Positions 1 to 57,993 of a DNA stretch of 57,993 nucleotides are shown here, one piece after another. Within the stretch, counting starts at the first letter, position 1, and every line of letters starts with the position of its first letter. Both the position numbers and the translations under genes were made by a program. The notes below the pieces were generated by a model. The model was not told the DNA's origin and did not search any database. It saw only the letters and a program-made list of their open reading frames with translations. The stretch is from Candidatus Liptonbacteria bacterium (GTDB taxonomy: Bacteria > Patescibacteriota > Minisyncoccia > UBA6257 > JACOXY01), in assembly GCA_016182095.1 (NCBI GenBank), contig JACOXY010000001.1, positions 1 through 57,993 of the forward strand, given 5' to 3'.

Positions 1-177
1 ACGGCCTGGGCGGTGCACAAGAAAACGATTCACTGTCGGCCGAAAAATCAACCAAATTAATGCGTTAATCCCTCGCACGAATTAGGGGTATAACAAATTA
101 ACGCGTGGTGACCTGCCAAATGTAGCTACCTAAAACAAATTTATTGCATTATGCCGTCCGATGTTGTACGATACTCA

Positions 178-249
178 CGCGGGGAAGTGTAACGGTTGCA
201 CGCGAGGCTCATAATCTCGAGGTAGTGGGTCCAATTCCCACCCCCGCAA
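178..249 (+). tRNA. tRNA-Met(CAT), probably initiator (C1:A72 mismatch); CCA not encoded
   Basis: Manual cloverleaf: acceptor CGCGGGG/CCCCGCA, D stem GTGT/GCAC, anticodon stem CGAGG/TCTCG with loop CTCATAA, T stem GTGGG/CCCAC. Confidence 0.9.
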
Positions 250-277
250 CTAAGAAAAGTAAATACTCGACAATTTA

Positions 278-430
278 CCTCGTGGCAAGCCTTCGGGCGA
301 GCCGCGAGTCAAAAATGGCCCCCTGGGCTATTTTTGTGAGCCACGCGATGAATTACGTAATAATTCATTTTGCGTGGCCGCGCAAAATTGTGAGCTCCGC
401 AAAATAAAGTCTTTGATTTTATTTTGCGAG
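278..430. repeat. Cluster of hairpins downstream of tRNA-Met
   Basis: Inverted repeats AAAAATGGCCC/GGGCTATTTTT, GCCACGC..ATGAATTA/TAATTCAT..GCGTGGC and CGCAAAATAAA/TTTATTTTGCG; begins with CCTCGTGGCAAG, similar to 35920. Confidence 0.55.
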
Positions 431-500
431 ACAAGTAGAATAATTATTATGTATTTCGTCTATATTCTAAAAACCAAAACAAAGTATCACTTTTTGTATT

Positions 501-755
501 ATGTGGTTCACTTATCTAATTCTTTGCAAAGATAATAGTATTTATACGGGCATCACTAATGATCTGGCAAGGCGTTTTAATGAGCACAAGGAAGGCAAGG
601 GCGGCCACTATACAAGTTCCCATAAGCCAATTAAATTTTTGCATTCCGAACAATTTGAAACTAGAAGCGCGGCATTAAAAAGAGAGGCACAGATAAAAGA
701 ATGGAAAAGAGAGAAGAAATTGAATCTTATTAAATTTGGAAAGCCTAATATTTAG
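501..755 (+). CDS. GIY-YIG nuclease family protein (UPF0213/YhbQ-like)
   Basis: WFTYLILCKDNSIYTGITNDLARRFNEH, and ALKREAQIK. Confidence 0.9.
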   Translation: MWFTYLILCKDNSIYTGITNDLARRFNEHKEGKGGHYTSSHKPIKFLHSEQFETRSAALKREAQIKEWKREKKLNLIKFGKPNI

Positions 756-874
756 AATGAGCGACGTTTAATCATTAATTATTTTAAAAAATGGGGTTGA
801 AAAAAACGCGGAATTGGTGGAGCGAAAATATTAAATACCCTGGAAGTCTTTTTTAAGGAACTAGAACCGCAAAT

Positions 875-903
875 TTGACATTATTGCGGAAACAGTGTAA
901 TAT
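875..903 (+). promoter_or_regulatory. Sigma70-type promoter for the small ORF at 924
   Basis: TTGACA-17 nt-TAATAT; AAGGAG at 918-923. Confidence 0.5.
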
Positions 904-923
904 TTAGCTAGTCCAGCAAGGAG

Positions 924-1118
924 ATGCCTCACATGCTAACAGTCGGAGATCGCGTAAAGTTCAGTAATGGCTATTTGGATTGCTGGAACACCAAAGATAG
1001 TGCAAAGTACGCGTCATGGCGCGGAGTCGTGACAAAAGACAATTGTATGCACGGCAAGGTGCTATGGGATGACGGGGTAGAAAGAGGAGTATTTTTCCCG
1101 GACCTGGAAGCGGAATAA
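924..1118 (+). CDS. Small hypothetical protein (start may be ATG 933)
   Basis: Has promoter, SD and downstream terminator; SH3/KOW-like look (VGDRVKF...GVV...VLWDDG) is only a guess. Confidence 0.65.
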   Translation: MPHMLTVGDRVKFSNGYLDCWNTKDSAKYASWRGVVTKDNCMHGKVLWDDGVERGVFFPDLEAE

Positions 1119-1135
1119 TCCATAATTCTCGCACC

Positions 1136-1172
1136 GAACCCCAGCGAGTTATAAATAAGGGGTTCTTTTTTT
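1136..1172 (+). terminator. Intrinsic terminator
   Basis: GAACCCC...GGGGTTC followed by T7. Confidence 0.6.
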
Positions 1173-1427
1173 ATTTTTGTACAAAAATAAAGAGGCATAA
1201 TCGCCTCTTTTTAGTAACATCCTAGTCATGGTATAGAAAAGTTGGATCGCAAGCGCTGTAACCACAATGCTCACAATGCTCATAAGCAACCCCAAAATAT
1301 CAACACCTTCATTTAATAAACTGTGTAGCGGCCCAACGGTAACATTTACATACACTAACCGAAAAATAATCACCGCAAGTAAAACATAAACCATAAAAAA
1401 TGGGACGGCCTTTCTCTTTCTTGCCAT
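1149..1427 (-). CDS. Hypothetical two-TM membrane protein
   Basis: Two hydrophobic segments; 8 nt downstream of rseP on the same strand. Confidence 0.5.
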   Translation of the reverse strand: MARKRKAVPFFMVYVLLAVIIFRLVYVNVTVGPLHSLLNEGVDILGLLMSIVSIVVTALAIQLFYTMTRMLLKRGDYASLFLYKNKKRTPYL

Positions 1428-1435
1428 GCTTTAAC

Positions 1436-2347
1436 TTACCACGTAATCCAACGACTAATGTCGTTCAAAATTGTAAAAGACATCAGTGCCAATAATAGAA
1501 ATAAACCTGTTTTTTGCAGTATTTCTCTTGGGCGCTTTCTCATTGGTCGTCCCATGAGAGCTTCAAATGGCAGAAAAATCCACAAATATCCTCCATCTAA
1601 AGCAGGGATTGGGAGTGAATTCAGCACAGCTAAATTGATAGAAAGAAAGGCGGTAAATTCAAGAAATGATTCCAGGCCATTAATTTGCCAAGCATCGTGA
1701 GCAAGCTTCCCGATCATTATTGGGCCGCCAAGCTCTTTCACGCTTATTGCCCCTGAAAACATTTTGGGAATTGCGAGCAAGATAAGAGCGGCGTAATTGT
1801 AGGTTTCAACAAAAGCTTTTTTAATAAGATTTTCGTGGCTGCGCATCTTTACAGGATGGGGTACTGCAATATCAGCCACTTTATCTCCAGAGAGGGTGTC
1901 CGCCTGCGTAACTGGAGTGTCAGGCATTACTTCATCCACAACATTTGTCAAAACCACCTTGCCATAAAAAACCGAGCTCGCGAAAAGCGCGCAAAATCCT
2001 AAAAGCAGGTTAAATCCCGAGCCAGCCAAAACAATCAAGAATTTTTGCCAAAAGCGTTTCCCCCCAAATGTTCTTTTGGATGGAATTTTCTCGCCATCCA
2101 CTCCATCTTCTTGTTCCGAAGAATCTTCGCCAGCCATCTTTACATAGCCGCCAAGAGGCACCAAAGAAAGCAGATATTCGGTCTCGCCGATTTTTTTGGA
2201 TATGATTCGCGGGCCAAAACCGATGGAAAATTTGAGAACCTCTACGCCCATGAGTTTCGCGAACACAAAGTGGCCGAACTCGTGAAATCCAATCAAAACA
2301 CCTAATACAACAATAATAGGAATGGCGTAGGAGAGAACCGTCTCCAA
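1436..2347 (-). CDS. rseP: RseP/M50 zinc metalloprotease (site-2 protease) with reduced PDZ region
   Basis: HEFGH zinc motif, FSIGFGP, LGGYVKM, NSLPIPALDGG. Confidence 0.9.
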   Translation of the reverse strand: METVLSYAIPIIVVLGVLIGFHEFGHFVFAKLMGVEVLKFSIGFGPRIISKKIGETEYLLSLVPLGGYVKMAGEDSSEQEDGVDGEKIPSKRTFGGKRFWQKFLIVLAGSGFNLLLGFCALFASSVFYGKVVLTNVVDEVMPDTPVTQADTLSGDKVADIAVPHPVKMRSHENLIKKAFVETYNYAALILLAIPKMFSGAISVKELGGPIMIGKLAHDAWQINGLESFLEFTAFLSINLAVLNSLPIPALDGGYLWIFLPFEALMGRPMRKRPREILQKTGLFLLLALMSFTILNDISRWITW

Positions 2348-2436
2348 GTTTACGCTCCGTTAAATGCCAAAAAACTGCTGTTATCATAGCAGACTTTTTT
2401 AAAATTGAAAAGCGGCGGATTTTGAGATATTATCTA

Positions 2437-2616
2437 TAGACCTTTTACACAATTCCTTTTCTACTGCAATTTCCATATTTTGCCTGCCTGCGCAGGCAGG
2501 GCTCCGGCTTTGTAAAAATTTCTTGAAATGTACCCTGTATATTCCTGCAAAATTTTTACTTCACCTCGCCTAAAATCTGGAAGTTTCGTTACGAAAAGAA
2601 TTGCGCAAAAGGTCTA
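2437..2616. mobile_element. MITE-like non-autonomous element, copy 1 (180 bp)
   Basis: Terminal inverted repeats TAGACCTTTT...AAAAGGTCTA; the interior matches the reverse complement of 8071-8233. Confidence 0.75.
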
Positions 2617-2686
2617 ATTTATATTTTAAGATTGGCGCGGGGCAGGCAGTGGTAGAGCGTTCCGTTCATCCCCCACTCTTTTTTAA

Positions 2687-2758
2687 GGGCACTTAGCTCA
2701 GTGATAGAGCGTTCCGTTCACATCGGAAAGGTCACAGGTTTGATCCCTGTAGTGCCCA
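2687..2758 (+). tRNA. tRNA-Val(CAC)
   Basis: Cloverleaf GGGCACT/AGTGCCC, GCTC/GAGC, TTCCG-TTCACAT-CGGAA, ACAGG-TTTGATC-CCTGT. Confidence 0.92.
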
Positions 2759-2968
2759 CACTATAGCAAAAAGAGTGGGGGAGAAAGGTCACAGGTTTGA
2801 TCCCTGTAGTGCCCACACTATAGCAAAAAGAGTGGGGGAGAAAGGTCACAGGTTTGATCCCCGCAAGGTGCACCATAGAAATGAGTGAGGGACGGGGGTT
2901 ACAGATTCAAATCCTGTACCACCCACCAAGACAAAACAAATGACTGAGGGAGAAGGGTCGTAGGTTCG
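2726..2968 (+). repeat. 57-bp tandem duplication of the tRNA 3' half (starts at 2726, 2783, 2840 partial) plus further tRNA 3' fragments
   Basis: Direct comparison; fragments end in CACCA (2875) and ACCA (2928); linker GAGTG(G/A)GGGA-like at 2773, 2830, 2883, 2942. Confidence 0.85.
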
Positions 2969-2981
2969 CATAAAATACGTC

Positions 2982-3010
2982 AAAAACGCCCCTTTGAGTG
3001 GGGTGTTTTT
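2982..3010 (-). terminator. Intrinsic terminator of rplJL (possibly bidirectional)
   Basis: AAAAACGCCCC-loop-GGGGTGTTTTT. Confidence 0.65.
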
Positions 3011-3034
3011 GTACAGGAAGTTGGTGAGCCATAA

Positions 3035-3400
3035 TTACTGCAACTCCACCGTAGCTCCTGCCGCTTCAAGTTTCTTCTTCAGTTCTTCCGCGTCCGTTTT
3101 CTTCATATCAGCTTTCACTGGCTTTGGAGCGCCATCAACCAAGTCTTTGGCCTCTTTAAGTCCAAGCCCGGTTGCTTCACGCACTGCTTTAATTACATTT
3201 ATCTTTTGGGCGCCGCCGGCTTTCAAGACAACTGTAAAACTGTCTTTTTCTTCCACCGGGGCTCCAGCGGCGGCACCAGCGGCCATAGGAGCGGCGGCTT
3301 GAATTCCCCACTTTTCCTCAAGAGTTTTTACAAGCTCCGAGACCTCCACTACTGACAATTTTTCTAATTGCTCAACAATGGAATTATATTTTTCGTTCAT
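3035..3400 (-). CDS. rplL: 50S ribosomal protein L7/L12
   Basis: [35 protein letters not shown]. Confidence 0.97.
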
Positions 3401-3406
3401 ATAGTT

Positions 3407-3922
3407 TTAATTATTGATTGTTTGTTTCGACTTTTGATCTAAGACATACAAGAAAGCTCTCGCGGGACCAATTATAGTTCCCAAAAGCTGGCCAAGCAGA
3501 ATTTCTTTCGATGGGAGCTCACCGATAGTTTTAACCTCTTTAGCGTCCATGAATTTTTTGGCCAAGATATCAAATCCTCCCAAAATCTGAAATCGCTCTT
3601 TTTTGTTCTCTCCCACTGTAGTCTTCGCAAACTTATAAACGATCCCAGCTACTTCCGAGATATCCTTATCCGTAAAAACCGTGCCGACTTGAGACTCAAA
3701 TTGCTCCGGATTAAATTCAATCCCCGATTTTTCAAAGATGATCCTTAAGAGTCTTTTCTTTAAAACCTGGAATTTTGCTCCGATAGCTTTTAAGTCAACC
3801 CGAAGGTTTCTCAACTCTTCAAATTTGGTTCCAGAAAAGTCGGCAAATACCAAGGTTTTAGCGCGCTTTATGTCCTCGACGCCTGCCTCAACTTTTTTAA
3901 CTTTTTGCGCTTTGGTAAGCAT
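3407..3922 (-). CDS. rplJ: 50S ribosomal protein L10 (start taken at MLTKAQK)
   Basis: LVFADFSG, VLKKRLLRI, LPSKEILLGQL; directly upstream of rplL. Confidence 0.93.
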   Translation of the reverse strand: MLTKAQKVKKVEAGVEDIKRAKTLVFADFSGTKFEELRNLRVDLKAIGAKFQVLKKRLLRIIFEKSGIEFNPEQFESQVGTVFTDKDISEVAGIVYKFAKTTVGENKKERFQILGGFDILAKKFMDAKEVKTIGELPSKEILLGQLLGTIIGPARAFLYVLDQKSKQTINN

Positions 3923-4029
3923 GAATTTTGGGAATCGGTAAATAGTAATTAGTAACAAGGGCAAGAGCTTTTTTCCCGCGCAATTTTTCTTAATTCCTGA
4001 TTACTATTTACTCATTACTAATTCCTTAA

Positions 4030-4172
4030 CAAAATAACGACCTTTTGGGTCGCATAGATTAGGACGGGCTCACCATAAAAATAAGTGAGTGTGTCGTTCT
4101 CGACGGGCTTGCCCGTTCGCCTAATGCGATTTAGGGATTATACCTTTCGGTGCCCGTTGTCTGCGAACCTTA
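4030..4172 (-). promoter_or_regulatory. Probable L10 leader (autoregulatory RNA)
   Basis: Upstream of rplJ; minus strand reads CGCAGACAACGGGCAC-CGAAAG-GT...CCCGTCGAG, resembling the L10 leader as recalled. Confidence 0.55.
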
Positions 4173-4227
4173 AGTATATATTAGCAGGAGAATATATAAT
4201 GTCAACACCCACTAAAAAGAGCCGGTG

Positions 4228-4956
4228 CTATCGGCTCTGATTAAAAATATAAAATAACTCCTCAATCGGTGGATTATAAATTAAGGCCGCGTGTCCTCCT
4301 CTATAAACTGTAAAAACCGGATAACCGTCAAAAGCGCTGTTATTGTATGGCACAAGCTCATCCCATGAACCGCGAATATGAGTCATCTTTCGCGGGTGCA
4401 ACATTACATCCTGCCTGATGGACTTAATCAAAGATGAGCGCGGCTGCATCTCTCTCACCGCAGTGCTCCATGGCTCAAAATATGCAAGCCAAGTTCCTCT
4501 TATGGGGCTGCCCATTGTTATAACTGGAAATCCCACATACTCCGGGTGCCGTCTCTGGGCATTTAAGACAATGAGGCCTCCCATGCTGTGGCCAAGAAGC
4601 ACAAATTTATTACCCAAATCGGCAAGACGCATGCCGCAACAAACTCTTAACTCCTCGTCCTTTTCGTCTAAAAACCTCGCCAGTTTATCCGAAAAATCAT
4701 TGATATCGCCTACTGCCCATCCAATATCTGGTATAAGTACGTTATAACCTTTTTCTTTTAATTTCTTTTCCATCGTAATGAATGTGTTAGGTGTGCCGGT
4801 ATAGCCATAAACCAATACAACATTTGTTTTTTGAGGATTGATGGGGATGTTTTTCCCGTCGGGCACAATAGATTTGAAGACGTTAGACACAACCAGCACA
4901 TGAAAATAAATCATGTAAAAAAGTTCCTGAACCAATCCAAGCTGAAGCAAGCCCAC
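4228..4956 (-). CDS. Alpha/beta hydrolase (lipase/esterase-like); start uncertain
   Basis: Nucleophile elbow GHSMGG, N-terminal VLVYG, C-terminal GGH. Confidence 0.85.
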   Translation of the reverse strand: MGLLQLGLVQELFYMIYFHVLVVSNVFKSIVPDGKNIPINPQKTNVVLVYGYTGTPNTFITMEKKLKEKGYNVLIPDIGWAVGDINDFSDKLARFLDEKDEELRVCCGMRLADLGNKFVLLGHSMGGLIVLNAQRRHPEYVGFPVITMGSPIRGTWLAYFEPWSTAVREMQPRSSLIKSIRQDVMLHPRKMTHIRGSWDELVPYNNSAFDGYPVFTVYRGGHAALIYNPPIEELFYIFNQSR

Positions 4957-5189
4957 GAACCATCCTCACTATATGTATAATATGGACTGACTAAAAGCTA
5001 CCACAAATAATTTCCGTAGGCAAAGATCTATCAAAAAGGTTGGCTAGGAGATTGGGGCAAGCTTTAATTTGCGCACCTTTGCTGACGTTACTCCAACTAT
5101 AGCATGAGTAACGTTAGTAGAATGTAATTTATAAGTGCGGGTACTGAAAATTTGCACCGACAAAAAGCGACCACTTGAGGGTCGCAGAT

Positions 5190-5582
5190 TTATTTAGCTT
5201 TACCGACTACCCAGCAAGGATACAAAAACGCATATCCCCAAAATATGAAAGTGCATGGAAAAATGGCAAAAGCCGATAGAATCGCAGTATGAATAAAAAT
5301 TGGTGAGACAATATAGTATTGCATTCCGGCACGAGCTAGAAGAGGCGGCAAGGTCATTAGCACGACATGCTGCAATGAGAATAGCACAGAGAATTTAAGT
5401 TCCGAAGCTATAAGCGCAAGTCTTTCCTTAAGATCTTCTTCCTTAGCGTATTTTTGCTTTATCGCAATAAGTTCCGACGAGCATTGTCGGGCAAGAACAA
5501 AATCAAGCCAAATGCAAAAACCTGTAAAGATCACATAAGCTACGCTCATTACAAACCATGCATTAACCATTATGGCTCCCAC
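5190..5582 (-). CDS. Hypothetical membrane protein
   Basis: About three hydrophobic segments; overlaps the end of the deaminase gene. Confidence 0.6.
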   Translation of the reverse strand: MGAIMVNAWFVMSVAYVIFTGFCIWLDFVLARQCSSELIAIKQKYAKEEDLKERLALIASELKFSVLFSLQHVVLMTLPPLLARAGMQYYIVSPIFIHTAILSAFAIFPCTFIFWGYAFLYPCWVVGKAK

Positions 5583-6073
5583 AATTCGCCATTATGGCGA
5601 ATTGTAACTCCACTAATTTTATCGTCATAGTGCGTAACCTCAACTCTCGCTTCGCAAAGCATGTTCAGAGCGCGATTTATCTGTTCCTTCCACCGATCTG
5701 GAGATCTGTCGTGAGCCTGCTTATGAGCTATAAGACGTATAATACCGGACTGGATTATGGCACGAGCACAGTCGGCGCATGGCGCCCAAGGGCAAATCAT
5801 AATAAGATCGCGCGTGCTAATGCCGTATTTGGCGGCGCTAAATATGACGTTCCTTTCAGCGTGTTCAATGTATTCATATTTCAGCGGCCTTTCCCAGCGC
5901 TCCGGCACATCGGCATTAACATGCGTGGGAAAACGATTGTGGTCGGCAATAAGCACTCCATAATCAGGGCGATACAGTAAAGCCCCATTTTGAGTTGAAG
6001 GATCTCGACTTTTCGCGGCCTCAACATAAGCAAAATAAAGCAGGTCTCGCGTGTTAGCTTCCATAGCGCCCAA
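5570..6073 (-). CDS. dCMP deaminase family (cytidine/deoxycytidylate deaminase)
   Basis: SRDPSTQNGA, HAERN, PCADCARAIIQSGI zinc motifs. Confidence 0.9.
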   Translation of the reverse strand: MGAMEANTRDLLYFAYVEAAKSRDPSTQNGALLYRPDYGVLIADHNRFPTHVNADVPERWERPLKYEYIEHAERNVIFSAAKYGISTRDLIMICPWAPCADCARAIIQSGIIRLIAHKQAHDRSPDRWKEQINRALNMLCEARVEVTHYDDKISGVTIRHNGELWEP

Positions 6074-6148
6074 CTAAAACTCCAGAACTTCAAGAAACTA
6101 ACAGTAGTTTAACAAGGTTGGTACAAAAGGCAAGAAGAGAAACAGACG

Positions 6149-7504
6149 CTATTTCCCCTTAGAACGCAAAGTTGGGAAGATTATTACTTCTTTAACATTG
6201 TGGCTTTCGGTTATAATCGCGGCCAAGCGGTCAATGCCGAGGCCTAAGCCAGCGGCAGGCGGCATGCCATATTCCAGCGCCTCCAAAAACTCCTCGTCCA
6301 GGCGGGATGATTCTTCATCGCCGGCGCGAAAATCCGCCTCTTGGCGCTCCATACGCTCGCGCTGGTCAACGGGGTCATTTAATTCAGAAAAGCCGTTTAC
6401 GAGCTCCGTCCCGCCTATGATCAACTGAAACCGCTCCGTAACTCCTCGGTCTTTTTCGCTTGATTTGGCAAGGGGCGAAATATCTTTTGGGTAATGAGTC
6501 ACAAAAGTCGGCTCCGCGATTTTCGGCCTCACCTCATGCTTAAACACGTCATCTATTTTATCGTGGGGAACGACGCCAATATTTTTTTTCGCGTATTTTT
6601 TAAACGTTTCAGCGTAGGTGACCTCTTCCCATTTTTTAGAGCCAAATTGTTTTTTTAGCATTGGCTTTAACATTTTTTCGGTAAATTTCATGAGTCCTCT
6701 CCAGTCTTCGTAAGCCACATAGAGTTCAAGCATAGTGAACTCCGGATTGTGATCGCGATCTATGCCTTCGTTTCTAAAAACCCTGCCCAATTCAAATATC
6801 TTTTCAAATCCGCCAACCAGAAGGCGCTTTAAGAAAAGTTCCGGGGCGATGCGCAAATAAAAATCTTGGTCCAGGGCGTTATGATGCGTAATAAAAGGCC
6901 GCGCTCTCGCTCCGCCGGGGATTTCCTGTAAAATAGGTGTCTCAACCTCCACAAACCCCTCCTTGTTTAAAAATTTTTTGATATCAGCCACAATTTTTGA
7001 CCTATCTTCAATTTTCTTCCTAACCTCGCCATTTAAAACCAGATCAAGATATCTTTTGCGGTACCTCTCCTCCACATCCTTAAGGCCGTACCACTCCGTG
7101 GGAAATGGCCTTAGGGATTTCGTCAATAATTGAAATTTTTTAGCGGCTAAACTTTTCTCCCCCTTTTTTGTAGTGAGAAGCGCTCCTGAAACATGAATAA
7201 AGTCACCTATATCAATTGTGCGCTTTATAAGGCCGAAGTCTTTGAGCTCGTCTCTTTTAAGGAGTATTTGTATTTTCCCGGAACCATCGGCAAGATCAAT
7301 AAAAATAATATTACCTTGGTCGCGCAACCCTAAAATACGGCCGGAGAAGCCAATGCTCTTCCCCGATCTTTGAAATTTAGAAAAATCCCGTAAGCCCCCT
7401 TGAATGCTTATTCTCAAAAAAGAACCCGAGGGGTAGGGATTCTCCCCCGTATTTTTAAGATCATCCAACTTCCCGCGCCTTTCCTTGATAATGTCGTCGA
7501 GCAA
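6149..7504 (-). CDS. lysS: Lysine--tRNA ligase (class II, short form)
   Basis: YRKRYLDL, LRIAPEL, FRNEGID..HNPEFTMLE, GMPPAAGLGLGIDRL. Confidence 0.97.
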   Translation of the reverse strand: MLDDIIKERRGKLDDLKNTGENPYPSGSFLRISIQGGLRDFSKFQRSGKSIGFSGRILGLRDQGNIIFIDLADGSGKIQILLKRDELKDFGLIKRTIDIGDFIHVSGALLTTKKGEKSLAAKKFQLLTKSLRPFPTEWYGLKDVEERYRKRYLDLVLNGEVRKKIEDRSKIVADIKKFLNKEGFVEVETPILQEIPGGARARPFITHHNALDQDFYLRIAPELFLKRLLVGGFEKIFELGRVFRNEGIDRDHNPEFTMLELYVAYEDWRGLMKFTEKMLKPMLKKQFGSKKWEEVTYAETFKKYAKKNIGVVPHDKIDDVFKHEVRPKIAEPTFVTHYPKDISPLAKSSEKDRGVTERFQLIIGGTELVNGFSELNDPVDQRERMERQEADFRAGDEESSRLDEEFLEALEYGMPPAAGLGLGIDRLAAIITESHNVKEVIIFPTLRSKGK

Positions 7505-7596
7505 GTTTAGGGTATGGGGTATAGGGTTTAGGGTATGGGTGTGATAGCTTTTCCTGTGTTTTTGCTATGCCCTATACACTATTGGCTATACCTTAT

Positions 7597-8055
7597 TTAT
7601 TCTATAGATACCACCTTATATTCCACCGCGCCGTTTGGCGTCTGAACTGAAGCCGAGTCTCCTGTTTTCTTGCCCAAAAAAGCCCTGCCAAGCGGCGACT
7701 CGTTGGAAATTTTGCCCTCTTCAGGTTTTGTTTCGTTTGAACCGACTATTTGATAGGTAAATTCTTTGCCATTCTTTGAAACAACGAAGGTGGAGCCAAT
7801 TACAATCTCGGCGGCGCCGCTCGCCTTTTTAATAATAGCAACGTTTTTAAGCATTTCCTCAAGTTCAAAAATCCTCCGCTCCAGCCTGTCTTGCTCTTCT
7901 TTAGCTTCCGCGTATTCGGAATTTTCCGATAAATCTCCGAATTCTTTGGCTCCCTTCAGCCGCTCCGAAACTGCCTTGCGGCCAGAGGTTTTGAGTTCTT
8001 TGAGCTCGTTTTGCAACTCTAAAAAGCGGTCATGTGTTAGATAGTGTTTTGCCAT
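7597..8055 (-). CDS. greA: Transcription elongation factor GreA
   Basis: GDLSENSEY, ISNESPLGRAFLGK. Confidence 0.97.
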   Translation of the reverse strand: MAKHYLTHDRFLELQNELKELKTSGRKAVSERLKGAKEFGDLSENSEYAEAKEEQDRLERRIFELEEMLKNVAIIKKASGAAEIVIGSTFVVSKNGKEFTYQIVGSNETKPEEGKISNESPLGRAFLGKKTGDSASVQTPNGAVEYKVVSIE

Positions 8056-8070
8056 GTTAAATTTTTAATT

Positions 8071-8233
8071 TAGACCTTTTGCATAATAATTTTCGTAGCG
8101 AAAATTTGATGTTTTAAGCGAGACGAAGTAAAAATTTTGAAGGAATATACACCGGTATATTTCAAGAAATTTTTACAAAGTCGTAGCTAAAACAGCAAAT
8201 TTGCAGCAGAAATGTTATTATGTAAAAGGTCTA
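8071..8233. mobile_element. MITE-like element, copy 2 (163 bp, inverted relative to copy 1)
   Basis: TAGACCTTTTGCA...TGTAAAAGGTCTA; shared blocks such as CTTTGTAAAAATTTCTTGAAAT and CAAAATTTTTACTTC. Confidence 0.75.
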
Positions 8234-8256
8234 TCATATAAACTCAATGCAATAAA

Positions 8257-8961
8257 TTATTGCTTCCGCTCAAATTTTTGTTTTGCGGAAACTTTAAGCT
8301 TTAGTTTCCTGCCGAATGCCATCACATAAATTATAAATGCTTCTTTTAAAAATCGCAAGGTCGGCATTTTTATCTGGATTGAGGCAAGGCTCGGATCGGA
8401 ATATTCCACAGCCAGGATTTTATAATTATTTTTACGGGCACATTCATGCGCTTCCAATTTAATGGCTTCCGTTTTGGATTGCAAACCAAAAAATATTGCC
8501 ATCGCGGCTTCTTCTTTGAATGCAATGAAATCTCGATCGGTAAAAATCAATGAACCGAAAAGTTTTTTAAATCTATTGGCGTAACTTTGTCCGACTAATG
8601 CGTTAGAGCCAATTATAATGTCACAACTCTTGAAGCTCGGTATAAACTGATCAAATATTTTAAGGTAATAATAATTTTCTCCGCCGCAAAGCAGGCGAAT
8701 ATTGCCGGATGAATTTTGAACTCCTATTTTCAGTTTTTCGCCATACATGGGACTTTCAGAATCCGCATACCTGACGTTTTTGATAAATGTCGTGAGTTTT
8801 AGAAAGTTGATATTCGCGTGAGCCGCGGCACTCACAATAACAAAAATTTCATAATCAAAACTTGCGCCCTGTAAGGCTTCGTCAATTTTTATTAGGGCGA
8901 GTGTAAGCTTTTCCTCGCCGTCAGATTCGGGGATGATAATTGAAAGGTAGGGCTTGGACAT
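8257..8961 (-). CDS. Glycosyltransferase family 2-like protein (degenerate motifs)
   Basis: YLSIIIP, YEIFVI, SSGNIRLL, CDIIIGS resemble dolichyl-phosphate-type GT2. Confidence 0.65.
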   Translation of the reverse strand: MSKPYLSIIIPESDGEEKLTLALIKIDEALQGASFDYEIFVIVSAAAHANINFLKLTTFIKNVRYADSESPMYGEKLKIGVQNSSGNIRLLCGGENYYYLKIFDQFIPSFKSCDIIIGSNALVGQSYANRFKKLFGSLIFTDRDFIAFKEEAAMAIFFGLQSKTEAIKLEAHECARKNNYKILAVEYSDPSLASIQIKMPTLRFLKEAFIIYVMAFGRKLKLKVSAKQKFERKQ

Positions 8962-8971
8962 TTTGAATTGA

Positions 8972-9733
8972 TTATATCATTGTCAAAATTTTCGGCCCGT
9001 CCTTCATTACCGCAACTGTATGCTCGAAATGGGCCGACAAGCTGTGATCTGCTGTGGCATAGCTTTCATCTTTAAGCTGGATTATTTGAGAAGTGCCTTC
9101 TGCTACCATTGGTTCAAGCGCTAAAACCAAGCCGGCTCTTAAAATTTCACCCTTGCCCTTCGTCCCAAAATTTAATACCGATGGATCTTCGTGTAGGCGC
9201 TTGCCTATGCCATGACCGGTTAATCCTCTTATAACTTTAAAACCGTTTTTCTCCACGTAATTCTGAATCGCGTAACCCACATCTCCCAATCTATTGCCTT
9301 CGCGCATCGCTTCCACAGCTTTCTTGAGCGACTGCTTAGTCACCGCGGATAATTTTTTGGCTATATCAGAAACCGGCTCTATGGCTACTGTTACTGCCGC
9401 GTCAACGCACCAGCCCTTAAAATAAAGTCCGAAATCCAGCTTGACCAAATCGCCTTTCTTAATGACATATTCCGTAGGCATGCCATGGACAATCACATTA
9501 TTTACAGAGGCGCAGATTGTAGCCGGGTAAGGTCTTATGGCTCCTTCCGGACGGTACCCCAAAAAAGCCGGCTTCCCCCCCGCGCTTTCTATGAGCTTTG
9601 CCGTGAGCCGATCCAACTGGATTAAAGAAACGCCTTCTCTGGCGTTCAAGCTTACCTCGGAAATGATGCTGGCCAGAATCTTTCCCCCTTCGGCCATTAT
9701 AGCAATTTCATTATCGGATTTAAGATATGACAT
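8972..9733 (-). CDS. map: Methionine aminopeptidase type I
   Basis: ICASVNNVIVHG, DFG..DAA, GHGIG..LHEDP, EPM, AHFEHTV. Confidence 0.97.
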   Translation of the reverse strand: MSYLKSDNEIAIMAEGGKILASIISEVSLNAREGVSLIQLDRLTAKLIESAGGKPAFLGYRPEGAIRPYPATICASVNNVIVHGMPTEYVIKKGDLVKLDFGLYFKGWCVDAAVTVAIEPVSDIAKKLSAVTKQSLKKAVEAMREGNRLGDVGYAIQNYVEKNGFKVIRGLTGHGIGKRLHEDPSVLNFGTKGKGEILRAGLVLALEPMVAEGTSQIIQLKDESYATADHSLSAHFEHTVAVMKDGPKILTMI

Positions 9734-10412
9734 CGGAAAACGTGGTTATTGCTTTTGATATTTGCTTAAAAACTTCGTTCGGCGGCAATTCGCCATCAAT
9801 CTTATGGACACGAACTCCGCGATTTCTTAAATACTCAAAAATTGGCACTGTGCGTTCTTTGTATTCCTTGAGTCGCACCTCAATTATCTCCGGTTTATCC
9901 AAAGTTCTTTTTCTAAAAGATGAACCACAAATCGGACAAAACGGCATGTCAATTCCTTTTGGGAGAAGTGTTTTCAAAATAGCGTTTCCGCAAAGATCGC
10001 AAATTATTCGACTGCTATTTCTCAAAATTGACGTTTCCGGCTTTACATTTAATATAATGGGGAATATGTTTTCTTTGCCAAAAATTTTTTCCATTACCGG
10101 CATTAACCCCTCGGCTTCGTAAAGAGTTCGCGGGGAGCCGCTCATGACCACGCCTTGATTAATGTTGCCGATTCTTTCTACCCATTCTCTTACAATTTTT
10201 AATGTGAGTTCAGGCGTGATAAGAATCCCGGCATCAAACATTTTTTTTGCCTCTTCTATTGTGGGGTCGCCTGCATTTTTAGGATCGTGAACTAATGATT
10301 CCCAATATCTACCGGTATCAAAATGTATCAGACCGAACTCATGGGCAGTCAAGTTGGCCTGCGTCCCCTTCCCGCTCCCCGGAGGGCCATAGATAATGAC
10401 AGCTATCTTCAT
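9720..10412 (-). CDS. adk: Adenylate kinase with zinc LID
   Basis: GPPGSGKGTQA, GSPRT, CDLC...CPIC. Confidence 0.93.
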   Translation of the reverse strand: MKIAVIIYGPPGSGKGTQANLTAHEFGLIHFDTGRYWESLVHDPKNAGDPTIEEAKKMFDAGILITPELTLKIVREWVERIGNINQGVVMSGSPRTLYEAEGLMPVMEKIFGKENIFPIILNVKPETSILRNSSRIICDLCGNAILKTLLPKGIDMPFCPICGSSFRKRTLDKPEIIEVRLKEYKERTVPIFEYLRNRGVRVHKIDGELPPNEVFKQISKAITTFSDVIS

Positions 10413-10511
10413 TGATTAGCAACTAGCGACTAGTGAATAGCCACTAGTAAAAATAAATTGGATACAACTATTGTACCACACTACTGGATAGACCCTCTCT
10501 AGCCCTAAACC

Positions 10512-11792
10512 CTATTTAATACCCTCATATTCGCGGATGGTTAATTGTGAATCAAGCTGCTGCATGGTTTCCAGCGCAACGGCAACAACAATTAAGAGAG
10601 AGGTGCCACCGATGCTAAATGACCCTGCGCCAAGCAAACTTTGCGTAAGTATCGGCAAGACGGCAATGGCGCCCAAAAATATGGCTCCAAACAGAGTTAT
10701 GCGATTTATTATTTTTGCCAAAAATTGTCCGGTTGACTCCCCGGGCCTTATGCCAGGAATAAATCCGCCGCTCTTCTGGAGATTTTTTGAAATCTCTTGG
10801 GGATCAAAGGTTACGGCCGTATAGAAATATGTAAAGGCGACCACAAGCACAAAATAGAAAGATCCGTAAAGAATTTGGTTGGCAAGAAATCTATTAACTA
10901 AATCAATAACCTTGGAGCCCAATTCCGGAGAAATAATCGCGGCTATGATTTGGGCAAAAAATTGCGGGAAAAGCAAAATGGAGATCGCAAAAATGATTGG
11001 GATGACTCCGGCCTGGTTTACCTTGAGCGGCAGATAGGAGGCGACGCCGCCATAAATCTTATTGCCTCGTATTCTTCTCGCGTAGGATACGGGTATTTTG
11101 CGTTCTCCCTGCTGAATAAATACTACTCCGGCGATAACCACGATGCTCACTATCACAAAAGCCGCGTACGTGGGAATATCTGATGTAGTATAAGTAGAAA
11201 ATGCTTGAGCCACGCTTTGAGGTAGCTGACTTACAATGCCGGCAAAAATGATTAGTGAAACACCATTACCGATTTTCTGCTCGGAAATTAACTCACCGAG
11301 CCACACCAGCACCATGGAACCCGCAGTCACAATTAAAACGTTTGAAAGCATCTCAAATGAAAGTGGCGTAAGAGCCGGCAAAACTCCCTGTGATGTGAGA
11401 AGGTTCAAGAATCCATATCCCTGAAGCGCAGCCAATGGAACGGTTAAATATCTTGAGATGCGGTTAAATTTTGCCCTGCCCTGCTCCCCCTCTTCATAGT
11501 AAATTTTTTTCAGGTTAGGAAAAATCATGGTCAGAAGCTGCATGATTATCGTAGCGGTAATATATGGCCCCACGCCCAACATGGCGATAGAGAGATTTGA
11601 AAGACCGCCGCCTGAAAATATGTTAAGAAAACTAAAAAGTTGGCTGGAGCCGAAAAACTGCTCCAAGGCAGTAGCATCAACACCCGGTATTGGCACTGCG
11701 GCCAAAACGCGAAAAACAATAAGAATCCCCAGAACAACGAGGATTTTTTTTCTTAAATCAGGAATTCGAAAAATGTTCAGGATTTTGTTCAT
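10512..11792 (-). CDS. secY: Preprotein translocase SecY
   Basis: LGVGPYITATI, GNGVSLIIFAGI, VNQAGVIPIIFA, FIPGIRPG. Confidence 0.98.
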   Translation of the reverse strand: MNKILNIFRIPDLRKKILVVLGILIVFRVLAAVPIPGVDATALEQFFGSSQLFSFLNIFSGGGLSNLSIAMLGVGPYITATIIMQLLTMIFPNLKKIYYEEGEQGRAKFNRISRYLTVPLAALQGYGFLNLLTSQGVLPALTPLSFEMLSNVLIVTAGSMVLVWLGELISEQKIGNGVSLIIFAGIVSQLPQSVAQAFSTYTTSDIPTYAAFVIVSIVVIAGVVFIQQGERKIPVSYARRIRGNKIYGGVASYLPLKVNQAGVIPIIFAISILLFPQFFAQIIAAIISPELGSKVIDLVNRFLANQILYGSFYFVLVVAFTYFYTAVTFDPQEISKNLQKSGGFIPGIRPGESTGQFLAKIINRITLFGAIFLGAIAVLPILTQSLLGAGSFSIGGTSLLIVVAVALETMQQLDSQLTIREYEGIK

Positions 11793-11855
11793 CCCTCACC
11801 AGAAGAAGGAGCATTTTCTGCCCCTCCTCATATTGTTTAATAATTATCATTGGTA

Positions 11856-12275
11856 TTATATTACTATTTTCCCGCCGGCTTTTAAAATTTTATCCTTTGC
11901 CGATTTGGAGACTAAGAGTCCCCTGATTGCGAGCGGTCTTTTGATTTTCCCATCTCCTAAAATTTTAACTTGTCCACGGTAATTTTTATTAAGAGCGCCT
12001 TCCTTTTTTAGAGTGCTTACTGATATTACAGACGAATTAATTTTTTCCAAATCGGAAAGGTTTAAAACTTTGGGCGATACCGATGTGGGTTTGTTTTTAA
12101 AGCCACGGAGTTTTGGGATGCGTATTAAGAGATCCCGAAAAGCCGGCCTCAATTTGTGCCCGGAACGCGATTTCTGGCCTTTTTGTCCCTTGCCAGATGT
12201 GGTGCCGCGCTTGCCTCCGCGGCCTACTCTTTTTTTATTTTTGCGTGAATGTTGGGGTTTTAGATTATAAAGCAT
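11856..12275 (-). CDS. rplO: 50S ribosomal protein L15
   Basis: RVGRGGKRGTTSGKGQKGQKSRSG, IPKLRGF. Confidence 0.96.
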   Translation of the reverse strand: MLYNLKPQHSRKNKKRVGRGGKRGTTSGKGQKGQKSRSGHKLRPAFRDLLIRIPKLRGFKNKPTSVSPKVLNLSDLEKINSSVISVSTLKKEGALNKNYRGQVKILGDGKIKRPLAIRGLLVSKSAKDKILKAGGKIVI

Positions 12276-12339
12276 AGTTTAGGATTTAGGATTTAGGGTT
12301 TAGGGTTTAGTAACTTCACTATACCCAATACCCAACACC

Positions 12340-12867
12340 CTATACCCTGCCTTGTCTTAATTTCTTCAACGCCTCTATTGTTGCTTTCGCGTTAGTCAGT
12401 TTATTGTTAGTTCTGCCCAAACATTTCGCTGTAGCGTCTTTAACTCCCGCCAAAGACAAAACAACGCGTGGCGCGCCGCCTGCTTTTAGCCCGTTGCCCT
12501 TTGGGGCTGGCCTTATTAAAACTCTGGCGGCGCTGTACTTCGCGAAAGTATCATGTGGAATAGTGGATCCTTTTAGCGGTATTTTTATGATTTGTTTTTT
12601 GGCATCTGCTTTTGCCTTAGCAACGGAAGAAGCCACGTCGGCTCCTTTTGCAATACCAACGCCCACAGAACCGGCCTCGTCCCCGATAACCACGGTCGCC
12701 CTAAATCTAAATCTCTTGCCGCCAGCGACAACTCTGGTAACGCGCCTTAAATCAAGAACTCGCTCCTTGAAAGCATCTTTTGTTATATAATCGCCGCCGC
12801 GCCTTCTTCTGTCGCCCCCTCGTCCGCCCCGATTTCTATTTGGATTTTTATTTTGATTTTGCTCCAT
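12340..12867 (-). CDS. rpsE: 30S ribosomal protein S5
   Basis: RRVTRVVAGGKRFRFRA. Confidence 0.97.
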   Translation of the reverse strand: MEQNQNKNPNRNRGGRGGDRRRRGGDYITKDAFKERVLDLRRVTRVVAGGKRFRFRATVVIGDEAGSVGVGIAKGADVASSVAKAKADAKKQIIKIPLKGSTIPHDTFAKYSAARVLIRPAPKGNGLKAGGAPRVVLSLAGVKDATAKCLGRTNNKLTNAKATIEALKKLRQGRV

Positions 12868-12890
12868 GTTCTAATTTATTTACAAAACAC

Positions 12891-13256
12891 CTATATTCGC
12901 AAGCCGGCTTTCCGCGCCGATTCACACAACGCCATTACCCGGCCATGAAATTTATACCGGCCCCTGTCAAAAACAGCAGCTTTAATTCCAAGCTTGCCGG
13001 CCTTTTTGGCGATCTCCGAGCCAATTTGTTCCGCATCTCCTATTTTTGTTAACTTACTTGCCTCTTTCCCCTTGCGCAATTTTAGAGACGACGCGTGAAC
13101 CAGCGTTTTACCCAATACATCATCAATAAGCTGGGCATAGATAAATTTATTGCTCCGCAAAATTGAGAGCCGCGGACGTGCTGCGGTTCCACGAATTTTG
13201 GAGCGCGTTCTTTTGGCGCGCCGCAGGCGTAATTGATTTAAATGTTTTGTAATCAT
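12891..13256 (-). CDS. rplR: 50S ribosomal protein L18
   Basis: RPRLSILRSNK, FDRGRYKFHGRV. Confidence 0.97.
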   Translation of the reverse strand: MITKHLNQLRLRRAKRTRSKIRGTAARPRLSILRSNKFIYAQLIDDVLGKTLVHASSLKLRKGKEASKLTKIGDAEQIGSEIAKKAGKLGIKAAVFDRGRYKFHGRVMALCESARKAGLRI

Positions 13257-13275
13257 GCTTTCTTCCCGCGATAAT

Positions 13276-13821
13276 TTATGTTGTAGTGCCCGCCACTTTC
13301 TTGCCGGCCTTTCGCATAATAACTTCTCCCCTATATCTGATGCCCTTGCCCTTGTAGGGCTCGGGTTTTTTCAGCGCCCGTATATCGGCCGCAACCTGAC
13401 CGACAAGATATTTATCGATGCCGCTTACCTTGATAGCATTTTTTTCAACGGATATGTTTATCCCATCCGGGGGGGTAATTTTAACCGGGTGAGAATAGCC
13501 AATATTTAGCGCCAGATCCTTTCCGAGAAGAGAAGCCCTGAAGCCAACTCCTTCAATTTCTAAAATTTTTTCAAATCCGGAAGTTAACCCGTCCACGGCG
13601 TTTTTTGTTAACGCTCGCATTGTTCCCCAATTCGCCATCCCGGCTTTGCTTGATTCTTTAGCGGTAAAAATAATTTCCCCGTTCTTAATTTCAGAGTTAA
13701 CAAGCGGCAAAATTTTTACCTCCGCCTTGCCCTTCACGCCCTTAATAACCAGCGCTCCGTCTTTTAGTTCAACCGTAATTCCTTCGGGGATTTTAATTGG
13801 TTGTTTGCCGATCTTGCTCAC
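13276..13821 (-). CDS. rplF: 50S ribosomal protein L6
   Basis: SKIGKQP, PEPYKGKGIRY. Confidence 0.97.
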   Translation of the reverse strand: MSKIGKQPIKIPEGITVELKDGALVIKGVKGKAEVKILPLVNSEIKNGEIIFTAKESSKAGMANWGTMRALTKNAVDGLTSGFEKILEIEGVGFRASLLGKDLALNIGYSHPVKITPPDGINISVEKNAIKVSGIDKYLVGQVAADIRALKKPEPYKGKGIRYRGEVIMRKAGKKVAGTTT

Positions 13822-13895
13822 AATGTGTCATGTGTCATGTGTCATGTACAAGGAATTTTTTATTTACTAATTCGCTTGATACTTGACACTATTGA

Positions 13896-14148
13896 TCACC
13901 ATATTTCAAATAATAATTCTCCGCCGACCTTATTTTTCCTTGCTTCTTTATCAGTCATTATTCCCTTTGGAGTAGAGATGACGGACATGCCGAATCCGCG
14001 TCTCACAGGTCTCAACTCCTTATAGCTCACATAAAATTTTTTGGATGGCTTACTCAAAAATAAAATCCATCTTGCTGTAGGGAGCTTTTAGCAAACTCTT
14101 CTTGGCCGCTTTGGCATTTTTAATTCTGATTAGTAGGTCGGTGTACAT
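13896..14148 (-). pseudogene. rpsH: 30S ribosomal protein S8, apparently internally deleted and frameshifted
   Basis: Frame 1: MYTDLLIRIKNA...PYSKMDFIFE* (stop 14050-14052). Another frame: FLSKPSKKFYVSY...STPKGIMTDKEARKNKVGGELLFEIW*. About 40 central codons are absent. Confidence 0.85.
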
Positions 14149-14156
14149 ATTTTGCT

Positions 14157-14270
14157 AAATTAAAAATTAAATATCAAAGATTAAATATATGGAGTCCCCC
14201 ACCGCTTTTTTTCAAAAGCGGTGGGGGACAATCTTAATTTTTGATTTTTTATTTTTTGTTTTTGATATTA
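14157..14270. repeat. Intergenic hairpin element, copy 1 (rpsN-rpsH)
   Basis: 15-bp perfect stem GTCCCCCACCGCTTT/AAAGCGGTGGGGGAC at 14194-14229 with conserved AT-rich flanks. Confidence 0.85.
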
Positions 14271-14456
14271 TTACCATGACGCTTTCTTTACCCCCGGCAG
14301 TTGGCCCTTCCCGGCCATCTCCCTGAAACAAATTCTGCACACACCGAAGTCCCGCATATATCCGCGTTTTCTCCCGCATCGAAAACATCTCCTGACAGTC
14401 CGGCTCATATATTTCGGCTTTTTTTGCGATCTTGCTATTACTGATTGTTTGGCCAT
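14271..14456 (-). CDS. rpsN: 30S ribosomal protein S14 (zinc-binding type Z)
   Basis: [26 protein letters not shown]. Confidence 0.96.
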
Positions 14457-14555
14457 AATACTTGCGTCAACTTATAACCCATTACTTATAACCCATAACG
14501 GCAGATTATTCAATGGTTTATTTTAGTTATTGGTTATTTAGTTATCAGTTATTAG

Positions 14556-14993
14556 TTATTTCTTAAGCGGTACCCCAAGTCTCCTGTATAAATCAATGGC
14601 TTCCGACCTATTTTTCACCGCCCTTAAAACCACAGAAATTTGGAATCCAAAATTATAGGGCGACTCTTCGGGATTCACCTGTGGAAAAGCCAAATGTTCT
14701 CTTACGCCAAGATTCAGATTCCCGAGCTCATCTACATTTTTTAGATCAATCCCCCTGAAATCTTTGACGCGCGGCAGAGCCGTGTGCATGAGCCGATCTA
14801 AAAAATCACGCGCTCTAGACCCCCGAAGCGTCGCCTTTACTCCGATTACCTGTCCGGTTCTTGTCTTAAATCCAGCAATAGATTTTTTGGCAGTTGTGTG
14901 CTTGGGCTTCTGGCCGGTGATCAAACCAACGTCCTTTATAATAGCAGGAAGAATTTTTTCGGAGAATTGCGGCTCGGAGCTTAGCCGGCCCAA
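14556..14993 (-). CDS. rplE: 50S ribosomal protein L5, N-terminal ~35 residues missing (possible pseudogene or assembly error)
   Basis: ITGQKP, AGFKTR, ALPRVKDFRG present; in-frame TAA two codons upstream of TTG 14993. Confidence 0.8.
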   Translation of the reverse strand: MGRLSSEPQFSEKILPAIIKDVGLITGQKPKHTTAKKSIAGFKTRTGQVIGVKATLRGSRARDFLDRLMHTALPRVKDFRGIDLKNVDELGNLNLGVREHLAFPQVNPEESPYNFGFQISVVLRAVKNRSEAIDLYRRLGVPLKK

Positions 14994-15068
14994 AAATTAA
15001 GAATTTATGCACCGAACATTTACTGGCCTGATTTAGCGCTCGGTAAGATTTATTAGATAAACAATCGC

Positions 15069-15374
15069 CTATAGCAAGCCCTCGCATTTTTTACAGTATC
15101 TAATTTTCTTTTCACCATCTATCCTAATACCAATCCGCGTTGCTTTGCCGCAATTTTGGCACACTGCCTGAACATTTGATATGCCAATCGGCCTGGGCAA
15201 GGAAACCACTTCGCCTTTCTCGCCCTGCCTTTTTGGCCGCGTATGTTTTTTGTAAATATTGATACCGTCAACAATCACTTTTCCGCCCGGGAGAAGCATT
15301 TTCAGAATCTTGCCCGTTTTGCCACGGTCTTTGCCGGCCAATATTTTGACTGTATCGCCTTTTTTTATATTCAT
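15069..15374 (-). CDS. rplX: 50S ribosomal protein L24
   Basis: IKKGDTVKILAGKDRGKTG. Confidence 0.97.
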   Translation of the reverse strand: MNIKKGDTVKILAGKDRGKTGKILKMLLPGGKVIVDGINIYKKHTRPKRQGEKGEVVSLPRPIGISNVQAVCQNCGKATRIGIRIDGEKKIRYCKKCEGLL

Positions 15375-15377
15375 AAT

Positions 15378-15505
15378 TCGCTTCGCTCAAAATTAAAAAC
15401 TAAATATCAAAGATAAAATATATGGAGTCCCCCACCGCTTTTGAAAAAAAGCGGTGGGGGACAATCTTAATTTTTGATTTTTTATTTTTGGTTTTTAATA
15501 TTATT
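15378..15505. repeat. Intergenic hairpin element, copy 2 (rplN-rplX)
   Basis: Same stem at 15427-15462 and same flanks. Confidence 0.85.
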
Positions 15506-15874
15506 TTACACGATTTCTTCCGCCAAACTAATTAATTTTTCATACCCTTTTTCCTTCAACTCTTTCGGGATAGGGCCGAATATCCTTGTGGCAATAGGGT
15601 CTTTTTTGGCGTCAACTATTACTACCGCATTTTCGTCGAAACGTATATACGATCCGTCTTTTCTCCTATAAGCATTGCTTTGTCTTACAATAAGAGCTTT
15701 TACGATATCCTTTTTCTTTAATGTTTTTCTTGGCTCCGCGACTTGAACAGAGGCAACCACGACATCGCCAAGCCCGGCATACCTTCGCCTGGTGCCGCCA
15801 AGCACGCGGAAACAACGCACTATCTTAGCGCCAGAGTTGTCCGCAACTTTTAGAATTGAACGTTCTTGAATCAT
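15506..15874 (-). CDS. rplN: 50S ribosomal protein L14
   Basis: MIQERSILKVADNSGA, DGSYIRFDENA. Confidence 0.98.
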   Translation of the reverse strand: MIQERSILKVADNSGAKIVRCFRVLGGTRRRYAGLGDVVVASVQVAEPRKTLKKKDIVKALIVRQSNAYRRKDGSYIRFDENAVVIVDAKKDPIATRIFGPIPKELKEKGYEKLISLAEEIV

Positions 15875-15981
15875 GTTGCTTCGCTTAAAATTAAAGATTA
15901 AAGATTAAAATTCTGGTTGTTCCAAATTTTATTTAGATAAAATTTGGAACTTCATAAATTTTGATTTTTGCATTTTGATTT

Positions 15982-16230
15982 TTAAATTTTCCCTATAATA
16001 CGCCACCTCTTTTCCTTGCTTAACGGCCTTGTTTGTTCTATCAGAACCTTATCTCCGGTTTTATACTCATTATTTTCATCGTGGGTCTTGAACCGTGATG
16101 TAACTCTAAAATATTTCTGATATTTGGGATGCTTTTTAAGCCGGTTTACAGCAACGACTCTGGTTTTCGCCATTTTATCAGAAATAACCACGCCTTCTAA
16201 TTTCCTTATTTTTTTTGACTTTTGTTCCAT
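15982..16230 (-). CDS. rpsQ: 30S ribosomal protein S17
   Basis: GVVISDKMAKT, TRPLSKEKRW. Confidence 0.97.
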   Translation of the reverse strand: MEQKSKKIRKLEGVVISDKMAKTRVVAVNRLKKHPKYQKYFRVTSRFKTHDENNEYKTGDKVLIEQTRPLSKEKRWRIIGKI

Positions 16231-16234
16231 TTGC

Positions 16235-16441
16235 TTATTGGTTTTTATTATTCTGCTTTTGAATCAATGTTAATGCTTGCGCGATATCTTTTCTAACCTT
16301 TCTGATTTCTGAAACATTTTTTACTTTGCCCGCAGAAAGATCAAACCTCAATGACTGAAGCCGCTCTCTTTTTTCAGAAACGACTTTTTGAAGTTCCGGA
16401 AGCGGCTTATTTTTTAGTTCTTGAAATTCGCTGCGTTTCAT
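16235..16441 (-). CDS. rpmC: 50S ribosomal protein L29
   Basis: LRFDLSAGKVKNVSEIRKVRKDIA; position in operon. Confidence 0.93.
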   Translation of the reverse strand: MKRSEFQELKNKPLPELQKVVSEKRERLQSLRFDLSAGKVKNVSEIRKVRKDIAQALTLIQKQNNKNQ

Positions 16442-16468
16442 ACCAAATAATTTAAATTCTTTTGTTTA

Positions 16469-16879
16469 CTATTTAACAATAACCCTGGTTTTTACCGGCA
16501 ATTTATGTCCCGCGAGCCGAAGAGCTTCTAGCGCAGCCTCATTGGGGACACCGTCCATTTCAAATAAAACCCTTCCAGGCCTAACCGGAAAGACATAGTG
16601 GTCCACCGCACCCTTGCCGCCCCCTAATGTTTTTTCCGGCGCCTGCTTGGTGATGGGTTTATCCGGGAAAATCCGAATCCATACCTTTCCCTCTCTCTTA
16701 ATAAATCCGCTAATGGTCTTTCTGGCGGCTTCAATTTGGCGGGAGTTAACCCATCCTGATTCCAGCGCTTTGAGGCCATGACTGCCGAAAGAAAGAGAAG
16801 CTCCACGGAGTTCTACCTGACGATTTTTTGATCGTCCCTTTTGCCATTTTCTATGTTTAACTTTCTTTGGTATTAACAT
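16469..16879 (-). CDS. rplP: 50S ribosomal protein L16
   Basis: PKKVKHRK, QIEAARK, WIRIFPDKP. Confidence 0.97.
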   Translation of the reverse strand: MLIPKKVKHRKWQKGRSKNRQVELRGASLSFGSHGLKALESGWVNSRQIEAARKTISGFIKREGKVWIRIFPDKPITKQAPEKTLGGGKGAVDHYVFPVRPGRVLFEMDGVPNEAALEALRLAGHKLPVKTRVIVK

Positions 16880-16906
16880 ATGTATAATGCGAAATAAACT
16901 CTAGTG

Positions 16907-17590
16907 TTATTTTTTCTCTTTACTTTTTGCTTCAAAAACTTGGCCTTTGTATATCCAAATCTTTATGCCGACTGTTCCATATGATGTAAACGCTGTCGCT
17001 TCGGCGTAGTCTATGTCGGCTCTAAGAGTCTGCAGAGGAAGACTCCCTTTCGCAAGCCATTCCTCTCTGGCGATCTCTGCTCCATCAAGCCGGCCCCCAA
17101 CCTTAATTTTAGCGCCCTTAACTTCTTTATTCTGCATGATCTGGTCAAGTTGTTTTTTGATAGTGCGCCTGAAAGGAAGGCGCTTTTCCATATCCCAGGC
17201 AATCTGTTGCGCCACATAGGAAGCGGAAATTTCACTGCGCTTCAACTCATCAATGTTAAGGGAAAGCTCCGGCAGTTTAAGTTCCGAATATTTTTTTTGC
17301 AGTTTCTTCAAGGCCCTGATAATCACGAGCTTCAATTCTTCTATGCCCTTTCCTCCTCTGCCGATAATTAATCCTGGTTTGGCGGCTTTAATATTCACTC
17401 GGCAGCGGCTGGAGGTTCTTTCAATATCAATTGCCACAACTCCGGCCGCGCTGATTTTCTTCTTAATCGCGTTTCTTATGGCCTCGTCCTGTTCCAGAAT
17501 CAATTTATATCCGCCGCGGAAAAACCAGCGCGATTGCCACGGCCTTTGTATTCCTAACCTATATGAGTTGGGGTTGATTTTATGTCCCAT
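16907..17590 (-). CDS. rpsC: 30S ribosomal protein S3
   Basis: MGHKINP, KPGLIIGRGG, PLQTLRADIDY. Confidence 0.97.
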   Translation of the reverse strand: MGHKINPNSYRLGIQRPWQSRWFFRGGYKLILEQDEAIRNAIKKKISAAGVVAIDIERTSSRCRVNIKAAKPGLIIGRGGKGIEELKLVIIRALKKLQKKYSELKLPELSLNIDELKRSEISASYVAQQIAWDMEKRLPFRRTIKKQLDQIMQNKEVKGAKIKVGGRLDGAEIAREEWLAKGSLPLQTLRADIDYAEATAFTSYGTVGIKIWIYKGQVFEAKSKEKK

Positions 17591-17591
17591 T

Positions 17592-17717
17592 CGCTTCGCT
17601 TAAAATTAAAAATAAATATCAAAGATTAAATATATGGGGTCCCCCACCGCTTTTTTTAAAAAGCGGTGGGGGACAATCTATATTTTTGATTTTTTATTTT
17701 TGATTTTTGATATTATT
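17592..17717. repeat. Intergenic hairpin element, copy 3 (rplV-rpsC)
   Basis: Same stem at 17639-17674 and same flanks. Confidence 0.85.
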
Positions 17718-18236
17718 TTATACAACTTTCCTTCTAAAAAATCTCCTTAACATTCCCGGTTTCTCTTCGCGCTTCTGTGCCTGCCTTTCTTCGGTTTTCG
17801 GCTCCCTTTCTTTCATTTTTGCTTTAGCCGCGGTTTCCTTAATATCTTTATCTTTTAACTTTTTCCGCACAACGATCTTAAATTTATTTTTTGCAGCTTT
17901 GCCGGATTCCGCGATTACTAAAGTAACATGACTCATCTTTTTTTGTATTGGGGACGCCATGCCTCTTGCTCTGGGCAAATGGCGTTTAAGCATCGGGCCT
18001 TGATTTACGACAATACTCTGGATCACAAGATTATCAGTCCCAAGTTTTTGATTATTTCTTGCATTCGCCACCGCAGATCTAAGCAACTTCAAAAGCGGCC
18101 TTCCCGGTCTCTTTGGCTGCATTAAAAGTACCGCTTCCGCTTCGTTTACCGACATGCCCCTTAGAGAATCCGCGACTAACCTTACCTTTCGCGGCGCAAC
18201 CTTTAGATATTTTAGTTTAGCGGTTTGAGTGTTCAT
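17718..18236 (-). CDS. rplV: 50S ribosomal protein L22 with basic C-terminal extension
   Basis: APRKVRLVAD, KLLRSAVANA, PRARGMA. Confidence 0.96.
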   Translation of the reverse strand: MNTQTAKLKYLKVAPRKVRLVADSLRGMSVNEAEAVLLMQPKRPGRPLLKLLRSAVANARNNQKLGTDNLVIQSIVVNQGPMLKRHLPRARGMASPIQKKMSHVTLVIAESGKAAKNKFKIVVRKKLKDKDIKETAAKAKMKEREPKTEERQAQKREEKPGMLRRFFRRKVV

Positions 18237-18550
18237 GTTTTTGCGGTAGGCGCGACTGTGGGCTTTACGCCACCTTCTTCAACGGCCTTTTGAAGTTTGC
18301 CGCCATGGCGCGTAAATTTTCTGGTTGGCGAGAACTCCCCCAACCTGTGTCCAACCATATCCTCGCTTACCCTTACATTAATAAAAACCTTGCCATTATG
18401 GACAGCAAAAACAAATCCTACCATTTCCGGTGATATTTCTGAATCACGAGACCATGTTTTTACCGGCTCGCTCATCCCCGGCTTTAATTTAGAAATTTTC
18501 TTCAAAAGCTTGGGGTTTATGAACGGATTTTTTTTACGTGAACGGCTCAT
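18233..18550 (-). CDS. rpsS: 30S ribosomal protein S19
   Basis: KTWSRDS, VHNGK, MVGHRLGEFSPTR. Confidence 0.97.
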   Translation of the reverse strand: MSRSRKKNPFINPKLLKKISKLKPGMSEPVKTWSRDSEISPEMVGFVFAVHNGKVFINVRVSEDMVGHRLGEFSPTRKFTRHGGKLQKAVEEGGVKPTVAPTAKT

Positions 18551-18553
18551 TAT

Positions 18554-19375
18554 TTATTTGCGTCTCTTTACAATTAATTTATTGGACCATTTATGCTTTT
18601 TTCTGGTTTTCCTGCCTCCGGTTACTTTGCCCCACAAGGTTTTTGGCTTGCGGGTTCCTCTGGGCTGCCTGCCCTCACCGCCTCCATATGGATGGTCAAC
18701 CGGATTCATGGCAGTGCCGCGCACTGTAGGCCGGATGCCGAGCCATCTGGATCTTCCTGCCTTTCCGATTGTTATAAGATTGTGTTCCGGATTAGACAGC
18801 TGCCCCAGTGAAGCAAAAGACTCCCAGGAAATTTTTCTAACTTCTTTTGATGGCATTTGCAAATGAGTATGGCCATCCTCCTGTGCCAGTATTGTAGCAT
18901 ATGAACCGGCAGATCTGGCTAAGGCGCCGCCCTTCCCTGGTTGGATTTCAACATTATGAACTTGATAACCAACCGGAATATTTTTAAGCCGCATCCTATT
19001 GCCTGGTTTTAATTCCGCTTTTTCCGCGACAATAAAACTATCGCCGACTTTCATGCCTTCGGGAGCTAAAATATATGATCTTGCGCCATTTTTATAGACA
19101 ACTCTGGCAATAAACGTTGTTCGATAAGGATCATATTCAATGGTTTCAACTTTTGCCGGAACATTAAGAAATGGTTCGCGAAAATCAACCGAGCGGTACA
19201 TTTTTTTATTGCCACCGCCCTGATGGCGAGTCGTTATCCTACCATCGTTATTTCTGCCTGCCCGATCTTTTAGCTTCTTTAAAAGCGGCTTAAATGGAGC
19301 TTCTTTTGAAAGTTTGGAATAGTCCACAACAACCGTGCCCCTTATTCCCGGACTTGTTGGTTTGTATGACTTCAT
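18554..19375 (-). CDS. rplB: 50S ribosomal protein L2
   Basis: GRNNDGRITTRHQGGG, RGTAMNPVDHPYGGGEG. Confidence 0.98.
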   Translation of the reverse strand: MKSYKPTSPGIRGTVVVDYSKLSKEAPFKPLLKKLKDRAGRNNDGRITTRHQGGGNKKMYRSVDFREPFLNVPAKVETIEYDPYRTTFIARVVYKNGARSYILAPEGMKVGDSFIVAEKAELKPGNRMRLKNIPVGYQVHNVEIQPGKGGALARSAGSYATILAQEDGHTHLQMPSKEVRKISWESFASLGQLSNPEHNLITIGKAGRSRWLGIRPTVRGTAMNPVDHPYGGGEGRQPRGTRKPKTLWGKVTGGRKTRKKHKWSNKLIVKRRK

Positions 19376-19430
19376 AAAATTAAAAAATAATCCGTATTTT
19401 TGATTTTTGGTTTTTTATTTTTAATATATT

Positions 19431-19715
19431 TTAGTGCGCTATCACATCTATGCTCTGACCCTCCTTAATTGTCGCGATCGCCTTTTTATAGCCCTGCTTC
19501 CGCAAAGCGCTTGGCTTTCCTTTAAAATATCCCAATTTTGGCGGAATATTCAGGATATTAACTTTTAGAACATCAACGCCATAAATTTTTTTCAGAGCTT
19601 TTTTAATTTCGGCGCTCGAGACATCTTTATGGACCACAAAAGCGTACTTGTTATGCCTCCCGAATTCGGTAGTTTTTTCCGTTATGATTGGCCTTTTAAT
19701 GATAAAATTTTCCAT
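19431..19715 (-). CDS. rplW: 50S ribosomal protein L23
   Basis: PIITEKT, EIKKA, YKKAIAT. Confidence 0.95.
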   Translation of the reverse strand: MENFIIKRPIITEKTTEFGRHNKYAFVVHKDVSSAEIKKALKKIYGVDVLKVNILNIPPKLGYFKGKPSALRKQGYKKAIATIKEGQSIDVIAH

Positions 19716-19717
19716 AA

Positions 19718-20350
19718 TTACAATTTATAATGCCCTTCTATCTCATTAATGGCATTTTTATCCATTAAAATAACGCGGTATTTTAAGACATCATAAATAT
19801 TAAGCGAGTCCGGTGATAGGCTTTTAACGCGCGGGCTGTTGCGTGAAGCTCTATAAATATTTTTTTCGTTCTTTGCTGGAACTAAAAGTGCGTCCGCCTT
19901 CTTCTCGATCAGAAAATTATTCAGTGTCTTCATTAGTATTCTGGTCTTCGGCTTTTCTGCACTAAGCCCTTGAACAACCTTTAGTTCATTGTTCCTAACT
20001 TTTAAAGAAAGGGCCGCAAACAGCGCTGACAACTTTGCTTTTTTATTGATTTTTTTACCATAGTTTTTTAGAGCCCTCGGCCCAAACGTAACACCGCCCC
20101 CCTTCCATAATGGCGACCTAATGGATCCGTGTCTGGCCCTGCCAGTGCCTTTTTGCCGCCAAGGTTTTTTGCCTCCGCCGCTTACCTCGGAACGATCTTT
20201 GGTATGGGCAACGGTTTCCCTTGCATTTGCCATTTGAGCCACAAGCGCCTCGTGGACCAGGTCGGCATTCCACTTGCGCCCAAAAATAGCGTCTGGTAGC
20301 TCCACTTCACCAATAGCTTCTGATCTTAGATTGTAGAGGAGGGCCTTCAT
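19718..20350 (-). CDS. rplD: 50S ribosomal protein L4
   Basis: TKDRSEVSGGGKKPWRQKGTGRARHGSIRSP. Confidence 0.98.
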   Translation of the reverse strand: MKALLYNLRSEAIGEVELPDAIFGRKWNADLVHEALVAQMANARETVAHTKDRSEVSGGGKKPWRQKGTGRARHGSIRSPLWKGGGVTFGPRALKNYGKKINKKAKLSALFAALSLKVRNNELKVVQGLSAEKPKTRILMKTLNNFLIEKKADALLVPAKNEKNIYRASRNSPRVKSLSPDSLNIYDVLKYRVILMDKNAINEIEGHYKL

Positions 20351-20384
20351 GGCTGTAAGTTAAAAATTAAATATCAAGGATTTT

Positions 20385-20825
20385 TTATTTTGGGTTTTTT
20401 ATATTTATTTCAACCTTCGATCCTATGTGCCCCGGTAACGCGCCCTTAAGCATAAGGATATTCTCTATGGTCTTTATCTCAATTACCTGAAGATTCTTTA
20501 CCGAAACGCGATTATTGCCCATTCGGCCGCCCATCCGCCTTCCCGGAAGAACCCTTTGTGGCGCGGTACTGCCAATAGATCCCGGAGCTCTTAAGCGATT
20601 TTTTTGACCATGCGTTTTGGGGCCGCCATGAAAGCCATGCCTTTTCACGACACCCTGGAAACCGCGCCCCTTGGAATGCCCTGCAACTTTTATTTTGTCG
20701 CCAATTTTAATGGGCAATTCTTCACCCTCCTGGGCTTTAAATTCATATTTGACGGGGGTAACCGGGATAACCTCATCATCTTTCCAGATTTGGGTCATTT
20801 TCATTTTTATTCCATTTATCTTCAT
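20385..20825 (-). CDS. rplC: 50S ribosomal protein L3, unusually short (146 aa)
   Basis: SKGRGFQGVVKRHGF, RAPGSIG, RMGGRMG; between rpsJ and rplD. Confidence 0.9.
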   Translation of the reverse strand: MKINGIKMKMTQIWKDDEVIPVTPVKYEFKAQEGEELPIKIGDKIKVAGHSKGRGFQGVVKRHGFHGGPKTHGQKNRLRAPGSIGSTAPQRVLPGRRMGGRMGNNRVSVKNLQVIEIKTIENILMLKGALPGHIGSKVEINIKNPK

Positions 20826-20892
20826 AATTTACTAAAATAACCACGGACTAGCCGCGGTTATTTAGGTGACTACTCCAACAATACTTGCAATA

Positions 20893-21219
20893 TTATGTTA
20901 TCTTAATCTCTATGTCAACCCCAGCCGGCAAGTTAAGATTGCTTAGCGATTCTATGATTTTTTGGTTTGGGTTCATTATGTCTATAAGGCGTTTATGGAC
21001 CCGCAGTTCAAACTGCTCTCTTGAGTCCTTGTGGACAAAGGTTGAGCGATTAACTGTATAGCGCTTAAAAACCGTGGGCAATGGTATGGGGCCCACCACC
21101 TTGCCATTATTCCTCTCGGCAGTTTCAATAATCTGGCGGCAGGAATTGTCAATCAGCTTGTGGTCATATGCCGCCACTTTTAGCCGTAATTTGGAAAGTT
21201 TTTCTTCTTTTTTTGCCAT
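20893..21219 (-). CDS. rpsJ: 30S ribosomal protein S10
   Basis: [26 protein letters not shown]. Confidence 0.97.
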
Positions 21220-21227
21220 TAGCTTAC

Positions 21228-22427
21228 TTACTTGCTTATCTTGGTTACCGCGCCTGCTCCAACAGTCTTCCCGCCTTCACGAATGGCGAATCTCTGTTTT
21301 TCCTCCAGCGCAACCGGAGCGATGAGCTTCACGCTTAACTTAACAGTGTCGCCGGGCATAACCATTTCCATTCCTTCCGGCAGAATAACTTCTCCGGTAA
21401 CATCAGTCGTCCTTATGTAAAACTGCGGTTTATAGCCCTTGAAGAACGGTGTATGCCTGCCGCCCTCCTCTTTGGATAGGATGTAAACCTCGGCATCAAA
21501 TTCAGTGTGCGGGGTAACGCTCCCCGGTTTTGCCACAACCTGGCCGCGCTCCACGTCTTCCTTCTTAAGACCGCGCAGGAGAACACCGACATTGTCTCCG
21601 GCCCTGCCTTCATCCAGAATTTTTTGGAACATTTCAATGCCTGTCACAACTGTTTTTTGCGTCGGACGCAAACCAATTACCTCAACTTCTTCGTTGGTTT
21701 TAACTATGCCCCGCTCCGCGCGCCCCGTAACAACAGTGCCCCTTCCTTCAATCGAAAATACATCTTCAATCGGCATTAGGAACGGCTTGTCTGTCTCCCT
21801 CACTGGCTCGGGAATGTACGTATCAAGCGCATTAACTAACTCCATGATCGGCTTCGCGGACTCATCATCACCCGACTTGGCTTCCAGTGCCTTAAGCGCG
21901 GAACCGCGAATAATGGGGGTTTCATCTCCTTTATATTCATATTTCGTTAAAAGTTCCCTAACTTCGGATTCAACAAGATCAATGAGCTCCTTGTCATCAA
22001 CCATATCAACTTTATTTAGGAAAACTACCAATTGAGGCACGCCAACCTGTCTCGCCAAAAGAATATGTTCTCTGGTTTGCGGCATGGGGCCGTCCGTCGC
22101 CGAAACAACTAAAATCGCGCCATCCATCTGCGCGGCTCCGGTAATCATGTTTTTAATGTAGTCAGCGTGTCCTGGGGCGTCCACGTGCGCGTAGTGACGC
22201 TTTTCCGACTCGTATTCCGAGTGGTGCAAAGCGATAGTAATGCCGCGCGCCTTTTCTTCCGGGGCGTTATCAATTTGGTCAACCGACTCTTCTTTCTTGG
22301 CCAATCCCTTCAAATGTAAAACGTGGGTTATGGCCGCCGTGAGCGTAGTTTTCCCGTGGTCAACGTGGCCGATAGTCCCTACGTTAACGTGAGGCTTAGT
22401 CCTCTCAAATTTTTCTTTTTCCGCCAT
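21228..22427 (-). CDS. tuf: Elongation factor Tu
   Basis: [24 protein letters not shown]. Confidence 0.99.
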
Positions 22428-22473
22428 ACTTTTTTAACTTAACGACTTACAACTAACAACAAACGTGAACATT

Positions 22474-22501
22474 AGAACCCATCTCAAATGAGATGGGTTC
22501 T
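22474..22501. repeat. Perfect palindrome upstream of tuf
   Basis: AGAACCCATCTC-AAAT-GAGATGGGTTCT. Confidence 0.65.
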
Positions 22502-22760
22502 GGCCAGTTTACGTATTGGAACCGTTGGTTCCTAGCCAGTTGTTAGTAATCAGTTGTTAGTTGTTTAGTTTTTTACGACTTAAATTATTAATAAATTTTG
22601 TAGTAAATAGTATACTACAAAACGCATGTATATTGTATCAAGATGTGTGGATAAATGCAAGAGTCAAGATTAACCGCCATATGTGTGTGCACATTATCTC
22701 AAGCTATTGACAAAATCTGTGGATTTGCTATTGTGGACGCAACCTAAAAGGAGGTTAGCT

Positions 22761-22907
22761 ATGCCGTTCAGGCTAAGAATGAAGTTTATTTTCGGATTCG
22801 CTGCTATGGGATTGCTGGCGGGACTTAGTGACGGTTTTGTAGGAGCTGCGGCGGGAGCTCTAACTATGGGATCAGTGGCGGCAATCGGGACTTGGCTCAT
22901 GTCGTAA
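22761..22907 (+). CDS. 48-aa hydrophobic Gly/Ala-rich peptide
   Basis: TTGACA at 22707, TGcTATTGT -10, SD AAAAGGAGG 6 nt before ATG, terminator GGGAG..CTCCC-T7 downstream. Confidence 0.7.
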   Translation: MPFRLRMKFIFGFAAMGLLAGLSDGFVGAAAGALTMGSVAAIGTWLMS

Positions 22908-23048
22908 AACTTCTGCGTGGTTCTTTGATGGGAGGTCTCTCGATCTCCCGCTTTTTTATTTTCCCTGCCTACGCCCTATGACCCTCCTCCGCTCTTCGAG
23001 CTACGGAAGGGCACAGCACTTTTTATATTTATTCCCGTAACTACGGAA

Positions 23049-23579
23049 TTACATTAAATCTTCTGCGGTCATAAGATACTCACATGGTATTGCTAATTTT
23101 CGCCTGCCTCTTCTTACAACAACACCGCACCCAATCACCTTAGCTTTCGTTGATCTTACTATTTGCGCCATCTGAATAATGCTTTTACCAGTCGTGAGTA
23201 CGTCATCCACTATCCACGTTTTGTCTTTCCTATTCGGCACATAACCGTCAATCCACGCATTTCTGCCGTGCTTCTTCGGCTTATCTCGCACCAGTACCAG
23301 CCGTAATTTGTATTTCAGAGCAATGGTTGACGCCAAAGGCAACCCCCCATAACCGCCCGCGGCGATACAGCTCACCGTTTCTGGCATGCCTTCATAAACG
23401 CGTTTGCATAGCTCGTTAAGAATATCCGGGTAGCCGTAGGTTTTTTTGACATCCACGTAAAACCGGGAGGCGCCGCCGTGCTTCAATTTAACTTTTTCTT
23501 TCTTTATAACACCGATTTCTTTAAACTTCTGGATTAACTTTTTCTTTGCTTCATTGCTCATGTCAACTCTATTACTCAT
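23049..23579 (-). CDS. pyrE: Orotate phosphoribosyltransferase-like (type I PRTase)
   Basis: LKHGGASRFYVDVK, RDKPKKHG, PRPP motif IVDDVLTTGKS. Confidence 0.8.
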   Translation of the reverse strand: MSNRVDMSNEAKKKLIQKFKEIGVIKKEKVKLKHGGASRFYVDVKKTYGYPDILNELCKRVYEGMPETVSCIAAGGYGGLPLASTIALKYKLRLVLVRDKPKKHGRNAWIDGYVPNRKDKTWIVDDVLTTGKSIIQMAQIVRSTKAKVIGCGVVVRRGRRKLAIPCEYLMTAEDLM

Positions 23580-23582
23580 AGT

Positions 23583-23825
23583 TTATCTTCTCACGAGAAG
23601 ATAAGACGCGTTGCTTTTGTTATATTGAAGTGACCACTGCCCTTCACGATCATCTTCAAACCTGGCTTCCCCTTTTAGTTTGGCTTGCTCAAAAAAAACT
23701 TTAGACTCTTCGGTCTGGAGATCATCTCTTAAATACTTTATGCCGTCATAATCCTTCTCGTCATACTCAACAGGATAAATATATACTTTAATATTTTTTA
23801 ACATAATATCACCTATTATCTCCAT
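23583..23825 (-). CDS. Hypothetical acidic protein
   Basis: ORF packed between MazG-like and PRTase genes. Confidence 0.6.
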   Translation of the reverse strand: MEIIGDIMLKNIKVYIYPVEYDEKDYDGIKYLRDDLQTEESKVFFEQAKLKGEARFEDDREGQWSLQYNKSNASYLLVRR

Positions 23826-24138
23826 CGCCCTTTAAAGCTCCGCGTTTTTTTCTTGATTGGAGCTTTTTGATGTTCTCTGACGCTATTTCGCTTAAAGAAA
23901 CGTTTATTTCCGCGGCAACCTGCGACACATACCATAATACATCTCCCAATTCCTTTGAAATATCTTCTTTGTGCGTATCAGAAAGAATGCCGCCATGATC
24001 GCGAAAGATTTTTTTAACCTTGCCCGCGACCTCTCCGGCTTCGTTTACAAGTCCCATCGTGGGATAAACCATTCCGTGGCCAATAGCCGGATATATCGCC
24101 GTCTCCTTAGTTAGTTTTTGGTATTCGTCAAAAGTCAT
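23809..24138 (-). CDS. MazG-like nucleotide pyrophosphohydrolase
   Basis: GLVNEAGEVAGKVKK, KELGDVLWY, NIKKLQSR. Confidence 0.9.
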   Translation of the reverse strand: MTFDEYQKLTKETAIYPAIGHGMVYPTMGLVNEAGEVAGKVKKIFRDHGGILSDTHKEDISKELGDVLWYVSQVAAEINVSLSEIASENIKKLQSRKKRGALKGDGDNR

Positions 24139-24285
24139 CCCTCACTCTTCACGCATTAATCGCTTCGACAAACGCGATTTTTTAATGTTAATGACTAAAT
24201 CATGATGTCAATCTCTTATATAATAACATAAAATAAAAACCCAGGCTTCAAGAGTGAGGGATAAAAAAATAAGGGCGTTATGCCC

Positions 24286-24696
24286 TTATGAGTCATGCTT
24301 TATGAGATAGTAGCACCCACACTCATCTGCGTGTATATAAAGATCGGCCAAAGGGAATTCCCAGCCATCAGGGCATTTATCTATTTCTACGCAGACATTT
24401 TGGATAAATTTTCTAAAAAGTATTTCGGTCGTTTCGGGATTGAGTATGGTGCGATTGGACATATATTTTTGCCATGAAGCAACGAGGTCACGAAGATCGC
24501 CGTCATCAATTCCAGCCTCTTCAGGCATTAGTAAGTCCGGCTTGAGATTAAGGCGCGCTGACTTCCCGCTTTTTTCCGCCTCTTGTGTCCACAACCAGTA
24601 AAGCATCTCCGCCCAATACATCACCATAATATCAATAACTCTGTTTACTTCTTCTTTACTGCTCTCTGATTCCACTTTGAGGGGGGCGGCAACCAA
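24286..24696 (-). CDS. Hypothetical protein
   Basis: ORF only. Confidence 0.55.
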   Translation of the reverse strand: MVAAPLKVESESSKEEVNRVIDIMVMYWAEMLYWLWTQEAEKSGKSARLNLKPDLLMPEEAGIDDGDLRDLVASWQKYMSNRTILNPETTEILFRKFIQNVCVEIDKCPDGWEFPLADLYIHADECGCYYLIKHDS

Positions 24697-24711
24697 TTTA
24701 GGGCAATATAT

Positions 24712-25011
24712 CTATCTTCTAAGATTCAAAATAATCCAAGTAACCACGGGAATAAGTAGATAGGAGAACAACAATGTTACCGCAAAAATATTTATTCCTG
24801 CCCCTACGCCAACCCAAAGCGCCGTAAACGCGCCGCCTACAATCGCGATAATGGTCATAACATTGCAAAGAATGATTATAATAAGCGCGTCTGCAGGCCT
24901 AGAGTCAATATATCTCTTATTGTTGAAAAACAATAAATAATGCACCGGATACAATGCCCAACTAAGAAGAAGGCCGCTCCGGAGCAATATACCCGTGAGT
25001 GCGCTGAACAT
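24712..25011 (-). CDS. Hypothetical membrane protein (start taken at MFSALTG)
   Basis: About three hydrophobic segments. Confidence 0.5.
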   Translation of the reverse strand: MFSALTGILLRSGLLLSWALYPVHYLLFFNNKRYIDSRPADALIIIILCNVMTIIAIVGGAFTALWVGVGAGINIFAVTLLFSYLLIPVVTWIILNLRR

Positions 25012-25124
25012 GTTATGTCTTCCGTTATTTAAATAACTACAAATATAGTAGCAGAGGGAGAAGGTGGGGGCAAGCGCTTGCGCCGAGCAACGAAAAAAGC
25101 CGCCGAAGCGGCAACCAAAAAACT

Positions 25125-25463
25125 CTAATCTTCCTCGCAGACAATCTGCAAAGCAATGAAACACTTTGCACTTAGGGGATCTTTCTCCCTGATAATCCCA
25201 TCTGCGCTCCACTTTCCCGTTCTAAAATAATAAGGTACATTGCAATGCGCGTCCTGTCTATCGGGCGAAAAATGTTTTCCGGCATGGACAAAGACGGTCT
25301 GCTCCGCACTGCCGCGCATAGCAAATTCCGCTATCTCATCTCCTGGTATTATCGGGCCTTTGCAACAAAAACAGGACATGGACACTTTCTTTGTTATTGC
25401 CTTCTTGGCTCTTCGCCGCCACAACTTCCATCTTATATACCGCATCACCTGCAAGATCAACAT
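25125..25463 (-). CDS. Hypothetical Cys/His-containing protein
   Basis: CFCC...H...HC pattern, possibly zinc-binding. Confidence 0.45.
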   Translation of the reverse strand: MLILQVMRYIRWKLWRRRAKKAITKKVSMSCFCCKGPIIPGDEIAEFAMRGSAEQTVFVHAGKHFSPDRQDAHCNVPYYFRTGKWSADGIIREKDPLSAKCFIALQIVCEED

Positions 25464-25505
25464 CCCGAACTCCTATTCTTGAGGCACTCTGTGCAATATA
25501 GACCT

Positions 25506-26822
25506 TTAATTGCTTTTTGTCCATGTTTTGGATAGTAAGAATTTTCTGCCGCGAATTTTTTTATGATACGAGATCGCAAAGCGGTGCGCTTCGTAGCGGA
25601 CTTGAATAAGAGTTTTTTTATTGAATCCAGGCGGGAGTGTGCCTATAATATCATTTCGCTTTCGTTTAGCGCCTTTCGCAATGCCCACCACAGGAATTCC
25701 CAGGCCAAATTCAGAGAGCACCTTTCTCGCCACATTCACCTGTCCCAATCCTCCGTCAACTAAAATTAGATTTGGTACTGGCCAATTATTCTGAAACCTG
25801 CGCGCGAGCACTTCTTTCATCATACCCACATCATTCGCGCCCACGATGGTCTTAATCTTAAACTTCCTGTATTCTTTTTTATCCGGCTTCCAATTCACAA
25901 AAACTACCATAGACCCAACCGCGGAAGTGCCGGAGATATTTGAAATATCGTAGCCCTCTATTCTTGACACCTGACACCCGACACCTGGCGCCTGATTATC
26001 AACTTCGCTGATAAGTGCCACATCATTGATGTGTTGGAGCGCAAAAATTTGACGCTTTATTTTTTCAGCTCTTTCATATTCAAGAGCTTCGGCAAATGAT
26101 TGCATTTCCTTTTCTAATTTTTTTATTATTTTTTGTTTTTTACCTTCAAAAAATAGCTTGATGTTATTGATTGTTTTTTTATATAGAGCGGAGCTTACTT
26201 GGCCTACGCACACCCCCGGACAAAGTCCAATCTGCCAGTTAAAACATCCTCTTTGCCCGAACTCCACAGGAGTTTTAGGGCGCGCTTCAAATGTTCTGAC
26301 ACCAATCGTCACCTTCGACGCCGACTGGCTGGGATGAGTATTGAAAGGAAAAATTTTTCTCACGATCCGAAGCGCTTCGCGGATGCTTGATGCGGAAGTA
26401 AATGGGCCAAAACGCAGCCCATGAGACCCATCTTTACCTCGCACCAAAAGCACGCGCGGGAACTTTTCGCGCGTTATCTCAACAAATAAAAAACTCTTGT
26501 CATCCTTTTCTCTTATATTGTACGGCGGTAAATATTTTTTAATCAGCCGCGACTCCAAAATCAGGGCTTCAATAGCGGTTTCGGTCTGGCGATAGTCAAT
26601 TTTTCTTATTTCCGTAACAAGTTTTTGAATACGATTCTCTTGTGGGCGCCCGCCTTGCCCAGCTATCGGCGAGGCAGGCAAAAAATAACTTGAAACTCGG
26701 CGCTGTAAATTCCCCGCTTTGCCGATATAAAGCACTACCCTGCCCTTCCCGCGCATCAAATAAACGCCCGGAGAATCAGGGAGGCGGGATATCGCCTTTC
26801 TATAATTAAAAGGTTGTGTCAC
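25506..26822 (-). CDS. uvrC: Excinuclease ABC subunit C (short form, no HhH tail) with repeat-derived insertions
   Basis: PGVYLM..YIGKA, EALILES, RIEGYDISN, LILVDGG. Confidence 0.93.
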   Translation of the reverse strand: MTQPFNYRKAISRLPDSPGVYLMRGKGRVVLYIGKAGNLQRRVSSYFLPASPIAGQGGRPQENRIQKLVTEIRKIDYRQTETAIEALILESRLIKKYLPPYNIREKDDKSFLFVEITREKFPRVLLVRGKDGSHGLRFGPFTSASSIREALRIVRKIFPFNTHPSQSASKVTIGVRTFEARPKTPVEFGQRGCFNWQIGLCPGVCVGQVSSALYKKTINNIKLFFEGKKQKIIKKLEKEMQSFAEALEYERAEKIKRQIFALQHINDVALISEVDNQAPGVGCQVSRIEGYDISNISGTSAVGSMVVFVNWKPDKKEYRKFKIKTIVGANDVGMMKEVLARRFQNNWPVPNLILVDGGLGQVNVARKVLSEFGLGIPVVGIAKGAKRKRNDIIGTLPPGFNKKTLIQVRYEAHRFAISYHKKIRGRKFLLSKTWTKSN

Positions 26823-27023
26823 TTAACTTAGGAGTGTGAGATACGAACAAAATCAATTTTTGGCTTCTAAATTTGATTTATGTTCATATCTCACACTCCT
26901 AAAGCATACACCAACTGTCCAGGTTCAGATACATAGAGACCAGCCAAAAACAGCTCTGCTTTTGTACACAAACACGCGTCGCATTTCCCAGCGAGAAATG
27001 CGCGCTTGCCCTCGGACTCGCTC

Positions 27024-27170
27024 GTGAGAGAGGGAAACCTTTTTAGGGAACGTCACGCAGGCCCGATTGGCTTGGTTCTGCCATAGGCAGACAATCGGGC
27101 CGAGGGGGAAGAAAATTTTGCCGCAGGAGCAAAATTATTCTGTTTCCTTAAAAAGGTTTCCCTCCCTCAC
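27024..27170. other. Multi-stem structured intergenic element (ncRNA or MITE candidate)
   Basis: 26-bp outer stem (27024-27049 with 27145-27170) enclosing hairpins at 27060-27101 and 27114-27136. Confidence 0.6.
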
Positions 27171-27295
27171 ACCTGTGCCCGCTCGTCCTCCGCACAGTTT
27201 GCTTAACAAAAGCAGAGCTGTTTTGTGTTATGGCGGTCTATATCATATGAACCAGTACGCCAACTTGCGATTAGATTAAATGGGGCGTAATATCA

Positions 27296-28546
27296 TTGGA
27301 GCAGTTTAAATTTGGGGTGCGCTCTTTGGAGAGATACAAGCCCTATCTGGACTGGATTAGTGGTGAGCACTATAAAATGCGCGAGCTACTAATCTCGCTC
27401 GTGAATATCAATTCTTGGAGCCACAATCCGGCGGGATTGGAAAAAGTTATCTATCTTTTATCAAGAGAAGCAACCAAACTTGGCGCTCTGCCCAATCAGG
27501 TCATTTTAGATCTGCCGCCCCATAAAAGAATTGATGCCAAAGGAAATCTTGAGGAAACACCGCTTGGTCCCGCGCTTCATGCCACAAAACGGCCCGGGGC
27601 GCCCATTAAAATTTTCTTATGCATCCATGCCGATACGGTTTATCCGCCAGATAGTCCTTTCCAAAAAGCGGAGGTGCTCGATGAAAACACTATGCGCGGT
27701 CCGGGCGTGGCCGACGCTAAAGGTGGAGTTGTTGTAATGTTAAAAGCGCTGGAGGCATTAGAGAGAAGCCCGTGGGCCAATAATATTGGCTGGGAAATGC
27801 TTATAAACCCCGACGAGGAGATAAGCGGCGTTGGATCAAGCAAACTTTTTCAAGGAGCCGCAAAGCGCAACCACATTGGATTACTTTTTGAGCCGGTATT
27901 GCAGAATGGGGCTATGGTTAGCCATAGAAAAGGTTCTGGAAATTATGTAGTGAAATTTAGCGGCAAATCGGCGCATGCCTCAAGACCTGGATTGGGCGCG
28001 AACGCAATTATGGGGGCGGCCTATCTCACAGTAAAAATTTATGATCTAATCGGCAGACTACCGGAACTAACAACCAACCCGGCAAAAATAGAAGGCGGCG
28101 GACCGAACAATGTAGTCCCTGATTTTGCCCAATTGCGATATAACATTCGCATGCAGGACAATCGCGATCTGCAGTTTGTGGACCAATATGTCAGAAATGC
28201 GCTCGAATACATTAAACTGCGGTACCAGGTTGAATCAGAAATTGTAAGCGAACATGTGTCAAATCCAAAAAAATTGGATGAAAAAACTGCCGGGTTGATT
28301 TCTCAATTTACGGAATGCGGCAAAAAAATAGGTCTAAACCTGAAATGGGAGCAAAGTGGCGGCCTTTCTGATGGCAACCGCCTTTCGGCTTACGGCCTGC
28401 CTTGCATTGATTCGCTGGGCGTGCGCGGCGAGAATATCCATAGCCCGGAGGAGTCCATATCTCTAAACAGTTTAGTGGAGCGGGCCAAGCTCACAGCATT
28501 ATTCCTAATGAAAGCCGCATCGGGAGAAATCGTATGGCCGACATAA
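27296..28546 (+). CDS. M20/M25/M40 family metallo-hydrolase (glutamate carboxypeptidase-like)
   Basis: IHADTV, GPGVADAKGG, PDEE, FEP, GGLSDGN, IHSPEE. Confidence 0.9.
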   Translation: MEQFKFGVRSLERYKPYLDWISGEHYKMRELLISLVNINSWSHNPAGLEKVIYLLSREATKLGALPNQVILDLPPHKRIDAKGNLEETPLGPALHATKRPGAPIKIFLCIHADTVYPPDSPFQKAEVLDENTMRGPGVADAKGGVVVMLKALEALERSPWANNIGWEMLINPDEEISGVGSSKLFQGAAKRNHIGLLFEPVLQNGAMVSHRKGSGNYVVKFSGKSAHASRPGLGANAIMGAAYLTVKIYDLIGRLPELTTNPAKIEGGGPNNVVPDFAQLRYNIRMQDNRDLQFVDQYVRNALEYIKLRYQVESEIVSEHVSNPKKLDEKTAGLISQFTECGKKIGLNLKWEQSGGLSDGNRLSAYGLPCIDSLGVRGENIHSPEESISLNSLVERAKLTALFLMKAASGEIVWPT

Positions 28547-28746
28547 AAAGCCAGCTAAGCGAAATAAACAAAACGCGCTTTGATTTTGCCAGGGCATTTA
28601 TAGAGGAAATCCTGAAAACGAATGAGGAGCTAGACGAAGAGACGGCTTTTGCTTTCATTTTGCAGTTTTTTAACCTGGCAATGAATTCTCTAAGCGAGGG
28701 CGGTGTGGATCTTCTTTTTATAAACAAAAAAAACAAAAGGCGCTGA
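28534..28746 (+). CDS. Small hypothetical protein
   Basis: Overlaps the hydrolase stop; terminator-like hairpin at about 28833-28856. Confidence 0.55.
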   Translation: MADIKSQLSEINKTRFDFARAFIEEILKTNEELDEETAFAFILQFFNLAMNSLSEGGVDLLFINKKNKRR

Positions 28747-28973
28747 AGATTAATTTGTTTGATTTTTTTAGAACCAACTATCCTGATCTTGTGAAAGAAA
28801 GAGCTGAAAACGAGAACAAGGTTAATTAGATAAAACCCCCCATCATTTGATGGGGTTATTTGTTTTATTCGCCGCTAAATAGATGTTTTATCGCTCTGCG
28901 TAAATTCAATCCGACTGCAAAGTAGCCGCAACCAATTCGGCCACCTAATAATCCGGGTCGCCGCAAATTTAAA

Positions 28974-29363
28974 TCAATTGCATTGCCTTCTAAACTCCCT
29001 AAGCATTTTAAAAAATGTATTTTTGGGTGGGTCATCCATCGCTTCCGCCTCCAACTCGTTTACAATCACAATTTTCTTTTTTATCCCCGACATCCAGAGC
29101 GCGAAAAGACAGCCCAAATCAAACTTCGAACCACAGCTAGCCTCGTCATACCAAACATGAACTTCGTCGGCTTCCAAAATAGCATTGAAGTTAGTTTTGC
29201 AGATTATAAAGCCCCCGGTTGGATCGCTTTGATTAGTATCGCGATGCGGGAAATGCACCTTATAGCCCCTTGCCTCCAATAAACCAACGTAGGCATTCAT
29301 TCTTTTCTTAAGTTCCTTATCTGCATCACGAACAGGACAAATCAAAAAAACTTTCTTTCCCAT
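28974..29363 (-). CDS. Nucleoside 2-deoxyribosyltransferase-like protein
   Basis: KVFLICPVR, VHFPHRDT, NFNAILEADEVHV, SCGSKFDLG. Confidence 0.7.
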   Translation of the reverse strand: MGKKVFLICPVRDADKELKKRMNAYVGLLEARGYKVHFPHRDTNQSDPTGGFIICKTNFNAILEADEVHVWYDEASCGSKFDLGCLFALWMSGIKKKIVIVNELEAEAMDDPPKNTFFKMLREFRRQCN

Positions 29364-29436
29364 TGATCACCCTTGCGCGAGATACTGATATAAGAATAGA
29401 GTGCTAAAAATAAAAAGCAAAGGGGCTAAATAAGCC

Positions 29437-32001
29437 CTACTTCAAAACCTTTCGCAAATACTCTCCGGTAAAACTGCCGGCCTTTTGCGCAACTTCTTCA
29501 GGGGTGCCCATGGCCACAACCCTGCCACCCTTCTCCCCTCCTTCTGGGCCCAGATCAATAACCCAATCGGCGGACTTTATCACATCCAAGTTATGTTCAA
29601 TTACTATCACGGTGTTCCCGCGCTGAACCAGTTTTTGTAAAACTTCAAGCAATTTTTGAATATCTGCGAAATGGAGTCCGGTTGTGGGCTCATCCAACAG
29701 ATAAAGCGTGCGGCGCGTATCAGGTTTCCCCAGTTCCGCGGAAAGTTTGATGCGCTGGGCTTCCCCGCCAGAGAGAGTCGTGGCCGATTGCCCCAATTGC
29801 AGATAGTCCAAACCGACGTCCTCCAAAATTTTCAGGCGCTCATAAAGCCACGGAATGTCCTTAAAAAAATCTACCGCTTCCTCAATCGTCATGTTCAGAA
29901 TGTCATGGATATTTTTGCCGTGATACTCTACCGCGAGCGTTTCCCTGTCAAACCTCTTGCCCCCGCACACATCGCACTCCACATAAACCGTCGGCAAAAA
30001 GTGCATCTCAATAGCAATCGTGCCATGACCCTCGCAATTCTCACACCTTCCGCCAGGCACGTTAAAGCTGAATCTTCCCGGCTTATATCCTCTTACGCGG
30101 GCATCTTCGGTGGATGAGAACAGCTCACGAATATAGCCCCAAGCGCCGACGTAAGTGGCGGGATTAGAGCGTGGAGTGCGCCCAATCGCCGACTGGTCAA
30201 TATTTATAATCCGATTAATATACTCAAGACCCAAAATCGCGTTTACTCCATTTACTTTGAACCCGGACCGATTAAGCTTGTTGGCAATATATTTATAGAG
30301 CGCGTCGTAAACCAGAGAGCTTTTGCCGGAACCGGAAACTCCCGTGATCGCCACAAAACGTCTCAATGGAACTTCCAAATTTATATTTTTAAGGTTGTTG
30401 GTTGAAATCCCCCTAAGCTTTAGATAATCCTGATTTTTAGAAATTTTTCTTCTTTCATCGGGGACTTCAATAAATTGCTTACCGCGTAAATAGTCCAAAG
30501 TTAGAGATTTATATTTCTTGTCATCCTTTATTATCTGCGGCATCGGCCCTTCCGCGATAATCTTCCCGCCATGGACCCCGGCGCCAGGACCTATATCAAC
30601 CAAATAATCCGAAGCGCGAATCGTTTCCTCGTCGTGCTCAACCACGATAATCGTATTCCCAATATCGCGGAGATTTTTCAGAGTTTCCAGAAGTTTTGCG
30701 TTATCGCGCTGATGAAGCCCGATAGTCGGCTCATCCAAAACATAAAGAGCTCCAACGAGCCGCGAACCGATTTGCGAGGCGAGCCGTATTCTTTGCGCCT
30801 CACCGCCAGATAAAGTCCCCGCCATTCTATTTAATGTGAGGTACTCCAACCCCACATCAATCATAAACTGAAGACGGTTTTTAATTTCTTTAAGCGGCAA
30901 TTCGGCAACCTCGGCAAACCTAACATCTTGCGATGTCGTTAGGTTAGTGAAAAATTTTTTAGCCTCGGCAATTGAAAATGCCGTTACCGCTGAAATATTT
31001 TTATTATCAATTAAAACATTAAGCGCCTCCGGTTTTAATCTTTTCCCGTCGCAAACCGGACAAATTTTTTCCGAAAATAAACTCTCCGTGCCTAAGCCAT
31101 TGCACGTTGGGCACGCTCCGTAAGGACTGTTGAAGGAGAATAGCCGCGGCTCAATTTCCACAAAAGCAAACCCGTCACGCGGACAAGTAAACTTGGCCGA
31201 GAAAGAATGCTCGCGATCACCATCGACAATCACCGTCAAAACATCATTGCCGTACTTTAAGGCATGCTCAATCGCCTCTGCTAGTCGTAAACGATTATCT
31301 TTGTCGCGAAAGTCCAAAGTTTGCGGGATTCTGTCCACTAAAAGTTCAATGGTATGCGCCTTATAGCGCGAAAGTTCAATGCGGTGCCTTAATGATTTAA
31401 ATTCTCCGCTAATTCTGACTTCAGAAAATCCGGCGTTTAAGAAATCGTAAAGCATCTGGTAGTATTCCCCTTTCCGGCCGCGGACGACGGGCGCCAAAAT
31501 TAAAATATTTTTGTCGGTTTTTGCTTTTTTAAAAATCCTAATAACCGCGTCAACTATTTCCTCCTTGGTCATTTTTTTGATTTCACGGCCGCATTGCGGG
31601 CAGTGCGGGATACCTAATCGCGCAAAAAGTACTCGCAGATAGTCATAAATCTCGGTAATGGTCGCCACCGTTGAGCGCGGATTATGTGAGTGGCTCTTTT
31701 GGTCTATGGAAATTGCTGGCGATAACCCCTCAATTTCATCCACATCCGGTTTATCAAGTTTGCCTAAAAATTGCCTGGCATAAGCCGAGAGTGATTCTAT
31801 GTAGCGTCTTTGGCCTTCGGCAAAAATAGTATCAAACGCTAAGCTGGATTTTCCCGAACCCGAAAGTCCCGTAAACACAATCATCTTACCCCGGGGAATT
31901 TCGAGATTGATGTTTTTAAGGTTATGCTCACGGGCACCCTTAATTTTTATGGTTCGGCCCTGCTCACCACCCTGAGCCTGCCGAAGGATTTTATCGTTCA
32001 T
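29437..32001 (-). CDS. uvrA: Excinuclease ABC subunit A
   Basis: Two ABC cassettes: [27 protein letters not shown] twice. Confidence 0.98.
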
Positions 32002-32028
32002 AGCTTCTGGCTTATGGCTTCTTGCTTT

Positions 32029-32074
32029 AATTCGTTATACCCCTAATTCGTGCGAATAAGGGGTATAACGAATT
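32029..32074. repeat. 46-bp near-perfect palindrome (family also at 73-94, 32663-32688, 33010-33030, 37071-37106)
   Basis: AATTCGTTATACCCCTAATTCG-TG-CGAATAAGGGGTATAACGAATT. Confidence 0.85.
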
Positions 32075-32082
32075 ATCAAATT

Positions 32083-32643
32083 TTATTCAATAATTTTGAA
32101 TCCAAAGAGTTGGGCATTTTTTTCTAAATCATGCTTATCTGCGTACATCAATCTGCATATTTCATAATGTTCTTTATTTTGTATAAAAATGGTTTTTGAC
32201 AAAATACTATTTATTCCAATATCTCCAATCAGCTTTTCGTCTTGGATATCAAAAACTACCGAGTGAATTGAAAGTGGAACTGTTTTTAAATAATTTTCTA
32301 TAATTCCAGGAAGATTGCGTGTTTTTATGGCGTATATATTATTTATTGACACAAAATCAACTATGAGATCGTTTTTTATAAATTTGGGACTGCCAAACCT
32401 ACTCCCCCTTAAATCCCACCCATTGTATTTAAATGGCGTAATCTCTTTTTCTACAATAAAATCAAAATCTTTCGAAGTATAATCAAAACCATACAAAATA
32501 TTTATCAAGCCCTTATAAACCGTTCCTCCCATAAGCCAAATTTTACCTTCTGAGTTTTTCCTTACCAAATCAAGCGCTTCAGCATATCGGGCATTTTTGC
32601 TTAGTCGCTCTTTAAACAATCTGGATAATTCTTCTGTGATCAT
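32083..32643 (-). CDS. Nucleotidyltransferase-like protein (poly(A) polymerase/CCA head-like)
   Basis: IWLMGGTVY...KDFDFIV resembles the GG-x-V..DxD motif. Confidence 0.65.
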   Translation of the reverse strand: MITEELSRLFKERLSKNARYAEALDLVRKNSEGKIWLMGGTVYKGLINILYGFDYTSKDFDFIVEKEITPFKYNGWDLRGSRFGSPKFIKNDLIVDFVSINNIYAIKTRNLPGIIENYLKTVPLSIHSVVFDIQDEKLIGDIGINSILSKTIFIQNKEHYEICRLMYADKHDLEKNAQLFGFKIIE

Positions 32644-32688
32644 ATATTGTCATATTTTTTTATTCCCTTATTCGCGCGAATTAGAGAA

Positions 32689-32949
32689 TTAAAGAAGTGA
32701 GATAATTTGTTTTGCCGCTGACCTTTGATTTGAATTAAGCCGGTAAAACATCTGTAATCCTATTTGGTCTTTTTCCAGAATATCTGCTGCCAAAAGAATA
32801 TTTAAATGTTTTGATGTAGCCTTAAAAGAAAGTTCTATTTCTTCGGCAATATCACCAACTGACGCCTCACGTTTATATTTAACATATTTAATAATCGCAA
32901 GTCGTCTCTTGTTGGCGAACGCTTTCAGTATTTTTTCTAACTCTTTCAT
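32689..32949 (-). CDS. ArsR family HTH regulator
   Basis: KAFANKRRLAII, SVGDIA, SFKATSKHL, LQMFYRL. Confidence 0.9.
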   Translation of the reverse strand: MKELEKILKAFANKRRLAIIKYVKYKREASVGDIAEEIELSFKATSKHLNILLAADILEKDQIGLQMFYRLNSNQRSAAKQIISLL

Positions 32950-33042
32950 GTTTATAATTTTATATATTTAAATTCCATCAATAATACCATGTATTGTCTC
33001 TTATTCAACTATTCGCGCGAATTAGGGATTTAATTACTTCAT

Positions 33043-35088
33043 TTAGAAATTTAATTGTTTTTTAGATTTGATATTCTTGGAATCCTTAAGCAATACCCTT
33101 ATCTCGTCGCGTAGGAGAGCGGCAACTTCGAAGTCCAAATCCTTTGCTGCAATTCTCATTTCTTTTTCCTTATTTTTTATTAAGTCATCCAGTTCCCTGC
33201 CCTTCAGGGGCACATCTTCCAAACGCAAAATTTCGCGGATATCTTTTTTCTTGAACTCCAGACCACCCATAATGTCATTAATATTCTTGATAATTGTTTT
33301 GGGCGTTATGCCGTGTTTTTTATTGTATTCAATCTGCATTTTTCTACGGCGATTGGTAACATCCGCCGCCCTTTTAATGGAGCCCGTAATTACATCGGCA
33401 TACAAAAGCACTTTGCCGTTCACATTTCGGGCCGCGCGGCCGATGGTCTGGATTAACGAAGTCTCACTTCGTAAGAATCCTTCTTTGTCGGCGTCTAATA
33501 TGGCGACGAGAGATATCTCGGGCAAGTCCAAGCCTTCGCGGAGCAGGTTCACGCCAACCAGCACGTCATATTTCCCCCGCCTGAAGTCGGACAAGATCGT
33601 AATCCGGTCAAGCGTTTTAACGTCGCTGTGCAAATAATTTACTTTAATGGTTCGACCGTGCTCACCACTGGTCTTTTTTCCTTCTAGATACGCGCTTAGG
33701 TCTTCAGCCATTTTTTTAGTTAAGGTTGTTACCATAACACGCTCTTTTTTAGCCATTGTTTTATCAATCCACTCTTTGAGGTCATCAATTTGGTTCTTGC
33801 CTCCTTTAAGAGCCGAGACAGGGTGCATAATAATCTCCGGATCAACGAGCCCCGTCGGACGGATGATTTGTTCTGCGACATTCTTACTCGCCTTTAATTC
33901 GTATTGTGACGGAGTTGCTGAAGTGTAAATCACCTGTCCCACCCGCTTTTTAAACTCCTCAAACCGGAGTGGACGGTTATCTGCGGCGGAGGGCAACCTG
34001 AACCCATATTCAATCAGCGTTTTTTTACGCGACGCATCCCCCTCATACATACCGCCAATCTGTGGAACGGTAATATGCGATTCATCTATCACGGTCAAAA
34101 AGTCATCCGGGAAGTAATCCAAAAGCGTTGCAGGCGGCTCTCCCGCAGTCCGCCCCGATAAATGCCGGGAATAGTTTTCAATGCCGTGGCAGTAACCCAC
34201 CTCCTCAATCATCGCAAGATCAAACTTGGTGCGCTGTTCCAGGCGCTCCGCCTCAAGATATTTTCCGTTTTTTTCAAAGTATTTAAGTCGCTCATTTAAT
34301 TCCTTTCTTATAGCTTCTACTGCCGCTAATTTTTCATCTCCCATGGTGATAAAATGCCGAGCCGGGGAAATAACTACGTCCACTGCGCGGCTTGACTGCC
34401 GCGACACAGGATCGGTTTCATAAATTTCTTTTATTTCGCCGCCCGTAACCTGCAAATTATAAATAATTTCGCGGTCAGGTGGCATGATCTCCCAACTATC
34501 CCCACGCAAACGAAAATAGCCGCGCTTCAAATCCGCATTGGTGCGCGTAAATTGCAACTTCACCAATTTGCGGACAAAATCTTTACGTTCCAATTTAGAA
34601 CCCACATGAAAGTCCATGATATTTTCCGCATATGCTTCTGGCGCACCCAGGCCGTAGATACAAGAGACTGAAGCCACCACGACTACATCTTTCCTTGTTA
34701 AAAGAGCAGTCGTTGCCGCATGACGCAATTTATCTATCTCGTCGTTTATCATCGCCTCCTTGCCGATGTAAGTATCGGAAACGGGAATGTACGCCTCCGG
34801 CTGATAATAATCGTAATAAGAAACAAAATAATTCACCGAATTTTCCGGGAAAAGTTCACGGAATTCGTTGCAAAGTTGGGCCGCCAGAGTCTTGTTATGC
34901 GCGATAACAAGCGTCGGTTTCTGCACTTGCATAATTACATTCGCGACCGTAAATGTCTTTCCGGAACCTGTAACGCCAAGAAGTGTCTGGTGCTCAAACC
35001 CTTTCCTTAAGCCCGAAACAAGCGATTTTATAGCTTGGGGCTGGTCACCACTTGGTTTATATTTTGACTTTAGCCGGAATTTATTCAT
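33043..35088 (-). CDS. uvrB: Excinuclease ABC subunit B (start taken at MNKFRL)
   Basis: GVTGSGKT, AHNKTLAAQL, DESH, NLLREGLD, IQTIGRAAR. Confidence 0.98.
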   Translation of the reverse strand: MNKFRLKSKYKPSGDQPQAIKSLVSGLRKGFEHQTLLGVTGSGKTFTVANVIMQVQKPTLVIAHNKTLAAQLCNEFRELFPENSVNYFVSYYDYYQPEAYIPVSDTYIGKEAMINDEIDKLRHAATTALLTRKDVVVVASVSCIYGLGAPEAYAENIMDFHVGSKLERKDFVRKLVKLQFTRTNADLKRGYFRLRGDSWEIMPPDREIIYNLQVTGGEIKEIYETDPVSRQSSRAVDVVISPARHFITMGDEKLAAVEAIRKELNERLKYFEKNGKYLEAERLEQRTKFDLAMIEEVGYCHGIENYSRHLSGRTAGEPPATLLDYFPDDFLTVIDESHITVPQIGGMYEGDASRKKTLIEYGFRLPSAADNRPLRFEEFKKRVGQVIYTSATPSQYELKASKNVAEQIIRPTGLVDPEIIMHPVSALKGGKNQIDDLKEWIDKTMAKKERVMVTTLTKKMAEDLSAYLEGKKTSGEHGRTIKVNYLHSDVKTLDRITILSDFRRGKYDVLVGVNLLREGLDLPEISLVAILDADKEGFLRSETSLIQTIGRAARNVNGKVLLYADVITGSIKRAADVTNRRRKMQIEYNKKHGITPKTIIKNINDIMGGLEFKKKDIREILRLEDVPLKGRELDDLIKNKEKEMRIAAKDLDFEVAALLRDEIRVLLKDSKNIKSKKQLNF

Positions 35089-35243
35089 GTTTAGCAACAA
35101 TAATAAATGCCAAAAGTTCCCCGCAGGGCAAGACCCCAGGGGCATAGTGTTCAATCTAAATATTTAATTATAGTAATAATAACACAAAAAAATTATTTAT
35201 GCAAACCAAAAGCCCCCGAAGTGCGGGGGCTAAAAATTACAAC

Positions 35244-35825
35244 TTAGTGCCCGGCGCTTTTACAGACAGTTATGCCGCGCATGGCAATCATGCGGACTAA
35301 ACTTGTTGGTATAAGTTCTCCAGACTGCAAAGCCACTCGCGCCTTAAACAAAATCGGCAAAACAGCGTTAGGGTTCACGCCATACTGCGCGAGCGTACTT
35401 TCCGCAAAGCTCCTGCGCTCATCAAACAAAATTTTATCCGGCAACATAACTTCATCAAGATATACAATATCAATCAGGTTAATGTCCTGAAATGCCAAAA
35501 AGAGCGCCTCTGCCCAAGCCAGAGCCAAAATACGGCTGTATCTTCTTATAAAGGCATCGGACAATTTCTTGATTTGAGCGCCGGATGGCTTGCCGCCTTT
35601 AAGTTCGGTCCTAATAGCATCAGCCAAAAAATCAACAACTCCGCCCGTATATAATGCAAAAAAAGATATTGCCTCTCTAAACTCACCATCATTAAGCTTG
35701 TGTTTCTTAAAAAATCTGTACAGTTTTTTGAAAACATCTTCTTTAATAAAGGGGTGTAAAAACTTAGCCAAGTTTTCGGCATAGTGCTCATAGGTATGCC
35801 CTTCTTCGTTCCTCTCATCGTGCAT
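35244..35825 (-). CDS. Hypothetical helical protein
   Basis: ORF followed by a terminator (AGCCCCC..GGGGGCT at about 35211-35232). Confidence 0.6.
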   Translation of the reverse strand: MHDERNEEGHTYEHYAENLAKFLHPFIKEDVFKKLYRFFKKHKLNDGEFREAISFFALYTGGVVDFLADAIRTELKGGKPSGAQIKKLSDAFIRRYSRILALAWAEALFLAFQDINLIDIVYLDEVMLPDKILFDERRSFAESTLAQYGVNPNAVLPILFKARVALQSGELIPTSLVRMIAMRGITVCKSAGH

Positions 35826-35919
35826 TGCGGGGAACCGTAATTCAAGATTCTAATTTAAGATTAAATTAAAAGCTGTATAAAAGCAAAAGGTGCTTGCTAA
35901 TGAGTATGACAATAAACTG

Positions 35920-36036
35920 CCTCATGGCAAGTCACGAAGCATTGCCAGCCAAAATAAAAAATTGGCGGAACCAATGTCGGCTCGTGAGCCGATACCTCAC
36001 CGAGGTGAAGGCGGAGTCTTTTCTCCACGCATTGGT
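35920..36036. other. Branched hairpin element
   Basis: ACCAATG (35970)/CATTGGT (36030) closes TCGGCTC/GAGCCGA, CCTCACC/GGTGAAGG and GGAG/CTCC. Confidence 0.55.
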
Positions 36037-36084
36037 CCCGCGAAGACTATAATAATCAATAATGATAAATTAGTAAAGAAGATT

Positions 36085-36642
36085 TTAAATTTTTACTGAA
36101 CCCTGCCGCAATACGCTAACTTGCCCGCTTTTAATCATTATAAGAGTTGATGGTTTGGTATTTTTGTTTTTACCATTAACATAAAAATCAATATGGTCTC
36201 CAAAATACTTCTTTGCCTCTTTAATATTTTTTGCAGGAGGATATCCTTCCCAGTTAGCGGAGGGGGCTACAAGCGGACCGGTGGATCGTAGAAGTTTGCG
36301 CAGACTATTCTTTTTGGGTACGCGGAGTGCAAGCGTATTCGTGCCCCGATACAGATAAGCAAATTTTTTTAACCGGCACGGCAAAATAACGCTCACTTTT
36401 CCGGGCCATAGTTTTTTCAATACTTTTTGAGTCTTAACATTCGGATGTATGCCAAAAATTTTTAAATCGTCCTTGCTGTTTATTAAAATAATAAACGGTT
36501 TTTTTGGGTTTCTCCGTCTAATTTTATAAATTTTTCGAACAGTTTTCCTGTTTAGCGCAGAGCCCACCAAGCCGTAGATCGTGTCGGTTGGCATTACTCC
36601 AATACCCCCATTTTTAAGAATGTTGATAATTTTCTTATCCAT
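36085..36642 (-). CDS. tsaC: L-threonylcarbamoyladenylate synthase (TsaC/Sua5 family)
   Basis: PTDTIYGL, KIYKIRRR..KP, WPG, PSAN, PST. Confidence 0.93.
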   Translation of the reverse strand: MDKKIINILKNGGIGVMPTDTIYGLVGSALNRKTVRKIYKIRRRNPKKPFIILINSKDDLKIFGIHPNVKTQKVLKKLWPGKVSVILPCRLKKFAYLYRGTNTLALRVPKKNSLRKLLRSTGPLVAPSANWEGYPPAKNIKEAKKYFGDHIDFYVNGKNKNTKPSTLIMIKSGQVSVLRQGSVKI

Positions 36643-36658
36643 CCCGCTAGAGATAGGT

Positions 36659-36752
36659 CCCGTTAGAAATTTTACCTATCGACGTATGCAGTAAATCACT
36701 AAGTTAGTATTTTTATAATCCCACTAAGCCCAACTTAATTATTTCTAACGGG
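36659..36752. mobile_element. Short MITE-like element
   Basis: 12-bp terminal inverted repeat CCCGTTAGAAAT/ATTTCTAACGGG. Confidence 0.55.
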
Positions 36753-36769
36753 GTTCGCATTGAAAGTAT

Positions 36770-36976
36770 TTAAAGAGTGTAAGCCGAAGAAAGCGCACCA
36801 AAAAGAAATGGCGCTAAAATAAGAATTCCGATTAAAGGTAAAACAGTGATTGTGAGCCCCACAATAAAAGTCCACATAAAATATCTCCGAGTTTTCTCGA
36901 CGGACTTAAAAATTGCATCCAGTTTTTTGTCTTGTTCTTCCAACCGTTTTAAGATTTCTATTTCGCGATCTTCCAT
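36770..36976 (-). CDS. Small membrane protein
   Basis: Coiled N-terminus plus hydrophobic C-terminus; TGATATAAT 6 nt before ATG. Confidence 0.75.
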   Translation of the reverse strand: MEDREIEILKRLEEQDKKLDAIFKSVEKTRRYFMWTFIVGLTITVLPLIGILILAPFLFGALSSAYTL

Positions 36977-37255
36977 GCCTTTATTATATCACAAACTACG
37001 AAATATTTTTATCAGCGGTTCCACTTTGTTTCGGGGAGCCCCGTTGAGCTCGACATTTTCCCATTAGATTGTTACACCCCTTATTCGCACGAATTAGGGG
37101 TGTAACGAATTCAAATTCATTTTTATTCATTTTTTAGGAGAAGCAATATAATTTATATATTGTGGAGAGCGTGAGCGTGGAAAGAAAGTTTAGTAAAGCA
37201 AAAACTATACAAAATAAGATTTTAAAATCTTGCCTTACTTATTGCTAAATTATAT

Positions 37256-37351
37256 AAGCTGGCTGTACCTTTTTAGCACACCTATCGAAGCGGGCTGGCT
37301 TCCGCGCTTGAGCGTGGTGTTCCCGGTGCGCAAAAAAGATACAGCCAGCTT
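37256..37351. repeat. 96-bp fold-back element at the end of nfo
   Basis: AAGCTGGCTGTA.CTTTT / AAAAGATACAGCCAGCTT. Confidence 0.6.
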
Positions 37352-37359
37352 GGGATAAG

Positions 37360-38214
37360 CTATTCAAAACATGATTTTAATAAATCAACATTTTTCTTGT
37401 CAGGACCCATATCGTCAAATCCGGGAACTTCCAAAATCCAAGCCGCGTGATGCAGGCGTTTTTCTCTTGCCAAATTCTTAAATCCCTCCAAACCAATATG
37501 CCCTTCACCGATATTTTCATGCCTATCATGCCGTGAATTAAACGCGCTTTTGGAGTCATTCACATGAAGCGCCACAATATTTTCTAATCCGACTTCTTTG
37601 TCCCATTCGTCAAAAAACGTTCTAATCGTTCTATCGTCATAACGTTCTATCGCACCAGCTTCAAAGGCGTGCGCCGTATCATAGCAAACCTTCACGCGAT
37701 CACTGTGAATGGCGCGGAGCATGGCGCCAATTTCCTTGGCGTCATATCCCAATTTTTCTCCGCCACCGGCGGCATTTTCAATAATAAGGCGCGAGGTCCC
37801 CGGCGTTTTTGTTAAAATCCGTTTTATTGCCGAAATAGCGATTTTCATGGCTTCTTCTTTCGGATGGTCATTTTTCCCGGAACCGACATGAAAAATCACT
37901 CCATCCGCGTGAAGCGCGTCAGAAATTTTGAGCGATATTTGGAGATTGTTTTCTGATTTCAAGAGCATCTCGGCGTTTGCGGTTCCCAAGTTCACCAGAT
38001 AGGTACCGTGTAAATATACCTTTTTCACATTGCTTTTATCGCGCGACACCCTGAACTTTTTCACCATGTCCTCGTCGGGAAGCTTCGCGTGCCACTGCCT
38101 TGGAGACGAACCAAAAATCTGTATGGCTTCCGCGCCAATTCGTTCCGCATTTATGATGGCATTATAGAGTCCACCTGCGGTGGAAACATGGGCGCCGATT
38201 AAGGGCATGGACAT
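37360..38214 (-). CDS. nfo: Endonuclease IV
   Basis: GAHVSTAGG, FHVGS, ENAAG, DTAHAF, HVNDSK, DRHENIGEG. Confidence 0.96.
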   Translation of the reverse strand: MSMPLIGAHVSTAGGLYNAIINAERIGAEAIQIFGSSPRQWHAKLPDEDMVKKFRVSRDKSNVKKVYLHGTYLVNLGTANAEMLLKSENNLQISLKISDALHADGVIFHVGSGKNDHPKEEAMKIAISAIKRILTKTPGTSRLIIENAAGGGEKLGYDAKEIGAMLRAIHSDRVKVCYDTAHAFEAGAIERYDDRTIRTFFDEWDKEVGLENIVALHVNDSKSAFNSRHDRHENIGEGHIGLEGFKNLAREKRLHHAAWILEVPGFDDMGPDKKNVDLLKSCFE

Positions 38215-38261
38215 AAAACCAATATATCACAAGATCATTAAATCATAAAAACAATCTTGTT

Positions 38262-38313
38262 GAAGTCCGACCTCCAAAAAAACCGCCGCGCAATATTGGG
38301 GAGGTCGGACTTC
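38262..38313. repeat. REP-like palindrome
   Basis: GAAGTCCGACCTCC...GGAGGTCGGACTTC (14-bp perfect stem). Confidence 0.7.
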
Positions 38314-38370
38314 CGGGGAAAAAGCCCACTAAGACTTATGGAATAGATGAGACCTATGAGGTTCCGCAAA

Positions 38371-40422
38371 TCAAGACAAGTCGTGCTCCCCAATCTTCAT
38401 CTCCCAAATTTCTTTGCCGACATATTTTTCTACCCACTCAAAATCGCGCAGTAACTCCGATTCTTTCTGTTTTTCTTCGGAAGAAAATTCGCCATTAACA
38501 CGATTTTTTCTTAAAGCGACGAGCTCCGCCTCAATGTCGCGCTTTAATACGGCAAACCCACGCATGATTCCAGATTCAACCTGCTTAACATGGTCAAGAA
38601 AAAGCTTATGTTTTTTCCTTCCCTGAATAAAGTGGAATGCGCTGTAGGCGATTAGCACGAAAGCCAAAATGAGAAATAGGGTGATAATTATTAGATATAA
38701 AGCTTCTCGACTTAACCTTGATGCTCCAAACTGGAGCGCGGAGAGTGAAACAAAAACATCAAACCTGGGGCTGGGCGGACTTTTCACGTCATTTAATTCC
38801 GCCTGCACCCACAGCGTATAACGCCCGGCAGGAAGAAAGCCGGCGCGGCTATAAAACCAATCGCCCTTACCATCGGACATAACGCGCTCAATAAAAGTTT
38901 CTCCGGTTTGCTCGCTTTGGATATAGACAATGACTGCTTCATTGGTATTGGTTGTCTTCCCGCCGATATACAAAACTTCATTATTCGTGATATTGGACGG
39001 CGCAAGCGTCACATAGGGCGCGGGCAGAGCCGCAGTTTCGGCAAGAGTAGTATTCGGCAATAAGCCGAGCAATGACCAAAGCGATAAAATCAAAATCAAA
39101 ATTTTTCCGTATTTGTTGCGGTATCTTTTTAGTTCATCCACAAGCGGCTGAACTTCCACGGGAATCGCTCCCAGGCTCTTTTTGCTTATAATGCCGTGAT
39201 GCCATTTTCTGAATCTAATTCCGCTATAAAGCAAAAGCGCTATAATAATGGAGGCTATAATCCAAATCATAACCCAAGGAACGGTGTAAATTCCCCATAT
39301 TCGCAATCCTTCTCCAGTCACTAAGCGAAAGATGGTTCGCCGAATCTCTATTCTTGTCCTCTCATCGCTCCAATTTCCTGCTTTGTCATAAGCTCTTACT
39401 ATAAAATCATAAGAACCGATATCAAGTGCCGTAAGGGCAATGGGGCTCGTGGTTTCAATAAAAAAACTTTCGGTGGCTCCTCTCACAAGCGCGGTCCCCT
39501 TAGGGTTATTAAGCGGTACCAATTTATATTCATAGTGATCAATGCCGGAATCGCGATCGGATGAGAAAAAGCTCACCACCAAATTACGACCCACGGTTTT
39601 AATACCAGGCAGAACTTCGATTGAGAATTCCGCGGGCGGATCACGGTCAATATTTACCGCAAAGTGAGTTGTGCCACCCCAAGCATCGCCACCCTTCCCC
39701 TTTATATGAAAATAATGTATGCCGCTTTTTAGATCGTTGTAGCCAATAGAAGTTTTTAATCCCTCTGAAATATCATCGGGAGTCTCCACGGGATTATCGC
39801 TTAATACATAACTATAAGAAGAAATTTTGGGATCGCTTGGCCAGGCTAAGACAAGATTGCCCGATTGATACCACTTGCCTTGGTCGGGGTGAGTCGCCGA
39901 TACAACATGAGGACCCGCGGGCGGCGGCAAAGTAAAATAATAAATCGCATTTATCACGTCCCTTAAGATATCGGTCCCCTTGCCGTCATTTAAGAGCACT
40001 TTAGAATTATCCTGAAATTTTATGACCGCCTCGCCAACGCGCCTCACTCTAAAATTTATAGATGTGATAAGACCATCGGTCGTATTTATCCCCTTGGGAA
40101 TCCCTCCTTGCAAATGAGCCACTCCGTTTTCATTATCCACAGTCGGGATTGTAGTCCAAATAGCCGCTATTGATTTCCCCACCGCAGGAGAAATAATCTG
40201 CAACTTATCGGCTGGAAATTTTAAATAAATATCAAAAAGGTTTATTGATTCGCCCTCGGTATCAATATAAATGGAGGCGCTAAAAGTACTGCCGAGACTA
40301 AAAGTTCCAATGGTGGGATTTATTGAGAGCGTGGCGGCTTGTGTCGCGGGGGGCGTGATAAAAATCATTAAAAGGGCGAAAAAAACCAAGCCCGCATTAG
40401 CTCTTATTGACAATTTAGGCAT
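38371..40422 (-). CDS. Secreted/membrane protein with N-terminal cohesin-like domain, Ig-like modules and internal plus C-terminal TM segments (start taken at MPKLS)
   Basis: ATLSINP..GSTFSASIYID...GESIN...LKFPADKL...GGIP...F...V..NDG.GT pattern typical of cohesin-like domains. Confidence 0.75.
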   Translation of the reverse strand: MPKLSIRANAGLVFFALLMIFITPPATQAATLSINPTIGTFSLGSTFSASIYIDTEGESINLFDIYLKFPADKLQIISPAVGKSIAAIWTTIPTVDNENGVAHLQGGIPKGINTTDGLITSINFRVRRVGEAVIKFQDNSKVLLNDGKGTDILRDVINAIYYFTLPPPAGPHVVSATHPDQGKWYQSGNLVLAWPSDPKISSYSYVLSDNPVETPDDISEGLKTSIGYNDLKSGIHYFHIKGKGGDAWGGTTHFAVNIDRDPPAEFSIEVLPGIKTVGRNLVVSFFSSDRDSGIDHYEYKLVPLNNPKGTALVRGATESFFIETTSPIALTALDIGSYDFIVRAYDKAGNWSDERTRIEIRRTIFRLVTGEGLRIWGIYTVPWVMIWIIASIIIALLLYSGIRFRKWHHGIISKKSLGAIPVEVQPLVDELKRYRNKYGKILILILSLWSLLGLLPNTTLAETAALPAPYVTLAPSNITNNEVLYIGGKTTNTNEAVIVYIQSEQTGETFIERVMSDGKGDWFYSRAGFLPAGRYTLWVQAELNDVKSPPSPRFDVFVSLSALQFGASRLSREALYLIIITLFLILAFVLIAYSAFHFIQGRKKHKLFLDHVKQVESGIMRGFAVLKRDIEAELVALRKNRVNGEFSSEEKQKESELLRDFEWVEKYVGKEIWEMKIGEHDLS

Positions 40423-40561
40423 ACCCAGTATATCAACTTCCAGCGTGATTTTATCTTTGAAAGATAAAATCAGCAGATTTGAAAATTTATTAATATTTAC
40501 AGTGAAAAGTTGATGAAGCTGATTGGCAATTCTACCCCGCAAGTTATGGGGTGCTGACCAA

Positions 40562-41470
40562 TTACGATCTCCGAAAAAAACGGAGCGCGAACTTAATGAT
40601 TAAGGCTAGGCCCGCTAAAACAAGCGCGTAAATCGCGGCAGTATTTATAATCGGCGGGATGGTATAGGCGATTTTACCGCTTACATCTCCGGTCAAGGAA
40701 GTCGCGCGCACCTCTACTCCCCAGGCATTATCCGGGATTTTCATCGGGCTTGCGGCCGGAATCCACTCGCTCCAGGAAAATAAACTGAAAAATCTTGCCT
40801 CGGTTTTTTTCAAACTTGAAATTTCGTTGTCAAATGCCCAAACCACGAGCCGCGAACCCTCGGATTTGTTCTCTATAACGTCCAAAGCCGCTATTTTCGG
40901 CGCTAGTATTTCATTTCTATCAAAACCCTTCTCGCCGCCGGGGGAAGATGAACCCGCGCCGGATTTAATAAGATAGTTAAATTGTTCGCTTACGACCCTT
41001 GCCTTCGTTCCCAATCCATCCGAATAATAAACATTGCCTTTTTTGAATTTAGTGTACGCCGGCCCCAATGCCTTAACTCTAAAATGCAGTGTTATGAGTT
41101 CCCCTCCCTTTCCGCTCCAGCCGCTTATATTGCCGCCGGTAACCAAAAAAACATTGCCTTCGGGTATCGCAGGCCCATCTTTCCAGAGTTGAATAATGGA
41201 ATTTTTTGTTTCAAAGGCGTAAAGTTCCAATGTTCCAGACGAGTATTCAATCGCCGCGTCAAAAACATTTACCGCGCGGGGGGCAGAAATTAAAACCTTG
41301 ACTGTGAATCGCTCACCCACGCTTAGATTTTCACTGCGGCCAGAAAAATAAAGATGAACATCTTCTTGCGTTTCGTTAGCAGAGACAGAAAATAAAGAAA
41401 TCAAAAACACGAAACTTGTGAAAATAAGAATGAGGGGAAAGAATTTCGCGATAGGGGTTTTATAAGTCAT
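40562..41470 (-). CDS. Cohesin-like domain protein with C-terminal TM anchor
   Basis: Signal peptide, VGERFTVKVLI...VNVFDAAIEYS...L.F...G.VYYSDGLGT; terminal hydrophobic helix plus RRS. Confidence 0.7.
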   Translation of the reverse strand: MTYKTPIAKFFPLILIFTSFVFLISLFSVSANETQEDVHLYFSGRSENLSVGERFTVKVLISAPRAVNVFDAAIEYSSGTLELYAFETKNSIIQLWKDGPAIPEGNVFLVTGGNISGWSGKGGELITLHFRVKALGPAYTKFKKGNVYYSDGLGTKARVVSEQFNYLIKSGAGSSSPGGEKGFDRNEILAPKIAALDVIENKSEGSRLVVWAFDNEISSLKKTEARFFSLFSWSEWIPAASPMKIPDNAWGVEVRATSLTGDVSGKIAYTIPPIINTAAIYALVLAGLALIIKFALRFFRRS

Positions 41471-41546
41471 ATAAGTAATTTTAATCTTGTAAGTCTGATG
41501 GGTCGTATAAGTCTAATGAGTCGTATAAGTCTGATGAATCTTATCA

Positions 41547-42410
41547 TTATGTCCAATAGTAAAAGAGATGTGAAATATCAAAAAAATCAAGGCGGCCATC
41601 AGAAGTTAAGTCATATTTCAATCTTTCCTTAAGATCGCCATTTTCAAAATGATATAACAGAATGCTTAAATCCACCACATCCATAATGCCGTCTTCGTTA
41701 AAATCTCCGTAAACAAACGAAGCCGGAATTTCTATCGGTTCATCAAAGCCAAAGATTTTTTTAAGAATCGTGAGCGGCTTCTTAATAATTTCTATAATAG
41801 CGCCGATACCGGGACTAATGCTTCCTCCGCCACCTCCGCCAGAACTTGGAGGCACTGGGGAAGCAACGACCAGTGACAAAAGTTCCACGGATGAAGTAGC
41901 GGTACTAGAGCCATTACTGCCATCAACCGCCTTAACGCTCGCAATCCAATTCTCCGACGGATATGAAGAGTTGGCATCAGTAGCTTCCGCGAGATACCAT
42001 ACCTTTACCGTCCCCGAAGCATCGCCATCGGTATCAGCCCCGCCCGCACAAGTGTTGCCGACCTCCGAAAGAGTAATATCGCGATAACAATTATTATCAT
42101 CAGCAACGCAATTTACTCCCACGCCCGAACGATAAAGAACCGCGGATATAGTGCCGCTCGCGAAAACATCATCACAGCCGTCGGAATCCGAAATGGAAGC
42201 GGTTATGGTAATCGTTGTTGACGTATTTTCGGTAAGCGTTATCGGGTCGGGGCTTACGACGACACTCGCGACAACCGGAGTCGCGCCGGAAATAGAAACG
42301 GTCGGGATGGTATCATCGGCATAACTACGCGCTACAATTCCCAGAAATACCACGGCGGCAAAATAAGAAACAAAAACAAAAAAAGTCAGTTTGTTTTGAA
42401 AGATGGGCAT
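41547..42410 (-). CDS. Secreted protein: Cys-containing domain plus dockerin-like C-terminus
   Basis: GDFNEDGIMDVVDLSILL and YDLTSDGRLDFFDIS paired Ca-binding loops. Confidence 0.75.
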   Translation of the reverse strand: MPIFQNKLTFFVFVSYFAAVVFLGIVARSYADDTIPTVSISGATPVVASVVVSPDPITLTENTSTTITITASISDSDGCDDVFASGTISAVLYRSGVGVNCVADDNNCYRDITLSEVGNTCAGGADTDGDASGTVKVWYLAEATDANSSYPSENWIASVKAVDGSNGSSTATSSVELLSLVVASPVPPSSGGGGGGSISPGIGAIIEIIKKPLTILKKIFGFDEPIEIPASFVYGDFNEDGIMDVVDLSILLYHFENGDLKERLKYDLTSDGRLDFFDISHLFYYWT

Positions 42411-42498
42411 AGCTTCCTTTTATTATACGTCAATAACGCCCGCAAAACGATTGTGGATTAGTCGCGTTAAAAAACAACGCTTCGCAAAGCGTTGTTTT

Positions 42499-43407
42499 TT
42501 AAACGTCGCTTGAGTTTGGAGTAGAAATAGCTTTCCTTTTTCTTCTAAAGAAAGCCGCGGCAAGCAGTAATAAAAAGATCCCGGCGCCTCCCCCGCCACC
42601 CATAGCCAAGGCAAGAGTATTCACCTTTCTCTCTGTCACGTCAAAAACAGTGCGCAGGGATTTTAAAACAGCTTTTTCGCGATAAATTTTGGCTTCGCCC
42701 CAATATTCTCCGATACCCAAACTAATACCAATTGGAAATTCAATGGTAAACGTCTCGGTTTGGAACGGTTTTATTTCAGGAAATTTTTCCACTTGAGCGA
42801 AGCCAAGACGGTTATCCCCATATTTATCAAAAATTTCAAAAGTGGCGTAATCGGGAGCAATAGCGACATTGCCCTTATTTTCAAGTGTTACCGCTACAGC
42901 CGGGCCATCACCCTCGTGAATGTCCAGAATGTCAAGTTTCTTGATTTCAAAATCAACCACCAGGTCGTTGCCAACTGCTATATTTAATTCAATGCGCGCC
43001 CCGGTCGCGATATTTATCTGCGCTCCTTCTTCCCGACTGGGAACGCTTATCACCCTTAGCACTCCTTTGTAAATTCCCAGTTCGGCATTTTGAGGAACGT
43101 TAATAAGGACCTTAACCGGAAATTGTCGCGTGCCCTTTGGAATAATAAAATCTTGCCCGGCGTCCAGTGAAACCCAATCCTTAACTTTTTCCGGCAACTC
43201 AAACGAAGCCTGAATTTTTAAATCATAATCCGGCTTTCCTTGCACAAGATAAATAACGCTCTCAAAACGAGATCCGGGAATAAGTTTGATGGCATTAATA
43301 AAAGGAGGAGAAACGCCAAAAGCGCTCGCAGAATTGGTCTGTAAAGAAAAGAGTCCCAAAAACAGAGCAAGAAAAATCCCTCCCCTAAAAAGTCTTACGC
43401 ATTGCAT
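42499..43407 (-). CDS. Membrane-anchored beta-rich protein (DUF916/WxL-interacting-like)
   Basis: Signal peptide, FGVSPP, VP.NAELG.Y.G.L, second Ig-like module, C-terminal TM plus RRKRK. Confidence 0.55.
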   Translation of the reverse strand: MQCVRLFRGGIFLALFLGLFSLQTNSASAFGVSPPFINAIKLIPGSRFESVIYLVQGKPDYDLKIQASFELPEKVKDWVSLDAGQDFIIPKGTRQFPVKVLINVPQNAELGIYKGVLRVISVPSREEGAQINIATGARIELNIAVGNDLVVDFEIKKLDILDIHEGDGPAVAVTLENKGNVAIAPDYATFEIFDKYGDNRLGFAQVEKFPEIKPFQTETFTIEFPIGISLGIGEYWGEAKIYREKAVLKSLRTVFDVTERKVNTLALAMGGGGGAGIFLLLLAAAFFRRKRKAISTPNSSDV

Positions 43408-43576
43408 ATTAGTTAATTGCCTATTATGTGACCCCCATAAATAATCCCCACAACACGCCCACTCTTTCTAACAGGGCACATGCGTTTATTTTAACATAAA
43501 AGAGATTGCTAAACAAGCAACCTCATAATTGTACCTGGATTCCTGCCTTCGCAGGAACGACAACAATATGATTGGC

Positions 43577-44530
43577 TTATGGGCTAAATACGGCGGTAAA
43601 AGTAGTGGTCCCTGTATAGCTACCATTAGCTTGGCCGTTAGGAACTGCTAATCCCCAAAAAGTGCTGGACGCAGAGGCAGTGGTTGAGGCAGTAGCAACG
43701 CCAATATTCCACTCACGAACCGTGGGGCTGGTAGAAAGCGTATAAGTGAGCGAGGCATAGGTCAAGGTACTGGACGCGTATTTTTGCTGACCAACATCAA
43801 TACTGTTGCCGCTGGAAACCAAATTAGCTCCGGAAATCTCAAGATCAATCGCGCCATTACCGGTATTGGTAGTCGTCGCCACTTGATTAGTCGCGCCGGT
43901 GTTATCGTTCGCCGCTACTGAACCATAGTTAATCGTCGCTGTTACATTCAGCGCGGTAGTAGTATTAATTTCAACCGTGGAACTGGCGCCATCTATTTGC
44001 AAAGATGACGAGCTTTGAGAATCAGTCGCCGTCACCAGAGCTACCCAATTTTGGGCCGAATAAGTTGAGCTGGCGTCTGTCGCGTCCACAAAATACCACA
44101 CTGATGTAGTACCAACCGCGTCTCCGGCGGTATCACTGCTACCAGTGCAAGTATTATTAACTTCCACAAGAGTAATGTTTCTGTAACAATTTAAGTCATC
44201 GGCGGTGCATGACGAAGTGGCCGTCACCCCAGAGCGATAAAAGACGGCGGTTATGGTGCCATCTGTAAAAACAGTGTCACAGCCATTGCCGTCAGAGATA
44301 GTTGCCGTAATTGTTACTGAAGTCGTTGTATTTTCGTTTGGAGTTATGGGATCCGGCGATATCGCGGTAGCTGACACCGATGGTCTTGCGTTTCCAACAG
44401 ACACGGATGTTACCGAGTCATTGGAGTCGGCAAAAACAGAGTTCAAAAGTATAGTGCTCGCAATCAAAAATCCGGCAAGTAAAATTGCCGCGGCGGCATA
44501 AGATTTAATTAACGAGCTAGTGGTGCTCAT
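43577..44530 (-). CDS. Secreted protein: Cys domain plus WxL/fimbrial-like C-terminal domain
   Basis: YRSGV..C.ADD.NCY; ends FWGLAVPNGQANGSYTGTTTFTA. Confidence 0.7.
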   Translation of the reverse strand: MSTTSSLIKSYAAAAILLAGFLIASTILLNSVFADSNDSVTSVSVGNARPSVSATAISPDPITPNENTTTSVTITATISDGNGCDTVFTDGTITAVFYRSGVTATSSCTADDLNCYRNITLVEVNNTCTGSSDTAGDAVGTTSVWYFVDATDASSTYSAQNWVALVTATDSQSSSSLQIDGASSTVEINTTTALNVTATINYGSVAANDNTGATNQVATTTNTGNGAIDLEISGANLVSSGNSIDVGQQKYASSTLTYASLTYTLSTSPTVREWNIGVATASTTASASSTFWGLAVPNGQANGSYTGTTTFTAVFSP

Positions 44531-44669
44531 AAAAAATTAATCGCTAATTTTTCAATACAATAATTATAACATTTCATATTTGACAAAAATTATACAGCTG
44601 TGGATAACTATCAAATTATTCTAATTGCTCTAAAGAAATCCCAATGCTTAAATAACAAAGAATTATTTC

Positions 44670-44757
44670 CTGAGCCCGTCGAAGGATTACTTTATTAGCC
44701 AATAAATACAGCTCTATTTTAATAAGGTAGCCCTTCGACTCGCAGACTCGCTCAGGG
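44670..44757. repeat. Inverted pair of the CCTGAGC..GTCGAAGG repeat family
   Basis: CCTGAGCCCGTCGAAGG ... CCTTCGAC..GCTCAGG; same family as 31951-31987. Confidence 0.6.
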
Positions 44758-44804
44758 ACTAATTCGGGCTCATCTATGCTAGATTCCATACTTGATTTCG
44801 TGGT

Positions 44805-47060
44805 TTAGTCGGCTCTCGCGGTAAAAGTGCTGGTTCCTGTGTACAATCCGCTCACACTACCATTGGAAACCGACAAGCCCCAAAATATATCATCTGTTAT
44901 GGAGGTGCTGGTAGCAGTGGGCTTTGCTAAATCAAGCTCATAAGCTGTGTCAGTAGTGGTTAAAGCCGTACAAACGGTGCAAGATGAATAAGTAAAGGTA
45001 GAGGTAGCATATTTTTGATTACCCACACTAATAGTGTTGCCGCCAAAAGTCATATCGTCGCCAGAAAGATCAATATCTATAGCTGAATTACCGGTATTCG
45101 TAACAACGGCTGTTTGAGTAGTAGCTTCAGTATTTGCTCCCGGATCAAGCGATCCATAATTTATAACCGCGGTAACTTGAAGAGCGGACAGGGTATTTAA
45201 CTGCACTCCGGACGCAGTACTGCTAACGTGAGTCGCGCTCGCGGCATCAGTACCGGTAATGCTCCCCCGCCAACTCTGGCCGGAAAAAGGCCCGGCATCG
45301 GTCGGATCAGCGTGATACCAGATATTAGCCGAACAGGTAGCGGTGCAGGAATTCCCGGAACAACCGGAGAGAGTACAGCCGGAAACCGGGTAACAATTAT
45401 TATCATCTGCCGAACATCCGGCGCCGACTCCAGAGCGGTATATTGTTCCGGTAGCCGAAGCAATATCGGCAAATCCATTGTCATCTGTTATTGTAGCGGT
45501 AAGATTTATCGAAGTGGAAGAGTTCTCAATAACTATAATTTCAGAACCGCCGTTTAGAGTAACCAGAGAAACAACCGGCGCCTGATTTCCTGACGCGGTT
45601 TTTATCTCCGGAACAACCAAGTAATCGTCAAGCACGGTATTTGAAGAGTGCACCGCGCGAAAACAATAAGTTTGGCCTGCTGGCGCGGAAAAATCAACCA
45701 AGGAAAAATCCCATTGGCCATCCTCTCCGATCTGTATAGTTGAGGTAACAGTAAAATTATTAGATTCATTATAAGTTTGATTGACAACCACGCCCCCAAC
45801 TTCATGGGTCGGATCTCCGGAGCTTGCTGTCAATAAAGATGGGGATGGCGCAGAAGTATTGTTGTAATAACGGATGTCTCCTGACGAAGTTTCAACATCA
45901 ATATAGGTTTCGCCAGTAAAATTAATATCACAGCCGCCAGCCGTAGAAGTGGCAAATTGCAGTTTAAAAGTTGAACTGCCGACATTGGAATTAGTGCCGC
46001 TTGCGTGAATCAGCATGCGTAAACGAAATTGATCGCCAATCGCGGAAAGAGTCGCCGAAGCATTGGCGCCCGCAAGCCCAGAACCGACACTAGTTGCGTT
46101 TACATTTTGAAAAAATCTATAGGAAGATTGAGCGTGGATTAGTGGAGTATATTTAATAACAATGACGCCCTGCGCGCCAGCGCCGCCGCTACCACTACTG
46201 CTTCTTCCTCCTCCTCCGCCCGCGCCGTAAGCTCCCCCAGCGCCGCCATTGGTATTATTCGCATTAGAGCCGCCGCCGCCGCCCCCAGAACCAGCAGTAG
46301 TCCATTCAGTGCCGTTTACACCATTGCTCGTTGGCGGAGTTCCGGCGGGACCCCCCGATCCACCGAAACCAGCGTCCCCAGAACCGCCAGCGGATGTTCC
46401 CGTGGACGGCTGACCAACATTGCCATCGCCGTTTAGCCCCGCCGCGCCTCCTCCTCCGCCTCCGTTCGTGTTTTTAACAGCTTGTCCGGCTCCGCCATTG
46501 CCGCCGCTCTTTCTTAAAGTTCCAACGCTGGTTGAGCTTGCTCCACCGACACCACCCGCGGGATGCGCTCCATCCGCACCAGCAGAAGCGCAGGCGGACA
46601 TAGTAGTCCCACTACAGGTTGAAGTAGAACCGGAATTATTCCAGTTAAAAAAGGTGATGACGCCGTTTGTGTCACTCGCCCCGCCTCCGCCTACCTGTAT
46701 TTTTACGGAATTGCCGGCGGATGTGGCAAAATTACTGATTTTAGCGTAAGCGCCAGCGCCACCCCCTCCGCCGCCTTGATGTGAACTGCCGCCGGAGCCC
46801 GCTCCGGGACTCCCACCGGATCCACCACCTATTAGCTCAATAGTGTTTGAGGCGTTGTTCCAGTCGCTTGGCACTATCCAAGTAGTTGAGGCGGTGTTGG
46901 TGAGGACAATGGTAACGGTATCACCCAACGCGGCTGAAGCCATGTCCACATCCGGCGGGAAAATCCAGTTTCGAATTCTGATCTGGGGATAACCATTAAA
47001 GACCCAGACCACCGAAATGATAATAATAACTATGTTTTGAAAAACTTTTTTGAAAGACAT
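44805..47060 (-). CDS. Large secreted adhesin-like protein: glycine-rich domain plus Cys domain plus WxL-like C-terminus
   Basis: W.VPSDWNN..N.IELIGGG and Gly-rich runs; C-terminal ~260 aa paralogous to 43577-44530. Confidence 0.75.
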   Translation of the reverse strand: MSFKKVFQNIVIIIISVVWVFNGYPQIRIRNWIFPPDVDMASAALGDTVTIVLTNTASTTWIVPSDWNNASNTIELIGGGSGGSPGAGSGGSSHQGGGGGGAGAYAKISNFATSAGNSVKIQVGGGGASDTNGVITFFNWNNSGSTSTCSGTTMSACASAGADGAHPAGGVGGASSTSVGTLRKSGGNGGAGQAVKNTNGGGGGGAAGLNGDGNVGQPSTGTSAGGSGDAGFGGSGGPAGTPPTSNGVNGTEWTTAGSGGGGGGSNANNTNGGAGGAYGAGGGGGRSSSGSGGAGAQGVIVIKYTPLIHAQSSYRFFQNVNATSVGSGLAGANASATLSAIGDQFRLRMLIHASGTNSNVGSSTFKLQFATSTAGGCDINFTGETYIDVETSSGDIRYYNNTSAPSPSLLTASSGDPTHEVGGVVVNQTYNESNNFTVTSTIQIGEDGQWDFSLVDFSAPAGQTYCFRAVHSSNTVLDDYLVVPEIKTASGNQAPVVSLVTLNGGSEIIVIENSSTSINLTATITDDNGFADIASATGTIYRSGVGAGCSADDNNCYPVSGCTLSGCSGNSCTATCSANIWYHADPTDAGPFSGQSWRGSITGTDAASATHVSSTASGVQLNTLSALQVTAVINYGSLDPGANTEATTQTAVVTNTGNSAIDIDLSGDDMTFGGNTISVGNQKYATSTFTYSSCTVCTALTTTDTAYELDLAKPTATSTSITDDIFWGLSVSNGSVSGLYTGTSTFTARAD

Positions 47061-47187
47061 AGTGAGAAAATAATCTCTAAATCTTGAATTCTCTGACGAA
47101 TTACTAACAAATTACTAACCTACGAATTCCTTCCTCTACGCTTGTTCACATTTTTGTACATGGTTCGTAGTTCATTAAAGAAATCCT

Positions 47188-56052: not shown

Positions 56053-57048
56053 TTAAAAGTCATCTTGAATTTTTTGCCTAACAGCTTCCCTTAACTTATG
56101 CGCATTGCCATGAATTAAGAGACCGGCATAAGAAGCAATAGTCGCGTGTTTGGGTTTGCCAAAAAGACGCTGTTCCATTCTTTGTTTTGTTTTTGTCCGA
56201 AGCACGCGGTGTTCGGTAAAATGCACCCATCCCAAGAAATCAACTCCGGAAGAGACAGTTTTAAAGACAATTTTCTTTGGGTGAAGCGTGAGCCTAAGTC
56301 GTTCTTCCAAAAAATCAGCGATTTTGGGCAAATACTCCAAAAGTATATCTGGGTCTCGCGAGAGCATTACAAAATCATCGGCGTATCTGATATATCGTCT
56401 AATTTCCAAATCACGCTTAATAAACTGGTCAAGTTCGTTTAAATACAAATTTATAAAAAGTTGGCTTGTTAAGTTCCCCAATGGAATCCCCCTGCCTTTC
56501 ACGCCACCTGAAAAACTATTTATTACTTCCTGAATAACTGCCAAAAGCCGCTTATCCCCAATGTGCTTCTCTAATATTTTTATGAGGATCGCGTGATTCA
56601 CCGAAGTAAAACATTTTGCGATATCACATGTTAGCGCTAAAACAGTTTTCGTTCCATTAGCTCCTTCTTTCCCCACAAATGCCGCTAATCTTCTTAATGC
56701 TTTATGAGTGCCCTTCTTTTTTCTACAAGAATAAGAATCATAAATAAAATATCGTTCAAAATATGGATAGAGCGCCTCATAAATCGCGTGGTGCGCCACG
56801 CGATCGCGCACAGACGCTTTATGAATATCGCGCGGCTTTGGGTCAGAAATTTTAAAATGAGCGTACCCACCATGTTTATACTTGCCGCCTAAAATATCGC
56901 GTTCCAGACCGCGTAAATTGTCCACTAGCCGCGCGGCAAATTCCGCCACGTCGACTTTTCTACGTTTACCCTTACTAAACGTTATCCACGCGTGAAACAA
57001 ATTTTGAAAAGAAAAAGTGTCTTCAAAGTTTGGAATTCTATAATTCAT
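56053..57048 (-). CDS. DGR-type reverse transcriptase
   Basis: KPRDIH..SVRDRV.HHA, SYSCRKKKGTH, DIAKCF, GIPLGNLTSQ (LGxxxSQ typical of DGR RTs), YADD; 331 aa with no maturase/endonuclease tail. Confidence 0.95.
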   Translation of the reverse strand: MNYRIPNFEDTFSFQNLFHAWITFSKGKRRKVDVAEFAARLVDNLRGLERDILGGKYKHGGYAHFKISDPKPRDIHKASVRDRVAHHAIYEALYPYFERYFIYDSYSCRKKKGTHKALRRLAAFVGKEGANGTKTVLALTCDIAKCFTSVNHAILIKILEKHIGDKRLLAVIQEVINSFSGGVKGRGIPLGNLTSQLFINLYLNELDQFIKRDLEIRRYIRYADDFVMLSRDPDILLEYLPKIADFLEERLRLTLHPKKIVFKTVSSGVDFLGWVHFTEHRVLRTKTKQRMEQRLFGKPKHATIASYAGLLIHGNAHKLREAVRQKIQDDF

Positions 57049-57084
57049 ATTATATATGATACAATTTTTACAATAAGAATAACT

Positions 57085-57461
57085 ATGAACGCCCCCCCCC
57101 CCAACAGAAGCTTTCCGGCATCGCGCAAAAATTGCTTGCCACCTATAAGGCCTGGCACGAAATCACTCGCCACATTCCCAAAATGCGGCGCTATTCACTG
57201 GGCGTAAAAATTGATTCGCTTTTTAGTGATGTTATTGAGCTTATATCCATTGCACAATTTTCCGTTAAAGAAAAACGAATTCCCGTTATTGAACGTGCAA
57301 TAGCTAAAAATGATGTTTTGAAATTTATGCTCTATGTTCTGTGGGAACTTCAGGGTATTGAAGAGAAACATTTTTTGGCGATTGCTCCGCAACTTGAGGA
57401 GGTAGGCCGTATGCTCTACGGCTGGAAACAACGTATGGAAAAAGAAAACCGCCCTGCGTAA
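57085..57461 (+). CDS. avd: Avd-like accessory variability determinant (four-helix bundle); natural ATG at 57085 is out of frame because of a C11 tract, in-frame TTG at 57132
   Basis: RYSLGVKID, LKFML..L.EL..I, EVGRMLYGW; adjacent to RT and TR. Confidence 0.85.
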
Positions 57462-57485
57462 AAGCGCGGAGCGGAAACAAGATTA

Positions 57486-57630
57486 GTATCGAACAGAACA
57501 ACACGGCAATTGCCATTCCAACCGTTCGTGAGCCAATTCGCATTCCGATGCCATCTCGCATCCGTGGCATTCCACCCCACACACGGCACATTCCAGTTGC
57601 CATTAGCGCCGCGAAGAATTACACGAAAAA
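57486..57630 (-). ncRNA. DGR template repeat (TR); 5' boundary approximate
   Basis: Minus strand reads RVILRGANGNWNVPCVGWNATDARWHRNANWLTNGWNGNCRVVLFD with 9 AAY codons; 57489-57509 is identical to 57972-57992. Confidence 0.9.
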
Positions 57631-57860
57631 CCTTCCGTGCCACCGCCCGCAAGAAGCATCGTGTGCTAATCGCCGAGCTGTATAGTATTTGGTATATAAA
57701 ATACTCCGGTTTCTCGCGCAGACTTTTCTAGTTTTTTAGATTTTGAAGATGACTCTCACTATCACGAGCCACATTAGCAAGTGATATTCTGGATTCACCC
57801 ATCTCGACGCTGTGGCATAAAGATCTTAATCCGTATGCTGATATTCACAAGCGTAATTTT

Positions 57861-57869
57861 ATTATATCA
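57861..57869 (-). promoter_or_regulatory. Extended -10 promoter likely driving the TR RNA
   Basis: TGATATAAT on the minus strand about 230 nt upstream of TR. Confidence 0.5.
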
Positions 57870-57964
57870 TTTCTAAATTTAACGCAAGGGCAAAAATCAA
57901 AAAATCAATCTGGCATTGGCAATAATCCAAAACCCAAAAAACTACCTGTAGTGAGCTTGCCGAA

Positions 57965-57993
57965 CTATTTTTCGAACAGAACAACACGGCAAC
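57965..57993 (-). CDS. 3' end of the DGR target gene (variable repeat/IMH), truncated by the window edge
   Basis: Encodes xGT-C-R-V-V-L-F-E-K-TAG; 21-nt identity to TR, then TR A versus VR G at 57510/57993. Confidence 0.85.

Follow-up and report, generated by a model that had tools for sequence, protein, structure and literature searches.

A tRNA-Val(CAC) gene enclosed by hairpin arms and tRNA-Val pieces in a Candidatus Liptonbacteria genome

The tRNA-Val(CAC) array and its surroundings

The window, that is, the whole stretch of DNA analyzed here, comprises 57,993 nt of the Candidatus Liptonbacteria bacterium assembly GCA_016182095.1 (contig JACOXY010000001.1, contig 1 below; positions 1 to 57,993, forward strand). 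The organism is an ultra-small (CPR) bacterium with the GTDB lineage Patescibacteriota; Minisyncoccia; UBA6257; JACOXY01, and its genome (G000) is 0.89 Mb in size and 97.5% complete, with 43 tRNA genes. Between positions 2647 and 2968 lies an intact tRNA-Val gene amid tRNA pieces and copies of a 10-nt motif, and every part that a sequence-only reading of the window had described was found where that reading had placed it. The ORFs neighboring the array match profiles of an M50 peptidase, L7/L12, and L10.

At the center of the array is the live tRNA-Val(CAC) gene (2687 to 2758, plus strand), which matched Rfam RF00005 with 66 bits, was called at 2687 to 2759 by ARAGORN, and does not encode its CCA. 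According to ARAGORN, it is the sole tRNA gene with a CAC anticodon in the genome. To its left, sequence comparison identified a 5′ piece of an older tRNA-Val on the same strand (2647 to 2668), spanning tRNA positions 13 to 35 and stopping after the second anticodon base. This piece is identical to the live tRNA at 21 of its 22 nt and to the un-nested tRNA-Val(CAC) of a relative (L002) at all 22. It had been described as a 5′ half; the piece is real, but it is less than half a tRNA, being without the acceptor and the 5′ strand of the D stem (positions 1 to 12). Next comes the left hairpin arm of the live cassette (2669 to 2683, plus strand; TCCCCCACTC followed by T5), separated by a 3-nt spacer from the start of the live gene at 2687. 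Behind the gene, a 9-nt tail leads into the right hairpin arm, which ends in GAGTGGGGGA (tail and arm, 2759 to 2782, plus strand; arm, 2768 to 2782). All 15 nt of the left arm are complementary to 2768 to 2782 and also to 2825 to 2839, and RNA folding prediction placed the arm stem in both the minimum-energy and the centroid fold (z = -4.7). The live cassette is thus 114 nt long, with 15-nt arms and no ORF.

To the right of the live gene stand four more units on the plus strand, each of whose 3′ pieces begins at tRNA position 41 or 43. The nearest, layer 3 (2783 to 2839), consists of a 3′ part (positions 41 to 73) identical to that of the live tRNA, followed by the same tail and right arm, and is an exact 57-nt repeat. 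TRF confirmed the tandem unit reported earlier, with 2.4 copies of 57 nt at 100% identity over 2726 to 2861. Layer 2 (2840 to 2892) contains a chimeric 3′ piece (2840 to 2875), a 7-nt tail, and the arm remnant GAGTGAGGGA. The first 22 nt of this piece are those of the live tRNA and the remainder comes from another Val-like tRNA with an encoded CCA; its T-stem halves do not pair, so it is not a gene. Layer 1 (2893 to 2951) contains the 3′ piece of a third tRNA (2893 to 2928; a T arm with a G53-to-A defect, an acceptor, and CCA), a 13-nt tail, and the arm remnant GACTGAGGGA. Layer 0 (2952 to 2968) is the start of a fourth 3′ piece, covering positions 41 to 57 and cut in the T loop. The isotypes of the layer 1 and layer 0 pieces were assigned with a reference tRNA set biased toward Val, and the matches were weak and Val leaning; the best match of the layer 1 piece is a tRNA-Val(UAC), and the best matches of the layer 0 piece are Val tRNAs at 14 of 17 positions. 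The chimeric 3′ end, the different T arm and acceptor, and the further T-arm start listed in the sequence-only reading all recur here as layers 2, 1, and 0.

Several trends run through the series. First, the arm remnants decay outward, from two copies of GAGTGGGGGA to one of GAGTGAGGGA and then GACTGAGGGA. Second, the divergence of the 3′ pieces from the live gene rises with their distance from it. Third, one left-hand layer survives compared to four right-hand layers. Fourth, the 10-nt motif precedes all four 3′ pieces, as had been claimed, with one mismatch in the last copy. Allowing up to one mismatch, this 10-mer occurs 13 times in the window compared to 3.5 expected, a number reached by none of 100 shuffles, and 5 of the 13 copies lie within about 280 nt (2669 to 2951). 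Finally, no target-site duplication was found at the window's junctions, where 5 target nucleotides are missing.

The exact 57-nt repeat is probably not a binning artefact, because two independent assemblies break exactly there. Both are Logan assemblies of other sequencing runs; their contigs encode an identical L7/L12 protein, are identical to window positions 2832 to 3034, and end at 2832. This position is the start of the second copy of a 30-nt stretch (2775 to 2804, identical to 2832 to 2861) beyond which the copies diverge. We read the stop as a branch in the assembly graph; both continuations, the arm followed by the live 3′ copy and the arm followed by the chimeric piece, would therefore be present in the reads of those runs. 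The earlier argument that the divergent fragments cannot be an assembly artefact is supported.

The flanks of the array contain other structures. Just upstream, an inverted repeat search found a 180-nt MITE-like element with 45-nt inverted ends (2437 to 2616), which is unrelated to the cassette and may have removed the left-hand layers. This element has an internal palindrome (CCTGCC...GGCAGG); contig 23 has a homologous copy of it within the tRNA-Asn nest, and contigs 9, 12, 14, and 15 have short matches. Downstream, the same search found a hairpin with T runs on both sides (2981 to 3011), common to the array and to the convergent rplL gene (L7/L12; 3035 to 3400, minus strand). Read by eye, this hairpin is a two-way terminator; it is absent from the output of the terminator scan. 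It contains GAGTGGGG and may be the remnant of a further right arm. Near the left end of the window, positions 178 to 249 hold an initiator-type tRNA (CAU anticodon, C1-A72 mismatch) that scored 51 bits with Rfam and was missed by ARAGORN. A group I intron at the array was considered and rejected, as a permissive Rfam search of positions 1 to 3100 found only the two tRNAs.

Nested tRNA genes in the genome and in its relatives

The array is not the only nest of this kind. Among the 43 tRNA genes of the genome, 8 are flanked by inverted repeats whose score reaches or exceeds the 95th percentile (score 9) of a control drawn from random positions, and 7 of these 8 score 10 to 18. The nested genes are those for Val-CAC, Val-UAC, Glu, Thr, Pro, Asn, Ala, and Arg, and all eight lie between cognate tRNA pieces in the same orientation. 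The arm type of the window also brackets tRNA-Glu (contig 16) and tRNA-Thr (contig 10), with the cognate pieces outside the arms. A second arm type, CCCCGT(T)AG..., brackets tRNA-Val(UAC), Pro(CGG), Asn, Ala(CGC), and Arg(GCG). The insertion point is in the anticodon loop in most cases, in the T loop after G53 in Asn, and in the D loop in Arg. Arm sequences vary among the loci while their complementarity is retained, and the orientation was constant in 13 of the 13 nests observed.

Some other insertions were seen in tRNA genes. Outer tRNA copies with a second hairpin insertion exactly after G53 occur on contig 5 (6560 to 6740), on contig 23 (43530 to 43900), and in a genome of another family (L014 of G004, 270 to 340); these insertions have the left end CC(C/T)GCCCCG and, as cargo, nothing, about 110 nt, or a whole tRNA cassette. 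On contig 15 (9673 to 9943, minus strand, and 10819 to 11122), ARAGORN with introns allowed found two tRNA genes with 197- and 217-nt insertions in the anticodon loop, which resemble group I introns.

Relatives show what the Val-CAC site can look like with and without a nest. Five relatives of the same order (L003, L004, L006, L008, and L011) have a plain, arm-less tRNA-Val(CAC) gene after rplL on the same strand, and these genes represent the empty sites. The same arrangement was noted for L021; in the window (compared over 2687 to 3400), the array is on the strand opposite to rplL and convergent with it. A genome of another family (G132) has a one-layer Val-CAC nest beside rplL in which both junctions are as in the window, namely, ...CCGTTCA | TCCCCCACTCTTT and AAAGAGTGAGGGA | GAAAGGTC. 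The same two junctions occur in the metagenome contigs L148, where the outer tRNA-Val is complete on both sides, and L149, where two units of arm plus 3′ piece follow the live gene, as in the window. Hence, the motif does accompany tRNA fragments elsewhere, at tRNA-Glu and tRNA-Thr in this genome as well as in G132, L148, and L149, an association on which the sequence-only reading had depended. A pattern search of 301 genomes found the arm pair of the Val-CAC nest in only 5. An 18-nt degenerate junction pattern tried for scanning contigs was discarded as too loose, giving chance matches from unrelated phyla.

The four Val-CAC nests also show what was inserted into what. All of them lack the same 5 nt of the target, positions 36 to 40. 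Their inner tRNAs all differ from one another (69% identity between G000 and G132), and the anticodon stems of these inner tRNAs are compensated. The outer 3′ piece in G132 is nearly identical to the ordinary tRNA-Val of L002 (local score of 31 over 33 nt). Given this match to an ordinary gene, which the 5′ piece of the window shows as well, and the differences among the inner tRNAs, a foreign, unrelated Val copy lies within a resident-type gene. Comparable nests exist for other Val tRNAs. A Val(UAC) nest cut after base 35 is common to the genome under study and to a genome of another genus (G003); its outer halves are well kept in the latter, and there is a matching acceptor change in the former. 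A genome of another family (G004) has a Val(GAC) nest in which the arm type and the cut after base 35 are as in the Val(UAC) nest.

These comparisons bear on two rival explanations. In one of them, the rearrangement was purely local, with a single old hairpin multiplied by slippage, unequal crossing-over, and gene conversion. Out-of-register recombination is indeed the best explanation of the exact 57-nt repeat and of the homogenized 22-nt start of the next piece. However, the Val tRNAs from which the outer pieces derive are clearly distinct, differing in their acceptor and T stems and in whether CCA is encoded, and the tails of the outer units differ in length. Moreover, the same junctions surround unrelated inner tRNAs in G132, L148, and L149, and a better match of outer pieces to the tRNA-Val of other lineages than to any plausible ancestor of the live gene was partly seen (the L002 matches). 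We consider it highly unlikely that local events account for the whole array. In the other explanation, the locus is a device that acts at the RNA level: the tRNA is released by way of a processing stem formed by the arms (for RNase III, for example), and the outer pieces serve as functional split-tRNA halves or as tRNA-like RNAs with a regulatory role. Folding of the stem is predicted, RNase III is present in the genome, and both the complementarity of the arms despite their sequence drift and the well-kept outer halves of the Val-UAC nest in G003 are in keeping with such a role. Against it, the genome encodes no RtcB ligase and no splicing endonuclease (no PF01139 or PF01974 match at 97.5% completeness), and the outer pieces in the window, being truncated, chimeric, or broken in the T stem, are unable to fold as tRNA halves. 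A processing role would also leave the origin of the pieces unexplained. As an origin of the array this reading is very improbable indeed; processing of the stem is possible as an added property. A split or intron-containing tRNA of the archaeal type was rejected for the same lack of RtcB and splicing endonuclease and for the truncated or chimeric outer pieces.

Hairpin-ended elements and the small GIY-YIG nucleases

The ends of the cassette arms, TCCCYCACTC and GAGTGRGGGA, are also the ends of a dispersed element family. The sequence GAGTGAGGGA occurs 52 times in the 0.89-Mb genome compared to 1.7 expected. Most copies are the two ends of ORF-less elements of about 120 to 130 nt with inverted arms of about 19 nt, of which there are about two dozen. 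Twenty copies of GAGTGAGGGA are followed by TG, and in 19 of these 20 the resulting ATG opens an ORF of at least 60 aa; the opposite end of the elements usually adjoins a stop codon. Elements of this size (at 24138 to 24261 in the window, on contigs 7, 9, 15, and 21, and on others of the genome) occupy the space from the stop codon of one gene to the ATG of the gene that follows. Their ATG-side arm contains a mini-ORF (ATG, four codons, and a TGA within GAGTGAGGGA) whose end lies 3 nt ahead of the host start, an arrangement that resembles a built-in device for translational coupling, left over from the last codons of the GIY-YIG ORF.

The wide occurrence of the arm ends limits how the pieces at the array can be read. 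The sequence-only reading had offered, as one possibility, a mechanism that captures tRNA 3′ ends behind a fixed motif. That idea is not supported: what was taken for a linker is one side of a hairpin, its right arm, and the left arm remains in place at 2669 to 2683; the same arm ends bound many elements without any tRNA. A CRISPR-like or transposon-homing arrangement of repeat and spacer was set aside in the same way, the repeat being half of a hairpin present at about 50 other sites. The other possibility offered was scars of integration and excision. Displaced 3′ ends downstream of a tRNA gene are a classic mark of integrase-driven elements, and repeated integration of prophages or islands, each leaving a displaced 3′ end (attR), might produce a series of them; decayed serine-recombinase elements do lie at other tRNAs of the genome. 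However, there is no PF00589 or PF00239 match on contig 1; elsewhere in the genome, contigs 9 and 16 carry one Xer-like tyrosine recombinase and one complete serine recombinase. Only 17 to 24 nt separate the pieces, neither a displaced 5′ piece nor arms complementary across the live tRNA would be expected, what is repeated is not the 3′ part alone, and the linker is common to about 50 sites with no tRNA link. The part of the claim that holds is repeated insertion at one tRNA gene, whereas the integrase part is not supported, with no recombinase on the contig and the 5′ piece and inverted arms unaccounted for. We regard an integrase origin as very improbable.

Longer relatives of these elements encode a nuclease domain. 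Apart from UvrC, the genome encodes five small GIY-YIG ORFs. One of them, P0001 on contig 18, is 86 aa long, matches PF01541 only, and lies inside a 289-nt element whose arms start with TCCCTCACTC; the ORF stops at the TGA within GAGTGAGGGA, and the three bases after it start the ATG of the host gene. PHROGs and NCBIfam comparisons gave generic GIY-YIG similarity only, with no further domain in the 86-aa protein. A decayed copy of the P0001-type element is on contig 2, and a GIY-YIG element with CCCCG-type arms is on contig 5. The 124-nt element at 24138 to 24261 of the window still encodes the last residues of the GIY-YIG ORF and is a deletion derivative. By its structure, the cassette shows the hallmarks of a MITE: inverted ends, small size, no ORF, ends shared by multiple copies, and a longer coding relative, the 289-nt GIY-YIG element. 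Another GIY-YIG ORF in the window (501 to 755) was dropped as a member of the family, since no convincing arms were found. It is preceded, within 449 to 755, by the apparent first codons of another GIY-YIG ORF (MYFVYILK...), and this sequence may represent one nuclease gene inserted in another.

The family is widespread. Of 121 genomes sampled from the order, 93 have homologues of P0001, and the copy number is often high. Of 30 GIY-YIG ORFs of the order that were fetched, 23 have inverted arms of 12 to 22 nt and lie in elements of 271 to 324 nt with C-rich left ends and G-rich right ends. In one of them (L175), the arm is identical to that of the Val-UAC, Pro, and Asn cassettes of the genome under study. 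Such elements are also found in or on tRNA genes. In L149, a GIY-YIG element sits in the T loop of an outer tRNA fragment. In L171 and L173, the element is on the 5′ end of a tRNA, where its terminal GGG rebuilds acceptor bases 1 to 3 and 4 nt are repeated, and in L178 it follows the 3′ CCA of a tRNA. The 4-nt repeats flanking the elements on live tRNA ends in L171, L173, and L178 (G069, G063, and G064) are CCAG, CCTG, and TCCA. A GIY-YIG element of the same arm type as the window's, 67% identical, is present in G132. Five GIY-YIG elements of that arm type were examined and they occupy five different gene boundaries, which led us to reject classical homing to one reused host site. Judged by these five boundaries, the behavior of the family as a whole is closer to that of a transposon preferring loop tips and stop/start junctions than to that of a classical homing gene. 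Most elements have no target duplication, no identical cassette was found at two sites, and in none of the 42 loci fetched does a single arm pair enclose both a nuclease ORF and a tRNA.

It may be asked whether the nuclease ORF is mere cargo and the same stacked cassettes were moved by a RAYT (Y1 family) transposase. The genome has one RAYT-like gene (238 aa, PF01797), which is flanked by a 23-nt palindrome whose halves resemble cassette arms of the CCCCGTAG type, and lack of target duplication is typical of Y1 transposases. The window's arms, of the TCCCCCACTC type, are without the GTAG tag and are not the palindrome of the RAYT gene. In addition, Y1_Tnp is present in 36 of the 121 genomes compared to 93 for the small GIY-YIG ORFs, no Y1_Tnp match was found in genomes such as G026, G038, and G006, which have arm-bounded GIY-YIG elements, and the nuclease ORF is physically inside the arms. 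We think a RAYT an unlikely, though conceivable, mover of the cassettes. The RAYT-like gene region (contig 18, 85340 to 85615; L013, 1214 to 2001) also contains copies of the perfect 23-nt palindrome, whose halves resemble CCCCGTAG arms end to end.

Origin of the array and its place among known systems

The explanation that we favor, and consider reasonably probable, is that small hairpin-ended tRNA-Val cassettes entered the anticodon loop of the resident tRNA-Val one after another, at least three times and probably four, and so built up a stack at the locus. In each cassette, two complementary arms enclose a complete tRNA-Val gene. The anatomy shows that each insertion divides the gene already present after its anticodon base 35, that the incoming copy takes over, and that the older 3′ part moves to the right together with the previous right arm, a displacement that yields the series of right arm plus 3′ piece with the youngest nearest to the live gene. 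Most of the left-hand partners (5′ piece plus left arm) have been deleted. The youngest unit may have arisen by re-entry of the cassette into its own tRNA or by out-of-register recombination; the latter is favored because the 22-nt start of the next piece is homogenized.

How the cassettes move can be considered in the light of their relatives. We infer that they are ORF-less relatives of the elements of about 290 nt that have the same arm ends and encode only a GIY-YIG nuclease domain of about 86 aa. In the most likely mechanism, the nuclease of the GIY-YIG elements would break an exposed loop of a tRNA gene, and the break would be repaired, in a homing-like manner, by copying a cassette flanked by tRNA halves. 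Repair by copying from a nested donor would explain why like is found inside like (8 of 8), why the orientation is constant, and why the junctions are fixed. However, selection for a working, expressed tRNA could yield the same bias. Other points count against repeated insertion or its proposed mechanism, among them the single left-hand layer, the general lack of target duplication, and the failure to find one cassette at two sites or an element combining nuclease ORF and tRNA. The same 5 nt missing in four nests could reflect common descent of one old nest. The GIY-YIG proteins appear to be bare catalytic domains with no DNA-binding domain, and we know of no joining activity for the GIY-YIG fold. 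The array is inverted relative to rplL compared to the relatives. Finally, tRNA-Val(UAC) may also read GUG, which makes the argument that a break would be lethal unless the gene is replaced a weak one for the Val-CAC gene.

Parts of this arrangement have counterparts in known systems. Bacterial MITEs and REP/REPIN sequences (Correia/NEMIS; REPIN-RAYT) are small, ORF-less, multicopy hairpins with conserved ends and longer coding relatives; Correia elements duplicate TA, and REPs carry a GTAG tag. The cassettes are like them in size, hairpin, and ends and unlike them in their tRNA cargo, their cognate-loop target, and the lack of GTAG; MITEs and REP/REPIN sequences are not known to carry genes as cargo or to target the loops of cognate tRNAs. 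In phage T4, SegB is a free-standing GIY-YIG homing gene in the tRNA gene cluster, and repair of its break copies the element along with neighboring tRNA genes; this is likewise a selfish nuclease gene linked to tRNA genes. Seg proteins and I-TevI are 200 to 250 aa long and have a DNA-binding domain and no inverted arms, whereas here the protein is about 86 aa, the element is bounded by arms, and the window's cassette is ORF-less. Closer to the present organism, Tsurumaki et al. (2024, PMC11270868) described small GIY-YIG ORFs in CPR rRNA genes; the insertions that carry them belong neither to the group I nor to the group II introns and are located at the tops or bases of stem-loops. Both cases concern small GIY-YIG ORFs at stem-loops of structured-RNA genes in CPR bacteria. 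That study placed GIY-YIG outside spread by homing and did not mention tRNA genes, inverted arms, or tRNA cargo.

Two further systems target small-RNA genes. Dada DNA transposons of fish are described as inserting into multicopy tRNA and snRNA genes (PMC8869645); they share site-specific insertion into small-RNA genes with the cassettes, but they are eukaryotic and transposase encoding, rely on the multiplicity of the target, and bring no replacement. The other system is the tRNA-dependent lysogeny of actinobacteriophages (Guerrero-Bustamante and Hatfull 2024, PMC10865867). There, too, a broken gene is replaced by the element's own copy; here, by contrast, the element is 100 to 140 nt long and the replacement is at the break itself. 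In the phage case, integration reportedly inactivates the host tRNA gene, and the phage is said to have its own copy elsewhere in a prophage that has an integrase. Full-text literature searches found no published account of bacterial tRNA genes lying within cognate ones, and the locus points to a way of replacing tRNA genes from within that is apparently undescribed. The window adds the four-layer record and the direct tie of the cassette arms to GIY-YIG elements.

These observations have practical consequences. Annotation pipelines and tRNA finders will miscount or miss genes at nested loci, assemblers break at such arrays, and CPR phylogenies based on tRNAs may mix resident and incoming copies. 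The tie to GIY-YIG elements makes the question testable, as one 86-aa protein and one hairpin suffice for an assay. More broadly, tRNA genes are among the most conserved genes, and their change is usually thought to come only from point mutation or whole-gene transfer. The locus suggests that a tRNA gene can be overwritten in place by a mobile cassette of 100 to 140 nt, with four generations preserved. A wider view, which we raise tentatively as the less probable but possible extension, is that the GIY-YIG elements of about 290 nt are autonomous "hairpin transposons" that cut at gene boundaries and at stem-loop tips within tRNA and rRNA genes, and that the tRNA cassettes are their cargo-swapped, nonautonomous derivatives. 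Together they would drive a continual replacement of tRNA genes from within across the CPR, of which the arrays would be the fossil record, and the GIY-YIG elements would then be the smallest self-mobilizing DNA known.

Follow-up and report, generated by a model that had tools for sequence, protein, structure and literature searches.

The right-hand end of the window, by which we mean the whole analysed stretch of 57,993 nucleotides, very likely carries a chromosomal diversity-generating retroelement (DGR) of the CPR clade that is built as a B3 cassette, uses a folded template RNA and serves at least three target genes. Its parts, a reverse transcriptase (RT), an Avd protein, a template repeat (TR) and the end of a target gene, are identified and placed in Table 1. 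The host is a groundwater Patescibacteria genome, and the element is one more CPR DGR, of a kind already known; such elements are known in thousands, and this one adds to their number. What gives it a wider meaning is that the template would be part of a discrete, covarying RNA made up of promoter, leader, template, tail and terminator. A reading of the same DNA from its letters alone (the sequence-only reading) had proposed a DGR at this place, and the proposal is borne out by the DGR-type relatives of the RT, the Avd homologue, the adenine-specific differences of the variable repeats (VRs) and the discovery of further VRs.

Table 1 Features of the retroelement at the right-hand end of the window
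Feature	Positions	Strand	Basis or remarks
DGR RT, 331 aa	56053..57048	-	GIPLGNLTSQ and RYADDFVM; Pfam RVT_1 1.3e-22
AT-rich divergent control region between RT and avd (putative)	57049..57131	.	read from sequence
Likely true avd 5' end	57085..57131	+	ATG 57085, C11 tract 57092-57102
avd body, 109 aa, pI 9.4	57132..57461	+	first in-frame start TTG; opposite RT and TR
Terminator-like hairpin CCGCUCCGCGCUUUUACGCAGGGCGG (57474-57449) and U-run (57448-57439)	57439..57474	-	terminator scan; dG -13.7
3' tail from TR to hairpin, UACUAAUCUUGUUU, 14 nt	57475..57488	-	partner of a leader strand in relatives
TR, 128 nt, 25 A	57489..57616	-	three VR contigs align exactly to these bounds
Structured leader of the template transcript, about 235-239 nt, 7-8 helices	57617..57855	-	profile and covariation
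Extended -10 promoter-like motif TGATATAAT	57861..57869	-	253 nt before TR
Multi-copy segment: target gene end and 70 nt downstream	57895..57976	-	depth about 2-3x that of the RT contig
End of target copy 1, last 9 codons and stop, 29 nt	57965..57993	-	...CRVVLFEK*, stop 57965-57967

The LGNLTSQ and YADD motifs on which the sequence-only reading had based its RT call lie in an open reading frame whose length fits the DGR lineage (about 330-400 aa, without a maturase or endonuclease domain), with both the SQ of motif 4 and the YxDD in place, and the match to RVT_1 agrees with an RT. Related RTs were found at 160 loci, all from CPR or DPANN, with identities of up to 77%; this maximum is reached with a contig (L082), and no locus with a complete cassette exceeds 56%. 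The closest relatives are DGR RTs from Patescibacteria MAGs, and an A-biased TR/VR pair is present in 91 of the 110 relatives with enough upstream DNA. The only recorded contig with the exact RT ends at 57924. One could alternatively regard the enzyme as the RT of a group II intron or a retron, with the 21-nt repeat described below as a product of chance or the remnant of a duplication, and its top NCBIfam match is indeed a group II intron RT/maturase model (1.6e-39). DGR RTs are related to group II intron RTs, which explains this best match; the score is, however, 136 bits against a cut-off of 300, the retron RT model gives 37 bits against 235, and DRT models likewise score under their curated cut-offs. 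Together with an Rfam search that gave no intron or retron RNA, an RT of just 331 aa, and the A-specific TR/VR pattern shared by this locus and those 91 relatives, this refutes a group II intron or retron identity, which would have spoken against a DGR and to which we attach virtually no probability.

The order of the parts, target-VR, TR, inverted avd and RT, corresponds to architecture B3, TR-(avd)-RT, which makes up 90% of the CPR set of Wu et al. (2018, NAR 46:11, PMC5758913). The special architecture that had been suspected is thus not borne out, the layout being the published one that is typical of CPR, and for the same reason we rejected the inverted avd as a novel layout. Among our relatives, avd lies antisense between TR and RT in 67 of the 71 in which it could be found, and TR precedes RT by 350-560 nt in most. 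The neighbouring 822-aa HExxH/vWA gene was considered as a further part of the cassette and rejected, with a homologue nearby in only 1 of 160 relatives.

The exact identity of 57489-57509 and 57972-57992, noticed at the outset together with the gene end next to the second copy, was confirmed as the longest repeat in the region, and by our own arithmetic chance alone would produce about 5e-7 such 21-nt pairs in 2 kb. Read on the - strand, the block has the sequence TTGCCGTGTTGTTCTGTTCGA, with a single A at its end, in line with the 20 A-free nucleotides counted earlier. The two copies diverge directly after the block, where TR has T at 57510 (A on the - strand) and VR has C at 57993 (G on the - strand), which is the A-versus-G mismatch that had been pointed out. 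This A-poor stretch of 21 nt, with which both TR and VR end, is an IMH*-like segment; the target stop follows 5 nt later, and the VR of target copy 1, starting at 57972, extends to about 58099, past the edge of the window. The Trp/Asn-rich TR frame on the - strand, LRGANGNWNVPCVGWNATDARWHRNANWLTNGWNGNCRVVLF, contains exactly the nine AAY codons (7 AAT, 2 AAC) previously counted, and 24 of the 25 TR adenines occupy the first or second position of a codon. The 15^9, or 3.8e10, variants calculated from those nine codons are arithmetically correct and constitute a lower bound only, as all adenine-bearing TR codons together give 4.9e13 possible peptides.

The VRs were obtained from Logan contigs of the public assemblies of four groundwater samples (runs X1-X4, one of which is SRR12113430). 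Three VR contigs of 143-165 nt, the full number found, differ from TR at 17, 17 and 20 positions, and fix its length at 128 nt rather than the approximately 140 bp anticipated. The longest of them, of 165 nt, joins 57947-57971 directly to a 128-nt TR copy with 20 differences, and thereby carries the repeat across the edge of the window, where a break would have spoken against a DGR. Leaving out 28 differences near the alignment ends (9-10 per VR contig), we find 23 of the 26 typed differences on TR adenines (binomial p 2e-13 versus an adenine content of 21%), as the DGR proposal had predicted, and the remaining three at positions 57550 and 57583. The divergence of the three VRs from TR is, in other words, A-specific. 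An exact-pattern scan of the genome and metagenome contigs with the last 52 nt of the window gave no match. Folding of 57880-57993 yielded no convincing GC-rich hairpin behind the VR, and the z of -0.65 obtained for this fold rules out a VR-flanking cruciform.

Most likely, the three VRs belong to at least three paralogous target copies with identical flanks. Such contigs could also arise from co-existing strains that carry different alleles of a single target locus: the three VRs share 12-18 nt upstream and the same visible downstream flank, and a population bubble would look alike. Alleles of one locus should, however, sum to the depth of RT and TR, whereas each VR on its own equals or exceeds the RT contig in X1, X2 and X3 (11.1, 11.6 and 13.7 versus 9.75 for the single-copy RT contig in X1; 130, 123 and 163 versus 113 in X3), which argues against alleles. 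The common flank is moreover present at 2-3x depth, and two VRs per TR are known in relatives (L057, L063, L071, L022 and L092), and we consider an allelic origin improbable. A second upstream context joins at 57895 in the Logan contigs, and sequence that is single-copy and specific to the window starts at 57894, upstream of the promoter motif.

Immediately upstream of the VR, the flank FFFGSV is in frame and matches homologous targets, and joined to the TR peptide it is 66% identical to the tail of the closest relative, a protein of 240 aa (P0122). The family to which this protein belongs is soluble, about 230 aa long and unannotated, its Pfam search remaining without match, and the closest full-length relatives contain no hydrophobic segment, signal peptide or membrane segment. 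Protein-word searches, with a chimeric 230-aa query bearing the window's tail or with the 50-aa tail alone, gave no candidate. The C-terminal domain of the P0122-type family is homologous to that of a second type of target (L086-type; hhalign 95.5%). A fusion to an AAA+ ATPase is seen in one relative, P0142. The model of P0122 (pLDDT 56, 8 sequences) was left out; that of P0001, a homologous target (hhalign 95.5% to the window-type family), reaches a pLDDT of 91.9 and predicts a strand, two helices and four strands, an order that would be compatible with a C-type-lectin-like domain, the fold that the sequence-only reading had assumed for the target. A Foldseek comparison of this model with PDB and BFVD returned nothing significant (best E about 1), the sole long structural alignments being to C-type lectins (TM 0.26-0.34); there was no sequence match in PDB, and a profile comparison with canonical FGE-type DGR targets gave no similarity (hhalign 0.2%). 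The variable domain at the C-terminus presumably serves as a binding surface. Judged by their sequences, the targets look like intracellular proteins, being hydrophilic and free of signal peptides and known domains, and they occur in at least three copies. It is usually assumed that CPR DGRs diversify surface adhesins, and targets of this appearance fit that assumption poorly.

An Avd-like open reading frame had been recognised as well, and its presence stands, with the correction that avd runs opposite to RT and TR. The homologue at 57132-57461 is matched by NCBIfam DivGenRetAVD (1.6e-11) and Pfam bAvd (1.9e-8), both under the curated cut-offs, and when started at TTG covers positions 12-103 of the 104 in the profile. 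In the assembly, the upstream ATG at 57085 does not share the frame of the Avd body, owing to the C11 tract, which is present in the contigs of all four runs, with no indels; with a tract of C12 or C9, translation from this ATG would enter the Avd body as MNAPPP(P)QQKLSGIAQK..., and the Avd proteins of relatives have 10-25 extra N-terminal residues before helix 1, often proline-rich. The AT-rich interval 57049-57131 is probably a divergent control region, with an extended -10-like motif (TGATACAAT, + strand, 57057-57065) ahead of this ATG, a position at which a consensus promoter scan gave no flag.

These observations bear on the current activity of the element. We infer that it may still be active, and regard it as rather unlikely, if by no means far-fetched, that it is at present switched off or decaying, with the avd frame broken by C11, no full-length Avd made and the VRs frozen. 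Such a state would agree with the out-of-frame ATG, with the recurrence of C11 in contigs from all four samples, and with the loss, on starting at TTG 57132, of some 10 helix 1 residues that are retained in relatives. It would agree also with the VRs themselves: all three contigs recur in X1-X3 and two of them in X4, and contigs contain no minor variants, even in the sample with 113x depth, although contigs hide rare ones. The recurrence of the same VRs in 3-4 samples, with no minor variants at 113x, means that there is no sign of ongoing diversification. Against an element that has decayed, RT and TR are intact, as are the leader helices and the terminator; non-ATG avd starts are common in relatives, and the TTG-initiated protein still covers nearly the whole profile, as given above. 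Rare variants in tract length would, like rare VRs, be invisible in contigs. The VRs furthermore differ from TR at 17-20 positions, as compared with 24 mutable adenines, and the element has therefore been active in the past of the lineage.

The most informative part of the cassette is the 345-nt spacer between VR and TR, which holds a promoter motif and a leader RNA of about 235 nt with strong covariation. Conservation of this leader is evident at several levels. Even where the RTs of two loci agree in just about 50% of residues, their leaders are 70-80% identical in nucleotides over some 200 nt; an nhmmer profile from which the window was left out matches it at 57847-57622 (E 1.3e-12), and a covariance model, likewise built without the window and covering the 3' domain of the leader, matches at 57619-57736 with 68.3 bits (E 3e-13). 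In the 161 loci this model has 62 matches, all on the RT strand and upstream of RT, which end 0-3 nt before TR wherever TR was mapped, and it has none elsewhere in about 1.95 Mb. In a MAFFT alignment of 23 sequences, RNAalifold predicts 45 pairs, with compensatory changes at 40, and 92.9% of the pairing cells can pair, versus 68.8% after shuffling and 39-49% after sliding; among the 52 best covariance matches the figure is 97.9%, in an alignment that was fitted to the model. The leader in the window forms 38 of the 45 consensus pairs, and its minimum free energy fold reproduces the helices (z = -2.96), including one of 12-13 bp whose 3' strand adjoins TR. An A that is almost invariant (51 of 52 sequences) lies, in the window, just 5' of GUCUGCGCG, near 57724. 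The spacer was rejected as protein-coding, with no conservation in tblastx and indels that are not multiples of three. Rfam gave no family at gathering threshold or at E <= 10 for the leader in the window and eight relatives, and no such leader was found in Rfam 15 or in the DGR literature open to search.

Conserved sequence between VR and TR need not belong to the template RNA, and might rather represent a separate small RNA, or belong to the target gene as its 3' UTR or terminator. The terminator-like hairpins behind VR in 33 of 74 relatives would suit this, and none of the public runs that hold the stretch is an RNA run. We nevertheless find it quite improbable, as the leader always ends 0-3 nt before TR, on the strand of TR, its last helix strand adjoins TR, and no terminator lies between the two. 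The promoter-like motif, moreover, keeps a fixed distance before the leader: TGnTAnnnT is found in the spacers of 46 of 77 relatives, clustered 227-285 nt before TR, and the single-copy sequence of the window begins upstream of it, at 57894.

A leader that is part of the template RNA is also favoured by what lies behind TR, since a leader strand covaries with the tail. Across relatives this strand pairs with the tail: duplexes within the same locus have a mean of -11.3 kcal/mol, versus -7.1 kcal/mol between loci, and the within-locus mean was reached in 0 of 5000 permutations. In the window itself the leader-tail duplex is weak (AAACUAGA/UCUUGUUU, 7 of 8 pairs, -4.9 kcal/mol), and another leader segment, 57807-57784, pairs better with the end of TR and the tail (-14.6 kcal/mol). 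To the DNA beyond the VR, a leader-borne primer shows in the window no more than a match of 5 nt (AACTA), which we disregard. The terminator-like hairpin that follows overlaps the avd stop and last codons in antisense. A hairpin (dG <= -8) followed by a T-run is present after TR in 56 of 80 relatives, as compared with 15% of random 100-nt windows, and the median position of the stem end in relatives is +38.5 nt (IQR 34-46).

The element would most likely work as follows. A non-coding RNA of about 415 nt would be transcribed on the - strand from the extended -10 promoter at 57869-57861, comprising the folded leader (about 235 nt), the 128-nt TR, the 14-nt tail and the terminator hairpin that overlaps the convergent avd end, with the positions at which transcription begins and ends presumably set by this promoter and this hairpin. 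The divergent promoter region between RT and avd would drive both genes. The RT-Avd complex, which the leader would recruit and for which it would set the start and stop of copying, would copy TR into cDNA with misincorporation opposite the 24 mutable adenines; the cDNA would then replace the last 42 or so codons of the target genes, with the 3' boundary marked by the A-poor 21 nt that TR and VR have in common. One could further speculate that CPR DGRs use a permuted template RNA, in which the elements for recruitment and for starting and stopping reside in the leader of about 235 nt and not, as in the Bordetella phage, in a spacer behind TR. One continuous leader strand would here supply the partner of the tail, as an analogue of the primer duplex, and the same strand, after the near-invariant A, would provide one strand of the 12-bp helix, as an analogue of the cDNA-stop duplex. 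We put this forward tentatively, as a proposal with slightly less than an even chance of being right. If true, the permuted leader RNA defines the minimal RNA for reconstituting the class of cellular DGRs with the most members. Published studies of how DGR RNA works rest on one phage element, and the RNA of about 415 nt together with two small CPR proteins would offer a direct test of how general the phage mechanism is.

The phage element is the DGR of Bordetella phage BPP-1, whose RNA runs from the avd 3' end through TR into a 140-nt spacer, Sp (Handa et al., PMC6182149; bioRxiv 10.1101/2023.10.23.563531); this structured spacer 3' of TR holds the priming adenosine and the Avd-binding stem-loops (Handa et al.). 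Both elements have an RT and an Avd and transfer TR to VR in an adenine-specific manner, and in both the template lies inside a longer structured RNA with a stem-loop behind TR. A duplex between upstream and downstream sequence that closes the template into a loop, comparable to the avd:Sp 'cPRT Stop' duplex of BPP-1, is seen at the level of the clade (in the energies within and between loci given above) and is weak in the window. In contrast to BPP-1, avd is inverted in the window and takes the place of Sp, and only about 50 nt follow TR before termination; instead of a 3' spacer of about 140 nt there are the 14-nt tail, one hairpin and the U-run, and then antisense avd. The large structured part, of about 235 nt, is 5' of TR in the window, the strand that pairs with the tail is more than 100 nt upstream of TR, beyond the 40-nt scan of Handa et al., and the 12-bp helix directly before TR is formed wholly within the leader. 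The RT-10 RNA motif (Weinberg et al. 2017, PMC5737381) is likewise a conserved structured RNA of a DGR template transcript, but its place, in DGRs of the BPP-1 type, is between TR and RT, across TR from the leader described here. With the targets of C-type-lectin fold (Mtd, TvpA and the archaeal AvpA; PMC5006420), the targets described here share a VR that forms the last 45 or so residues and Asn codons on a Trp/Gly/Arg-rich scaffold; they differ in that neither PDB nor BFVD gave a significant structural match to the related target that was modelled. Finally, the B3 DGRs of CPR and DPANN (PMC5758913; 'DGR clade 2' of Roux et al. 2021, PMC8144416) agree with the element in gene order and orientations, in host group, in their small unannotated targets and in serving more than one target; nothing essential sets it apart from them, and it is a member of this group.

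As the sequence-only reading had proposed, a diversity-generating retroelement (DGR) stands at the right edge of the window, and coordinates, profile matches and a codon count bear out its reverse transcriptase (RT), its accessory gene (avd), its template repeat (TR) and the end of a variable gene; what that description had left out is that avd runs on the opposite strand. The RT matches RVT_1 (1.3e-22) and carries the motifs LGNLTSQ and YADD, and two Avd models, Pfam bAvd (1.9e-8) and NCBIfam DivGenRetAVD (1.6e-11), hit the open reading frame on the + strand, in each case under the curated cut-off. The TR frame translates as LRGANGNWNVPCVGWNATDARWHRNANWLTNGWNGNCRVVLF, with 9 AAY codons and 24 of its 25 adenines at codon position 1 or 2. 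The longest repeat of the region is the 21-nt identity between 57489-57509 and 57972-57992, next to which the TR has an A and the variable repeat (VR) a G. Grouping with group II intron or retron RTs, which the earlier reading had named as grounds for its refutation, is not what we find: the RT scores 136 bits against a model cut-off of 300 for the former and 37 bits against 235 for the latter, Rfam detects no intron or retron RNA, and the RT therefore falls with neither.

Parts of the DGR cassette at the right edge of the window
Feature	Position	Strand	Remark
Target gene, last nine codons and stop (...CRVVLFEK, then stop)	stop 57965-57967	-	gene continues past window edge
Promoter-like motif TGATATAAT	57869-57861	-	253 nt before TR
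VR-TR spacer	345 nt	-	without conserved ORF
TR	57616-57489, 128 nt	-	template repeat
Tail (14 nt), then strong hairpin and U-run	hairpin and U-run 57474-57439	-	3' of TR
avd	57132-57461	+	between TR side and RT
RT	57048-56053	-	beyond avd

Exact-word scans of two sequence collections gave no match for a continuation past the edge. The stretch occurs in four groundwater metagenome runs of one study (X1-X4), which we analysed as Logan contigs, and three short ones among these, of 143, 149 and 164/165 nt, align to precisely the TR interval, 57489-57616, with 17, 17 and 20 differences. The longest begins with 57947/8-57971 and is therefore the VR of the window-edge gene, so that the repeat runs on past 57993 as expected. 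The letters upstream are identical in all three VR contigs (TTCTTCTTCGGTTCTGTG on the - strand) and continue the frame as FFFGSV. Counting only differences away from the alignment ends, 23 of 26 lie at TR adenines against an expectation of 21% (binomial p 2e-13), and the divergence is thus adenine-specific, in line with the sequence-only prediction. The remaining three, at 57583 (first base of a Cys codon, in two VRs) and 57550, may be ordinary paralogue drift or rare non-A errors; at 57583 the first base of the codon TGT is replaced by G in one VR (Cys to Gly) and by C in a second (Cys to Arg), and at 57550 one VR has AAT for CAT. The untyped differences number 9-10 per VR contig, about the adenine count (10) of the untyped ends.

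One could read the three VRs as alleles of one locus. Alleles would, however, sum to single-copy depth, whereas each VR contig alone reaches or exceeds that depth: 11.1, 11.6 and 13.7 against 9.75 in X1, 7.0, 7.2 and 7.3 against 6.6 in X2, and 130, 123 and 163 against 113 in X3 (single-copy depth being that of the contig that carries RT and TR, 9.75 in X1 and 112.6 in X3). The segment 57895-57976, comprising the target gene end and 70 nt downstream, is likewise multi-copy, at two to three times the depth of the RT contig. Our reading is therefore that the target exists in three or more paralogous copies whose ends are identical. At 57895 a second upstream context joins, in which TTATAATCATAACAAGGCCTTTGCGCAATG (+ strand) replaces the window's 57865-57894 in other copies, and a multi-copy segment with an alternative flank explains why both the window contig and the Logan contig break here. 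X1, X2 and X3 all contain the same three VRs, two of which recur in X4, while the 113x sample holds no further variants among its assembled contigs, which suppress rare variants; thus the contigs of the four runs, with that same limit, give no sign of current diversification. There are no other VRs inside the window. The sequence after the target stop (57948-57967, - strand TAGTTCGGCAAGCTCACTAC) resembles, over a short match, GGTTCGGCCCTGCTCACCAC and GGTTCGACCGTGCTCACCAC inside two other window genes (31944-31970 and 33643-33668).

The start of avd is peculiar, in that an 11-C tract (57092-57102) shifts a natural-looking ATG at 57085 by one base relative to the frame of the Avd body. A tract of C12 or C9 would give an Avd of 125-126 aa beginning MNAPPP(P)QQKLSGIAQK..., which resembles the longer, proline-rich N-termini of relatives; these extend 10-25 residues upstream of the position of the window's first in-frame start, TTG 57132. 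The tract is C11 in contigs of all four samples and could mean that avd is phase-variable, that the ATG is dead, or that translation begins at TTG 57132. In X3, Logan contigs end in Nextera adapter (CTGTCTCTTATACACATCT) at 56982 and 57094, flanking the RT-avd intergenic region, where a depth of about 100 drops to 23; these breaks are artefacts of assembly or library around the AT-rich region and the C-tract and have no biological meaning.

From genome and metagenome collections we recovered 160 loci with a related RT, nearly all in Patescibacteria MAGs with a few in DPANN; the best RT match is 77% identical, on a short contig, and complete cassettes reach at most 56%. Each locus was compared with itself for repeats in which at least 80% of the mismatches fall on a single base of one copy. 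TR/VR pairs of this kind occur in 102 of 161 loci (the set includes L001, a copy of the window's RT contig); among the 110 loci with enough DNA upstream of the RT, 91 have one there. In 67 of the 71 loci where a search with the window's Avd protein located avd, the gene is antisense and placed between TR and RT. This conserved layout is the architecture B3, 'TR-(avd)-RT', seen by Wu et al. in 90% of their CPR set (PMC5758913), and Roux et al. assign such elements to a cellular, CPR-restricted clade 2 (PMC8144416). Since B3 is dominant in CPR, the layout is ordinary for the lineage, and the element is a real DGR and an ordinary CPR member of the B3 class, with its target array outside the window. 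Three loci (L038, L060 and L073) hold two complete TR/VR pairs within 10 kb, apparently second DGR cassettes. In another relative the called protein P0132 passes from TR-encoded peptide directly into the RT N-terminus (…FQNLFSAWQEFKKRK…), and therefore the TR there seems to lie directly before the RT with no avd between. An 822-aa HExxH, coiled-coil, vWA protein is encoded directly downstream of the window's RT (53558-56026, - strand); we rejected it as a conserved DGR neighbour, a homologue lying nearby only in L063 among the 160 relatives.

With the 42 residues encoded by the TR as query, an exhaustive phmmer search finds P0122 (240 aa) together with P0135, P0153, P0134, P0144, P0147 and P0150. 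The C-terminus of P0122, ...FFFGSILRGTNGDWHVPSTRWYAADAKWHRDANWLEGDWYGNYRVVLLEKEKSNPK, is 66% identical to the window tail, and a two-residue insertion is common to both. P0122-type proteins measure 135-280 aa and match no Pfam family above threshold; they contain no 19-residue window with mean hydropathy above 1.1 and are therefore predicted to be soluble, lacking a signal peptide or membrane anchor. A relative of 806 aa, P0142, carries the same C-terminal module after an AAA+ ATPase. The P0122-type C-terminal domain is homologous (hhalign 95.5%, E 1.6e-8) to that of a larger target family of the RT relatives, typified by P0001 from L086 (531 homologues reported) and present in L086, L094, L007, L016 and L012. 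None of the listed P0001 homologues has a functional annotation or a precomputed Pfam domain, and P0001 itself matches nothing in NCBIfam or, by sequence, in the PDB. Its AlphaFold model is confident (pLDDT 91.9) and has, from residue 98, a strand, two long helices, one short helix and four strands, the VR lying on the last strands, an order that fits a C-type-lectin-like domain. Foldseek against the PDB and BFVD returns nothing significant for this model, its only long alignments being with C-type lectins (TM 0.26-0.34), and the family has no profile similarity to the canonical FGE-type targets of more distant loci (0.2%). The domain may be a very divergent lectin fold, and Roux et al. foresaw such fold ambiguity for CPR targets (PMC8144416). 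The targets would be intracellular binding proteins.

The most informative result of our analysis concerns the VR-TR 'spacer', which is a structured RNA. An extended -10 motif, TGnTAnnnT, occurs in the spacers of 46 of 77 relatives, clustered 227-285 nt before the TR. Between this putative promoter and the TR, the DNA is 70-80% identical over about 200 nt between loci whose RTs are only about 50% identical, with no conservation at the protein level. A profile of this leader, built without the window, matches 31 times in 1.97 Mb, always on the RT strand, and where a TR is mapped nearly every match ends within a few nucleotides of the TR start; the window match is at 57847-57622 (E 1.3e-12). RNAalifold on a plain MAFFT alignment of 23 leaders predicts 7 helices with 45 pairs in total, and 40 of the pairs show compensatory double changes. 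Of all cells, 92.9% pair. Shuffling lowers this to 68.8%, with none of 500 shuffles as high as the real alignment, and displacing the partners by 1-3 columns lowers it to 39-49%; the covariation score is 0.76 against 0.29 and 0.12-0.19, respectively.

The window leader forms 38 of these 45 pairs, four of the seven missing ones being a one-column register shift in helix 1 (GCAUA with UAUGC), and its minimum-energy fold recovers the helices (z = -2.96). We also made a covariance model of the leader 3' domain (107 positions, 20 pairs) from sequences other than the window's; it gives the window copy 68.3 bits (E 3e-13) and has 62 matches in the 161 loci, reaching RTs of 42% identity. All lie upstream of the RT on the RT strand, with none elsewhere in these loci, and end at the TR start wherever a TR is mapped; on the 52 best, in an alignment fitted to the model, 97.9% of cells pair. 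Rfam 15 has no family for the leaders of the window or of eight relatives.

Behind the template, 56 of 80 distinct loci have a stable hairpin (dG <= -8) with a T-run after it in the first 100 nt past the TR end (stem end at a median of +38.5 nt, IQR 34-46), against 15% of random 100-nt windows from the same loci. The window hairpin, CCGCUCCGCGCUUUUACGCAGGGCGG and then UUUUCUUUUU, overlaps the avd stop codon, and 57439-57461 has a dual use, the complement of the U-run and hairpin 3' arm encoding the Lys/Asn-rich Avd end (EKENRPA, then stop). Close relatives show the same dual use, with Avd ends …EKKNR… or …KQNSP….

Across the family, leader and tail, the segment between TR and hairpin, also covary. 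The leader segment 5' of a 12-bp helix (consensus AAAAAUGAAGA) is complementary to the tail (consensus UCUUCAUUU), and in distant loci (e.g. L121, L045, L063, L118 and L127) the two sequences are wholly different but still complementary over 12-17 bp. By RNAduplex, the own-locus mean is -11.3 kcal/mol against -7.1 across loci, a value reached in 0 of 5000 permutations. In 51 of 52 sequences an A lies between the 12-bp helix and the strand that pairs with the tail. The window's own duplex is weak (AAACUAGA/UCUUGUUU, 7 of 8 pairs, -4.9 kcal/mol), with C-G where the consensus has U-A, and an alternative leader segment, 57807-57784, pairs better with the window's TR end and tail (-14.6 kcal/mol). 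As an example of this conserved RNA architecture, which we found neither in Rfam nor in the literature searched, the window's template RNA serves well.

As a potential mechanism, the template RNA would start at about 57855 and end at about 57440, while the 83-nt divergent region separating RT and avd would drive the expression of both. The leader may dock RT-Avd, its terminal helix may halt cDNA synthesis at the TR 5' end, and the hairpin could serve as a terminator, an Avd-binding stem, or both.

The literature searched contains no description of the CPR leader. The RT-10 motif of Weinberg et al. lies between TR and RT of BPP-1-type elements (PMC5737381), whereas the CPR leader is on the opposite side of the template. 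The Bordetella phage DGR requires 20 nt upstream of the TR and a 140-nt downstream spacer for cDNA synthesis; priming is from A56, on a spacer strand paired with the TR end; slightly further along, the spacer pairs with the upstream segment in the 'cPRT Stop' duplex, and its stem-loops bind Avd (PMC6182149; bioRxiv 10.1101/2023.10.23.563531). The scan of other DGRs for such duplexes by Handa et al. covered 40 nt before and 100 nt after the TR (same sources), whereas the tail-pairing strand of the CPR clade lies more than 100 nt upstream of the TR, beyond that range, and antisense avd occupies the place of the spacer. The CPR clade thus follows the same logic as the Bordetella phage element, with the template looped out between helices and a hairpin behind it, but differs in connectivity.

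Follow-up and report, generated by a model that had tools for sequence, protein, structure and literature searches.

The window analysed here is a whole contig of 57,993 nt from a Candidatus Liptonbacteria bacterium, and it ends in a DGR in which the target gene, the template repeat (TR) and the reverse transcriptase gene (RT) lie on the minus strand and avd lies on the plus strand (Table 1). These parts were found where the initial annotation had placed them. The RT open reading frame matched RVT_1 with an E-value of 1.3e-22, and its translation contained both the DGR-type motif IPLGNLTSQ (motif 4 of the DGR clade, [I/L]GxxxSQ) and YADD, the catalytic YxDD. The string PLGNLTSQL was kept across an alignment of 35 RT sequences, and the motif retrieved 588 relatives; at least 7,997 RT homologues had E-values of 1e-20 or lower, and those named were Patescibacteria. 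An exact look-up of the RT protein returned a single Logan contig of 4.5 kb, which stopped short of VR. The body of the avd reading frame (57132-57461, plus strand) matched bAvd (PF22296, E 1.9e-8) and NCBIfam DivGenRetAVD (NF033474, E 1.6e-11), both below the curated cut-offs, and a clade profile made from 76 neighbouring open reading frames with an E-value of 6.8e-50.

When read on the minus strand, the TR contains a frame rich in Asn codons (reading ...GANGNWNVPCVGWNATDARWHRNANWLTNGWNGNCRVVLFD). Its 3' end is fixed by the identity of TR positions 57489-57509 with VR positions 57972-57992, for which 0 matches are expected by chance; its 5' end, previously put at 57640, probably lies near 57620 by analogy with relatives. 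Only 22 nt of VR fall within the window, 21 of them identical to TR and one different, at a TR adenine, and the remainder of the target gene lies beyond the contig end. In the TR frame the target tail reads CRVVLFEK followed by the stop codon, and both frame and stop match the targets of relatives. Exact-pattern scans for the VR flank in genome contigs and metagenome contigs gave no match. Adenine mutagenesis is demonstrated only in the relatives, the window's own VR being almost wholly missing: in 61 related loci nearly every TR/VR difference coincides with a TR adenine (19/19, 18/18 and 28/28 in three examples).

Table 1 Features of the DGR locus in window coordinates.
Feature	Position	Strand	Remarks
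RT, DGR reverse transcriptase	56053-57048	-	331 aa; RVT_1 match, IPLGNLTSQ and YADD motifs
RT/avd spacer	57049..57084	.	36 bp, between the divergent RT ATG and ATG 57085
Extended -10 box TGATACAAT, candidate avd promoter	57057..57065	+	19 nt before ATG 57085
avd	57085-57461	+	ATG 57085 to stop TAA 57459-57461; between TR and RT
T-run TTTTCTTTTT	57439..57448	-	directly after the stem-loop; antisense to avd codons ...EKEN
GC-rich stem-loop (CCGCTCCGCG CTTTTA CGCAGGGCGG)	57449..57474	-	15 nt after TR
TR (template repeat)	57489..57620	-	3' end set by VR identity; 5' end inferred from relatives
Template RNA leader (predicted)	57621..57854	-	about 230 nt, covarying
Leader helix P1	57836-57829 with 57824-57817	-	
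Leader helix P2	57797-57792 with 57755-57750	-	
Leader helix P2b	57786-57776 with 57770-57760	-	
Leader helix P3	57719-57708 with 57632-57621	-	
Leader helix P4	57704-57701 with 57695-57692	-	
Leader helix P5	57678-57675 with 57648-57645	-	
Invariant GGUG in leader	57644-57641	-	
Bridging strand in leader (predicted)	57739-57720	-	
Extended -10 box TGATATAAT, candidate template RNA promoter	57861..57869	-	conserved in relatives
Target gene 3' end	57965..57993	-	last 22 nt of VR (57972-57993) and TAG 57967-57965

The inverted avd is not a product of assembly. Contigs from two separately assembled Logan runs (X1 and X2) cover 56900-57924 with zero differences, contradicting the local inversion that had been named as one way in which the initial reading might fail, and confirming that the orientation is real. 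Metagenome contigs do break close by, at a C-run in avd and near VR, but the same orientation is common to 73 of 74 related loci from unrelated assemblies, and an artefact is hardly conceivable.

The initial annotation had called this layout non-canonical, a description that would fall if the orientation proved to be the common described CPR arrangement, and this is what was found. In the CPR set of Wu et al. (2018; NAR 46:11, PMC5758913) the share of architecture B3, "TR-(avd)-RT", is 90%, and in our survey of related Patescibacteria loci avd was opposite in strand to RT and abutted its start in all but one of the 74. Of 72 related loci, 61 had a TR with A-specific mismatches whose end lay 0-50 nt from the 3' end of avd. 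VR was located upstream on the same strand in 60 of those 61; the VR-to-TR distance, measured from end to start, had a median of 340 nt. The window follows B3 in having TR, avd and RT in that order, with avd alone on the other strand. It also shares with B3 and with DGR clade 2, which is confined to Patescibacteria (Roux et al., 2021; PMC8144416), the Patescibacteria host, what appears to be a single upstream target gene with VR at its 3' end, and a target without recognisable domains as judged from the relatives' targets tested (no Pfam domains were found in the target proteins of seven relatives). The one difference is a longer gap between the RT and avd start codons, which is 36 bp here; in most relatives the starts abut or overlap. 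The gene layout is thus already catalogued and normal for CPR/Patescibacteria DGRs, and in itself it carries little weight, being one further case of that arrangement.

The start of avd needs separate consideration. ATG 57085 exists as annotated, but a run of 11 C (57092-57102) leaves it out of frame with the avd body, whose frame is open from 57078 and whose first in-frame start is TTG 57132. A run of 12 or 9 C would join ATG 57085 to the body; the 12-C reading gives MNAPPPQQKLSGIAQKLL... and lengthens the bAvd profile match from positions 14-106 to positions 4-106. A comparable repeat is located at the avd start in about 70 of 74 relatives. In this group the repeat at the first codons is a homopolymer of 7-13 C or (CT)n, its length sets the reading frame, and in-frame lengths occur in about one third of loci, as chance would give. 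Simple-sequence-repeat contingency loci are known from the poly-G/C tracts of Campylobacter, Neisseria and Haemophilus and the poly-C tracts of the Bordetella fim promoters. The avd C-run resembles such simple-repeat loci in that repeat length sets the frame, a comparison made here on assembled lengths, and transcriptional slippage is as good a reading of the repeat as length switching at the DNA level.

The 36-bp spacer between RT and avd contains, as annotated, TGATACAAT on the plus strand and TATCAT on the minus strand (57061-57056). The first has conserved counterparts: TGnTAnnnT occurred no more than 70 nt upstream of the C or CT repeat in 44 of 66 relatives, compared with 9.5% of shuffles. 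TATCAT, proposed as the RT-side -10 box, is an AT-rich hexamer unsupported by conservation. A search upstream of the RT ATG gave no convincing conserved RT promoter, and RT expression partly by read-through from the template RNA is therefore conceivable. A generic promoter scan left the spacer without a call, and across the region its calls were no more frequent than in shuffles. On the far side of TR is the box TGATATAAT. Of 59 relatives, 49 keep at least 6 of its 8 specified bases at the matching place in the alignment, and in most of them the box precedes the TR by 220-250 nt. Transcription of the template RNA would then start near 57854.

On the TR strand, the TR is followed by a stem-loop with a 9-pair stem, one mismatch and a 6-nt loop that holds the avd stop codon. 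It had been annotated as 57449-57476; the hairpin is present, with its end at 57474, and the distance from the TR end to the avd stop, given as about 25 nt, is 27 nt. Because the stems differ too much among loci for MAFFT and RNAalifold to align the hairpin, it was counted by a per-locus hairpin scan with controls. Of 62 loci, 58 had a hairpin followed by a T-run on the TR strand and 1 had it on the avd strand, with 13% in shuffles and 8.6% in random windows; stem sequences vary among the 58. The T-run at 57439-57448 is likely to mark the 3' end of the template RNA.

The same hairpin might instead be a terminator or mRNA-stabilising hairpin of avd, or a bidirectional terminator shared by both transcripts, with no role in the template RNA. 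Both here and in 33 of the 58 relatives the hairpin and the avd stop codon overlap, and hairpin sharing is frequent between convergent genes. This explanation is nonetheless very improbable, since the T-run is confined to the TR strand and in 24 loci the whole hairpin lies within the avd reading frame. Across loci, moreover, its distance from the TR end varies less (sd 5.9 nt) than its distance from the avd stop codon (sd 9.6 nt), and the site equals that of the Avd-binding stem-loop of the prototype element.

A further proposal of the initial annotation was that the priming or spacer RNA must come from the avd antisense strand. The geometry behind it is right, in that a TR RNA running on would be antisense to avd. 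Such a long functional spacer downstream of TR, carried on a TR-to-RT co-transcript, with the element regulated by convergent transcription or by antisense pairing with avd mRNA, is permitted by the arrangement of the genes, and the want of a clear conserved RT promoter is in keeping with it. The prototype, in Bordetella phage BPP-1, requires a 140-nt downstream spacer that includes the priming adenosine; were this enzyme to need one as well, transcription would have to continue past the T-run, and intrinsic terminators can leak. We consider a spacer of this kind unlikely. The terminator-like hairpin and T-run intervene within about 50 nt of TR in the 58 loci named above, and RNAalifold on 43 loci, with a well-anchored alignment, found 0 consensus pairs in the 150 nt beyond the hairpin that are antisense to avd. 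A long priming spacer antisense to avd is thus not supported, and the covarying structure sits upstream of TR.

In that upstream segment, alignment of related sequences with MAFFT and RNAalifold gave a consensus of 43 pairs, 39 of them with compensatory changes. Paired cells amounted to 93.6%, compared with 67% in shuffles and 40-55% when partners were slid, and the covariation score was 0.82, compared with 0.29 in shuffles and 0.13-0.24 with slid partners. None of 500 shuffles reached this score, a significance inflated by the relatedness of the aligned sequences; the slid-partner control is fairer and was clearly passed. Helix P3 comprises 12 pairs, 10 with compensatory changes, and the window can form all 12 (8 within alignment A3, the remaining 4 read by hand). 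When the TR region was folded as a single sequence, the z-score was only -1.8. Positions 56900-57993, scanned with Rfam, returned no leader family, the only match being VrrA at chance level (E 0.72).

An adjacent leader segment paired with the TR end and its flank better than non-cognate pairs did. Cognate leader-flank duplexes had a mean of -7.1 kcal/mol compared with -4.2 kcal/mol for non-cognate ones, and 0 of 10,000 permutations were as good. This test superseded a plain comparison of predicted duplexes with those of shuffled flanks, in which the signal was noisy (median z -0.87). In the window itself the duplex is weak, ranking 6 of 43 at -4.9 kcal/mol and no better than shuffles. From these pairings we infer that a single strand of the leader pairs twice, once in P3 with the segment just 5' of TR and once with the 3' end of TR and its flank.

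The template is therefore best pictured as probably a stand-alone RNA of about 415 nt, as far as sequence can indicate. Transcription would begin at about 57854, driven by the TGATATAAT box (57869-57861), pass through a leader of about 230 nt and then TR, and stop at the stem-loop and T-run (57474-57439). The RNA's overlap with avd would be limited to about the last 23 nt, covering the stop codon and some seven codons, and avd and RT would be transcribed divergently, apart from the template RNA. The leader strand bridging both TR ends would clamp the template, a task that in the Bordetella phage element falls to the downstream spacer, and the elements positioning priming and halting cDNA synthesis would then lie ahead of TR. 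Behind TR, the stem-loop would be the one that binds Avd, serving also as terminator. With a probability of roughly 0.75, the element is an ordinary Patescibacteria (CPR) DGR of architecture B3 whose template is made as its own RNA with an upstream leader.

Comparison with BPP-1 shows which parts of its RNA may have counterparts here. Both elements have RT, Avd, a TR/VR pair and an adenine-rich template. In BPP-1, nucleotides 3-33 of the spacer form the Avd-binding stem-loop directly after TR (Handa et al., bioRxiv 10.1101/2023.10.23.563531). Stem-loops like it were predicted in 207 of 278 DGRs that carry avd, CPR ones included. The stem-loop in the window lies at the same place and would match by position and shape only; it is followed by a T-run, unlike that of BPP-1. 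A single RNA strand of BPP-1 makes two neighbouring duplexes, one with the TR 3' end and one with a segment 5' of TR, and a strand of this kind may exist here. However, the BPP-1 strand belongs to the 140-nt downstream spacer, whereas the predicted bridging strand is located about 100 nt upstream of TR in the structured leader, and avd is inverted and placed between TR and RT. No counterpart was seen of the long downstream spacer of BPP-1 with its primer strand, stop duplex, thumb ring and RT-binding stem-loop, the corresponding region having 0 conserved pairs.

The template RNA of this large Patescibacteria clade may be a rearranged form of the Bordetella phage DGR RNA. It would be self-contained from promoter to terminator at about 415 nt, with a leader strand that pairs with both template ends and, by analogy, provides the priming nucleotide and the stop duplex, and with only the Avd-binding stem-loop, as a terminator within the convergent avd end, left behind TR. 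We put this forward tentatively, at a little below an even chance. No description of RNA wiring with an upstream leader was found in the literature searched.

What is sharpened is the question of how a DGR whose avd is inverted assembles an RNA scaffold that positions the template for self-primed reverse transcription, and the covariation points to the leader upstream of TR rather than to a downstream spacer. The leader helices, the bridging strand and the stem-loop offer defined RNA constructs for biochemistry with purified RT-Avd. Should the leader prove to stand in for the spacer, what has been learned of the RNA of the Bordetella phage element would not be transferable by position to the most numerous environmental DGR clade, with consequences for finding and engineering DGRs.

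The core of the diversity-generating retroelement (DGR) occupied the final 2 kb of the window, with the reverse transcriptase (RT), the template repeat (TR) and the target on the minus strand and avd on the plus strand, all of them where the initial annotation had placed them. The avd ORF matched the profiles bAvd PF22296 (E 1.9e-8) and NCBIfam NF033474 'DGR protein Avd' (E 1.6e-11), both below the curated cut-off, and a custom profile made from 76 neighbouring ORFs at E 6.8e-50. The final 21 nt of the TR (57489-57509) were copied exactly at the window end, where 0 copies were expected by chance; the first base past this identity was a mismatch at a TR adenine, and the copy, read in the TR frame, gave CRVVLFEK and then TAG (57967-57965). 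It represents the tail of a variable repeat (VR) carried by a minus-strand target gene whose remainder lies past the window end; because the window is the entire 57,993-nt contig, the assembly broke inside the VR. Exact-pattern scans of the genome and the metagenome contigs gave no match for the rest of the target gene.

Features of the DGR region and of the genes downstream of the RT
Feature	Position	Strand	Remarks
822-aa protein	within 51227-56026	minus	HEGAH, long coiled coil, weak vWA match (E 0.004)
168-aa ORF	within 51227-56026	minus	
565-aa MoxR-like AAA_5 ATPase	within 51227-56026	minus	E 5e-9
RT	56053-57048	minus	RVT_1 match, E 1.3e-22; translation with DGR-type IPLGNLTSQ and YADD
RT ATG to ATG 57085 spacer	57049-57084		36 bp
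RT-side TATCAT	57061-57056	minus	7 nt from the RT ATG
avd-side box, candidate promoter element	57057-57065	plus	TGATACAAT
C11 run	57092-57102		between ATG 57085 and the Avd body
avd	ORF ending 57461, stop TAA 57459-57461	plus	Avd profile matches
Hairpin, then T-run	57474-57449, then 57448-57439	minus (TR strand)	GC-rich; T-run TTTTCTTTTT; window copy
TR	ends 57489	minus	upstream of the avd 3' end; Asn-codon-rich, reads ...GANGNWNVPCVGWNATDARWHRNANWLTNGWNGNCRVVLFD
P3 helix of the leader	57719-57708 with 57632-57621		12/12 pairs
Extended -10 box	57869-57861	minus	perfect TGATATAAT
VR tail	57972-57992	minus	exact copy of the final 21 nt of the TR

Most of the local measurements agreed with the initial annotation: the 36-bp spacer and both -10-like boxes read as described, the GC-rich hairpin was found near the end of avd, whose stop codon falls in the hairpin loop, and the gap separating the TR from this stop codon, put at about 25 nt, measured 27 nt. 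The TR 5' end, which had been set at 57640, is probably near 57620 by analogy with relatives. In the segment 57895-57993, contig depth was 2-5 times that of its neighbours, and in all four runs a contig linked 57895 to another left flank, TTATAATCATAACAAGGCCTTTGCGCAATG; part of the segment therefore has further copies in the community, and the palindromic repeat near 57948-57967 is a candidate for it. Three genes co-oriented with the RT lay directly downstream of it, and in L083, a related locus with an RT 61% identical, a VWA protein likewise followed right after the RT.

The inverted orientation of avd is genuine. Logan contigs from two sequencing runs of the same groundwater study (X1 and X2) spanned 56900-57924 with zero differences, ruling out an assembly error. 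At least 7,997 RT homologues were found at E<=1e-20, the named ones being Patescibacteria, and a profile search keeping one genome per species yielded 80 loci, nearly all from metagenome-assembled Patescibacteria. Upstream DNA sufficed for comparison in 74 loci, and in 73 of them avd lay on the strand opposite the RT and directly abutted the RT start. The layout had been labelled non-canonical, but it is the common arrangement already described for CPR bacteria: in the classification of Wu et al. 2018 (PMC5758913), architecture B3 is 'TR-(avd)-RT', a notation that puts reverse-strand components in parentheses, and the window element belongs to it. The sole exception among the 74, locus L015, departed from B3, its avd homologue being co-stranded with the RT and about 1.5 kb upstream. 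In 61/72 loci, 0-50 nt separated the avd 3' end from the end of a repeat mismatched to its partner almost exclusively at adenines of the RT-sense copy. In all but one of these 61 loci the partner shared the repeat's strand and lay upstream at a distance of 373-824 nt (median 465; 483 nt in the window); in the remaining locus it was inverted and downstream of the RT. Most target proteins of relatives (L002-L081) were either about 180-260 aa or about 615-680 aa long; Pfam found no domain in the seven searched, in keeping with the published description of CPR DGR targets as unannotatable.

In the Bordetella phage DGR, the RNA downstream of the TR carries the priming site, and for this reason the initial annotation had placed the functional spacer RNA antisense to avd. 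This reading was not supported. RNAalifold returned zero consensus pairs in the 150 avd-antisense nucleotides past the T-run among the 43 well-aligned loci; covarying structure was found upstream of the TR. What does follow the TR is a GC-rich hairpin and T-run, which 58/62 loci carry on the TR strand no further than 80 nt from where the TR ends (median stem +12 to +33), compared with 1/62 loci on the avd strand, 13% of shuffles and 8.6% of random windows in the identical scan. Stem sequences varied widely across loci, and the avd stop codon lay 5' of the hairpin in 24 loci and within it in 33. Hairpin position scattered less relative to the TR end (sd 5.9 nt) than relative to the avd stop codon (sd 9.6 nt), indicating that the hairpin is part of the template RNA. 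Judged from sequence and placement, it has the position of an Avd-binding stem-loop and the form of an intrinsic terminator.

Upstream of the TR, the gap to the VR was near-constant (median 340 nt), and an extended -10 box, with at least 6/8 specified bases in 49/59 loci, was located mostly 220-250 nt ahead of the TR. Between this box and the TR, the alignment gave a consensus fold of 43 pairs, 39 of them with compensatory double changes. Leader cells were paired in 93.6% of cases, compared with 67% in shuffles and 40-55% after sliding the partners by 1-3 columns, and the covariation score of 0.82 (0.29 in shuffles, 0.13-0.24 slid) was reached by 0/500 shuffles. These leader helices can form in the window, including the long-range helix P3 with all 12 of its pairs, of which 8 fell within the alignment and the other 4 were read manually; P3 adjoins the TR start with its 3' strand. 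Directly 5' of P3, a leader segment was complementary to the TR 3' end and its flank, with a mean duplex energy of -7.1 kcal/mol for cognate and -4.2 kcal/mol for non-cognate pairs, a result reached by 0/10,000 permutations. The cognate flank was among the top 10% for 30/43 leaders; the window's own duplex was weak (-4.9 kcal/mol, rank 6 of 43). No Rfam family covered the leader RNA.

At the avd-RT junction, ATG 57085 exists as annotated but is in a different frame from the Avd body, since AACG and eleven C residues intervene; only C12 or C9 would join the frames. The closest relative, L082 (RT 77% identical), carried G10 and was likewise one base short of frame. Among 74 divergent-avd loci, the window included, the junction held a G/C run of at least 7 in 60 and (GA)n/(CT)n in 8, and at least 2 further loci showed (CT)n by eye; a comparable tract (7-13 C or (CT)n) occupied the same spot in about 70/74 related loci. 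Across all 80 fetched loci, 64 G/C runs of at least 7 lay in junction windows versus 7 in the other ~580 kb, an enrichment of roughly 370-fold. In the 66 scored loci, an upstream ATG was in frame in 17 and GTG or TTG in 4 more, about one third, which is the chance level. Such a tract could act as a phase-variation switch for avd, or it could be a site of transcriptional slippage. The two deepest runs yielded Logan contigs interrupted at the tract, and in run X3 the tract-spanning contig had a k-mer depth of 22.8 versus about 112 alongside, a drop compatible with tract-length heterogeneity and also with homopolymer sequencing error.

The overlapping -10-like boxes at this junction fared differently. 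The avd-side box has conserved counterparts, TGnTAnnnT occurring within 70 nt upstream of the junction tract in 44/66 relatives versus 9.5% of shuffles, which supports it as a candidate promoter element; it overlaps the RT coding region in most relatives and lies in the non-coding spacer in the window. The RT-side TATCAT was not supported by conservation among the relatives, and a generic promoter scan of the region gave no excess over shuffles. The initial annotation had suggested that promoter competition or antisense pairing could regulate the activity of the element.

In the Bordetella phage DGR RNA, the 140-nt spacer opens with an Avd-binding stem-loop (nucleotides 3-33), continues with adjacent duplexes formed with the TR 3' end and a segment 5' of the TR, and closes with an RT-binding stem-loop (Handa et al., bioRxiv 10.1101/2023.10.23.563531). 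The window hairpin occupies the position of the first of these elements. As the most likely arrangement, we propose that the template would be a stand-alone RNA of ~415 nt, running from about 57854 to 57439, with the stem-loop after the TR as putative Avd-binding site and also transcript end; ending there, it would share with avd only about seven codons plus the stop. avd and RT would be expressed separately, from the divergent junction. No description of a structured leader with a spacer-like clamping role was found in the literature searched. Whereas the downstream spacer clamps both template ends in the Bordetella phage, here a leader strand would do so, and on comparative sequence evidence the clamping function seems to have passed from the spacer to the leader.

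Follow-up and report, generated by a model that had tools for sequence, protein, structure and literature searches.

The avd gene of the DGR cassette described here raises the question of how it can be expressed, since its start codon and the body of its reading frame lie in different frames and are separated by a run of eleven cytosines. To our knowledge, the control of DGR activity in nature is largely unknown, and nonstop mutagenesis would ruin a variable protein that already fits. The original prediction had proposed the tract as a candidate phase-variable switch for the DGR. The window, i.e. the whole stretch of 57,993 nucleotides that was analysed, was compared with related loci, with attention to the reading frame, the length of the tract and the position of the avd start.

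The start codon of avd (ATG, 57085-57087, plus strand) begins 7 nt ahead of the tract. It is followed by AACG at 57088-57091 and, as read directly from the sequence, by C11 at 57092-57102 (plus strand), the proposed site of slipped-strand switching. At this length, translation from ATG 57085 yields MNAPPPNRSFPASRKNCLPPIRPGTKSLATFPKCGAIHWA and ends at the TAA at 57205-57207, so that the out-of-frame product (57085-57207, plus strand) comprises 40 codons. The Avd body (57103-57461, plus strand) is encoded in the -1 (or +2) frame relative to ATG 57085, which is open from 57060 and closed by the TAA at 57459-57461. C9 and C12 place the two segments in the same frame, while C10, C11 and C13 are out of frame. 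The restored product reads MNAPPP(P)QQKLSGIAQKLLATYKAWHE... and is an Avd of 125 aa (C12) or 124 aa (C9); its N-terminus at C12/C9 can also be written MNAPPP(P)QQKLSGIAQKLL... The position of the tract, the stop of the ATG frame at 57207 and the restoration of a 124-125 aa Avd at C9 or C12 had all been part of the original prediction and are borne out by the sequence and by frame arithmetic. The locus thus has a repeat longer than the slippage threshold in its 5' coding region, 7 nt past the ATG, whose length sets the frame, as in SSR contingency loci. No other C or G run of at least 8 occurs in the window, and about 0.006 C/G runs of at least 11 are expected at a G+C content of 43.6% (hand calculation).

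A possible fallback start, TTG at 57132-57134 (plus strand), is the sole ATG, GTG or TTG in the Avd frame before the Met codon at 57183. No Shine-Dalgarno-like motif was seen upstream of it, and a start at this codon, which corresponds to residue 25 of the structural model, would cost the protein the conserved KLSG motif and the first 5 residues of its 19-residue helix 1. The public gene call for the window avd starts at the internal Met 57183 (57183-57461, 92 aa, P0001).

By its predicted fold, the product of this frame is an Avd protein. The matches to Pfam bAvd PF22296 (7.9e-09; 36.4 bits, cut-off 40) and NCBIfam DivGenRetAVD NF033474 (1.4e-12; 47.8, cut-off 80) are both below the curated thresholds, and a precomputed PF22296 hit is found on most homologues of 50-69% identity. 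For the open frame as it stands in the window, AlphaFold predicts four helices (residues 20-38, 41-67, 70-96 and 102-129; pLDDT 93.4), the first of which begins at the G codon 57117-57119. A sequence search of the PDB with the window Avd gave no match, whereas the fold search identified the Avd of a Bordetella phage as best match (4DWL chain C; TM 0.86, rmsd 1.9 A). Structures of the bRT-Avd complex (8UB7, 8UBB, 8UBE and 8UB8) came next. As in other Avd proteins, the product is small and basic (pI 9.65), and it is encoded 36 nt from the reverse transcriptase (RT) gene with the template repeat (TR) nearby. An Avd of the Bordetella type would in addition assemble into a homopentamer, bind the RT and be needed for cDNA to be made.

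The RT gene (56053-57048, minus strand; RVT_1 1.3e-22) is divergent from avd. The two start codons are separated by an A+T-rich spacer of 36 nt (57049-57084), in which a consensus promoter scan found no promoter. The RT ATG is 44 nt from the tract, which lies outside the RT ORF in the window, and the RT frame of the window has no start codon beyond the tract; a stop codon between RT and repeat is present in 15 of 42 loci. The TR (57489-57606, minus strand) begins 28 nt after the avd stop and was delimited by a 21-nt repeat and by translation; its 5' limit is approximate and was set by analogy with the 118-nt TR of a relative, L024. The minus-strand frame of the TR is rich in Asn and Trp (NGNWN...NGWNGN) and contains many AAY codons. 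The 3' end of the variable repeat (VR) of a target gene (57972-57993, minus strand) repeats the end of the TR, and the VR is cut by the end of the window; the 22 nt inside the window contain one difference from the TR, at base 57993, and it falls on a minus-strand A. The hallmark of a DGR is an RT accompanied by a TR and a VR that differ from each other at adenines of the TR. In L024, 17 of 17 TR/VR mismatches are located on minus-strand A. The arrangement target(-), TR(-), avd(+), RT(-) corresponds to the B3 architecture, which Wu et al. 2018 (PMC5758913) report for 90% of their CPR DGR set.

Two further observations concern the variable regions. In the VR of L024 (L024:3721-3861), each of the four runs examined contains two alleles, with 15 positions that differ between them and a ratio of about 2:1. 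These alleles show directly that the DGR of that population has been active in the past. Together with the A-only mismatches, they characterize the L024 DGR as active in kind, as judged from sequence. The same two alleles are present at about 2:1 in two runs with a C10 tract and in two runs with a C9 tract, and the unassembled VR depth of L024 is seemingly larger in the C10 runs (n=4, contig-level data). VR diversity thus did not clearly follow the ON/OFF state of the tract in this strain. In the window, positions 57895-57993 have 2-5 times the flanking depth in all four runs in which this locus was found, and at 57895 the contigs also connect to another upstream sequence (TTATAATCATAACAAGGCC...). 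The VR-end region is therefore repeated elsewhere, perhaps in a second target gene or a dispersed palindromic repeat.

To place the tract in a comparative context, 106 homologues were collected by protein search, and DNA was obtained for 117 loci (37 from CPR/Patescibacteria MAGs and 80 from metagenome contigs). RT and avd are divergent and adjacent in 92 of the 98 loci with an RT hit. Full-length homologues start with M..PPP..KLSGI, and about 30 homologues are called from an internal MRRYSLG Met, like the 92 aa call of the window, which suggests that their frames are broken upstream. All 48 C/G runs of at least 9 in the 522 kb of these 117 loci fall at the avd/RT head. After removal of duplicates, C9-C13 (G9 in one case) is found a few bases past the ATG in 38 distinct loci, so that the poly-C/poly-Pro start that the original prediction suggested looking for in homologues is indeed kept. 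The tract joins the ATG to the Avd body in frame (ON) in 12 loci, and the body is shifted (OFF) by +1 in 14 and by +2 in 12 (chi-square against a uniform distribution, p=0.90). The Avd body is nevertheless intact in 38/38 loci, with 0 stops in 95 codons, and the peptide KLSGIAxKLL behind the tract is kept in ON and OFF loci alike (38/38). A start of the form ATGAA(Y) followed by the repeat is likewise common to ON and OFF homologues. The repeat is thus maintained at the orthologous site in 12 ON and 26 OFF loci with intact bodies; other repeat types at this site are described below.

Several avd heads show particular arrangements. Two ATGs in different frames and 4 nt apart precede the tract in L001 (2950-2975), L044 and L045 (ATGaATGtca-Cn); C9 and C10 therefore both give full Avd in these loci, and two of three frames are ON. 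Shortened or interrupted tracts (C6, CCCCCTCCC, ACCCCGGCC) are found in L020, L046 and L070 and likewise do not bring the upstream ATG into frame; either the switch may be locked OFF in these loci, or the start may have moved downstream. In L024 (2961-2975), L117, L033 and L011, the poly-G on the RT strand ends 4-6 nt before the RT ATG, i.e. in Shine-Dalgarno position, and the repeat might also serve RT translation in these lineages.

The type of repeat is not fixed. Among the nine controls without a C/G run and without the in-frame ATG discussed below, five carry (GA)9-14 at the same site, and all five of these distinct loci (L029/L103, L032/L107, L098, L100 and L111) are out of frame. They belong to a sister clade, and their repeats are located about 45-55 nt before the helix-1 codons. 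(TC)10 is found at the avd head of L030/L106 (one lineage) and G9 in L025, and every (GA) or (TC) repeat of at least 7 units in the loci falls at the avd-head site. In total, a repeat of some type occupies this site in about 45 distinct related loci. Viewed on the RT tree, loci with a repeat are spread over the whole divergent-avd clade (support 100/100) and have repeat-free loci nested among them; the (GA)n loci and the G9 locus L025 form one group (support 100/100), and the four loci of other architecture are without repeat. Because C, G, GA and TC types interchange at the site, the conserved feature is a slippage-prone repeat as such and neither proline nor a sequence motif. Selection of poly-Pro as protein was considered and rejected, as G9, (GA)n and (TC)n substitute for poly-C and CCC is not the favoured Pro codon in the ORFs of the window.

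Tract lengths differ between near-identical genomes as well as between samples of one strain, and this supports the reading as a switch. Four pairs of loci differ in tract length in near-identical DNA: L024/L117 (1 mismatch in 6312 nt, C10 vs C9), L001/L045 (2 mismatches, C10 vs C9), L003/L052 (C10 vs C7) and L104/L105 (C11 vs C12). The L024 strain was compared across 12 runs at the level of contigs. A clean C10 is present in four runs (depth 9-90x) and a clean C9 in four others (depth 3-37x), while contigs end inside the tract from both sides in the remaining four (depth 15-108x), the pattern to be expected if several lengths are mixed. The strain of L045, a second case, behaves in the same way. 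The differences between runs partly follow study boundaries (the P2 runs are all C10), and a library effect on the consensus length may contribute to them.

Taken together, the C11 tract probably acts as a contingency switch that works by slipped-strand mispairing and controls avd and, through it, DGR mutagenesis; the consensus of this clone is OFF. A heritable, random on/off switch is the most likely reading because a length-unstable repeat holds the same spot in dozens of relatives. The phase-variable switch proposed in the original prediction thereby gains support from the conserved site, the mixed frames and the length polymorphism in relatives. Mechanistically, slipped-strand mispairing during replication would add or remove a C, and we infer slippage to be the cause of the length changes. 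With a tract length divisible by three, such as C9 or C12, ATG 57085 and the Avd body would form one reading frame for the full four-helix protein; at other lengths, C11 included, translation would end after 40 codons, and Avd would be absent in the OFF state. The RT of the Bordetella DGR makes cDNA only in complex with Avd (PMC6182149). By analogy, an OFF tract would stop mutagenesis, because Avd would be needed in this DGR as well; out-of-frame cells would then produce no or very little mutagenic cDNA, and the state of the tract would affect mutagenesis. Targeted hypermutation would then be confined to a subpopulation of cells that arises stochastically and whose ON state is heritable and reversible. 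The OFF state may be partial if a truncated Avd is made from TTG 57132, and slippage during transcription or translation could make it leaky.

The last point can be extended to a rival explanation, in which RNA polymerase or ribosome slippage restores the frame in a fraction of products and the tract sets the level of Avd instead of a binary state encoded in the DNA. Tracts of at least 9 nt correspond to about the length of the RNA:DNA hybrid and allow realignment without mismatches, and the tracts found here are of this size. An intact Avd body in 26 of 26 out-of-frame loci also demands that Avd is expressed often enough. Leaky expression might include tRNA-Pro +1 shifts on CCC-C and could coexist with switching at the DNA level. 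As the main explanation of the tract it is nonetheless unlikely: the two shift directions are about equally frequent (14 vs 12), unlike what one programmed frameshift would give; the homopolymer is replaced at the same site by (GA)n and (TC)n, which are classic substrates of DNA slippage; and the length differences are seen directly in the DNA. Programmed ribosomal frameshifting or transcriptional slippage of a fixed type was rejected, as a +1 shift would be required in 14 loci, a +2/-1 shift in 12 and none in 12, and the motif varies.

A second rival holds that the tract is non-coding, with Avd translated from TTG 57132 and the repeat acting as a leader, or as a promoter or leader element of RT that tunes transcription. 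It draws on the very short divergent region, in which the tract is 44 nt upstream of the RT ATG, on the relatives with poly-G 4-6 nt before the RT ATG and on the uniform spread of the upstream-ATG frames. This spread fits a non-coding repeat as well as a coding one, and the case for coding, as argued from sequence, is carried by the repeat-free controls and the missing downstream starts. Of 32 distinct loci that lack a C/G run, 23 have an in-frame ATG at -90 to -24, compared with 12 of the 38 loci in which a run is present (Fisher p=0.0016). Where there is no repeat of any type, the in-frame ATG is nearly always there. The repeat-free relatives start at an in-frame ATG 33-63 nt upstream of the TTG position, so that homologues starting at the TTG, an alternative raised in the original prediction, were not encountered. 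Several OFF loci have no ATG, GTG or TTG in the Avd frame before +60 (codon 20), and the peptide ahead of the tract is kept between ON and OFF relatives, e.g. MNTNQEVT (L018) and MNTNHEVT (L014). For these three reasons, the upstream ATG is regarded as the true avd start. In addition, the TTG lies inside helix 1 and past the point where the Avd profiles start; the conserved KLSGI segment and the first 5 helix-1 residues precede it, and C, G, GA and TC repeats share no common motif on either strand. The repeat can be anywhere between 5 and 67 nt from the RT start, so that a promoter of fixed geometry is not seen, and a role as RT promoter spacer was set aside as unlikely on this ground. A purely non-coding tract is thus quite improbable.

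According to a third explanation, the true tract is in frame and the consensus is wrong owing to a sequencing or assembly artefact. C/G runs of this length are prone to error, several sequencing runs have contigs that break in the tract, and the depth drops over 56983-57093 in run X2. C11 is however present without a gap in the Logan contigs of four runs (four groundwater samples from one study) and is not a one-off assembly slip, because all four carry it independently. For the consensus to be at fault, errors would be needed in two thirds of the 38 loci, across many studies and assemblers and in C9 tracts too; dinucleotide repeats at the same site are likewise out of frame, and the L024 strain shows a clean C10 at 90x and a clean C9 at 37x. 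A homopolymer sequencing error, which the original prediction had named as an alternative, is therefore judged very improbable in view of the four C11 runs and of the out-of-frame (GA)n loci in the sister clade. No variation in tract length was seen in the window's own strain, with C11 in 4/4 runs at the level of Logan contigs, from which rare variants are dropped.

The depth profile of run X2 was inspected separately. Over 56983-57093, across the A+T-rich spacer and the tract, contig depth falls from about 100-112 to 22.8. A hidden variant was rejected as the cause of this dip: at both 56982 and 57094 the contig breaks where the assembly branches into Nextera adapter, and no other contig was present. 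The probable cause is that a short fragment was lost between two transposase hot spots.

Finally, decay, in which the frameshift would have inactivated avd in a DGR that is being lost, is scarcely credible. All four samples do have an out-of-frame consensus, but Avd body, RT and TR are intact in the window, and open bodies and long repeats are retained in 26 of 26 out-of-frame relatives, where decay would be expected to bring stops and loss of the tract.

A broader reading has an even chance of being correct, namely that the repeat is ancestral and integral to the inverted-avd DGR cassette, the dominant one in CPR/Patescibacteria, and makes targeted hypermutation phase-variable. Second-order selection would then keep the repeat through the turnover of poly-C, poly-G, (GA)n and (TC)n, and a minority of cells would diversify the target protein while the majority keep the proven variant. 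Such an ancestral switch would explain how DGRs spare adapted variable regions in organisms where transcriptional regulators are almost absent. A heritable, stochastic frame switch in avd would amount to bet-hedging at the level of evolvability, with a contingency locus gating a hypermutation machine, and would make repeat-mediated phase variation a conserved design in environmental ultra-small bacteria and not just in host-adapted pathogens. Tract length in metagenomic reads could also serve as a readout of the fraction of a population in which the DGR is active. A practical consequence concerns annotation: avd is truncated or missed by gene callers in about two thirds of the loci, a systematic mis-annotation, and DGR censuses may therefore under-count Avd.

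Full-text searches found no literature that links DGRs or Avd to repeat tracts or phase variation. The CPR B3 DGRs surveyed by Wu et al. 2018 (PMC5758913) share the order target(-), TR(-), avd(+), RT(-), and no mention of a repeat tract, an avd frameshift or phase variation was found in the passages of that survey that were searched. The Avd of the BPP-1 DGR (4DWL, PMC6182149) resembles the window Avd in its four-helix bundle, its basic pI and its position adjoining RT and TR. It differs in sequence (about 20% identity) and in that the window avd is inverted relative to TR and RT and encodes, through the repeat, an N-terminal leader with a Pro run.

As for the switch itself, the closest counterparts are poly-G/C contingency loci, which occur in Campylobacter jejuni, Neisseria, Haemophilus and Helicobacter. 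Intragenic loci of this kind also include examples from Bordetella pertussis (PMC1891110) and Mycobacterium tuberculosis (PMC10334774). Shared features are a homopolymer of at least 9 in the 5' coding region, a shift of the ORF frame by one-base changes, a length that is polymorphic within otherwise identical strains (here in relatives) and a repeat that is kept at the orthologous site. Those loci are found in host-adapted pathogens, whereas the bacteria considered here are free-living or episymbiotic groundwater CPR; and they control surface or restriction-modification genes, whereas a helper of targeted hypermutation is concerned here. The avd tract is also not part of a genome-wide phasome, because no other such tract is present in the window or in the related loci. 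In phasevarions, i.e. SSR-switched mod methyltransferases (PMC5149525), a repeat in one enzyme gene flips a population-wide programme, much as proposed for avd; there it is methylation-dependent expression that changes, whereas here it would be the rate of targeted diversification.
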